DNA of 64,000 nt, from assembly GCF_009914755.1 (NCBI RefSeq), contig NC_060931.1. One strand, 5' to 3'. This document shows positions 1 to 64,000 of the stretch, piece after piece. The position numbers and the translations under genes are program-made. Below the pieces are notes generated by a model. The model had not been told where the DNA came from, did not search any database, and saw only the letters and a list, made by a program, of their open reading frames with translations. The stretch's first letter is position 1, and each line of letters opens with the position of its first letter. Origin of the DNA: the human T2T-CHM13v2.0 reference genome, Homo sapiens.

Positions 1-209
1 GCTGCTGCTTTAAGATCCTGTGCAGTGAGTCTGGGTTTCTAACCTCAGGAGAGTGGCTAGCAAAGGAGATCGCTAGTCTCCTTCCAGTTTTGTCCTGTTG
101 AATGGCGTAGAAGATTGATTGTATGGGTATCAGAGAGAGGAGTCACTAACAAAGATGAAAATATAGAACTCATTTGATAGGTGGAAGAGTAGGGTGGTTT
201 CAGGTATAG

Positions 210-400
210 GTTTTGGAGACAGAGCAATCTGAATTTGATTGTGGCTCCGCCATGATTGTGAGCAAGCTACTTAACCTCTCTCACTTTCAGTTTCTTTAAC
301 TGCAAAATGGAAATGGAAACAGTGAGGATTAAATGGGATCACACGTGGCACACCTTGCACAGGCTTGCATAAAGCAAGTGCGCAGTACAGTTAACTGTGA
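210..400 (+). mobile_element. MIR SINE fragment
   Basis: MIR core-like text: gcaagctacttaacctctct...cagtttctttaactgcaaaatgg...gtgaggattaaatg. Confidence 0.7.
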
Positions 401-736
401 TTGTTGCTCCTGTGCTCACAACACTTCCATTAACTGGTGCTTGGAACATCTTATTTTCCCTTTGCATAATTAATCCTCTACTTTGGTTGACGCCAGAAAT
501 GCAGTTTTGCTATACGGTGACATTGCACATACTCCAAGTGTGTAAGCCCCAGACACCTTTCAGTGACACTGCTGTAGGGCTTAGTGACTTGCCACCAGGC
601 AGCTCACATAATTGTCTTGCTGAGGTCATAGAGCCCTTCCCTATACTTCAGCTGGACACACTGAAATTCTTCAAGTCTTAGGAACAACATTGCTGCTTCT
701 CAACATTAGATTTACTTTCTCAAAATCCATAATGTC

Positions 737-862
737 AGCTGGGCACAGTGGCACACAGCTGTAGCTCCAGCTACTTGGGAGGCTGACGTGGGAGGATTGC
801 TTGAGTCCAGGAGTTTAAGGCAGCGTAGGCAACACAGCAAGAACCTGTCTCCAAAAATAAAT
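737..862 (+). mobile_element. Free Alu monomer (FLAM-like)
   Basis: Single degenerate ~125-nt Alu monomer ending ctgtctccaaaaataa. Confidence 0.75.
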
Positions 863-1189
863 CCATAACATCTATAGTGTGGAAAACATAACACCCTTGG
901 AGCTGTAGGGAGAAAGGTGCTCTCCTGTGAATGGGGAGGATGGTACTGACTAGCTGCAGAATTTGGGCTTGAGTTGCTTTGTGGTTTTGTCTCTCTTTTT
1001 AAGTAAGGATGAGAGACTTTCACTGTTTCATTTGTCCACCTTCATATCATTACTTCTTATGACCTGCAGGAAGGATATCTGGGGTGGTGGAATAAACTCA
1101 GGGAGAAGTTATTGGCTGGGGCATGGAGGTGGCTAACTGGTCACACAATTGAGTTTGCATGTTGCTGAGCGCCTTGCAGTTTATAAAAC

Positions 1190-1350
1190 ACCTACAGAGC
1201 TCATTTCATCCTCAAAGCCACCCTATGAGAAAGCCAGGGAAATTGTAGTATTTTTATTATCACTTTACAAATGAGGAAACTGAGGCTTAGAATTAAGTAG
1301 CTTGCCCAGTATCTCATAGCTAAGCAATGGTGGATGGTATGACCAAGTCC
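1190..1350 (-). mobile_element. MIR SINE fragment
   Basis: tttacaaatgaggaaactgaggcttag...aagtagcttgccc. Confidence 0.7.
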
Positions 1351-2849
1351 TCATTTCCATTCTCCCAGTGAGTTGTTTCTAAGTGAGCTTTATATGCCCA
1401 AGATGATCTATTAGGATGGGGAAACATATTAAAACTTCTAATTCTAGTTATTTTTAGCTTGCCCTTTTAACTTTTAAATTTTGTTTCATAGTATCACTAA
1501 TGTATTAGACTAGTATGCGCATGTAATTTATAATTAAATACACATACTCTTGGGTTCCAGCTCCAAAAATTTTTACTGATAAGGGTGCATGATTAAAATA
1601 GCTTGGAAGCCACAGCTCTAAGCTAGTAAGAGTCTTAGTAATACTGGAGATTAATACATCCTCTGGCCCTTTATCTTTTTTTTTTTTTATATTATTAGTT
1701 ACTTTTGGTCAGGAACTTTGATTGGTCTGTATTCTTCAGATTAAACCACAACCTTGTGAAGTGGTAATCCTGATTTTCTAGAGTAGCAGAAGGTGTTTTC
1801 TATCTCCTACAAAGTCGAAGGCTGACATGAATCATCTTTTGTTGTAAAAGGCTATTCCGGTGCTTTGCAAACTTGATGGCTCCCAGCTCATACAGCAGAG
1901 GCAACCCCATTTCCAGTATCATTTGTGATCACTTACAAACAGCAAAGGTTCAAGTAAGCATATGGGTTCACAGGTGTCTGCACATTGGTTCTTGAATCGT
2001 AACAGGCCCAAGCTTCTCTTTACAGGTTTATGTTGCTAGACTTGCTACTCTGTGGCATTCAAGAGCATGGTACTTCCAATAAACACTATATTGGAAGTTT
2101 TAAGAAGGAAGGAATTATTGTCTGATTTGTTCACTTCTCCATCCCCAGCAGTGCCTTGAACCCACTTGGTTCCACTATCTGTTGATTGGCTGAATGAATG
2201 GTGGATTAATGGTTACTCCTCAATTTTATCTTTTCTCTTGACCAAGACACCCCTAAAATGATGGTAAAGAAGTGAAAAAGAGTGCAAAGACAATGGAAAT
2301 GGGAGATATCAGCAAACAAGCACATGTTTTTGGAAGACAGGTGAGGAGTGATTGCTGACTGGGCAGAGTGGAGGAAACAGTGATCTATGTGTCTACAGAA
2401 AGGTGTTTGGATGCAAAGTGAGTATATCCGCCTGGGATATAACCCTTGGGAGGCCTGGGAGCTGAAGGCACTGTGTACTTCAGATGGCAGGGGTAATGTG
2501 AGGGGAGACTGCTTGAGAGTCTGAAGGTTTGTTTACTGGAGAAATGGGTTAGAAGAGGATCCAGACCAGGGGACAGGAGGCATGGTGAAGGGATGGGGTG
2601 ATGGGCAGGCTAAACAGAGTGGATGGACTGAGGGTGGCCACTCTCATGGCGTGATGCCCTTGGGCCTCTGCCTCCATCTGCTCTTAGAGCACCCTCCAGG
2701 CAGGAAAGGGGATAATTCATCTCTGAAAAAACAGAGAGGAATTCTTCTAAGAAAATGCCTCCATATGCTGGCAACTGAAAATTCTCTAAAGAAATGATGA
2801 GTTCGCAATGTAATCCCCCTTTACAATGGGCCACCAGTAAAAAGCTCCA

Positions 2850-3860
2850 CTAAAACACCCTGAACCTCCAAGCCGCTTGTAGTGCCTCACTCTTAAATAT
2901 GAATGGCCAAGAATCACCAGACATTTAAAGACAGCACCCACCTGAAAGAGACTGAGACACAATAACCAGGAATAGAGGAATATAGAAGCTCCACAATGAG
3001 TAGAAGAGAACTTCAAAAACACTTATTAATGTCCTCAGAGAGAGAAACCAAAACCAGGATGCAACGGTAAGAAAAAAAGCAGAAAACAATCAAGAGCTCT
3101 TGGAAATTAAAAATATGATAGGTGACATAAAAATTTTACTAGAAGGCTTACAAGAGCCTTCAAAAAAGAAAACAAAAGCAAACAGAAAGTAGAAACTGAT
3201 AGAGTTTTAGAATCCATAAGGTCCAATATCTGACAAAAGGAATTCTAGAAAGAGAGAACCAAGTGAATGGGGAGGAAGAAATTAAACAAAACAAAACAAA
3301 CCACCACCAGTAAAAGAACGTTTTCCAGAATTGAAGAATATGCATTTCCAAATTAAAAGGGCCCACCAGTGGAGTGCCCAACCCAAAGAAAGAAAAAAAG
3401 ACCTCCATGGGTGTGAACCTGGTAGGCAGAGCTTGCAGTGAGCTGAGAGCTGAGATCACGCCACTACACTCCAGCCTGGGCGACAGAGTGAGATTCCGTC
3501 TCAAAAAAAAAAAAACAAAAAAATAAAAAAAACAAAAAAACCTCCATGGCATATTATTAAGTAATTTCAGATCAACAGTGTTACAGAGAAGATCCTAAAA
3601 GCTTTCAGAGAACGAAAGTGGTCTCACACAAGACTGGCATCTCATATTAAGAGTGACACTAGAGCCAGAGGACAATACGAAAATGTCTTTAAAATCCCGA
3701 GAGAAAATTACTTCCAACTTTGAATGTTCTGTAGCCACCAAATTACTAATCAAGTCTGAGGACAGATCCAAGACATTTCCATATTTTGAAGACTCGAAAA
3801 ATTTACCTTTCATGTAGGATGCCCCTGGAAGATTAGTCCTAGCAAAAGAGGGAGTAAATT
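2850..3860 (+). mobile_element. Ancient L1 (L1M-type) ORF1-region fragment
   Basis: A-rich decayed ORF1-like text (ggaaattaaaaatatgata..., ccaatatctgac...gaattctagaaagagaga, aaattaaaagggcccacc). Boundaries approximate. Confidence 0.55.
3407..3540 (+). mobile_element. 5'-truncated AluY-like right-arm fragment with TSD
   Basis: gtgaacctgg...gcagagcttgcagtgagc...ctgggcgacagagtgagattccgtctc + A tail. Flanked by aaaaaa(g)acctccatgg / aaaaaacctccatgg. Confidence 0.85.
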
Positions 3861-4116
3861 GAGCAGGACGAAGACAGGCTTCCAGTCAGTGGACTTCCCA
3901 AGACAATGAAGAGGGAAGCTGTTGTCACAGACCAGCAGCACAATAGGCTGAGGGGCTAATGGGCTCCAGAAAATACAGGGGAATTGATGGGTTTATTCAG
4001 TATGTCTGACCAGCTGGGCCAAAAATAGTGACAGGATATACCCAATCTAGTGGCCAAAATTAAGGATAAACATATAGGTAAGAATGCAAGTAAAAACCAT
4101 GAGGCAATAATTTTAG

Positions 4117-4480
<364 letters not shown>

Positions 4481-6282
4481 TGAACAGTATAGATGCCTCT
4501 CACTATCCAAACACTTAGCCTTCATCTTTTAGAAGGGAACAGATTTGGATACTTTTCTGGAATCTGTTCCTCATCATTTGAAATTCCACTACTCACATCT
4601 GAAACCCAGAAACCAAATAAATTTGGATGTACAGTGTCTCTCATTTTCTGAGCTTGTTATCTGACTTAGAAACTGGATAGATTCAGATACTTGATATTTA
4701 CAAGCTTGATGTAACCACATACCTTCACTGAGAATGGAGAAGCCATAGGGAAGGGATGGAGGAAGGAAAGGGGGTGGAGATGTGTGACAGCCAAACCCTC
4801 CGGTATGTGATGGAAGGTTCCGAGATCCTAAATACCTAAAACCAATAAATGAAGAAGTACTCATATATATACCCTTTATAGAGATATGGAGTAAATACTA
4901 GAAGAAACAGCTAAAAGAGTGAAAAGTGGTTGCCTCTAGGGAGACAGGACTAGCAGTGGGTAGAGACAGGGCAAGGGACTGCTATTGAATTAAGTTTTTA
5001 GTACAACTTGGCTTTTAAACTGTACATATATTACTTTGGGGGAAAAAAGCACATAAAAAGTTTAATAAGAACACTAGCCTGGAGAACTGGGTTCTGGCTC
5101 AATGTCTGTCACCAGCCAACTGTGTTTGGTTGAGCAAGACACTTTGATCTCAGGTCTCAGTTGCTTCATCTATAAAACAAGGAGTTGGAGTCCTTCCCAA
5201 CTGTCCAATTCTATGACTGCATGGTTCTAATGTGCAAATTTGGGTTCTCTGCCAATGTTGGTGGTATCATCCAAACTTGAATTACTGGACTGTAATATTA
5301 TTTAGCACTGTGCTAAGAAAATAGCATTTTATTACATAGACATATACCTAAAAAATGGAGACATTTGGAAAAATGTGCAATAAGGGAGTCTTGTGATTTG
5401 CCAGACACAGAGGAATGTAAATTGTGACTATTTTGCAGAAGAATGCAATATGGAAGAAAACACAGGATCGTCAAAGAAGATAAAACAACATGGCCACCAA
5501 GAAAAAAACAAAGCAATAATAATCAAATAGACAAGGAGGGTTAGACCCAGACCAGGTCTAAATGAGAAGGAGGCTGGACAGTGGAGAAATAGGACCTTCC
5601 CATGGTTTTTATACAGGTGAACAGAGAAGTCTGAATGGTAGATGATTTTGGCAAAAGCTTGAGACTGGGGATGAAAAATGATGAGAAAGATAGTAGCTGT
5701 AATATTTTACAAGAGACTTACAAATATTTTACCTTTGGGATATAGAAGGAAGAGCTGATACGGTTTGCCATCGAGGACAAAGGTATGAAAAAGACACAAG
5801 ACAGCAGGGACCACCTGAACTACAGGTGTCCAGGAAGCACAACATCTCAGAGTAAGGCCACCTTGGATTCCACTCCAACCTGTGTTTAATGTATGCAGAA
5901 CGGAAGGCGAGGTTGAAAAGGAAAGGATGGGGACTCTGTCTTTGCTGGCATAAGCAAGCTCTGGGTCAAGAATACAGAAGAAAATCTGACAGTCAAAGTG
6001 GCATCCATATTTGCTGAAACTGACTTCTCTTGTTGGATTTGGAGCCTCTTTCCAAAACAAACAGCAAACTTCCTTTAGATCCAGGCAGTAAAATTCATTT
6101 TTATATCATTCATTAAACATTTAAACCATTCACTTAAAAAGAGAACAAACATTTTTACTGTGGTAAAATAAACCACTCATTCTCATGGACACAGTACTCT
6201 TTTATGTCTTTAGGAGAATAATAGCAAATGTTTATTGAGTATTCACAGTTCAGAGACCATTCTAAGAGCTTTATGCAAAATA

Positions 6283-6520
6283 TAGTTGACCCTTGAACAC
6301 CATGGGTTTGAATTGCGTGGGTTCACTTATATACCAAAGTTTTTCAACCAAATGAGGTTGAAAATACAGTATTTGTGAGACATGAAACTCGCCTGCACAG
6401 AAGGCTGACTTTTCATATATTCGGGTTCCGCAAGGCCGACTGAGGGATGTGAGTAAGCATGGATTTGGTATACCCAGGGGTCCTGGAAGCAATTCTCCGT
6501 GTACACTAAGGATGACTGTA
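6283..6520. mobile_element. MER8-like TcMar-Tigger MITE
   Basis: Termini agttgacccttgaaca...ggatgactg-TA, ~240 bp. Confidence 0.7.
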
Positions 6521-6559
6521 TCTTGTTTAATTTTTTCAACAACCCTATGAAGTAGCTAC

Positions 6560-6870
6560 TATAGATCCACAATCCCTTATCCAAAGCTCTTGGGCTTAGT
6601 GGTTTTCCCAAATTGAATTTATCAGGTTTTAGTAAGGTCATATGGTGTACATTATATAACACCCCAGCAGTCGGGCTGCATCCTATAATCAGAAACACTA
6701 ATATTTCTGCAGTGAAACATAGGAATAATCACACTAATTTGGATAAAGTGCATAATAAATAGTCATATGTCAGTTCAGGGCAGACTTTGATGCCAAATGA
6801 GTGTGCCTCAAATTTAGGGGAAAAAAAACAACTTTGTTTTCAGAGTGCTTGAAATGCACTCTTCAGAAAT
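6560..6870. mobile_element. Tigger4/MER46-like DNA transposon fragment
   Basis: atccacaatcccttatccaaa... terminus and internal similarity, judged by eye. Confidence 0.45.
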
Positions 6871-7920
6871 ACAGATCAGAATTTTTATCCCTATTTGATA
6901 GATGAGAAAACCAAGGCACAAAAAAAAATTACATAACTTGCCCCAAGGGTCAGGGATTGACCCAGGCAGTGTGGCCCCAAACCTAGGTTCTTAACTGCCC
7001 TTGCCATATTGCTTCCTTGTATGTGGCTCACAGTTTAGGATTGGGGTTTAGAGGGCATAAATTACATTTTTACCGCACAAGTAGTTAAGGAACATGGTAT
7101 TCAGAACCAAGCAGAGTCCTGCTGATATGGAAGACAGCCAGGTGACATCAATGCTTCCCATCCCTGAAGGACAGGGAGAATGACCTGGAGGAAGCCCAAG
7201 GCGTGGAGTTGTCCATAGAAGATCTTGAACCAGAAAGGCTCCAGGCACACACAGCATCTTGGAAAGGGGCTGTGCTTGCTTTTAATCCCATGGGATGAGG
7301 AAAATACAACAAAGTCCCAGATAAACCAGGTAAATATGGTCAGGGAGACAGGTGAATATGAATGTAAGAACTGAGGAGGCAACAAAGAGAAATAATGACT
7401 ACTCTTTATCAAACACATACTCTATGCCAACTACTGTACTAAGCACTTTGTAAGCAATATCATGTTTTTTCCATGCAAAAAGTTTCTGAGGGAGAAACCA
7501 TTATTATTCTCATTTTATAGAAGAAGAGGCTGAAGCTAAATGCACACAGTCCACAGTTTGTTGGAGGCAGAGCTTAAGGGGAAGAAAGAACTGGTGGGAG
7601 AAAAAGTACAGGGTTTGGAAGCTAGAAAATTCACTGAGGGAGATGAGAGCTGTGAGCACTGACAATTTCTAAAGAAGCAATACATGGACTCCACCGGCAA
7701 GGGTATTCATGGCTTATGCAATGAGAGCTATTTTCTATGAAGATACTTCTCAAATTATGTCTTCATGGGATAATGCCTTTGACAGGGTAAATGAAAAGCA
7801 AGTTTAAATACTAGATAAGCAGTCTTATTTGCTTTTTCACTAGGGAAGATAAGCAAATATGTAGCTCCCAATCTCCAACTTGGAGAAGGCAATCAATACA
7901 TTTGACAGGCTGCCTGCTCA

Positions 7921-8376
<456 letters not shown>

Positions 8377-11300
8377 TTATGGTGATTTACTTAACGTAAT
8401 TAACAGCTACAAAACACCCACAAATATACACTCATTGAGAAGATCCACACTACTGCCAGGGTCCCCATCTTCAACGTAACCAAAATCATAGATTTCAGCA
8501 TGCATTATCAAAATGCATTTACTAAAGTAAGGCTACTTCCAAAGACAGAGGAGAAAATATAAAACTTCCTTTTCAAACTGGCCAAAGACAGAGTATTGTT
8601 TACATTCCAAGCAAAATCACAAGCACTTAACAACTGGATGTTACTACGACCTTACAGGGACCTTCTCTGGAAAGAAGAGGTTGAAAAGAAAACAGTCGTT
8701 GTTGCAAACTGTGCAAATCAGGTTTTCTAAAACATTCCCTGCAGGAAAGCTGTTGTGGGGCTCAAAGCTTACCCTTTGGGGGCAAGCCTTCTAAGTAGGC
8801 AGTAATAAGAAGCCTCCTTGTCACTGGGGACACACGAAGTGGCTCACTCAAAGCTAATAGTGGTAGATGTTACCCCATCCCCCGACAGCCCCATTTTAAA
8901 GATGAGGACAAGAAGGCCCTGGGAGGCTCAGTTATTTATCCTACTAGGTCACGACAAGTATAGGAGGTAGATCCAGAAATGACCTGGGGGTCTGTCCCTA
9001 TAACTGGAGCCTCTATGGCAGAGCTGGAAGAGGGGCTGGAGTCTTTATTTCACTTCATCCCACTCTTCAACTTGAGCAGGGGTTCCATGTTTATCTGTTT
9101 TACTGACTCGGCTTTGCCTTAAGATTTTCTTTGGAAAATGATTCTATCCTTCAAACAACAACATCAACAACAAAGACAACGGTTTTGAAAACCACTGCCC
9201 CATACCTGTGACTAGAAGAGTTGTTTAATTCCCCCTCCCACCCAGCCCTGCCCCATGGCGGGTGTGGGGTATGGCCATTGATGACTGTGGAAGAGGATAA
9301 GATGTCACTGTGTAGGAAATGTTATACATACCTAACGTGTGATTTGGCAGTGGAAGATAACATCTGAGTCATCAAGCAGCCCCACATCAAAACAGTAAAT
9401 CAAAAGCAAATGATGTGGGAAAACAAATTCCTGTATTCTTACAGAGCCTGTGTTGGGAGGATTCCCATCCCAGGGCTCTTAACCCATAAATCAACAAATC
9501 TCTCTCTTCTCTAAGAGGCAGCTAGAACCAACATTCCTGCTTCCACTTCTGTGCCAGGAAAGGGAGATTAGGACAGTGCCTGCTATGCCATGTCAGGTCC
9601 AGTGGCCTTCCATGGGACCTGCACTTCCTGGGACTGCACTTCCTGGGACCCCAGCTGCAAAGAGTGTTTCACTTCTGCAGAGCAGTAAGCATTTGAAAAG
9701 GCAGGGTTCACAGAGCTGTCCTATTGAGACTTTAGAGACATCTTCAAGTCCAGTGGTTCTCAATCTATGTCCACAGGAGCCTGGGATACCTTGGAAGTAT
9801 CTCAGTTCATTCTGGGGGCATCTGCCCCTTCTTCAACCACAACAGTTCCTCTTTTTGCGTTTTATACAGAGGGCTCTGTGTAAAGTTTGGATAAAGAATG
9901 AGGTGCTCCAGTCCACCTTTACCGTAGATGGGGTGACTGGGGCCTAGAGAGCAAAAGTAAGTTGTGCAGTGTACACACTTGTTGGTGACCAAGCTCCACC
10001 CTGCCTGACCAATGCATGCCCTTTATGCTACCCTGGTTACATGAAGAATTCTACTTCAAAATAGCTGTATAAATGCAAATGCCATGTAGTCTCTTCACTG
10101 TAGCGAGAAAGGCTGAAAGCACATTAGGCTCATTCAGGAGGTCTCCTAAATTGCTCTGGGAAAACCCTGGGAGATTTAAAATGCCTAGAAAGCAATTTGT
10201 TGTAACAGCGCTTCCAAATTTCCAATTTCCAACTCTGTGGGCTGAGCTGGGCAACAGGTGGACAAAATCATTACATAAGGAACATCTGCTGACACCCACT
10301 ATAAAAAGGTCGTGGCCGAGGAACTATGAAAAGTGCTCTGGGATGCTTTTTGTTAAATATGGCAGGTTGATAAACTATGTCTATCTCTACTCTCTCCTGA
10401 AGCCCCACAAAAAATGACAGTAAATTTAATTTTAAAAAGCGTAAACTACCAGAACAATGTGATAGTCCTACAATATAGGAGATGAGAGTAGACCCAAGAT
10501 GCCAGTAAAATTCTGGATGCTGCTGCAGAGCAGTTGGATAAATGGTAAATGACTTAGCTGAACACAGTTAGTGGGTGGGGTGAAGTGGGGGGCATTGACA
10601 TGGGCTGATTTTAGCCCCCAAAGCCCAGAAAGGCTACCCTTGAGAACAGGGATGTGGGGTGGGCTAGGCATGGGAAGCTTGGTGGGAACTCTGTATAACC
10701 TTCTACCCTGGTATCCTTTGCTTCTTCTCTGCAAAAGACTGAAGAAATCAGAGTTGTTTAAGAAAGGACATGTAATAATAGTATGGCAGGTCATTCAGCT
10801 GTGAGTAATACTCACATGATCATAATAATATAAGCCCCTAATGCTGATTTAGTGAGAAATGGCCATGTGACTATATTGGAAGGCTGCATGGAAAAGGGGT
10901 GTGCAGTGGGGAGGGCCTATTGAAGAAATAAGCCCTCACTTTTCATGGTGGCAAGTTAGTAGATAATATAAAGCTTTTAAGAATCTTGAGATGGCAGGAA
11001 AACCCAGTTACTTGACATTATAGAAGTAAACAGAAAAGAACAGTGAAAAATTTTTTCAAAGTATTTGCATTTGGGGAGTAGAAATTGAGAATAGGGAGGG
11101 GATTGCTAATTTTCTGCAATTCGGAAACTCAAGAGCTCTGAAACCAAGTTTTACCTAATTTGGTGACTAAACTGCCTTCATAACAACACCTGACCTGAAC
11201 TAATGTGAGGCTATTTCTAGTCTTTATTAATCTGTTTAAGTGTGAAGATTACGATTTGCTACAGAAATACCTTATGTGTTTGATGACAGGTGACGCCCCA

Positions 11301-11489
11301 GACCTCAGTGAGTGTAAATCGATTACTTTTCCAAAGTCTGAATAATTCTGAATTCGAAAACACACCTGCCCCCAAGGGCATTGCAGATGCCCCTGCACCT
11401 TCTGTGCACCAACAACTTGGAGTAGTTCTGGCCTCTTCCCTTCCTCCAGTGCTCACCCAGCCACTGCCTGCCTGACTTCTCCACGGAAA

Positions 11490-12250
11490 GCTTTGAAAGG
11501 TGAAGTTTCCACTTTGCATTCAACATGTCCAGAACGGAACTACTGATTTCTCTCCTCCCCAGAGCCTGCTTCTTACACAAGTCTGCCCATCGTAGTTATA
11601 CCACCATCATTCACCCAGTTGCTTAGACAAAGAATCTAAGAATCTTCCTTGACGCCTCTCTTGCCCACATCCCACCTTTAATCCTTCAGGAAGTAGAGCC
11701 AGCTCTACCTTCACAGCTGCTAACCACATCCATTACTATCCCAGCACAAGCCTCCCTTTCTGACTTCCTTGCTTCTACCTTTACCCCAGAAGAGCAGATT
11801 CTCCACAGAGCAGAGCTTTTAAAAACAGAAATCAGACCATGTCTCTCCTGATTAAAACCCTCTAATGGCTTCTCACCACACCAGGATAAAGTCCTTACTC
11901 CTCACATCACCTGCAAAGCCCTGTATGGCTTGGCTTCTGCCTCCCCCTCTGACCTCCCACCCTATCATGTTCCCCTTCCTGCCTCAGGGTCCTTGGATCT
12001 GCTGGTCCCCAGGTCCCCTAGACTCTCCTGACCCTCACTGGCTGTTTCCTCAGATCATTCAGTCTCCCTTGACCACCCACAGCCCCTCACTCACTATCTC
12101 CCTGCTGCATTATCTTTTGTTCACTCATCTTGCCCCTACTAGATCGTAGGTGCCGTAAAGGCAGGGAATTCTGCAGTCCTGTTAACCCCTGGAGCCCCTG
12201 TATTTAGGGCAGAGCCTGGCACACGCTACATGATAAATGAATACCCATTA
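11490..12250 (+). mobile_element. L2 LINE 3' fragment
   Basis: caacatgtccagaacggaac..., aatcagaccatgtc...taaaaccctctaatggcttctc, and a 3' end gcctggcacac. Confidence 0.65.
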
Positions 12251-12694
12251 AATAAAAGAGCAAATAGATGTACTCACACCATTTAGAACGTAAAGAATAC
12301 AGCGAAGAAAATAAAATCAGCCTTGGAATCCATTGCACAGATATAGACATATACAAATAAGTATGTGTGCTTAGTAGTAAAAATAATTGGTAATGTTCTA
12401 TATCTTAATAGGGATTTTGGTTATGAGAGTATCCATTTGTCAAAACTCAGAGAAAGTATAGTTAACATTTGTACATTTCACTGTATGTAGTTTTTTCCTC
12501 AAAACAAAAAACCAAATAGTTAACACTAGTTAATGATATGCATGCTGGAGTATCAAGGGGAAAGCATGCTGATGCCTGAAATTTACTTTAAAATGCATTT
12601 AAAAATCAGATGCATTATTGGATGAAGAAGAGGGGGTATAGATGATAAAACAAATATAATAAAATGGTAATGATACAGCCAGTGGTAGTTATAA

Positions 12695-13164
<470 letters not shown>

Positions 13165-13966
13165 TGACTTTGAAAGCTTGGCTTCACCCAGCTGTATAGT
13201 ATGCCACTGAATGGATATATCACAAATTACTTAACCAGTCTCCTATCTTTGGAACTATGGGCCACCTTCAATTTTACACTTTTATCAACAACAGAGTAAT
13301 GAAAATCCTTGTATATAAATCTGTGTGCCTAATGTTTGCCTACTCAGTTTATGTGCCCAGAAATGCAATACTAAGGTCAAACGTCATAACATTTTAGGAT
13401 CCTGATACGCACACCTACCTTGCTGAAGGGTGCTATTCTGATGGGTATATTCTTATTTTCTGATGAGTCTGTAAGTTTCTTGAGAGAGAGCAACTGCTTT
13501 GCTCTGCCTCCCTCACTGGGCTGAGCGTACTGCCACACACACTGTAGGCTTGCAGAAAAACAACTTCAATAACGTTCAGAGAACATGACTAGAACGAATC
13601 CTGCCACACTGCTGAGAACGGGGAGAGGTACTCTTCTTTACAGGCAATTTGAGGCTGCCTTTTTGTGATGGAGTGGAGGGGAGAGGGCTGCAGACGAAAC
13701 GCAATCTAGCAGCCAAAACCAGGGTCTTTCAGATGCCTACTGGGAATCCAGGGCCAGTTTTTCCCAGGGCTAAAAGTGGTCTCTGGGACTCACTGAATGG
13801 GTTTTGGTTGAACCAAAACAATGGAATCCTCTTGACCCTTAAACAGAATGAGGTCAAGCTGCATGAATGCTGGGGGAGAGGCAGGGTGCAGGAGGGGCTT
13901 CACTTTCTGTGCTCCATGCCCCTGTGGAAGCTGTTTTTTTTTTTTAATAATTTATAAGTGTGTGGT

Positions 13967-14275
13967 TTTTTTTTTTTTTTTTTTTTTTTTTTTGAGAAAG
14001 GGTCTCACTCTGTCACCTGGGCTAAAGTGCAGTGGTGCAATCATGGCTCACTGTAACCTCTGCATCCCGGGCTCAGGTGATCCTCCCACCTCAGCCTCCT
14101 GAGAAGCTGGGACTACAGGCGCATGCCACCATGATAGGCTCATTTTTGTATTTTTTGTAGAGATGGATTCTAGCCATGTTGCCCAGGCTGGTCTTGAACT
14201 CCTGGGCTCAAGGGACCTGCCCACCTCAGCCTCCCAAAGTGTTGGGATTACAGGCGTGAGCCACAGTGTCCAGCC
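13967..14275 (-). mobile_element. AluJ, full length
   Basis: AluJ-type text (ggctcaggtgatcctcccacctcagcc; ctcctgggctcaag) with a poly-T tail. Confidence 0.9.
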
Positions 14276-15530
14276 TTAATTGTATAATTAAAAAAAAAAA
14301 AAGTTTCCGGAGGTAAGGGGCCCAAGTTGGTGGGTTGACTCTTTCAGACCACGCACTTGAAATCAGCATGTGAGTCTTTCAGCCTGAACTCCAGTAGACC
14401 AGCATTTCCATTTCAGAGCTCAGCGGAGACGGACTCCTCACTTCACACACTGGTCTTAGTCCAAAAGTTCATTTGTAAGTTGTGGTTTGGAGCTTGGAAC
14501 ATATTTCCCTATACAATGGAGACAGTTTCTCTTCTGGCCAACAAGAGCTTTTCTGACCCTTCATAAAACCAAAATAAATCCCATTTTCTTAAAGGATAGA
14601 AAAACCCTATTAACAGAAATACTGAAGGGACTTTCACAACACTGGTGACAGAGGCAGAAATTTTTCTAAAAAAGAAACTTTCTTGGGAAGTTTGGCTAGT
14701 GGCACCCTTCTCTCTCTCTCTCTTTTTTTCAAGAGGAAGAATACCAAGGGAAAAAAACCCTCAGAACTTTCTGAGGAAACCAGCTAAGGGATAAAATGTG
14801 AGAGGGTAAAGAAGTCTTCAGAAACTGTGAGAACAAGCTTGCTCTGAGGTGAAATGTCCAATTTATCCAGGGAAGAAGCAGCTGGCACGCGCTGCATCCC
14901 CAGAGTAAATTAAAAGTAGAACGGTGACAGCCAAGAGAGGCAGTGCCCCAAACCAGGAGGGCTGGGGGAGAAGGGGCATGGGATGGCACTGGGCTATGGG
15001 GGACCAGAGATGAAACCCACAGGAACCCCAAACTCTTGCAGTGAAGGGAATATGCCTACTGCACAGAACATGGAGGTTTCTATCATGTTCAAGAGAAAAT
15101 ATTTAGCCGAAAGTACTCTTATACCTGGACCCTTGAGAATTTAAGCCTCTGAATCACACAAGAGCTTCAGGGTCACCCAAACAACCAAAATGACCCAAAG
15201 ATCAGAAAAACAACCGAACAAATGAGACGAATGTGTTAAAAAGCCCAGGAGAGAGTGATTAGGGAGAAAATGGGATGCCAGCATTTAAATGGTAGGGCAA
15301 CAAACTCCCAGCTGAGGGTGATGTTTCCAGAGAAGCGGGGAAGGAAAAGTAAATTATCAGGGACAGATGGCAAACAATATCAGGTGGCATAAGCATCCCC
15401 AGAAGAAAGTGTTAGAACTGGGAGACATCAGGGCAGGTGGTTCCCTCCACACATCTGCCTACTCCATAGCACCTGGCCCTGAACAGAGTCTCAAAGGACA
15501 TCTCAGGATTTGAAATCATCTTGAAAGCAG

Positions 15531-16109
15531 TCTGTTAGGCTGTTCTTGCACTGCTATAAAGAAATACCCGAGGCTGGGTAATTTATAAGAAAATAGGTTT
15601 AGGCTGGGTGTGGTGGTTCACGCTTGTAATCCCAGCACTTTTGGGAGGCTGAGACAGATCACCTGAGGTCAGGAGTTTGAGACCAGCCTGGCCAAAATGG
15701 CAAAACCCCATCTCTACTAAAAATACAAAAATTAGCCGGGTGTGGTGGTGTGTGCCTGTAATCCCAGCTACTCGGGAGGCTGAGGCAGGAGAATCGCTTG
15801 AACCCAGGAGGTGGAGGCATGGTACTGACATTGCTCGGCTTCTGGGGAGGCCTCAGGGAGCTTTTACTCATGGTGGAAGACGAAGCGCGAGAGAGTGAGT
15901 GGGTGGGGGGAGGTGCCACACACTTTTCAAAGATCAGATCTTGTGTGAACTCAGAGCGTGAGTTCACTTATCACCAAAGGGATGGCTCAAGCCATTCATG
16001 AGGGGTCCACCCCCATGACACAAATACCTCCCACCAGGCCCCACCTCCAACACTGAGGATTACCTTTTAACATGAGATCTGGGTGGGGACAAATATCCAA
16101 ACTATATCA
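15531..16109 (-). mobile_element. MST-family (MSTB-like) MaLR solo LTR interrupted by an Alu
   Basis: tgttaggctgttcttgcactgctataaagaaatacc...gggtaatttataagaaaataggttt [Alu] gcatgg...cacctccaacactg...atccaaactatatca. Confidence 0.85.
15602..15817 (+). mobile_element. AluS lacking its 3' end and tail, inside the MST LTR
   Basis: Alu from ggctgggtgtggtgg to aacccaggaggtggagg, then joins LTR sequence directly. Confidence 0.88.
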
Positions 16110-18569
16110 TAGTCATCCACTGGCCTTCTGATTCCTTCCTACTTCTTTGAATCTACAATGCCCTAAGATGCACCATTATTTTATCTACTAGTAAGAAACA
16201 AGAAACCAAACTACCCAATGATAACACAACATGAAATTTAAGATGGATCCCTGCTTTGGAGAAGTTAAAATGTGAAAAAAAAAAAAAAAGTGGGCATCTT
16301 AGAATCAGTGAAATATGAAGGGTTGGAAGGATATACTACTATCTGGCTGTTTTCAGAAGGGGTGCATGGGACCATGACACTGCCTCCCATCCACAGCACC
16401 AGTGAAAGGGTGCCAGTGAAAAGATTCACTTGGCATAGATGTATCATCCCCAGAATCCACATATGATGGGGGAAGGAAGAGCTGAGAAGGAGGTGAACGC
16501 ATGAACAGGGAGCAGCAAAAGACAGCAGGGACGGAAGGACTCCCTGGGGATCTGCTTTACTGTCTCTGTGGAGGGTGGACTCAGCCATGGAACACGTCCC
16601 TGGCCACCCTTCTCCACTCACATGGCGAGCCCGATGCCAACAGCGGAGGCCTCCGTGAGACAAGTGGCACTCTGGACCTCTGGGGACGTTTGCCAAATGC
16701 CTGCCTCCCTCGTGAATGAACACTACACATGTGCGCTCGCTCTCGATGGCGCAGGTCCTAAAAGCAGGAGTCGGGCTGCACAGGAAATGTTTTGCAAAGA
16801 ATGAACCAAGTCTTCTCCCTCGGAAAATAGCTTCCCTCCAGCCTCCTTCAAGGGAGTTGGAAAGGAATGCTTCCCATTTGCAAATCAATAACTTACATTG
16901 GCTGTGTAGACAATAAAGCGCAATATGTGATCCTAGAGACCCATAATGGCTCAGTGTTCTAACATAATCCTGCCCTCCAAGAAGCAGACAAGAAAACGAC
17001 ACAGGCCTCCCAGCTGTGTCTGCCCAGTGCCACACCAAAGGCTGGTGGTCTGCCTGTCGTTCTTTCTTTTTTTGGTGGAAAATCAGAAGGCTTCGGCTGA
17101 GCATGCTGCCAGGAGCCGAAGACACTCGACATTTTACCATTTCCTACTTTTCACAGCTATTTGCATAAGCGTTGTTAGGAAAATACCTATACCAGGAGGG
17201 AGATGGTTTAATGGAAAAAGCATTTCAATCATTCACTTTCAGCCAGAATTTCACACACTCGGAGGCACTTGACATTATCCTTGGAAACCAGGAGAGAAAC
17301 AGCTGCTGCATAGGCCACACCCCTAGGGATTTCAGCCTTTTGATATAAGAGGAGTGGCCTGTGCAGAAATCGGTTAGATTCTGTGAAATTCCAGCCAGGA
17401 GCAGGGGCTGAGAGACTGGGTAATAAACTGATCTCTGTCCCACCTGGATCAGCCCAGTATCCAACCCACAGGGACAATAAAAAAAGGCCTGTGGCTGGCA
17501 AACATCATCTTCCCTGATTGTTCCACTCCTTTCTAATTACTCTGCGCGTCTGGCACCCAAACAAGGGCCCAGAGCAACGTGGAAATGACCCGAACTCCTG
17601 GATCACCGGGCACCCTGCCAGCCAGGTCTCTAGGAGTCTAGGAATGTTCCATTATCAATCCACTTGCCTCATCTGAAGAGTTGGCTGGAGCACACCTCTA
17701 CTTCCTTTTCACTCACGAGAAAGACTCTAGGAACCTCAGTCACTCCCAACAGAAAAGCAAAGGAATCCATTCCTTCACGAAGCATCATCTCTGCTTAAAC
17801 CAGGCATTCCTCAGGTTAGGCAGAAATCTCTGAAGAACTCGGGACTGCCCACTCAACTTTAGGGAAGCCAGCCCCTGCGGGAAGCCACCCATGCAAGGCA
17901 ACCAATCAAACTAGCCAGCAGCATCTGACACATTCAGCTGTGGGTGTTCTAGATACAAATACAGAGGTTTTTCCTTTTACAAAGGCCAAATAGCATGCTG
18001 TTATGGGCAATGGCTCAGCTGAGAGACGTTTTTAGGAAGCTGTTGCTGCTGCATGAAAAAAAAAAAAGCTTGTGGATTTTGTGCACTTAAAATGAAAATC
18101 AAAACTTGAACATGGAAGATGGTTGCCTGATGGTTTGGCATCTCACCCTGGCCTAAACACTCCAAATCCAACCCTGGGCTTTCCATGTCTCAGCCCGATG
18201 CACTCTTTACTGCCTTCACTCCCAGTTTGCTGGGCACATGGGTGTAAATGCTGGCAGCTTCCCCGTTTGGACTGGGTTCAAGATGGTACCTGATTAGCAC
18301 ATATGAGCCTGTTTGGCCATTCAGCCTACACTGAATGGTCCATCTGGGGTGTCTGAATGGCAGCTGTTACAGTTAGAGCACAAGGTGAGATGAGATGAGT
18401 CTTCTCCCTTTTCTCCCTGCATCTCTGCTCATGATACCCAGAGGAGAGGAAGAACTTAAACACCCCACAAGGGATGACAGCCTTAGGTCCAGCCTCATAT
18501 GCAGGGCAGAGAGGACTGATGAGTATTTACTTTGTTGCACTCAGAGAGCCCATGAACACCCATGGGAAA

Positions 18570-19100
18570 ATACACCTACTGAGCACCTACTATGTGCCAG
18601 GCATGGGAAAGAGGAATATAAATGAGACATACGGTCTGTGTTAAAGGCACCCAGAGCCCACCAGAAAGGAGGACAGGTGAAATAAGAAATAATACAATAT
18701 TATTATATGCTGTAACAGAAACACCTGAAATGTGCTATGTAAACAGATGAGGACTTGGCTAATTCTGCATGGGTCTGAGGTTTAGGGTGGTGTCAGGGAA
18801 ACCTCATTTGAACTGGGCCTTCATGGATGAGTAGGAAGTTGCCAGGTGGACCAAGGCAGCAGTCAGGATCAGAGGAGTCAGAGGAGAGGGTGAGTGGTCT
18901 GTGGAGAGCACAGGGACTCTGCCGGCAGGCAGTGGCTGGGCCTGGGAGGGCCCACAAGGGCCACAGTGAGGGGCTGTATGCCAACTTCACCCAGCAGACC
19001 CCAGGGAGCCACTGGCATGAGTGTAGGAGCAGAGTGACAATCCGATCTGAGTTCTGGAAAAGTCATGCTGGAGACAGTAAAGCTGGATTGGAGAGTCACT
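18570..19100 (-). mobile_element. L2 LINE fragment
   Basis: tactgagcacctactatgtgccaggc (L2 3' end, reverse orientation) followed by degenerate L2 text. Confidence 0.6.
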
Positions 19101-20177
19101 AACCAGGCACTAACCAGGAGAAAGCCCAGTCAAGAGGTTACTATGAAGGTCCTAGAGAACGGGGGCTTGGATAGCCTGCTGCTGTGGCGAAGAGGAGGGG
19201 CCAGAGCAGAAGTGCTTCAGGGTGGAGTCCACAGGGCTGCAGGTAGCAGGAAATGATGCCTGCCTGGGGCCAAAAAGCCTGGCGCCTTGAATGTGTCTGA
19301 GTCCAGGCTGCCAACACACCAGCTCTTCTGCCACATTTTCTGAACCTTCCTGATTCTCAGATTCACCAGTGCCAGAATCTGAGCAACACCCCGGCTCCCA
19401 GCTCTGTTGTATCTTCTCCAGATCACACATACTGCCCCCCAGAGCTTACAACCCAGCTGTCAAATGCTGGGCCAGAGAGCCTCCCTGTCCAACCCCTGCA
19501 TCTCCAACGGCTCCAGGGCCAGAAGCCCCAAGAAAGAAATGGGGTATACTTCCCACTTGATTCTGTCTACAGACCGCCTTCTAAATACAAAAAAGAAGTA
19601 ACTTACCGGCGGTGAGCACACTCTTCCAGGTTTACCTGCCCCAGCTGGTGTCAGGAATTCCAGTATTCATCTGGTTTACCTTTGCCCCCAAGTTCTGGCC
19701 CCATGGAGTGATGGCAATCTCAGGGTCCTCTCAGAACCCTTATAGGGACATTTTCCTGTGTCCAGAGAAATCTGGACATAAGACAATCCTAATGTCCTTG
19801 GTGAACTCCAGGAGGAATGCATTTTGGGTAAGGCCAGGACAGATCACTTGGGCAGATGAGCTCCAGGTGTTTTTTCTATAAATCTCATTGCTAATATCTG
19901 AGACAGGAGCAACACTGAGCTTTGTGCGTGCTGCACAGTGTTTTTGTTTATAAGACAGTTTCCCGGTGTCTAATGGCATTGGATCCCACAACACCATGGG
20001 AGGTCGGGGGGTCAGGCACTCCTAGAAGGCCACATGGAGCAGAGCATGAGACCGCAGGTTCTGCAGTTGAAATGCCTGTCCTGGAGCACTGCTCAGCCTC
20101 TCACTGGCTGCCTCACCTTGGACAAGTACTCTGTTTCCTTGTGCCTCATTTTCTCCAGCTGAAAAGTGGAACTAATA

Positions 20178-20723
20178 CAGCAGTCCTTGCTTATCCACGG
20201 TTTCACTTTCCAGTTTTAGTTACATGCAGCCAATCATGGTCCAAAAATATTAAGTGGAAAATCCCAGAAGTAAACAATTCATAGGTTTTAAATTGTGCAC
20301 TGTTAAGAGCAGCTTGATGAAATCTCATGCTGTCCACTCCATCCCACCTGGGATATGAATCATCCCTTTGCCCAGCAGATCCATATTGTCTATTCCACCT
20401 GCCTATCAGTCACTTAGTAGCGTCTCAGTCATCTGATGGAAGGCTGTGGCATCTCGGTGCTTGCATTCAAGTAATCCTTACTTTCCTGAACAATGGCCCC
20501 AAAGCGCAAGAATAGTGATGCTGGCATATTGTTATAATTGTTCCATTTTGTTACTAGTTATTATTGTTAATCTCTTACTGTGCCTCATTTAAAAATTAAA
20601 CTATCACAGTATGTACGTATGCATAGGCAAAAATGGTAGACACAGGGTTTAGTACTATCTGTGGATTCAGACATCCACTGGGGGTCTTGGAACTGTATCC
20701 CTTGTAGATAAGGGGGACTACTG
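20178..20723. mobile_element. MER44-like (Tigger7-derived) MITE inserted in a MIR
   Basis: TIRs TA-cagcagtccttgcttatcc ... gataagggggactactg. Internal aaaatattaagtggaaaatcccagaagtaaacaattcata. Confidence 0.8.
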
Positions 20724-21029
20724 GACTAATGCCTAGCACATAGTGGGTACTTTATAAGCATTCTTAGAGAAAGATCTGCAATTTAGAATGACTTAAACAG
20801 GGTGCTCCAGGCTGAGGAACTTGCCTGAAGTTGCCCGGCTGGAATGTGAGATGGGGAACTAGAATTCTTTGGCTCCCAGACCGTACTCTTCATGCCACGT
20901 CAAGCCACTCTGGGAAGCACCTATTCTCTGGCCAGTCCCTCTTCCTGCCTGGGAAAGGGCCTTTACATGGCAAACAATGTATATTGTCATCTTACAGCAA
21001 TAACCATTAAAGTAGAAGGGTTTTTTTTT

Positions 21030-21810
21030 TTTTGAAAATTTTTATTGAGGTAAAATTCATATAACACAAAATTAATTATTTTAAACATTGCAAAGTGTAC
21101 AATTCAATGTGTAATCCTCAATGGTGTGTAGCTACTACCACTATCTAATATGAGAATATTTTTACCACCCCAAAGAGAAACCCCGTACTTCCCAATTCCC
21201 CTTTTTGCTCAGCCTCTGGCAACCACTAATCTATTTCCTCTCTACGGATTGCCCTATTCTGAATGTTTCATATGCATGGAATCATCCAATATATGGTCCT
21301 TTGCTTCTTTCTTTCACTTAACATAATGTTTTCAAGGTTCATCCATGTTATAGCAGGTATTGATATTTCACGCCTTTTTTTGGCTGAATAATTCTCATTG
21401 TAGGATATACTACATTCTATTTATCCATTTATCATTTGATGCACATTTGGGTATTTCTACCTTTGGGCTATTGTGAATAGTGCTGCTCTGAATACTGGTG
21501 TACAAGTTTTTGTGTGACCTTAGGTATATAACTAGAAGTGGAATTGCTGGATCATACCATAACTGTATGCCTAACCTTTTGAGGAACTGCCGAACTGCTT
21601 TCCACAGTGGCTGTGCCATTTTACATTCCCAACAGCAATGTGTAAGGGTTTCAATTTCTCCACAATCCTCGCCAACACTTGTAATTTTCCTTTCTATTTT
21701 AAAATATATATAGTATTATAGCCATCCTACTGGATGGAGAGTGGTGTCTCTTGGGGTTTTGATTTGCATTTCCCTAATGACTAATGATGTTGAGCATCTT
21801 TTCATGTACA
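21030..21810 (-). mobile_element. L1MB/MC-type 3' end fragment
   Basis: Typical reverse L1 3'UTR and ORF2 C-terminus (WYDPAIPLL remnant in ORF 21410-21619). Confidence 0.85.
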
Positions 21811-22649
21811 GTACATCTTTAGGTTCTTGATATTATGGAAGTTGAAATAAAAGATACGAAATCTTCAGCTTTTTTTCTTAAAATGAAGGCGTGAGCTTGG
21901 TGCAGGCAGAGCAAGCTGATCCACCTAGAGACTGCAGCAGGGAAACCGAATACCCAACAGACAGGGTCCTTTGGTCATTTCCTATGTTCAGCAAGCAAAT
22001 GGTGGCCCCAAGGTTAGGGTGGGATTTGGGAAGGCTGCACCAGCTCACAAAAGCTTCCACATCTAGCTGGGGCCCACCCTGGTTCTGTTTCTCTGGTTAT
22101 TAGGTCCTATCTGTCTTTAGAATGGCAGTCCAACTTTGTCCACAGGCTTGAAGGTGGGATTAGCAAGATGGTCTGAGATGCTCAGCTTGCAGACCAATTG
22201 CGGGCCTCAGAAAAGCCGGGGCATTAAGGATAAATGCCACATGACAGATCCATCTAGGAAGCTAAGTGAGCGGATGGCCCCAAATGCCAGCCAATGGCAG
22301 GTCTGGGCACTCACAGAAGCAAAACCCTCCTGTGGTACAGGGGCAGCAAAGTGGCTGAAGGCTGACTGATGTGTGAGCCCTGTGAGCCTTTGACTCACTC
22401 TGCCAAGGGCAGAGGCAGAGTACAGCTAGGCAAGCACCTTTTGGAAAACGGGCCACTGGCCACCACTGTGAGGGGTGGTTACCCTAGGCATGGGTGTTCC
22501 AGGACCCAGGTTCCCTCTTCTTTTCAATGCTGCCTTCTGGCCATTTCATTTCTCAGGGCCTTCTCAAGAGACAGGAGATAAGAAAACACCATTGCATGTT
22601 TCCACAATTCTTGTAGAAAGCTATGGCCCAGGGATGGCTGGAGCCAATG

Positions 22650-23050
22650 GATTCCTGCTCCATTACTGTGTAAAAAGCTACCCCAAAACTCTGGTTTAAA
22701 ACCACAATTTGTTATTATCTCTCACAGTTCAATGGATTGACTAAACTCAACTGGGCAGTTTTCCCTTACAATCAGATGTCAACTGAAGCTACAGCAGTAT
22801 CTGTAGATCTACTGAGCTGGATGTCCAAGATGGCCCATTCACATGGCTGGCATCTGATGCTTGGTGTCAGCGAGGGATGTTGACTGGAGGGCCTCCACCC
22901 CAAATGGCCTGCACTTCTTATAGCTTGGTAGCTGGATCCAAGAAGGTGCATCCTGACAGTGAGTTTTCAAAGAAACTCAGGCAGAAGTTGCAAGACCCTT
23001 GTGACCCAGGCTCTGTGTCACTTCTGCCATATTCTATTGGTCAAGACTGA
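22650..23050. mobile_element. MLT1-type MaLR LTR
   Basis: ctaccccaaaactc...ttattatctctcacagttc... and cacttctgccatattctattggtc. Confidence 0.6.
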
Positions 23051-23059
23051 GTCACAAGG

Positions 23060-25990
<2,931 letters not shown>

Positions 25991-26859
25991 TACATAAAGT
26001 GTGTCACAGGGTGAGCCAAGCGTCACAGAGAAGAGACTACATGGGAGGCGTGTTCCCTGAAAAGGCACCTCTGAAGACCAGTTACCATGTGCACTCCAAC
26101 TCACTTCTTGGCTTGATGGGTGAGAACATTGGGAGTTGGCCACTAGATTAAGGACTGGATGGATCTAGTTTTAACTTTTGATCCTGAAATTTGAGAGAGA
26201 AATCATATCCTGGTATCTTTTGGGCTTCTTTATCAGTAGCAAAACAGTCAGACAGGACCTCTAGCACCAAGGAGAAAGCATGCAGGCTGGAAGCCTAGAG
26301 AACAGGTCCAGCTGAGAAATAATGTACAGCAGCAAGGGCAGGTAAAATCAGGGCAGGGTTGACTCTTCTAGAGCCAACCAACAGGTCCAGATGTGGATGG
26401 TGCTAAGGAAGACCTAAACTGTAAAACTATTGTTTACCCCAAGAACAAGAGCTCAGGACAGTAGAAAGTACATGGGTGGTAGAGATGAACAGATCCAGGT
26501 TCAAATCCTGGCTCTGCCACTTATTAGCTGTGTGATCTTAAAAGAGCTTCTTAATTTTTCTCTGCCCCAGTTTACTCGGCTCTTTGCAGGGTGATAAGAC
26601 TGAAAGGCTAATATATATGAAAAGTGCCTGGCATATAATAGTTGTTCAGTAAATGGTAGTTTTTATTATTAGTACTGTCTTGTCAGCATAACTATTCATA
26701 CGAAATGGCCCCTGCCAGCATTCAGTAACACCTGTCATGTGGTTTGAGAATTATCTGGAAATTTCTATTTTCCTAGCTACTTTGGTCCTATAGGCAAGAT
26801 TGGATAGAAAATGTTTGAGCATTAAGATTTCCTAAAACTCATGTGATCCAAATATGACA

Positions 26860-27600
26860 GACATGGGTAAGTTAGCCTTAATCTATAGAGGGCTCTTAGA
26901 AAACAATGGGAAAAAAGATTAATAGGCCAATGGAAAATTAAGCAAAAACCATGAAAAAGCAACTCATATAAGAACATACACAAAGCTAACGAAATGTTCA
27001 ACCTTATTAGTAATCATAAGAATGAAAACTAAAATAAGATAACATTTGAACTTATTAAATCATCAAATATCTGACAATCTTTGGTGAGATATTGGCCAGA
27101 GTTGGGAAAACAGCCACTCTCATACACTCCTGATGGGAGTATTAATTGGAACAATATTTCTAGAGGGCAATTTAGCAATGAGTATCAAAAGCCTCAAAAA
27201 CAGCACACTCTTAGACTCAGCATTCCACTTCTAAGAATTTATGCTTTAGAAATAATCATGAATGTGTGCAAAAATTTAGCTACAAGGATATTCATTTGAT
27301 TGCAATATTATTTTTAATAATGAGAACCTGAAAACAACCAATATATCCAATGACAGGGAATTAGTTAAATAAATTTATGAAATACATTTACAATGGAATA
27401 CTTAATAACTAGGAAAGGTACTCACCATAATCAACATAATACAAAATTATCCCATTTTTGTAAGTTACAGGAAACAAACAAAAGGTCAGCACTGGTTAAT
27501 TCCAGATGACAGGGGTATAGGCTAGCTTTTTTCTTCTTTTGTTGATGTGCATCTTCTACAGTGATCACATATCACTTTTGCATGAAGAAAAAGCATCATT
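26860..27600 (+). mobile_element. Old L1ME-type 3' fragment
   Basis: cagccactctcatacactcctgatgggagt...gactcagcattccacttctaagaatttat. Confidence 0.65.
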
Positions 27601-28819
27601 AAATAAATCTACTCATGGAGGTCCAGGCCCTCCATGATTGCAGCTCCGTGCACCCAGCCTAGAGCATGCTGCTCCTCGGCCCAGTGACTATTCTTCTAGC
27701 CTCCAGTTCCCTCAGCCTGCCAGCCCAGAGTGTGTTCTCAGGGCTGGGTCACTGCTTTCTGCTCCTCTCTGGGCCCTCTCCCTGCACTGCATGGCTCTAG
27801 ACTCAGGTCTGCCACTAGCTATCACCCCAGTGGATCACTTGGTCTCCTCACCTCCATTCCTCCACCTGCAAGTCCCATGACCTAAGGCTTATCCTCCACT
27901 CCTAACCCCACGACACAGCAGTCTGAAAATAAAACTGCTCCACTGAATTTGACCATTATTGCACCATTATCACCACCCTATTATTAGTCCATCAGAGGGG
28001 ACAGGCCATCACCACTGGCCTGAGAGGAGATGGACAATCTCAACAGGGCTTGGAGGTGTGATTTCACTTCCCTGCCAAGGAGGTGGCAGAAGGCTGGTCA
28101 CCACACCAGGGCGTCACTCCTTGACAACACCACAACTGCCCAGAGTCCGTCCCTACGTAGTGATATGCAGGTGGGGAGGGCTCTGGCAAGAAGTTAGTGT
28201 AACCAGATCCCTTCTGACAGACCTGAGATGCGCAGGAATTCTTAAGGGCAAGAGGGTCAAGCCTGGTTTTCTCCCTGAATCTCCACCCAAACACCAAAAC
28301 ACCAGGGCTGGGCCCCCGCTAGAAGATGTGCTGCTCATGGGTCATGCAGGCTGTACTGAAAGACAACAAGTCACAGGAAGCTGCCTCTCTTACAGGGTGG
28401 TGCCGTCCTGTGGTTTCCCACCCTCTTGGAGGTGTAGCCATTGTTTGCTTGGTTTCATGACACCTCTTCTCCTCCTGAAAGTGCTGTATGTTGATTTTCC
28501 TTCTAAGTGAAGTGAACACAAATGATTCACCAGGGGCCCTGAGGTCACTGGGGCTCCCTGAGGATGTTCAGGCCCCTGAATGACAATGGGTGCTCTGAAG
28601 TCTGGGCCACTTCCTTCCCTCCTGCTTCCCATCTGAACTTAGAGGCAGATTAAGCCCCAGCTGCTCTCAGCTCTTTAAACAGAGTTGCCCTGATGGGCTG
28701 GCAAGTTCACACATACCTGCACCTTCTGAGGCTACCACAAGAGCTTTCTGTGACTCTTCAAATTTCATGCTTTATCTTAAAAATTAATGCAAATTTTCCT
28801 TGATACTCTATTTTTGCCC

Positions 28820-28998
28820 TACTGTATTTTATTAATTCTAAGCTGCACTCACCCCCACTTCCATTGTAACATCTTTAAAATCAGGATGTCTTAGAATCCA
28901 CAGTGGCTGTAGTTTAATTGGCAGTGCTTTTTCTCAGTGTTACATAAAATAACAATGTATTTTCTGATAAATGGCATCTTAGAGTTGATGAAATATAA
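28820..28998. mobile_element. Ancient Tigger-like MITE
   Basis: Imperfect TIRs tactgtattttattaattctaagctgca ... ggcatcttagagttgatgaaata. A related element lies at ~16140-16315. Confidence 0.5.
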
Positions 28999-31639
28999 TG
29001 ATAAAAAAATACTTTCCTGTAGAATTAGAGTTGAACTGACATTCTGAAAGATGTGCCACCACGTTTGCACACTCCTGGCTCCCTGCCTAGGGCCCTGGTT
29101 TAAGGACCATTTCCAGATGTCATTTCCTCATGCCTGTCATGCCCCATGGCATCGGGAATACAGCCTTCACCAGCACACTGTTCCCACAGGAGAGGACCAT
29201 GAGGAAGCTCATCCTGAAGGACACCCCCTAGTCCTCTGTTCCAGGGGCTACTCAATGGCAACCAAAGGAAATGTTCACTGCGCATTTCCCATGGGCCATG
29301 CATTGAGCTAAATGCTGTGTGTTCACTTCCTTCAACTTTGCCAACAACCCTATGAGCTACCTGTGATATCCCATTAAGCAGATGGGAAAAATAAGGCTGT
29401 GAGAGGTTATAGGACTTTCCTCTGTGCTGAACCCAGATCTCTCTGACTTAAGAGGCCTAGCACTGATCCCTGTGCCTCCTGAAGAACGAGCACAGAGCGA
29501 GCATGGGCTTCTGCTGCAAGACACTGTGGTGTCTCCTTCTGCACAGAAGGGGTACCCATGCTCCATATGGCCTGCCTGTTTGGAAAGTGATCCTCACTTG
29601 CCTGCAAGAGAGTCCCTCTCAGGAGCTCCCGGTTTCCCATCTCCCCAGACTCTGCAAATGCCCTCAGTGGGGGCCCTGGTGTGTAGGTTGAGCTGGAGGA
29701 CAAGATACAGACAGATCTCAGAGATAATGAAAGTCAATATCAAAAGGGGCAGAAAGCCATCTCTGCCCCCAGGATATGTCACTTCAGTTCTTATTCCTTC
29801 CTGCTGCCCCGCTTCCTTATAACTTACCTCTTCACCTAGACACTTCCAAACTCAACTTCCCACAACACCTCCCTCCCCTTGCTCTCAAATTCTGGCTCGT
29901 TTTTTATGTGTATCCCACAATGATTTACAACCCTGAAACTAACCCAGGGAAACCACTGGATTTCTCAGACCTGCCCTCTCCTCCAGGCAATAATACCAGC
30001 TACCATTTTTCTGACCATCTATAGTATGGCAGCTGGTGACTTATCCCTAATCTTCCTAGGTCTGGTCCTGTTGTCCAAATGAGCAAGCAGAGGAACAGAG
30101 AGGCAAGGTAGCTAGCCTAAAGTCACACAGCAAGCAAGCAGCAGGGCCAAGAAGTTAGCTAAGGTCTGACTGCAAAGCTACGCCTTTCCCCCTGCACCAT
30201 CGAGTTCCTCGACGATCAACTATACGCAGAGATGGGACTGAAAGGTGGCTTCTCCAGCTAGCATACATATTACCAGTCTTTCTCTGTATCTCTGTCAGTC
30301 TGTCTATCTCCCAGTAAAAATCCAAACACCAATCATGTCAATAGGGCTAGATTTGCAAGTGGCTGTCCCCAGCCCTTTACCCCAAACAGGGAGGACTCTT
30401 CCTCAGGAGATTTGCATGTATCACAAACCCTAACACCAAAATGCAACTTTTAAAGCAGCAAGCTTATTCCTCACGTGTTTCCATCCCCCTCCCATGTGGC
30501 TCACCCCCTTGTTATTTCTGGGCACAGGTGTGTCTCCCCCACAAGCTGTAAATTTCTTTAAACATTTTGTTGTTGTTGTTGTTGTTGAAAGGGCGAAGAA
30601 GTCCACAGGAAAGGAAAAGGAAAAACCACAGAACCATCCCCAGGAGAAATGTGCACACACAAAACACGCCCTCACACCTCTGCAATTCTTCATGCAACAG
30701 GAGAGCTTCACAGGGCACAAGTGAAGAATCACGATTCTGTTTCCCTCTTGCACCCTCTATTCTGTGTCTGTACACAGTAAGTGCTGAATAATTTTATGAA
30801 GGATCAATGCCACTACTTCTCTCTCCTCCTCCTTCCACCACCATCTTTGGTCAGAAAGAATGTAGCTGTTTACTTTATCACACTTTCTATGAGGCGCTTC
30901 CCTGGCTCTCAGATTTCTAAGTTCTCTGTACCATCCTCCCTCTGTGAAGTTCCATCACCTTCCTGTTCTATGTCGTCCATACCCTGTTCCCAGAGGCTTG
31001 CCCCTGCCTCTCTCTAGTCTCCCATGAATTTTGCCAGTTCTTTATTGACAGGCAGCCCTATACTACTGGCAGGGACCTTACAGTCCTCCCCTCATCTCAC
31101 AGATGGAGATCACCAGGACTTGCTCTGTAATTGCACAAGGTTGCCCTGTTTTCTGACAGAGGGAGACCCAATCCCAGGAATCTTGACCCAGTTAGTTCAG
31201 CCTTCCTAACCCTCCCTATACAACCTCTGCCCAGCAATCTGCTGCCTCCTCCCTGGAAAGCAAAAGCACTAGTGGCCTTGTGTGATCCTGGCCTCTCAGA
31301 TTTTCAGCTCTGGCAGGACTCTTCCAGACCATGAAGCAAGGACCTTTGTGCAAGCTAGAAAAAGGCACCCTCTCTGGTCAGATGCAGCACAGGGGGCGCA
31401 CAGTTTGGCAAGCAGAGTGCCAGCTTGATCTGACCCCTCGGCCAGCAATCCTGCACAGGGCCCTTCCGCACACACATTCCTGTCAGCTCTGATGGAGAGG
31501 TGCAACTCGGCTGGCTTATCTCGGAAGGACTGAAGCATCATCCCAGTCACATCAGTTCTCTCCAGGTCTCTGTTTGACCCGCTCACAGATAGAAACAGGT
31601 ATACATTTGACCCACTCACAGATGGAAACAGGTATACCC

Positions 31640-32115
31640 GCATTCACAGCAGCATTATTCACAATGCCCAAATGATTGGATAAATAAAATGTCAAATATA
31701 CATACGATGAGATATTATTTAACCTTTGAAAGGAAGGAAATTCTGGTACATGCTACAACATCGATTAACCTTGGAAACATTACGCTCAGTGAAAGAAACG
31801 AGTCGCAAAAGGACACACACTGCATGAATCCCCTTATATGAGGGGAATAGATGATTAGAATAGGTGACTTCATAGGAACAGAAAGTAGAATAGAGAACGT
31901 AGAACAGGTACCAAGGCTGAGGGGAGGCAGGAATGGGGAATTATTGTTTAATGGGTTTAGAGTTTCTGTTTGGGATGATAGAAAAGTTCTGGAAATGCAT
32001 AGTGGCAATGGTTGCACAACACTGTGAATGTCCTTAGTAACGCTGAATTATACACTCTAAACTGGTTAAAGTATTAAAATTTTAAGTTACATATATTTTT
32101 AAAAGTTTAAAAATT
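31640..32115 (+). mobile_element. L1MB-type 3'UTR fragment
   Basis: ttcacagcagcattattcacaat...catgctacaacat...tgggatgatagaaaagttctgga. Confidence 0.8.
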
Positions 32116-32122
32116 AAATGTA

Positions 32123-32666
<544 letters not shown>

Positions 32667-33699
32667 CTATATTGTGGCTTTAACAAAAAGGGCGGGCGGT
32701 AGGGAACAACAGCACCTGGCTGTACCTCTCTCTGAAAAGATGAGGATTCATAATACTTCCCACAAGCGCTTGATGCACCAGGAGCAGCACCTCATTTCCC
32801 GGGGCCCGACACCTCCACAGGGGCCTAACATCTGTGGACACGCGGCGGTCTAAGCACCGACTGGCTGAAAGGTGCCACATCGATTTAAACATCCCCTTCA
32901 TCCTGGCCGTTCCCTCCACCCCCAGAGCCCATCTCTGCAGGCAGGCAGTTTTCCCTATAAGGCCGCGGCAGCCAGGCCCATTCTTGGTAGGCGTAAACTG
33001 CCATCCTGCTATAAATCCTTTCCCACAAAGCACTGGAGACTGGTCCTCTCACTGTGCCAAGAAGTCTTTTTCTGACCATCTGTAATCCATTCAAAGGCAA
33101 CCGGCAGGAAATGGCGGCAAGGAAAACCCCTGCAAAATGCAACTGGTGGGACCACCTCTCCTCCCGCTAGTGGCCAGAAACAGGAAGTGGGCCTTTCTTG
33201 GGACACACAACATCTGTGGGAGTTCTGGAGGCTGCTGAGCGTCTGTCAGGGGCTGAACGGCTCGAGACAGATGCTCACAAAATTTGGTAAGAAAAGCATG
33301 CTGTATTGGGTTTGAAAATTAGCTCTGAAAAAAAAAAAAAAAAAGCATTTGAAAAACCAAAACAAACCCCAAACCCTTAGAGAGGAAAAAAAAAAACACA
33401 AAACACAAAAACCCCATCATATGAAAACTAACCTCAAAATTGCTTTCTTCTGATTTCTATGGACAATTAGACCATAATTTCAAGCAGTTCAAATCCTTCT
33501 TAGTGAGGCTCCCCCTCCAATCTGGTATTGTCAGCTGCTGCTGCTTAATAGTGACAGCTTCATTTTTGGCACTAAAAGCTGAAGCCCTCAAAGCTTTGCA
33601 GTTGTAAGCTGGGGCCAGCTTGTAAAGGCTCACAAGAGCTGATTGTTAAATTCTCAGGAATGTGGTGAGCCAATTATTAAATTATTAAAAGTTATATGA

Positions 33700-34100
<401 letters not shown>

Positions 34101-35130
34101 AGTAAAAATTTTAGGCTTTGTCTCAACTACTCCATGCAGGCATTGTAGTGCAAAAGCTAGCACAGACAATACATTAAAAAATGAGTGTGGCTATGTTCCA
34201 ATAAAACTTTATTAAAAACAGGCAGCCCATGGGCCACACGTTGCTTAATCCTGCTCTCAAAGTCATTTACCATCTAATGTATCTGTATGGAGGATATCCT
34301 ACGTAACAGTGTGCTGATGCATATCTCTTCCCAACTCTGAGTTCTGTGATATCACATTGACAGCTTGAAATGCAGTGGTAGGAGAGTTTACACCATGGAA
34401 ATCATCACATACTACAAATCAGGGCATGATTTATTATTTTTTTGATTATCAAAATTTAAGAAAGTGATGGAGAAAATTTTAATGATGTAAGTTAAATTAA
34501 AAGAATAGTCAACCCTCTGAATCTGTGAGTTCCACATCTGCAGTTTCAACTTAATTGCAGATCAAAAATATGTGGAAGAAAAAGAAAAGATGCCTGAGTC
34601 TATACTGAACATGTACAGACCTTTTCCTCTTGTCATTATCCCCTAAACAATTCAGAATGACAACTATTTACACAGCATTTACATTGTATTAGGTATTATA
34701 AGTAATCTAGAGATTATTTAAAGTCTATGAAAAAACTGTATAAGTTATATGTAAATACTACACCATTTCATATAAGGGATAAGAATCCAAGGATTTGGGG
34801 TCTCAGAACCAATCCTTGGATATCAAGGGACAGCTGTATATCATGTCTCTAGCTTTATTGTGAATACTACAAAACAATGAGGACATATTCTTTTAGTACT
34901 TGAAAACCATTATTCAGTTCAGCAAGAAAGTCAGGTCACTAACAATCAAGTGAAGTTTTAACATTTATCTTTGTTCTTTCCCTTTCAACTTACTCACTGA
35001 CTTAAATGAAAATATCAACCAATACTTATGTGGGGTTTACACCTGTTTGTCAATTTAAACCTTAGGAAGGTTGGGGATATAAGAATTTGGCAGAAGTCAA
35101 CCAAAGCATTTGGTAAGAATCTATAGACTA

Positions 35131-35455
<325 letters not shown>

Positions 35456-35644
35456 GAATTTAAATATTTTATTCTTTATAAAGCATATGCTAAACAGCTT
35501 TTTTAAATCAGTAAAATGTATAATAAACATATATTTCCATATGCACTAACTTTTTTAGATAGCAGATTGTTAAACATTTACTAGCACAACACTGATTCTA
35601 ATAGAAAAGAACTTACAAATTAATTGGTCAGCAGCACCCAAAAA

Positions 35645-35696
35645 GTGTGTGTGTATGTGTGTGTGTGTGTGTGTGAGACAGAGAGAGAGAGAGAGA
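35645..35696. repeat. Compound (TG)n(AG)n microsatellite
   Basis: Seen directly. Confidence 0.9.
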
Positions 35697-36803
35697 AAAT
35701 AACTCTCCCTCCAGCACCCTGAATGGAGAAAGCAAAACAAACACTAACACTACCAAAGAAAACAGAAGGCTGTTTTCTGAAAACTCTACTTCAAAAAAAG
35801 ACGGCATGGAGTTAGGCACTGAGTGTGTCTACAACTGGAATAAATTATGAACTGTTTCTCTTTGGTATTAATGGAGTTTCACCATAATTTCTTTTTCTAA
35901 AAGCAACCTCTTGAGGAACTCATAGCCCTCAAAGCCTTTGCTTAAGCTCTTCCTTCCCTGTACAATGCCCTGAATGTCCAAATCCTAGCTGCTGTGTTGC
36001 CTCTGCACGAGGTGTCCATTCATTCATTCTTTCATTCATTTTTCAAACATTAACTTGACTCCTACTAACTATCCTTTACTGTGGCCCATGTAAAACCACA
36101 AACCAAACAGCCTCTACCTTTAAGTCAAAGGTCTGAGACCCAGGTTAAAGGTCTGGCTGACCATAGACTGAGATATCTTCCTTCCCTGGGCTCTAAGGCA
36201 TTCTAATCACATTTCATTTTCTAAGCAACATCAGAGTTCCCAGGTGCTGCAAGTGAGTTCCTAGAGGGCAGGGCCACTGTTCCACCTTCACATTCCACAC
36301 AGAGCCCAGCCCAGGGCCTTCCACCTCCTGGACAACTGGTCACTTTCTACGCAGTCAGCAATGCAGGAAGCACAGCTCTGGCTTCTGACTTGCAGAGCAT
36401 CACTCATCATGACTTCCCATTTAACTTCAGTGGTTCACCAGACCCAGGCTAAATACTGTGCTCCCTCTGAAAGGTGGGAGAAGGATTATTTTAAGTATAA
36501 TTATCTTCTTCCTTCCCCAGGTTAAAGTAGAGGGTCACTTGACTGTGTGGGATAATATTTCTCAATGTTTTTAAACTCATGCTCTACCAAGATTGGATCA
36601 CACTTTACTTCCTGAGGTTTGTACTACAAAGCTCACTTTCTCTCTAAGACTTCCCACTGATTGTGGTTTTCACACTATACAAGCATCTTCTTGAAATTCT
36701 AGTGTACCCAGTCCTAAACCTTGTTCCTCCTTAGCTTAAGAATCACAGGCCATCACCTTCACCTTCAAGATTAGGCTACAGGGGGAAAAAAAAAAGAATC
36801 ATA

Positions 36804-37111
36804 GGCTGGTGCAGTGTTCATGCCTGTAATCCCAGCACTTTGGGAGGCTGAGGCAGGAGGATTGCTTAGGCCCAGGAGTTGGAGACCAGCCTGGGCAACA
36901 TAGCAAGATCCTGTCTCTACAAAAAATAAAAAGTTGGTGTGGTGTGGTAGTATGTGCCTGTAGCCCCAGTTACTCGGAAGGCTGAGGTGGGAGCATCGCT
37001 TGAATCAAGGAGGTCAAGGCTGCAGTGAGCTATGATCATGCCACTGCACTTCAGCCTGGGCAACAGAATGAGACTCTGTCTCTCAAAAAATGAAAATGAA
37101 ATAAAATAAAA
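36804..37111 (+). mobile_element. AluJ
   Basis: ggaggattgcttaggcccaggagtt, gtcaaggctgcagtgagctatgatc. TSD aaaagaatcat. Confidence 0.9.
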
Positions 37112-38280
37112 GAATCATCAGTGTTCAACTACTTACTATGAGCACTGATAATTAAAGAGAAAAACTTAACTCTGCCCTTTTAGGAGGAATTTAATAGTTC
37201 ATCCCCTGTTGATGGGAAAGATGTCTTCTATATTGAAGAATGTCAACCAATAAAAGCAGATCAGAATGACAGAATTTGAAAATGACCATCCTACAATCCC
37301 CAAAGAAATAACTGATCCAGGCAAGGGTCATCAATGAATGCCCAGAGGATTCCACAAAATTTCCTTTTGGGGAACAGGATATTCACTGGGTGTCAAAGCA
37401 TTACCCACAGAATGACATGCTAATTGCAGAAGGAAAATACAACGTTTGCAATGGGCAGCAGTGGTCACCACCTTACGAAGTCATCCATATCTAATAATAG
37501 GGCACCCTGATATCTTGTAACCCCTGGATGGGATGCTTAATGAAGCACTCAGAATCACCTGGGACACATTTGCACCAAAATGTTGAGTCTGAATCCAATG
37601 ATACTTAAGCTCAAACTTCCAGAACAGGAGAAAAACAGGGAATAGCAAAAACAAGGTAAGACACCACAAGGAAGTGACAAGACAGACCAGAACAGGAAGC
37701 ATTTTAAATGGCAATGTTTTATATATTTATATATAAAAATATGTATACATATATATAGAAATATGTATTATACATATATTCACACACATGTGGGGGAGGG
37801 ACACTGTTCTAGATTAAAAGCTACTGAAGAGATATAACAACCAAATGCAGTACATGAACCATAACAGGATCTAGTTTGAAAAATGCAGCTATAAGCTTTT
37901 GGGGGTGGGGGCATGACAGGTGAATTTTGAATGAGAACTGGGTATCAGATATGAGTATGGAATTACCATTAGTTTTCTAAGTGTGATACTGGTATTATGA
38001 TTAGGCCAGAGAATGCCTCTAATTTTAGGAGATGCATGCTGAAGTATTTAGGGGTGTCATGCTGTCTGTGACTTACCAAATAGTTCGGCAAAAACATACA
38101 TACATATTTATGTATGATGAGGCTCTGAGAATTTAAGTGAACAGCTCAAGGTAGCACAATCAAGATGTGGAAAAATGATAAATATTTAAAGGTGAAGTGT
38201 CGTGATGTCTATAACTTATTTTCAAATGCTACAGAAATATAAATATATATATATACACATACATATACATATACACACAC

Positions 38281-38979
<699 letters not shown>

Positions 38980-39021
<42 letters not shown>
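38980..39021. repeat. (TA)n microsatellite, ~21 units
   Basis: Seen directly. Confidence 0.92.
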
Positions 39022-39025
<4 letters not shown>

Positions 39026-41005
39026 ACAAGACAAAATGTGAACTAATGTTTAATTCTATAGGTGATCATGGTACCGTTATTTCAACCTTTTTATACGTGT
39101 GAAAAATTTTAACACTGAGCTGCAAGGGCAAAAAAGAGAATGGTGCAGAGTGGGGGTTACTACTGAATATTAAATGAAAAACTTTAGGTGCTCAAAGATG
39201 TCTGTGACTCTGCACCCCAGCGGTAGCATTTTTTCATGGAATTTTCTCTGCTGACCTAGGATGCTGGAGCTAATGTCCTAAGGTGAGCTGTGTTTTGCAT
39301 TGTAGCTCCAGCTATCCACTTGAACAGAAACTTTAGGAGTCCTTCCAGTTCTTAGAATCTTGACAACTTCAAAATATCAGATGGTGAATCAAAAAACCTC
39401 ATAGGCCATCTCCAGACTGACTTTTTAAAAATGAAAATACAAATGGGAACTGTTGTTTCATGGGTATGAAGTTTCAATTTTGTAAGGTGAAAAGAGTTAT
39501 GAAGATTGGCTACACAATCATGTGAATGTCCTTGACACTACTGAACTTTACACTTGAAAATGGTTAAGATGGTATAGTATTTTACCACAATTTTCTTAAA
39601 AAAAGAAAAAGACAATACAGGTATTTCAAAAACAAGATGCTTAGTCGAACTATAACACTGCTGGTTGAAAGATAACTTAGGAAAGAAAAGGGGATGATAT
39701 GATCGCTTTTCCTCCACCTTGCCTCCAGAAGATTCTAATGCAGCTATGATGACAAGACACATGTGGACCATGGGAAGAGTCTGCAGCAGTGCAAGGAGGT
39801 GCGAGATTTGGGGGCAAAGTACACGCTGGGCATGGCTAGCATGCACAGGGTGCGGAGAAGGTCCAGGCGGGGTGGCCCGAGCGGCAGGGTGGCTTCCTTA
39901 GAAAGTATGGCTGGCCCTGGGGAAGGAGGATGAGGGGCAAGGGGAAGGGGAGAAGGGGAAGACACTAGATGCAGAGGGCAGGCAGAGGCAGAGAAGGGGG
40001 CAGGGAAAGGACTCCACTTGTCCAAAGTGCTGCTGCAAAGGGCAGGCCACCTGTCCGGATAGGAAGGGACTGAGGACTTTGAATGCTGTGTTAACTGGTC
40101 GATGAGGGAGTGCTGAGAGGTTTTCACTTGAGGAACAAACTGATACATGTGAATTTTCAGAAGATTAATTTTTGAAGTGGTGTGCAGGGAAGATACAGAC
40201 AGGAAGACCAATTAAATAGCTATTATAAAAATCTAGGTAGGCTATGAGGCAGGCTAGCTGGGATGGGGGTGGGGGAGTGGAGAGAGATGGAGAGGTGCAG
40301 GGAATTGCTAAGATGGGAGGGAGGGAGGAGAGGAGGAGGGGGTCTTTCTAAAGATAGTGATGGGGAAAACGCACAGGCTCGGCTTGCTCTTGGGTCTAGT
40401 GGAGTCTGAGATGCACAATGACATCTGTGAGGGGCTGTCTGGTGCGGCACCCGGGGGTGGGATGAGCACTCTGTGGAGGAGAGGTCAGGAAAGCTGCAGG
40501 CATGTCAGAATCGCCACACACAGGGACCACCTGGGGTGTGAACAGGAGCCAGGGTCCGGAGCAAATGCAGAGCAAACCGAGGGCAAAGCCTCACGCTCCA
40601 AGGGAGGAGCTGGCAGAAAGGGCACAAAAGCGGGTGCCATGAAAACTTCTGTGAAGCAAATATGATTTTCAAAAAGCTGTAGGGTTGTCTACTGTTTAAA
40701 GAAATGCCCAGTAACTCCATTTGGAAAGCAAATAAGCCCCTACTCTGTTTAAACCTGGCTTGTGTACCGGGTTTGTGTTCTGCCATTAAGTCTTTTGTCT
40801 CAGCCACTGAAAGTGGCAGGACTCATCTGAGTCCCTAATTCTCTCTGGGTCCTGCCCCGCTTCTGCAAAAGATGATGAGGAAGGGCACAATGATGGAAGG
40901 AGTAACTCAAGGGAACAGAAGCCTGGAGTCTGGGGACTTGGCTAACAGGGCTGTTGTACATGGGTTGGCCAAATGGATTCAACCTTAAGCAAATGTAACC
41001 AGTTC

Positions 41006-41277
41006 TGGTGGGTGTGGTGGCTGACTCCTGTAATCTCAGAACTGTGGGAGGCTGCAGTGGGAGAATCGCTTGAGCCCAGGAGTTCGAGACCAGCCTAGGC
41101 AACATAGGGAGACCCCGTCTCTAAAAATAATAGAAAAAATTAGCCAGGCATGGGGGCGTGCACCTGTGGCCCAGCTACTTGGGAGGGAGGCTGAGGTGGG
41201 AGGATCACTTGAGCCCGGGAGGTCAAGGCTGCAGTGAACTATGATTGTACTACTGCACTCCAGCCTGGGCGACCGAG
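41006..41277 (+). mobile_element. AluJ lacking a poly(A) tail
   Basis: Dimeric AluJ ending cagcctgggcgaccgagc, followed by unrelated sequence. Confidence 0.85.
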
Positions 41278-42459
41278 CTACTGCCCCTTCCCACCCAAAA
41301 ATGTGACCAGTTCCTCTTTTCCAGTGGATCACCCTCTTCTTGACAGTCTGGCTGGGATTCTGTCCCATTAAGTGTAAAAGGTGCTTGAACCCACAAGCTC
41401 CAGGTCCTTATCAGAAGAATCAAACCACCAGCTGGTAGACAATGGGGTCTGGGGCCCATCGAAGGTCACCTGAAACCCCACACAGAGGAGGTGATTAATT
41501 AGGAGAGGGGACAGCACTGAGGAGGAAAGGACTGTCAAGGACTCTTCTGGTCTGTGAAACCACTGAGAGAGAGACAGGGGGGTGACACCAGCTCCTCTGG
41601 GACCAGCAGGGCAATCACTATAAAATGCTTAAATGTCCCAGTTAATGGAGAATGGGTGAAATCCAAAGTCACGGGAAGTAAATGTTGCCACATCGCCCTG
41701 TCCTCATGTGGGAGATGCATTCTGTGCCTTTCCCAGCCACTCCAATCCAAAGGATCCTCTTTGTCACTGCCCTCTCAGAGACAGTGACAACTAGGGCATC
41801 TCTGTGGCTGAAGAAGGTAAAGGACTTTCACACCCACTTAGCAGGCATATCACCATCAAAAGGACACCTCTAATGTGGCAGTATTGAAGAGTGATCTCCG
41901 CTCCATCATCCTAGAGAGCACACCCTTCATGAAATTACTAATAATCCCAATGCCATGAGGGAAACTGAACAGCGGCCTAGAAGATGTTCAAAAGGAGGAA
42001 AAAGAGAGAAATCATCACTCTAGATAGACGCCCCTGGAGTTGCTTGGCAACCATCTTTGCTAACACCTTCTCCCAAAAAGGAACACAGTTTGCATTAGCT
42101 CCTGTGATTTCCCTGAGGCCAGGACTCTGGCCACAGAGGCCCCAAAGCTGGGGCCTTGGAATGAGAGAGCGTTTCCCTGATGGGGAGACCCAGGGCCCTA
42201 TCAGGAGGCCACTGGCTTACACAGTCAAGGGGGAATGAAAGGTAGTTCAGCCTTGCCATTTTGCTTAAAGAACAAGCTCTCTTGGCCAAGGATGGTGAGA
42301 GGATGAGTGAAGTCAGGTGCCCAGGTGCAACACTTAAGGGGCACTCACTCCGCACTTGCAGAAGCCCACGTGAGCCCCTCCTTAAACAGGTGTCCTGGGT
42401 GCCTGCTTGCTTCCCCTTAGTCCTAACCCTGCTCCTAGGATGACAGACATCAGGACACA

Positions 42460-42700
42460 GTGCTTAGAGCACAGTCTCTGGAATCAGCCTGCCTTGGGGT
42501 TCAGGGCAGCTCTACTATTCCCCAGCTATGTTACCTTGGGTAAATCACTTGACCTCTCTGAGCCTCAGCTTCCCAATCTCTGAAATAGGGTTGATAACAG
42601 GATTTGCCTCACAGGGTGGTCATGAGGATTAAATGCGAACATGCACATTTAGCCCTGTGCCTGGCACCTAGTTAATGCCCAATAAAAGACAGCTAGGATT
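42460..42700 (+). mobile_element. MIR SINE
   Basis: ccttgggtaaatcacttgacctctctgagcctcagcttccc...gaggattaaatg...gtgcctggcac. Confidence 0.8.
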
Positions 42701-43026
42701 GTTACTTAAAAACAAAACAAAACAAACAAAAAAACACATAAGTTGGGCTGTGTTTAGCCCAAAAGGTACCAGAAAAATAAATTTAAAACACAAACAAAAA
42801 ACTCCAAAAGGAAATACATAAGCAGCTCCCTAGAACCCCTGAACCTGGATCTATAGAATCAGAATCTCTGTGGGTGGTCCTGGCATATTTGCTTTTAAAA
42901 AGCTTCCCAAGGAATTTTCAAGGTAGGCAGGGTTGAGAACCACTTCTCTCAACCAATAAACAGTAGTTCTCAAAGTTCAGGAAACAACAGAGCCACCTGA
43001 GGAGCCTGTTTAAAATGCACGTTCCT

Positions 43027-43335
<309 letters not shown>

Positions 43336-43469
43336 GGACATTCCTGGTTCCTGTGCTTCACTCCCGGTTGTTTCGTTTTAGTATGACCAGCCTGGGGCCG
43401 GGGGCACGAAGTACCCTACAGGACAACACAGCAGGGTCTCCAGAATGAACACACTTTGCAAAACATTGA

Positions 43470-43787
<318 letters not shown>

Positions 43788-44225
43788 CCAGATTCACTCT
43801 TGAAACTAACAGTACAGGGACACCAGTCCAATCCCTTTGTCTTTATTCGGGGCATCCTTAAAGAACTGGAGACATACAAGTTGACAAAAGATGCCTGGTG
43901 AGCCCCGGGCATCCCCCGGAGCAGTAAGAACGCAGTCTGTCCCCTGGAAGTGGCAGCTCTTAAGACAAAGGCGAAGACCCAAGTGCCCGGTAAAAACAAC
44001 GATCATCACAACAAAGGCTTCCATTACTGAGTACCTACTTTATACCAGATAGCATCTCATTTATTTCCACAACAATTCTGATAGGTACTATTATTCCTAC
44101 TCTGGAAAAGAAAAGTAGAAATTGAGGCTTAATTTAATACACAGCCAATAAATGGTCAAGATTTAAATAATGCTCCATTAAACTCCCAAGCCTGCAATGC
44201 CAATGAACCTTTTTGTGTGTGGTAA

Positions 44226-44554
<329 letters not shown>

Positions 44555-46634
44555 ATTTTCACCATTTTTTATGTGTACGGTTAGTTCTGTGACATTAAGT
44601 ATATTCACAATGTTGTACAACCATCACCACAGTCCATCTCCAGAACTTTTGCATCTTCCCCAACTGAAACTCTGTATCATGGCAACACTAACTCTCCGTT
44701 TCCCCTCCCCCAGCCCCTGAATACCCACCATTCTACTCGCTGTCTGTATGAATCTGACTACTCTAGGAACTTCATTATACATGGAATCACAGAGTATTTG
44801 TCCTTTTGTGACTCATATACTTTTTGAGAACTGGACTATCACCTTGGTCTGATATAACCAAACTGGGACCATGTCTCCAGCATCTTCCATACCCCTGGAA
44901 TGCTGAACTCACCTGTGGTTAATATCATCGGACTGGGTGTCCTGTGTCCCCACCCCACCCCAGGACTCTGTGGCCTGTCAATGCCTTGAGGTAAGGTCAC
45001 GTAACTCACACTCCCCCTACAGTTAAGGGTATCCTTACACCATTAATGTTCACAGATTTACAATTAGCATCACAGAATCAGGTACACCGGTAAGTGCTTC
45101 TGTGTTCAAAGAGCCTGTCATCGACTCACTTTTATCTTCCCCATTATGGTGACCTGGTGCCACTTCGTCCTGCCCTGGAGAGTATTTATTTGGTTTCCAT
45201 TTCTTCTGTAAGCACTTGATCCCTTAAAATTGGCAAGCAGAATTGTGTTGAGAAACCACAGGTACAAGGATAAAGTGTCTCCATAAAAACATTGCTTTCC
45301 CCACAGCAGAATTCCAGCTTCACTTATAGACGACTAGGGCAGCCAGGTCTAGCCCCTGAATATTAAGGATGCTCCGCTGTAGCCTCAGCCCACTTGCAAG
45401 AAGGGATTTCCTGAGGTTTCATCATTAGTTCAAGCGCCTCAGGGTCCAAATCCAGGTCCATTTGGCAGTCTGAGCTCTACCACAGGAGAGAGTAAGAGAA
45501 TGCCAGCCAAACGGCATCAGCTGGGAGCACGTAATCAGCAGAACACTGGACCGGGAGATTTAGGAGACAGTCACACACAGAAGTCAGTCCTTGCCATTCC
45601 TACAATATTCTGAAAAAGTAGAACCCACTGGCTAAAGCTCTCCCTCTCCATTACGGCTATGTTTGATTATTGCAATCACTCAGTGACCACTGTCTCCAGA
45701 TGTGAATAGTGGGCCACCTCAGTGTGTGGGGTCCTTAGAGAAGAGGGATTTGACCAGGACAAGGTCTCACTGCATTGAGTACTACCATCTTATGCCTACT
45801 TCTGAAATATGTCATGAATGAAACAAAATGTCATAAACGAAACGTTAACCTGAAGGATATAAATGCAACCAACCCGGAAAACCATACAGAAACAAATCTG
45901 CCTAACTTTTCTAAATCAATTCTGCAGCAGAGACGGCAGGCCCCTGGGAACCGCCGGCTGAAAGCATCAACATGGCCTCACAGTCTTAACTGATGCTGCA
46001 GACCACCTGGCACACAGGTCAGAAGGCCTCAGGAATCAGACCCTCCCCTGCCCTTTGTACCTTCCCAGGCTTAACATGGAAATCATGAAAGCAGCCACTT
46101 TGCTTTCCGTCATGTGCATCCCCATTTCAGACATATCCCGTGGGTAATCAAACTGCAGAGAACGCCAGTTGTATTTTCAGCCTGACTTTAAATATAAACT
46201 GAAATCCTTACTGCTTCACCAATGCGATGTGGTACTTTTGACATCGGGGGCCACTGTATAATAAATGCCATCATTACCAGAATTGATGCTTTGGGTCTCC
46301 TCCACCCACAGTGAAGGAGGGTTGGGCCACCCAGAATTAGAACCTGCAACTCACTATTGTCACCAGTGACTGCAGACTGGACTCCAAGGTTTGGAAGAGT
46401 CATCTTGGGAACTTTGGGAGGAGGGTTCCCTGGGGGACCGAGGCTTCTCTCTCTTTAGATCCTCCCAAATGTAGCTCAGCGCCAGGGGATAGTCACAGTA
46501 CAGGTATATCTGCTGAGTAATCGACAAGGCTGACTTACATGGGCTGAAGGCCTAACACATGGACAGATATTGGCAGAATATTTCTGTATCTTAGTCTATT
46601 TTTCTTGTGTTCTTACCTCTCCAGCCTCACCAGC

Positions 46635-46850
46635 CAGTGATTCTCTATCAGAGCGATTTGTCCCCCTGGGACATTTGGCAATGTACGGAGATATTTTTGG
46701 TTGTCTAAACTTGGGGGAGGGGAGGGAGACACTGCTGGCATCTAGCAAGTGGAGGCGCAAGATGCGGCTCAGCATCCTGCCATACACAGGACAGCGCCCC
46801 CAAAAAGAAGCATCTGGCTCAAACCATCAGTGGTGCCACTGGTGAGAAAT
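46635..46850. mobile_element. MER20 (hAT-Charlie MITE)
   Basis: cagtgattctc...gggacatttggcaatgtacggagatatttttggttgtc...tgctggcatctag...gacagcgcccc. Confidence 0.85.
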
Positions 46851-48852
46851 ATTATACTACTGTGTGCTTTGCTATCTTTACTCCAGCAAGAGGACTTTTT
46901 AGGTTCAGAACAGTCTATATTCTCTGGCACTTGGGCCTTTATCCCTGTCGTTTCCTCTAACTCTGTCCTGCCCAGCTCTACACATGGGTAACTTCCTGTA
47001 TCCTCCAGGTTTTAGCTTACATAAAATTTCCTCTGGGAGGCCGGCACTGAGCCCCTACCTCAGTGAGGCCCCCCCACCATGACCTCCAGCAGCACCTGAG
47101 TTTCCCTATCAGAGCACTCATCGCGGTCTACCTGTACTTTCGCCACCAGGCTGGAAGCACCCTGAGGGCAGGCAGGGGTTGTGGTTTTTCACTGCTGTGT
47201 CCCTGGTGTCTAGCCCAGTTCTGGCACGTCAGGAGAGCTCCCTCCAGGTCAAACACATAAGGGAGGCTGAGAAACAGTTGAGCGTATTAAAAACTTGGCA
47301 AGACACCCAGAGGCTTAAATTGTTACCCTACTATGCAGGCACCAAAAGAGAACATGGCGACTTCTCATGAACTGACATGGACAGCTCTCTAAGATAAATG
47401 GAAATGGCAAGATATCAGCTAATACTATAGGTTTCTATCATTCACGTGAGAACAAGAAGACAAAATTATATATGTATCTACTTGAATGCACACAGAATAT
47501 CTTTGGAAGAATACACAAGCAACTGGGGATGGGGTGGGAGGGAGACTTACTTTCCACTTGGATAGCCTTTTGAATTTTGTAACATGAACATTATTAAAAA
47601 AAATAAGTAGTTTTAAAATGAATGTGTATGTGTGTGTAATGGTCTACATCTTCTAGCAGTAAAAACATTATTCTCATAGAATGATACAGGATGAGACCCT
47701 GGTACAGGGCAACTTAGAAGGCAAATTATCATATACAGTGTCTCCGTGTGTCCATTCTAGCTTCCTGTTGTGGAAGTAGACAGAGCCACATTTCTTCCAC
47801 ACGGGAACCCAGGCACAAGGAAATAATTGTATGTATAAAGAAATACTCATTTTGGAAGCTTTGTATTTTCCAAACTAGATGATCAGGATGTCCTTTCTCA
47901 TCTGTGTTGTGTTGGTTGTGGCATGCCCCTGCTCCATCAGTGGGCTGCACCTGTAGAGCTTATAGGTCTCCAAGCCCTTCCCTTCTCCGTCTCATCTTTC
48001 CTCCCTACCACCTTTAAGCCGCTCCATCTCTCCCATCCTTCCATCCCAAAAGCTGGGCCAGATAAGAGAGATGATAATGTAACGCCAAAGTGAACAAATG
48101 TTACTGCTTGTTAGCAAAAGGGGAGGAAGGTAGGCTTAATGGGGAATGAAGTTGAAATTAATGGTAAAAATGAGGTTTATCTGTGTAATCTGTGGACTTT
48201 GTGTCTTCCCATCTCCTATTAACATAGATAACAGAGTTGTCTATAATGATAAAGGGAAGCTGTTCGCAGTTTCCCATAAATCTCCATGGCCTGCTGCTGG
48301 CTTCTCTGGCTTGGATTCTAAGAAAACTTCATTCTTAACCAGGTCAGTTGCCACCTTCTCCAATTTGCTCCCATCCAGCCACAACTGCAAGACTCCTAAG
48401 CCTGAGCTGAACATGCTCCTATGTTCTCTGCACCCTCCTATATTCCAGCCCAATTCCACCAGCATCTCAGAAGAACAGCAAACTCTTATAGTCACAGCAA
48501 TATCTTACTGGCCCCAGCACAATTTTCAAATTGGAAACTTTCCACCAGTTTATCTACATCACATCAAAACATGTGGGAACGTTAAAACACAGGCAAGTTT
48601 TCAAAGTGACAAGTGTAGGCTTCCAAGAGACCCAAACAGGAATCTATTCAGGACTTTTTTTTTTCTCAGTGATAAAATAAAACAACTTATCGATCATTGA
48701 AAAAAGTTTTTTAGATCTCCCAGTCCCTAGAAAGAACTTTGTATAAACTCTTCTTAGCCATAGGCCATATACAGCCTAAGTATTATTCGACAGCTATTGA
48801 TAAAACTTATCAATGATCACTTAACTGCACTCTATTAAAAACATTGATATCT

Positions 48853-49151
48853 GGCCGGGTGCGGTGGCTCATGCCTGTAATCCCAGCACTTTGGGAGGCC
48901 GAGGCGGGCGGATCACAAAGTTAGGAGATCGAGACCATACTGGTTAACACGGTGAAACCCAGCCTCTACTAAAAATACAAAAAAATTAGCCAGGTGTGGT
49001 GGTGGGTACCTGTAGTCCCAGCTACTCGGGAGCCTGAGGCAGGAGAATCACTTCAACCTGGGAGGTGGAGGTCGCAGTGAGCTGAGATCGCACCACTGCA
49101 CTCCAGCCTGGGTGACAGAGGGAGACTCCATTTCAAAAAAAAAAAAAAAAA
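48853..49151 (+). mobile_element. AluY/Sc-like
   Basis: Dimeric Alu with gagatcgagaccat. TSD aaaa..ttgatatc. Confidence 0.9.
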
Positions 49152-50283
49152 TTTGATATCCATAGAAATTGTTTCTTTAAAAAATCATTAGTGTCATAAA
49201 ATTACAACAAAATGGTTTACTCTAAAAATAAAGTTTCTGCTACGTATCTTTTCTTTTCATCACAGATTAGTTTAAAATCCTAATTAGAATAAAGTTTTCT
49301 AGAGCTAGCTTCATTAATAATGATAATAATAGTAAAAGCCAACATTCATTAAGCACTTACTATGTGCTAAGCCCTTTTGTATTATCTCATTTAATCATCA
49401 CAACAACCTTATTCTTTTCTGTCTTATAGTTAGGGACACTTATGAGGCACAGGAACCCTATTCCTTATCTATGAATTGGTATTCTTTAAAAAAAAATTCA
49501 GGTGAGGCAAGGGGAACATCTTTCTAAATCACTGAGAGCTTTTCCCTAATTAGCTTGAAAAAGCTGAGGAGGAAATTATTTGAAAAGGTTAGCACAGAAG
49601 AATGGCCGTCCTTGGAATTTTCTCTCATAAACACCTTTCACAGATTAGGCTAATAAGGTTTCTGGGAGTCCTCCTCTCAGGAAATCTGAATGCCTGACTG
49701 ATCCAAGCTGACTGGGGTCAAATCATTCCTCACTAGGGGAACACATTGGGTTTTGGACTCAGAACCCCACTTTTCTCGGAATGCTGAAGGCCAAATACCA
49801 TTCACAAATGATTTGCAGCAGAATATTGCTTGTGTATGAGATGCAGTGATTTTTGCCACCAAGAAGTTATAAATTGAGAAAATAAACCCAGTTATTTTTG
49901 AAGTAGTTTAAGATATTTTTAATGTGAGGGCTTGGGTTTTTTTTTTTTTTTTTTTTTAAGTTTCTTTAGAAACAGTTTGCCTGCTATAACTGCATCTCAA
50001 AGGAAGGTACATTCAATAGAGAAGCTTGGGTTCAGAGGTCTCAAAGGGACCTTAGAGGACATTCAGTCCCACCCCCCTTTCTTTAAATATGGGCAAATAG
50101 GCCAAGAGAAGTGAAACGACTTCCAAAGGGCATAGATCAAAATGTAGGAAGCTGACTCAAAGTGCTATCCTGCTCCTTCCAGTACCCAGGTTGTCCTGGA
50201 TATAAGCCCATCTAAGCATATCCACCCATGGATCTAGCAACGCCTTCTGAACCCAGGTGATGACAACATTCAAAAGTATTTGG

Positions 50284-50593
<310 letters not shown>

Positions 50594-50636
50594 TTAGCTA
50601 TAATTTAGCTAATTTTAGATGAAATAATAACAATGA

Positions 50637-51144
<508 letters not shown>

Positions 51145-51209
51145 AAACCAAAATAATTCTTATTTCACATTTCCAGCCTAACTTCTCTTCCTGAGTTTAG
51201 TCTATTAAA

Positions 51210-51700
51210 AATATATGACACCAATGTTCATAGTGGCATTACTCAAAATGGCCAAAATATGGAAACAACCCAAATGTCCACCAACAGATAAGTGGATAAC
51301 AAAACGTAGTATATATACACAATGAAATATTATTCAGCCTTAAAAAGGAATGAAGTACTGATCCATGCTACAACATGGATGAGCTATGAAGAGATGCGAA
51401 GTGAAATAAACCAGATACAAAAGGATACAGATTGTATGACTCCACTTATATGAGGTATCAGAATAGGCAACTTCATAGAGACAGAAAGTAGAACAGTGGT
51501 TACCAGGGCTGAGAGGAATGGGGAATGGGGAGTGATTGCATAATGGGTACAGAGTTTCTGACTGGGATGATGGAAAATTTGGGAAATGGAAAGTGATGAT
51601 AGTTGTGTAATATTATGAAAGTACTTAGTGCCACTGAATTGTATACTCAAAATGGTTAAAATGATAAATTTTATGCTATGTATATTTTACCACAAAAAAA
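51210..51700 (+). mobile_element. L1MB-type 3'UTR fragment
   Basis: aatgttcatagtggcatt...ggaaacaacccaaatgtcca...tatattttaccac + A tail. Confidence 0.82.
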
Positions 51701-51726
51701 AAAAAACATCAAAATCGGAACCACCC

Positions 51727-52107
<381 letters not shown>

Positions 52108-52694
52108 TCATTCCCATTAAAGCCGAATTTCTTCTCAAGACCTGCTTAAAGCCAACAGTGTCATGGACAATCTACATACATTCATAAGCACAGGTACACA
52201 GCCACACACAGGCTACTTTGTGTCCTGCAGTGACCCATCCACAAACATGTATCCGTCCCAGGACTTTGTTGATCACTCCAAAAAGAGGGCCCATGGCAAG
52301 CATTACTGGAGATCCAGGTAACCAAATAAACACCCTGTCTCAGCTCAACCCTTCAATTTCTCACCATGGGGGAATACGTATTCAGTATATAGATATTTTA
52401 TCTATAAAGAAAACTGCATGCATATATACCAGAAAGACCATCAGGAATTGCTCACCCAAGTCTGTTCCACCAGGCCTGTGAACAAAGAGATTTCAGCCCA
52501 TATATGGCTATTTTGGTGAAGTTAGCAATTTCAAGTTACACTGAACAGTGGGTGTCCTTAATGCAAATATGTATAATTAGGAGCTAAATCTTCGTACCTT
52601 TATAGGACAAAGGACCTAATAAGCGGGATGTACCACCTGTGACTTCTGAGGAAAGGAGAGCTTTTCATTTTTTCTTAAAAGAATCCGTTTCTCA

Positions 52695-53099
<405 letters not shown>

Positions 53100-54661
53100 T
53101 CACCCAGACCTGAGAGGTGACAATCCTGTGCTATACCATGACCTTTACTCAACTTTAATTTAAAGATTTCCACAGCCTCATCATCTTTTATGGACACGTT
53201 GCCAGTAGCCTGATAACTGGGTCTTGCAAGCACTTAGAGATCTCAAGAGTTTGTGTGTGAAGAAAAATAATCTCTAGTGATGCTTCCCACTGCCAACACA
53301 CATGAACATTTAACACAAATAAGCTGCCACTTGTAAGAAGTCCACTTGACATCAATCCCTCGTGCATCCTGAAGACACATGTCAAGATCACACTAAGATA
53401 TTTAGAAGCAAACATCTTTAGAATAATGTTTTGTTCCCAAAGTGCTTAATTAGCAGAAACATTATGCTAGGGAACTGTCCTTGAATATGTACGCATTTTA
53501 ACCTTCATGTTATTTTTTCTGAAGCACAAAATTTCCTCTCAGTGGATGGTCAGGAAATGATTGGGCACAGAAAACCAACCATCTGAAGTGTTGATTCATA
53601 AAATGAGTTCCATCTTTCCACGCAGGCTTCAGCTGCCTTCCAGGGTGACATCCCTTTTTATGAGGGGGACCATTCTTTGGCATCTAATGGCCTTTTCTCC
53701 ATTCATTTGGGATGACCAATGCACCTATGGCCTACTTATGTCTGAACTCTTTCAATACCACCAACCTCTTCTGTCCCCTTGTGCCATCTTCCCACCCCCA
53801 ATTTCAGCCAATTATGTTTATAAGACATCAGTTAGTGAATCACAATTCAAATGAATCCACCTATTTGCTTAGCAGCAAGTGGCCCCCGGAGTTGCTCCAT
53901 TTGAAGCCCATAGGCCAGAGTTACATACGGCAGGCTTGCAAATGAGAACAGGATATGATTTATTTATGACGACCATATGTGTTTGATGCCCAATTGCAGC
54001 AGGTTGTGGCTTCTCTTGCATATCTTGGTCTGGGATGACCTATCTACTCAGTGTGTCCCATTTCAGGTACCGTATTTCCATGCTGGGAAAAGAGAGATGA
54101 TGACTGCTGAGGGGCTGCACATACAGATGCTCCTAACCCTGCTTGCCACATAACAATCTGTGACCAAATGCAAAGTGGGCCAAATGTAACTTGCTGCAAA
54201 GGTTTGCCATGTACAATGGTTTTCAGTGGTGAGTGGAGAAGTAGCTGCTGGAATGACTGACCATGTGGGGTTCATTAAGCTGTTGTGCATTCACCCACGA
54301 GAAAGGCTGGGATGCTTGTGAAGGGAACTCCACTCTTCATTTCAGAAATTTTAACGTCCCACCATTTGGCAATGATGCTCCCAAGGAGAATGGCAGATAT
54401 GCATCAGAAGGTTCAAACGTGGAGTCCAACTGAAGTGCAGTAAACTTCTGCCTTCAACAGTCTCACCCCCCTTTACCCCCCCCCCCCAGTTGTATTTATA
54501 CTTTGAAAGAAGTTAACATGAAGCAGTAGTCACCTGGGCGTGCTCAATTTTTGACAAGCCTTAGTCACTCTGTACCCAGCAGAACAATTCACATTATATT
54601 CGAAATCCTGTGAAGATTCTGCCACACATGCTAACACTAAAATGCCAGTAGCTCCACTTAC

Positions 54662-54730
54662 CTTCTTTATTAAGCCTCATAACCTCCCTGCTTTTTCCAC
54701 CCTCTTTTCCAGCCTCTTCTAAATCTACAT
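54662..54730 (-). CDS. ATXN7L1: ATXN7L1 coding exon 2 (69 nt; (N)[22 protein letters not shown](D)), phase 1-1
   Basis: Long polypyrimidine tract and acceptor ...TCATCTGCAG| at 54731. Donor GAAG|GTAAGT at 54662/54661. Continues the exon 1 frame and resembles ATXN7 'KEFGKNREVMGL'. Too short to appear in the ORF track. Confidence 0.95.
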
Positions 54731-55227
54731 CTGCAGATGAAAAAGAAAAGGAAAACAGAAAATAAGGAAAAAAGGGGGGAAAAAAGCCAAAGTCAAGGGG
54801 GGAGGGAGAGTGTTTATTTGCAAACAGATCGATATAAATACTGTATATGAAATTCTTTCAAAAATTGACAATGCAACATTTTCTCCCAAGTCTGGGTTTC
54901 CATCTACCTGGCCCAGATAGGTACCCAAAAAACTATGCAAGCAGCAACAAAGTAGCCTTTTAAACGGACAACACCGTGGGGCTGCGAGCCCACCCCGCGG
55001 GCTGCCACGGGGAGCCGGGCACAGACAGACAGACAGCCCTGGCAGCCGGGCCTCTCCCTGTGCATTGATGATCTGTCTCTGTGTGTATTTATTTAGAGAG
55101 AGAGGGAGAAGCATGGAGGACACCGGGGGCCACTCTCTCTCTCACACACACACTTTTTCCCAGTGGCTCTAGGTGAATGGAAAGGTTACAGGATAATAAA
55201 AGGAGGAGGAGGTGGTGGGGTTCTTAC
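54731..55227 (-). other. ATXN7L1: ATXN7L1 intron 1 (497 nt, GT-AG)
   Basis: GTAAGA...CTGCAG boundaries between exons 1 and 2. Confidence 0.93.
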
Positions 55228-56400
55228 TGTCGGAGCAGTGTAATTTGGCGGCGTCGATCCAGGAGGACCAGGGTTTGCCCAGAAACGCCTCCGGACTGGG
55301 CACTTTGCGATCCAGTGTCGCCATTGCTCTTCCTTCTTGTTGCTTTTTCCCTGTTCCTTCGGCAGCAGCAGCCGAGAGACACGGGATTCGAGAACGCTCC
55401 GACGTCATCTTCGGAACGTTCCGACATTGAGTGTTCTGAAAGGGGGAGGGAGGGAGGAAGGGCGGGATGGGAGGAGGGCGGCGGAGGAGGAGGGGAGAGG
55501 GAGCGGAGGAGGGGCGGGCGCTCGGGCTCCCGGAGCCGGCTCGGTGGGGCTCGCGCGCCCGCGGCCGCCAGGGGCAGCAGAGAGGCACCTGCAGTCCGCG
55601 CCCGCCCGCCCGCCGGGGGCCGCCCGCCTGCCGGGGAGGGGCAGCGCGGACGGGCGAGCGCCGCGTGCGGGAGAGCGAAGGCTGCAGCGCGCCCGGCAGC
55701 CGGGATGCAGCGGCGCCGCCCAAGCCTGGGGCGCAGGGGTCGGGGCACACGGGGATAGGCCCGACGCGGGGCCGAAGGAAGGGTGGTCTTTCCCGCAGAG
55801 TTGCCGCTGGAGGACCGAAAGTTTTGCAGGCAGCCCTTGCTTCCAGCTTGTCGCTCTCTCCCCGCGTCCCTGTCGCCCAACGCGAGGCGCCCCCGCTGGG
55901 GTCCCGACGGCTTGGTGGGGAGGAGCCGTGAGGGGTTGCGCCCCCCACCCCCACCCGAGCCAGGGAAGGGACCCTGGTGACCTCGCCTCCCAGCCCTCAC
56001 CCCCGTCACCCCTTTCTTCTCTTTCCTGGAGGACTTTGGACCATGGAGATTCTGCAGTTGTTGCTCTAGGAGCTGAAACCAGTGGGTAGATGTCGTTCTG
56101 AAACGCAGGTGAGTTTGGAGCGCGACGAGCTACCTTCCCATCTCAGGCTGCGGGGCGTGCAAAACTCAAAAGTTAGGGCCCCCGGACCCCCGGGTTCCCC
56201 GCGCGGTGCGTATCTCCGGCTCTCAGAGAACCACTGCATGGACTTTGCTCCAGGGTCAGCAGAGCGGGAGGGCGAATTTACGGCTCTTGGAAGACGACGC
56301 TAACGGGCCTAGCCCCTGAGCCGTTTCCAGCGCTCCCTGCCGTGAGACGAGGGTGGCCCGGGTTTGCGCAGGCAACCTTTGGCCAGGAATCTGATTCCTG
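54960..56400. promoter_or_regulatory. CpG island / ATXN7L1 promoter, probably bidirectional
   Basis: Very GC- and CpG-rich compared with the flanks. GC boxes (GGGCGG at ~55460 and ~55512, CCGCCC arrays at ~55598-55626). CRE-like TGACGTC(G) at 55400-55407 on the minus strand. Overlaps exon 1. Confidence 0.92.
55228..55408 (-). CDS. ATXN7L1: ATXN7L1 coding exon 1 (181 nt; [60 protein letters not shown] + 1 nt)
   Basis: The minus-strand translation is recognised as the ATXN7L1 N-terminus, with the ataxin-7 family motif PSPExxLGxxWxxW. ATG at 55408 (AAG ATG A). Canonical donor GACA|GTAAGA at 55228/55227. Lies inside a CpG island. Confidence 0.96.
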
Positions 56401-57949
56401 GGAGAATTCACTTCAGGCTTAACTGCTCTAGCCAGCTAGAAAGGGAGCGCTAGATTTCCTCTGGATTTTGGACGTTGGGTGCTTTAGTTGAGATTTTCAC
56501 CCTTTAAAGAAGGCTTTAAAAAGTCTTCTGTTACTTCTTTTTAACAAATCCTTTTGTTTACTAGAATTATCTAAACTATATGGACACCGCCCTCACCCCA
56601 CAAGCGACATATTTTTTTTTCTCTTTCGCCAGCACCCTTTTAGCTCTCACCACTGCTGTTTCCCAAGTTGTCACAGCTGAAGCGCACTGATTGGAAGTTG
56701 CTTTGTACTGACTGAGTTCTGCCCTGGCTGAGCCATCTAATAATTTCCCTGAGCTTGGCACCCTGTATCGCTAAGCCAGTGTTAGGATGGGCGATGAAGG
56801 AGGAGCTGCGGATTTGCCTTTAGTTGTGATGTTTGTGTGAGTCGGCTTGTTTGTGTCAGACTCAGATAAACTGCATTTGCCTTTGCTCTCTTTCGAAGGG
56901 CTCCTACATAGCTAAGGTGTCGCTGGGTGAAGAATTCCCATTGTAAGAATTGGTGGTGTTAACAAATATGTATTACTTGTTGACCTCTTGTTATATGCTA
57001 GACCCTGGGCTTGACATTTCCTTCCTTCCTTCCTTCCTTCCATCTGTCCATCTTAAGTCAACCAATATTGCCTGTCATGGAACAGCTGTGCCCTCCTGTC
57101 AGGAGGGAAAGATGAGTGAGACCCATCCTCACCCTCACAGAGATGCAGTCTGGTGGTCTCTGGAAGAAGGAAGTTGTGAAACTTACCGATTCCTTGGGAA
57201 AACAGGCAGGTACACAGGGACTGGCCTGTGCAGTGGGTGGGGTGGTCTCTCAGCTGTGCCAGTTCATAGAGGAACCGAAATCTAGTTAGGAGTGAACAGA
57301 AACTGCGTAACAGAAGATGGGCTCTGCTCTGCATCTTGGAAATTGCCAAAGATTTGTAATGGTAAGGTGAAGACTGGTCTTGCGGAGGGAGGGGGAATAA
57401 TGGTATTAGCAGAGGCTTCAAGCTGAGTATAAACATGGTGTGTTTGGGTGTTGAGCATGGTTTGCCTGGGATGGAGAATTGTTACTGGGGGCTTGGGGGT
57501 GATGCATTTTGATACCCAGGCCTGGATCAAATTATGGAAGGCACCAAACGGCAGCCTAAAGAGTCTGGATTTTGTTTGACAATGGGGAGCTACTGAAGGG
57601 CTTTCTGTACCATAAAGATAAGTTAAAAGTGTGAGTTAGAAAGATTGGAGTACGGAGCCTGGTTAGAAAAGTAGTGCTGCAATATTCATGGTGTGAAGAG
57701 ATGAAAGCCTGAACTTTGGTGGTGCTATGCAGGTAGAGAAGAGGAGACAGGTGTGAGACTGTGAAGAGAGCACCTGATCAGAGGGTGTGCTGTTGGGCTA
57801 GATTTAGAGGTGGGGAGAGAGAATGCGAGAGCTCTGAGGCATGAGTAATTAGATGCTGGAACACTTTCCCTTTCCCTTCTGCTTCCCTATTTTCCCTCTA
57901 TTTATTATCTATTTTGATGTTTATTCCTGTGTTGTTGTGCATGCAAGGA

Positions 57950-58330
57950 AAGTGTAGGCAGCAGCTAATGTGGCCCCAAAGGTCTGTACCTCCTGGTGTT
58001 CATGCCCTTGTGTAATCCTCTTTTCTTTAGTGTGGGCTAGACTTAGTCACTTGCTGATAACAAAGAGAATATAGCAAAAGTGGTGGGATGTCATTTCTGA
58101 GGTTAGGGTACAAAACTGCTGTCACTTCTGTTGCTCTCACTCTCTCTTGCATGCCCTGTCTTGCTCTAAGGGAAGCCCACTTCCATGTTGTAAGCTGCCT
58201 TATGGAGAGGACTGTGTGGCAGGTAACTGAGGGAGGCCTCTGGTCATCAGCCAGTGGGGAACTGAGGCCCTCAATACAACAGCCAGTGAGGAGCTTAATC
58301 CTGCTAGTAGCCATGTGAGTGGGCCACTTG
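57950..58330 (+). mobile_element. MLT1(F/G)-like MaLR LTR fragment
   Basis: ctcctggtgttcatgcccttgtgtaatcc...gggaagcc...ccatgttgtaagctgccttatggagagg...gaactgaggccctc. Confidence 0.75.
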
Positions 58331-61061
58331 CTGGGAGTCAGTGACTTGAGCTTCCAGAATGCTGTCTCCTCTTCTGGGAGCTACTGTAAACCACTCAAAA
58401 AAATCAAAGGTGGCTTATCATCAGAAGTCAGGACACCTCAGTTATAGTGAAGCAAATCAGTGGTTCCATATTTTAACATGAGCTTACTTTCCCAGCAGAG
58501 TCTGTCAAGTGGAGGTTACTACACAGGACCTTGAAGAGAGTCTGACAGCCCAAATATTATTTCCTTCTATTTGGGATGATTTTACTCCACAGTACGGTAA
58601 ATTGTGGGCTAGAATCTAAAAGTGATTTAGCATCTCTACAAAAGAAGACTTCACAGGCATTGCCACATTTAATTGATAACAGAGTATGTCTACATTGTTG
58701 CAGTTAGTTATGGAGTATAATTGTAGAGTTGCTTTACTCTAAGCCTTCTCCAGTCTCTCCATTGACTATAGACATAATAATACTGACTTGTTGAAACTAT
58801 AACCCATCTATGACTGTGTTGGATAACATGACTGTCAATCAAATTGCATAACTGAGAGGCAGAGAATAAAGAAAGCATCGCTCATCAAACTACTAGACAT
58901 TTGCACTTGACTTTGGATGAAAATTGAGGTCAGTTGGAAGTAGTGTTCAGGTTTACATGCTTTGTATGTATTATATACATATCAATACTCATATATCAAC
59001 TATATATGGTGATCGATTTATTACAGAATTGAATTCCTTTTGGTAGTAAATAATTACAAATGCTGTTAGAGGCAACAAGAATCTAATACATCCTTAATAA
59101 GGATAAAGTGACCTGTAAAACAGTAATTTAAAGCATATTAGTATAATGTCTATGTGATAAAACTATCTAGCAAAGGCAAAACACCCTCTTCCCCTCATGA
59201 TTAATGTTTAGGAAGAAAAAAGGATGTAAATATTTTTATTGTTTTATTATCTTTCTTAGGAAAATGACAGTGTGGTTGGTTTAATTAAAAGGGAGAGTCT
59301 CCCATAGACCAAATAAAGAAATCTGTTCTGTTTTAATGACAATGGAAAATACCTATTTAACTTGAATAACACCTGGTTCTGTAGAAATGTGCATCTATTA
59401 TGTATCCTGCATTCACTTAGTCTGATTCATGTGCTGTTTCACCACATTACTGAAAAGAAGAGAAGAGGGAATGTTAGCTCTCTCATTTGAGGATATTAAA
59501 CTCCTGCCGTGGTTGAGGCACGGTGTGAGCACCCTACTTCCTACCTAGACTGTTGGGAGTTACCTGGAGGCAATGAGGAGAAAATGACATGTTCCATTAG
59601 AATGAGGCATCCCCGGAATTATTTGATGTTCTTTGCCTTAATTGAATCCATCTGTCCCATCTGCCACTCTTCTCTCTAAATTTATTTCCCTAACCCTTTC
59701 TCCCTGAGAATTATAATTTGGGGGAAATTTGTTACCTACATTGTTACCTTTTATAAAAGCTCTCGGCATCTGGAGGGCAGGTGTGCCTTCTACTCTGCCT
59801 TGCTAGACAACTTTACCTGCCTCTTTCCTGCCCCTTGCAGGCTGCTGGATTAAAAACAGGACTGGATAAAAGGCCCCCAGTAGCAACAGGAGTGGGAACG
59901 AAAATAGAAATTCCAGGCTTTTACTTATTGGTTTCAATACAGAGCCCTAGCCATGTGCCAGGCCTGGCTAACCGTGGACTCTATTAATAAATATAACTAC
60001 ACAAACATTTGCATTCTGACTGGGTCAGAACAGCCAGCACGGGAGTGTGTTATCTCAAGGGAAAGCTGTCTTAAAACTCTTGACTGATTCACCTGTGACT
60101 TTGGCCAGTTGGTGCTCCCTGGAACTGCTCTGGTGCTGAAGGTTGAGGTCATCTCTGTTCCCCAGAATGTGGCAGATCCAGCCCCATTCCTGACCACTAT
60201 CCTTTGCAAGGACGAGACAGGAGAGATGATAGCTTCTCTTTAGGATTCTTGTAGAAATCACTTTTGGCCCTTAACCTACATATAAAGAAATTTAACATTA
60301 ATGTACACATATTGATTTGAGCAAAGCCCATCCATATCTCCAAACCTACCATTTACTATGGTGCAGGAGGCAGTACAGGGTGGAGGCCAGAGCATAGGCT
60401 TGAGATGGGCAGGTATGAATTAGAATTGCCCTTTAGTCATTTGCTTGAGAACCTGCCTTGATCCTTCTGAACCTCAGGCTCCTCATCTCTGAAATGGGTA
60501 GTAAAGCTCTTCTCTTGGGATTGTTGTGAGGATTAAGTGAGATTCTGGATACTGAGCCCCAGGCATAGGGCCTGGCACACAGTGGACAGTGGTTCAATGT
60601 TCACTGTGATGATTACTTCAGTTTCAGTGCATCGTTTAGACAGCAGCTGCCAGTCAGAGACAGGCTGACACTGACCTAGGAGTAGCTCCTCTGGTTGCTT
60701 CTGACAGACATCCTTCTGCTTAGAAAGGAAACTTAAAGCACTTCTCTCTTTTACACGGAGCTGCTGGCCTGCATCAGTTATGTGGAGGCCTCTGTCTGAA
60801 ACCTCTGCCCAAAACCTCCTCTTGACATATACATCATGGTAATATATAAATATACCTTTATTCAGGAAAGGTCCTAAAAGACCGTTTGCTATGCAGAGGG
60901 ACTGCAAAATCCAGTTTGGTTGCAGACAAAACTGCCTTTGCATGATGAGGTAAATAGTTGTCTTAAAACTAAGTAGAGTGTGATTTCTGCTTGTTATTGT
61001 TTTCTTTGAAAAATTTGTTTCTTCCATAAAAGAAACTTGACAGTGAATTTTGAAAATCATG

Positions 61062-61725
<664 letters not shown>

Positions 61726-62028
61726 TCATGAATAAACATGTTCTCCTCATGAGATAGTAAAACAATAGAGATAAGGGAGAAATATCCCCTTCAAATGTGG
61801 TCACTCCTGTACCCCCAGGTCTAAAGGCATTTTTCATACCATTTTCTACACATTTACCTACGGTATATGTCTGTCATTATGGGTGTAGATGATATTGCTG
61901 TGTGCGTTGTCTTTTTTTTTTTTCTTTTTAATGTGAATAGTATCACTTCACGGACATTTTTCTGTAATTTTCTTCTTTCACACGTGCTGTTAAATGTTAT
62001 TATGTGTGGAAATACCTCATTCTTTTAA

Positions 62029-62367
<339 letters not shown>

Positions 62368-63356
62368 TAAGTTGATAGACATTTAGGTTTCTAGTTTTTA
62401 TGAAAAATAGGTAGTCAACGTCTTTATTTTTATGTATGTTTCCTGGGCACGTGAGGAAGTATTACTACCCAGAAATAGAATTGCTGGGTATGTGCATTTT
62501 TAATTTTAATAGTTCTGCCAGATTGTCTTCTGAAGTAGCTGAGTAATTTATACTTCCACTAGCAGTACAGAGATGTGCCCATTTCCTTAATTAATGCTCC
62601 ACATTTTCAAACCTTTTAAATTTTGCAAATGTTATGAGTAAAAAAAATTTGATTTGTATTTCCCTCATTTGTGGTGTGTTTTTGAGCATTTTCCTCTCAT
62701 GTTCATTGTATTTGTACTCTGTAAATTGCTGTTAGTATCCTTTGATGATTTGTCATTGGTATTATTTAGAGCTGCTTATTGATTTGTAGGAATTCTCTAT
62801 GTATTCTCGATTTGGATCTTTTCTCTATTTGGAAACAATGTAATTTTCCACCTTGTTGCTTTTCTTCTTTTGACCTTGTTTATGGCATCTTTTCCACACA
62901 CGCTTTTTCTCCCCTTTGGAAATAGTCGACATTTCAGGCTTTTCCTTGAGGCCTTTTGTTTTCTGTGTCTTGCTTAAGAAGACCTTCACTTCCTCAAGGT
63001 CATAAAATAGTTTCTTATATTTTCTCTTTATGCTTTATAGGTGTTTGGTTTTTTATTCAGATCTTGGATCTTTTGGTTAATGATGTGAGGTAAAAAGTTA
63101 ATTTTCAATCTTTTTCCAAACAGTTACCATTTATCCTGAGAACCATATATTGAATAGTTTATCCTTTCTGTAGAGATCTTTCTTATGCTTATTTTCCAAA
63201 CACCTGGGTCTGTTTCTGAGCTCTTTTTCTGTTCATTGTTTGAACTGTTTCTTTTCCTGCACCAATTAATTACTCTTCTTTAAATAATATGCTTTGTGGT
63301 CTACAAAAAATCTTTTTCATTATAGATTTAGTAAATTCTATCTCTAAAAAATTATT

Positions 63357-63676
<320 letters not shown>

Positions 63677-64000
63677 AAAAAATTATTTTTTTTAATTCCT
63701 GGGAAGTGTGTTATACATGACATTGTTCAACATTTGCCATGTCTAGAAGATCATAGGAAACAGAGCCTCACCTCATGCCCACAGGATGCTGTAAAGATGG
63801 GCCCAGCGACTACAGCCACCTCGGCTCTTGGTGAAGCTTCCCCTGAGATGATTTTCCAAGACAAATATCTCAGACTTGGGGAACTGAATTATTGAGAGAT
63901 ATTGTCTTCTAAGTTTCTAAAAAGGCCAACCTCTGTGGGTGGTGGTTGGGAATTTTCTTGAATGATGTGGACGCTCCCAGCTGTCCGTCAGGCCAGAAGG

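What the first reader, a model, noticed from the sequence alone, without database searches (positions are those of the whole stretch)
54670..55427. Ancestral ATXN7-type start (MSERSEDDV) retained as an out-of-frame overlapping uORF of ATXN7L1
Seen in sequence: an ATG at 55427 lies 19 nt upstream of the annotated ATG (55408) in a different frame. It reads [33 protein letters not shown]..., stays open through exon 1, and after normal splicing ends in exon 2 (TAA 54672-54670). The product would be an 86-aa peptide with a basic Arg/Lys/Trp-rich tail. Established knowledge (from memory): paralog ATXN7 begins MSERAADDVRGEPRRAAAAA...polyQ...AAAMATVGERRPLPSPE. The first 9 residues of the uORF match it at 7 of 9 positions, whereas the AAAA (55372-55361), QQ and MAT..PSPE elements lie in the main frame. 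Inference: an indel between ~55398 and ~55372 disconnected the ancestral N-terminus, and the ATG hidden in 'GAT GAC' (Asp-Asp) became the main start. The old start may persist as a translational repressor, an NMD trigger, or the source of a microprotein. The reciprocal out-of-frame ATG should exist within the Asp-Asp codons of ATXN7, where it could read the CAG tract in another frame.
Basis: partly seen in the sequence, partly recalled or inferred. Interest (0 to 1): 0.82.

Follow-up and report, generated by a model that had tools for sequence, protein, structure and literature searches.

The report
Ancestral start codon now upstream ORF
The ATG 19 bases before the annotated ATXN7L1 start is the gene family's original start codon: it is still in frame in frogs but out of frame in mammals, where it opens an overlapping upstream reading frame whose function is untested.

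Summary
On the minus strand an ATG at 55427 lies 19 nt upstream of the annotated ATG (55408), in another frame. After normal splicing it reads 86 codons to TAA 54672-54670.

In 14 of 18 frog ATXN7L1 proteins (10 of 14 species), MSERSEDDV is in frame with RIPC...MATLDRK. In 116 placental models and 1 marsupial model the protein starts at MTSERS, from the ATG inside GAT-GAC. The frame break lies at 55400-55391, where human has 10 nt and frogs have 3 codons.

Human ATXN7 has the mirror arrangement. Its MSER start is in frame, and the GAT-GAC ATG opens an 82-codon ORF that reads the CAG tract as polySer.

Not supported: homology of the AAAA run with the ATXN7 polyAla tract. Unresolved: two sturgeon models also start MTS, so the order of events is open.

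Function is inferred only. The uATG has a weak context and sits 8-22 nt from the annotated 5' ends, so I expect a weak translational damper, possibly with NMD. A 14-bp hairpin holds the main AUG in its loop (z -3.9). The uORF frame is open longer than in 99.7% of codon permutations. No paper on this was found. Interest is moderate.

The parts
55425..55427 (-). Upstream ATG (uATG), the ancestral ATXN7-family start codon. Weak context: T at -3, T at +4.
   Evidence: It is 22 nt and 8 nt from the RefSeq 5' ends.
55401..55427 (-). Nine codons, MSERSEDDV, shared with ATXN7 and with frog ATXN7L1.
   Evidence: 22/27 nt and 7/9 aa identical to ATXN7. 9/9 aa identical to 11 frog proteins.
55228..55427 (-). 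Exon-1 part of the overlapping uORF (66 codons plus 2 nt).
54670..54730 (-). Exon-2 part of the uORF, with stop TAA at 54672-54670, 8 nt before the exon 2 donor.
   Evidence: Exon coordinates come from the RefSeq annotation.
55406..55408 (-). Annotated main ATG, embedded in the GAT-GAC (Asp-Asp) codons of the old frame. A at -3, A at +4.
   Evidence: MTS start in 116 placental, 1 marsupial and 2 sturgeon proteins.
55391..55400 (-). Remodelled segment that holds the net +1 frame break: 10 nt between DDV and the Arg codon of RIPC, against 9 nt (three codons, TEP) in frogs.
   Evidence: Comparison. The position is inferred from proteins; no non-human DNA was available.
55322..55324 (-). Third ATG, in the main frame (MATLDRK), optimal context (G at -3, G at +4). 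It is the start of the conserved core and the annotated start in 7 of the 140 stored models.
55388..55424 (-). Predicted RNA hairpin. The 5' arm 55424-55411 is a perfect 14-nt palindrome. The 3' arm is 55402-55388 with one bulged U (55391). The 8-nt loop holds the main AUG, and the uAUG abuts the stem.
   Evidence: -20.9 kcal/mol, z -3.92, 0 of 200 shuffles as stable. (12-nt direct repeat, 92%, spacing 22). (palindrome).
55436..55460 (-). Polypyrimidine tract plus CAG: a 3' splice acceptor-like site, with the exon starting at 55435.
   Evidence: NM_152749.3 starts at 55435. 3 of 7 over-extended placental models diverge exactly before NTQ. A matching acceptor-like site lies 12 nt before the ATXN7 ATG.

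Best explanation
Shown: the ATG at 55427 is the original initiation codon of the ATXN7/ATXN7L1 lineage. Frogs still read [16 protein letters not shown]...MATLDRK in one frame. In therian ATXN7L1 the roughly 9 nt after DDV were remodelled into 10 nt (55400-55391). That put the old start out of frame, and the ATG inside GAT-GAC (55408) became the start of the protein ([10 protein letters not shown]...).

The remodelled stretch is a near copy of the palindromic SERSE-coding stretch 22 nt upstream. I therefore infer a local duplication or templated repair, which also created a hairpin.

Inferred mechanism today: the old ATG opens an 86-codon out-of-frame overlapping uORF. A ribosome that starts there cannot make ATXN7L1, because both in-frame starts (55408 and 55324) lie inside the uORF. 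It terminates in exon 2, upstream of later exon junctions, which is an NMD-type configuration.

The uATG has no purine at -3 and no G at +4, and it lies only 22 or 8 nt from the annotated cap sites. Most scanning complexes should therefore pass it and start at 55408 (A at -3), with some continuing to 55324 (optimal context). So I expect a weak, constitutive damper of ATXN7L1 output rather than a strong switch.

Confidence by part: about 0.85 that this is the ancestral start, about 0.4 for the damper role.
For: Ancestry:
- 14 of 18 frog proteins carry the in-frame start. 11 have exactly MSERSEDDV, 2 have MAERSEDDV and 1 has MSERSEGDV.
- ATXN7 from the same genome starts MSERAADDV in frame with MATV..PSPE, with 22/27 nt identical.
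- 109 placental proteins share the identical 28-residue MTSERS... N-terminus. 7 over-extended placental models and 1 marsupial model agree.

Retention:
- The 7 over-extended models all read TQCRNVPK in the main-frame register of the leader. This fixes positions 2 and 3 of uORF codons 1-6 in those species, including all five wobble bases of codons 2-6.

Architecture:
- ATG contexts and the stop position; annotated 5' ends.
- The stop is 8 nt before the exon 2 donor, and a 105-nt exon 3 follows.

Openness:
- The uORF frame stays open for at least 86 codons in 0.26% of 50,000 codon permutations (median 22 codons) and in 0.2% of 20,000 GC3-matched synonymous resamplings.

The Kozak rules, leakiness of cap-proximal AUGs, loss of reinitiation after long uORFs and the 50-55-nt NMD rule are recalled textbook knowledge, not results of any call.
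Against: - There is no initiation, CAGE, reporter or NMD data, so whether the uATG is used at all is unknown.
- Weak context and cap proximity predict little initiation, so the effect may be negligible.
- Conservation of the wobble bases points to a nucleotide-level constraint (hairpin, palindrome, promoter-proximal DNA) rather than to selection on translation of the uORF.
- Two sturgeon models (P0020, P0023) start MTS with the same M-to-R spacing as therians. The shift may therefore be much older, and frogs may be the derived state.
- 327 of the 447 hits were not listed, so no bird, reptile, monotreme, lungfish, coelacanth or shark sequence was seen.
- The permutation null ignores TpA avoidance, so its p value is somewhat optimistic.
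Confidence: 0.6

Rival explanations
1. Silent relic. The uATG and its nine codons survive only because the leader is a constrained nucleic-acid element (the palindrome and hairpin around the main AUG, or promoter-proximal DNA of the CpG-rich start region). Ribosomes hardly ever start at 55427, and the uORF has no effect of its own.
For: The context is weak and the leader is 8-22 nt. The hairpin has z -3.92 with 0 of 200 shuffles as stable, and one arm is a perfect 14-nt palindrome. All five uORF wobble bases of codons 2-6 are unchanged in 7 placental models from five orders. That is what a nucleotide-level constraint predicts and what pure peptide selection does not.
Against: The uORF frame is free of stops for 86 codons, which only 0.26% of codon permutations reach. 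A silent relic does not explain that. The hairpin was not tested for covariation because no orthologous DNA was available. Rfam has no match.
Confidence: 0.3
2. Microprotein. The 86-residue basic product (pI 10.8) is itself functional, so exon 1 and exon 2 are dual-coding.
For: Stops are depleted in the uORF frame. None of the 19 at-risk codon boundaries before the real stop carries a T at the third position, although 16 of 83 codons end in T. The nine N-terminal residues are identical to frogs.
Against: Downstream of 55400 the uORF frame was never coding in the ancestor. The Atlas feature search of the exon-1 part gave only weak bacterial look-alikes (best 0.84, recognition 1328). Weak initiation is expected. 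No peptide evidence was seen. The 100% placental identity of the main frame hides any signal in the second frame.
Confidence: 0.08
3. Reversed order of events. The out-of-frame arrangement (MSER ATG upstream, MTS start) was already present in the bony-vertebrate ancestor of ATXN7L1, and frogs secondarily re-fused the old start to the protein by a 1-nt change.
For: Sturgeon P0020 and P0023 start MTSGALRV, with six codons from M to R as in therians. The +1 frame of human ATXN7 reads MTSGGSR. With sturgeon as the outgroup, both scenarios need two events.
Against: Frog DDV-TEPR resembles in-frame ATXN7 DDVRGEPR beyond DDV. That is easier to explain if frogs kept the original frame. Any surviving shift must be of the +1 type to land on the GAT-GAC ATG, so parallel shifts are not improbable. 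Sturgeon DNA was not seen.
Confidence: 0.3
4. Programmed +1 ribosomal frameshifting rejoins the old start to the protein. Human ATXN7L1 would then still begin MSERSEDDV, and the hairpin would be the stimulator.
For: Only circumstantial. The two frames differ by +1 within 10 nt that lie in the 3' arm of a stable hairpin. The nine old codons are conserved at the amino-acid level with frogs.
Against: No recognisable +1 shift site, such as a stop or hungry codon after a slippery P-site codon, is evident in 55400-55388. The GAT-GAC ATG with A at -3 gives an ordinary explanation. Sturgeon and therian gene models all start at MTS.
Confidence: 0.02

Closest known systems
ATXN7 start exon (human paralog, L003)
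   Same: It has the same two ATGs 19 nt apart: MSER... and the one inside GAT-GAC. 22 of the first 27 nt are identical. The MAT..PSPE block lies downstream in the same exon. An acceptor-like site lies just upstream of the first ATG.
   Different: In ATXN7 the first ATG is in frame with the protein, and the second opens an 82-codon side ORF (polySer over the CAG tract). In ATXN7L1 the roles are swapped. The second ATG has C at -3 in ATXN7 and A at -3 in ATXN7L1.
WWC3 upstream region (Nucleic Acids Res 2024, PMC11317171; passages read)
   Same: An upstream ATG described as the ancestral start codon is cut off from the coding sequence by a frame-shifting indel in the first exon.
   Different: The WWC3 shift is described as human-specific, and the reference sequence is in doubt. 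The ATXN7L1 shift is shared by 116 placental models and one marsupial model, and a second ATG took over cleanly.
Inhibitory overlapping uORFs such as ATF4 uORF2 (recalled, no call)
   Same: An out-of-frame uORF starts in the leader and ends inside the main coding sequence, so ribosomes that use it cannot make the main protein.
   Different: There is no upstream short uORF that would make this a stress-regulated reinitiation switch. The uATG is cap-proximal with a weak context. It originated as a former main start codon.
Frog ATXN7L1 N-terminus (e.g. P0026)
   Same: The first nine residues are identical to the human uORF. RIPC and [14 protein letters not shown] are shared with the human main frame.
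   Different: It is one continuous frame, with three codons (TEP) where human has 10 nt, and no Ala run.

Membership tests
Overlapping upstream ORF (uoORF) | AUG lies in the transcribed 5' leader, upstream of the main AUG | tested here: met
   RefSeq 5' ends are at 55449 (two transcripts, one of them 'select') and 55435, against the uATG at 55427. This rests on annotation only; the CAGE distribution was not available.
Overlapping upstream ORF (uoORF) | Out of frame with the main ORF, with its stop downstream of the main AUG | tested here: met
   19-nt offset; stop at 54672-54670 after splicing.
Overlapping upstream ORF (uoORF) | Ribosomes initiate at the uAUG | not testable with these tools
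   No Ribo-seq data. Searches for ATXN7L1 with 'uORF' and with 'ribosome profiling' found nothing relevant. Supplementary tables of uORF catalogues are closed.
Overlapping upstream ORF (uoORF) | Lowers output of the main ORF | not testable with these tools
   Needs reporters.
ATXN7-family N-terminus (MSERxxDDV start) | Sequence match to the paralog's start at the same offset from the ATG | tested here: met
   7/9 aa and 22/27 nt.
ATXN7-family N-terminus (MSERxxDDV start) | In frame with the conserved MAT..PSPE block in orthologs | tested here: met
   14 of 18 frog proteins are in frame. It is not in frame in 117 therian and 2 sturgeon models.
ATXN7-family N-terminus (MSERxxDDV start) | Homology of the Ala run (55372-55361) with the ATXN7 polyAla tract | tested here: not met
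   The run is absent from frogs and sturgeons. Therians have three extra residues exactly there.
uORF-triggered NMD target | uORF stop more than 50-55 nt upstream of a later exon junction | tested here: met
   The stop is 8 nt before the exon 2 donor, and exon 3 is 105 nt, so the exon 3-4 junction is about 113 nt downstream. The rule itself is recalled.
uORF-triggered NMD target | Transcript level rises when NMD is blocked | not testable with these tools
   No expression data.
Known structured RNA family (Rfam) | Match to a curated covariance model | tested here: not met
   0 matches at E <= 1 for 55200-55500, both strands.

The most novel reading that the evidence does not exclude
The pair of ATGs 19 nt apart (the MSER ATG and the ATG inside GAT-GAC) predates the ATXN7/ATXN7L1 duplication and works in both paralogs as a leaky-scanning fork. 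In ATXN7L1 the second arm became the protein and the first a conserved uoORF. In ATXN7 the second arm gives an AUG-initiated polySer-frame protein. On this reading, at least part of the polySer product reported as RAN translation in SCA7 tissue would be ordinary AUG initiation that lengthens with the CAG expansion.
Probability: 0.2. Interest if true: 0.7.

Novelty: new member of a known kind. Interest (0 to 1): 0.5.

Why it matters
- It is a clean, datable example of how a main start codon becomes an overlapping uORF. The in-frame state is still alive in frogs, and a human paralog shows the mirror image.
- It tells annotators and variant interpreters that 55427-55401 is not an ordinary 5' UTR. 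Variants there can create or remove an out-of-frame start, or restore the old frame, in a SAGA deubiquitinase-module subunit.
- The same comparison exposes an AUG in the polySer frame of ATXN7, upstream of the CAG tract. This bears on whether SCA7 polySer products need non-AUG initiation, and a single mutant construct can test it.

Tried and rejected
- Chance resemblance: rejected. The nine residues are identical to frog ATXN7L1.
- AAAA/polyAla homology with ATXN7: rejected.
- ATXN7L2 relic: its exon 1 (L002) reads a short MAVRER-Ala4-MAAL start with no MSER..DDV, so it is uninformative.
- Human-genome search with the 60-residue exon-1 peptide: it found only the gene itself, ATXN7L2 (E 1.5e-3) and ATXN7 (E 0.013). 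The four further hits (L004-L007, E 0.28-7.8) were taken as chance and not used.
- Atlas search of the uORF exon-1 peptide: best score 0.84 to bacterial hypothetical clusters with low recognition, so no lead.
- Rfam: no match.
- Literature on ATXN7L1: 'ATXN7L1'+'uORF' gave 1 paper, irrelevant from its listing. 'ATXN7L1'+'ribosome profiling' gave 3 copies of one SAGA/ATAC paper, and the passages I read only name the paralogs.
- Literature on ATXN7: 'ATXN7'+'leaky scanning' gave 1 review, seen as a listing only. 'SCA7'+'polySer'+'AUG' gave 20 papers with 15 listed; I read passages of two of them.
- No paper describing the ATXN7L1 uATG or its ancestry turned up. uORF catalogues such as PMC6283423 (listing only) keep their tables in supplements, which are closed, so this uORF may be listed there.
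- Order of events from sturgeon proteins: inconclusive without DNA.
- Heat-shock-element reading of the repeat (GAA/TTC units in phase): considered, not tested. By my own estimate it is not beyond chance for a 222-nt exon.
- The similarity between the frog upstream extension (..SPSPSLSS before MSER) and the human uORF-frame read-through upstream of 55427 is low-complexity P/S and was not pursued.
- Correction: an earlier count said 8 over-extended models, 19 frog proteins and 13 species. The right counts are 7, 18 and 14 (corrected).
Full report
**1. Observation**

On the minus strand the window reads cactcaATGtc at 55427. The annotated start, ccgaagATGac, is at 55408, 19 nt further on and so in another frame. 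A third ATG in the main frame, agagcaATGgc, is at 55324. I joined the two RefSeq exons (55449-55228 and 54730-54662) in a script. The ORF from 55427 then has 86 codons, begins MSERSEDDV and stops at TAA 54672-54670. Its product is basic: pI 10.8, with 19 R+K against 8 D+E. The three RefSeq transcripts that carry this exon begin at 55449 (two, including the 'select' one) or 55435. The uATG is therefore in the annotated mRNA, only 22 or 8 nt from its 5' end.

**2. The paralog**

A six-frame search of the same genome with the 60-residue exon-1 peptide found ATXN7L2 (E 1.5e-3) and ATXN7 (E 0.013). It also found four weaker hits that I took as chance. The ATXN7 locus L003 has an ORF that starts MSERAADDV and continues in frame through an Ala run, Q10 and MATV..PSPE. 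The first 27 nt are 22/27 identical to the uORF start, and GATGACGTC is identical.

The ATG inside GAT-GAC (L003 1331, context ccgcggATGac) opens an 82-codon ORF. It reads the CAG tract as ten Ser and ends inside the same exon.

**3. Orthologs: the decisive test**

No vertebrate DNA other than human is reachable here, so I used annotated proteins. There were three searches.
- 20 of 20 scored candidates passed; 27 candidates without a named source were left out.
- 6 of 11 passed; 79 were left out.
- 447 of 451 passed, only the best 120 were listed, and 23 were left out.

Together they stored 140 proteins. Their sequences before MATLDRK fall into these groups:
- 109 placental proteins have one identical 28-residue N-terminus that starts MTSERS.
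- 7 placental models run further upstream but contain the same 28 residues.
- 1 marsupial (P0045) starts MTSERS and has three substitutions later.
- 2 sturgeon models (P0020, P0023) start MTSGALRV.
- 7 models start at MATL: 4 frogs, bichir, paddlefish and one sturgeon isoform.
- 14 frog proteins from 10 species carry M[S/A]ERSE[D/G]DV-T[E/K/A][P/A]-RIPC...[14 protein letters not shown] in one frame.

Eleven of those 14 begin with exactly the nine residues of the human uORF. So the old start is in frame in a living tetrapod lineage and out of frame in therians.

The residues shared with the frog protein switch from the human uORF frame (up to DDV, ending at 55401) to the human main frame (from the Arg codon of RIPC, starting at 55390). 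Between them human has 10 nt and frogs have three codons. The break is thus a net +1 within 55400-55391.

**4.

Frogs and sturgeons have 9 residues between RIPC/RVPC and QQEGRA, and therians have 12. The Ala run is the therian extra, so it is not a relic of the ATXN7 polyAla tract.

The break is at least therian in age. The sturgeon MTS start, with the same six codons from M to R, leaves two equally parsimonious histories. Either +1 shifts arose in parallel on a frame where only a +1 shift finds a ready ATG, or one old shift was followed by re-fusion in frogs. Frog DDV-TEPR resembles in-frame ATXN7 DDVRGEPR, which favours the first. The likeness of sturgeon MTSG to the +1 frame of ATXN7 (MTSGGSR) shows only that the DNA is homologous.

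The 327 unlisted hits probably include sauropsids, which I could not see. A zebrafish paper (PMC3511343, passages read) lists atxn7, atxn7l2a/b and atxn7l3 but no atxn7l1.

**5. Retention**

Seven database models that were extended upstream (mole P0008, panda P0009, whale P0011, macaque P0014, sheep P0016, tree shrew P0019, douc P0114) translate the leader in the main-frame register. All read TQCRNVPK before MTSERS. In that register the second codon position is the wobble position of the uORF codons. The wobble bases of uORF codons 2-6, and the T and G of the uATG, are therefore unchanged in seven species of five orders. Only uORF first positions could differ unseen.

This shows constraint. 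It is constraint on nucleotides, though, not the pattern expected from selection on a peptide alone.

**6. A structure in the same place**

The stretch 55424-55411 is a perfect 14-nt palindrome. A near copy lies 22 nt downstream (12 nt, 92%). As RNA the two copies pair into a 14-bp hairpin with one bulged U (55391). The uAUG sits directly 5' of the stem and the main AUG sits in the 8-nt loop. The energy is -20.9 kcal/mol for 42 nt, z -3.92, and 0 of 200 shuffles fold as well. In an 80-nt context z is -2.41, with 6 of 200.

The 3' arm is the remodelled segment that holds the frame break. I infer that a local duplication or templated repair of the palindromic SERSE-coding stretch both shifted the frame and made the hairpin. 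Rfam has no match, and covariation could not be tested.

**7. Openness of the uORF frame**

I permuted synonymous codons among positions of the real 83 main-frame codons. The uORF then reached 86 codons in 0.26% of 50,000 trials (median 22 codons) and stayed open through exon 1 in 1.4%. GC3-matched resampling gave 0.2% and about 1% of 20,000 trials. There are 21 codon boundaries where a T-ending synonym would make a stop. The 19 before the real stop carry none, although 16 of 83 codons end in T.

The null ignores TpA avoidance, so the result is suggestive rather than decisive. Ancestry does not explain it, because this frame was never coding downstream of the break.

**8. Mechanism (inferred)**

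By textbook scanning rules (recalled), an AUG without a purine at -3 or a G at +4 that lies 8-22 nt from the cap is mostly bypassed. The main AUG has A at -3, and the third has the optimal G at -3 and G at +4. I therefore expect minor initiation at 55427, major initiation at 55408 and some at 55324.

Ribosomes that use 55427 cannot reach either in-frame start. They terminate 8 nt before the exon 2 donor, with the exon 3-4 junction about 113 nt downstream. That is an NMD-type configuration.

The net effect would be a weak constitutive damper. If transcripts with longer leaders exist, the effect would be larger. The acceptor-like site tttcag|AAC at 55436|55435 would allow such transcripts. It coincides with the 5' end of NM_152749.3, and 3 of the 7 over-extended models use it as a junction.

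**9. Comparison with what is known**

Overlapping inhibitory uORFs are a known class. The closest published analogue I found is WWC3. [quoted passage not shown] The ATXN7L1 case is older, is fixed across therians, and is mirrored in a paralog.

A review of polyQ-ataxia paralogs (PMC10676324, passages read) describes ATXN7L1 only by its three shared domains. The searches found nothing on this uATG. Catalogues whose tables are in closed supplements may list it.

**10. Side result on ATXN7**

PMC13131278 (passages read) reports polySer (AGC-frame) aggregates in SCA7 tissue, confirmed with a locus-specific C-terminal antibody, and treats them as RAN products. The passages I saw do not mention an AUG in that frame. 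PMC13313202 (passages read) notes a database-predicted polySer ORF of about 14 kDa in an ATXN7 circRNA. The reference sequence has an AUG in that frame 19 nt after the main AUG, with no stop before the repeat. Its context is weak (C at -3).

**11. Verdict**

The evolutionary interpretation is supported, with corrections on the position of the break, the Ala run and the age. The functional part is untested. It is a new member of a known kind, of moderate interest.

Noticed in passing
L003 1331-1579 (G000 chr3, ATXN7 start exon): The ATG inside the Asp-Asp codons of ATXN7 opens an 82-codon ORF that reads the CAG tract as ten Ser, with no stop before the repeat. A 2025 paper calls SCA7 polySer a RAN product, and the passages I read mention no AUG in that frame. 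A 2026 circRNA paper mentions a predicted polySer ORF.
   Followed up: partly
window 55388-55424 (-): A perfect 14-nt palindrome and its near copy 22 nt downstream fold into a 14-bp hairpin. The main AUG is in the loop and the uAUG is at the foot of the stem (z -3.92). The bulged U lies in the segment that holds the frame break.
   Followed up: partly
window 55435-55460 (-): A polypyrimidine tract plus CAG, directly before 55435, looks like a 3' splice acceptor. NM_152749.3 starts exactly at 55435, and three placental gene models join an upstream exon there. ATXN7 has a matching acceptor-like site 12 nt before its ATG (L003 about 1281-1299).
   Followed up: partly
window 55409-55996 (-): The main frame has no stop for 196 codons upstream of the annotated ATG (GC-rich promoter). 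Several database models (e.g. P0014, 387 aa) are therefore over-extended into untranscribed or untranslated DNA.
   Followed up: yes
window 55361-55372 (-): The Ala4 run of the main frame is a therian-specific three-residue gain relative to frogs and sturgeons.
   Followed up: yes
window 55492-55702: RefSeq lists a 'silencer' functional element (silent region_18524) just upstream of the transcription start.
   Followed up: no
L002 1510-1640 (G000 chr1, ATXN7L2 exon 1): ATXN7L2 has only a 10-residue pre-core N-terminus (MAVRER, then four Ala) before MAAL, with no MSER..DDV relic. The stretch before the MAT/MAA core is the most variable part of the three paralogs.
   Followed up: partly
P0024, P0030, P0033, P0042 (frog ATXN7L1 long isoforms): Four frog models extend the old frame further upstream by a conserved Ser/Pro-rich stretch that ends ..SS directly before MSER. 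The human uORF frame is also open upstream of 55427 and reads a P/S/L-rich stretch. The similarity is low-complexity only.
   Followed up: no
window 55387-55424 (-): The two repeat copies contain GAA/TTC units in the 5-nt phase of a heat-shock element (the second copy has three units with one mismatch). By my own estimate this is not beyond chance.
   Followed up: no
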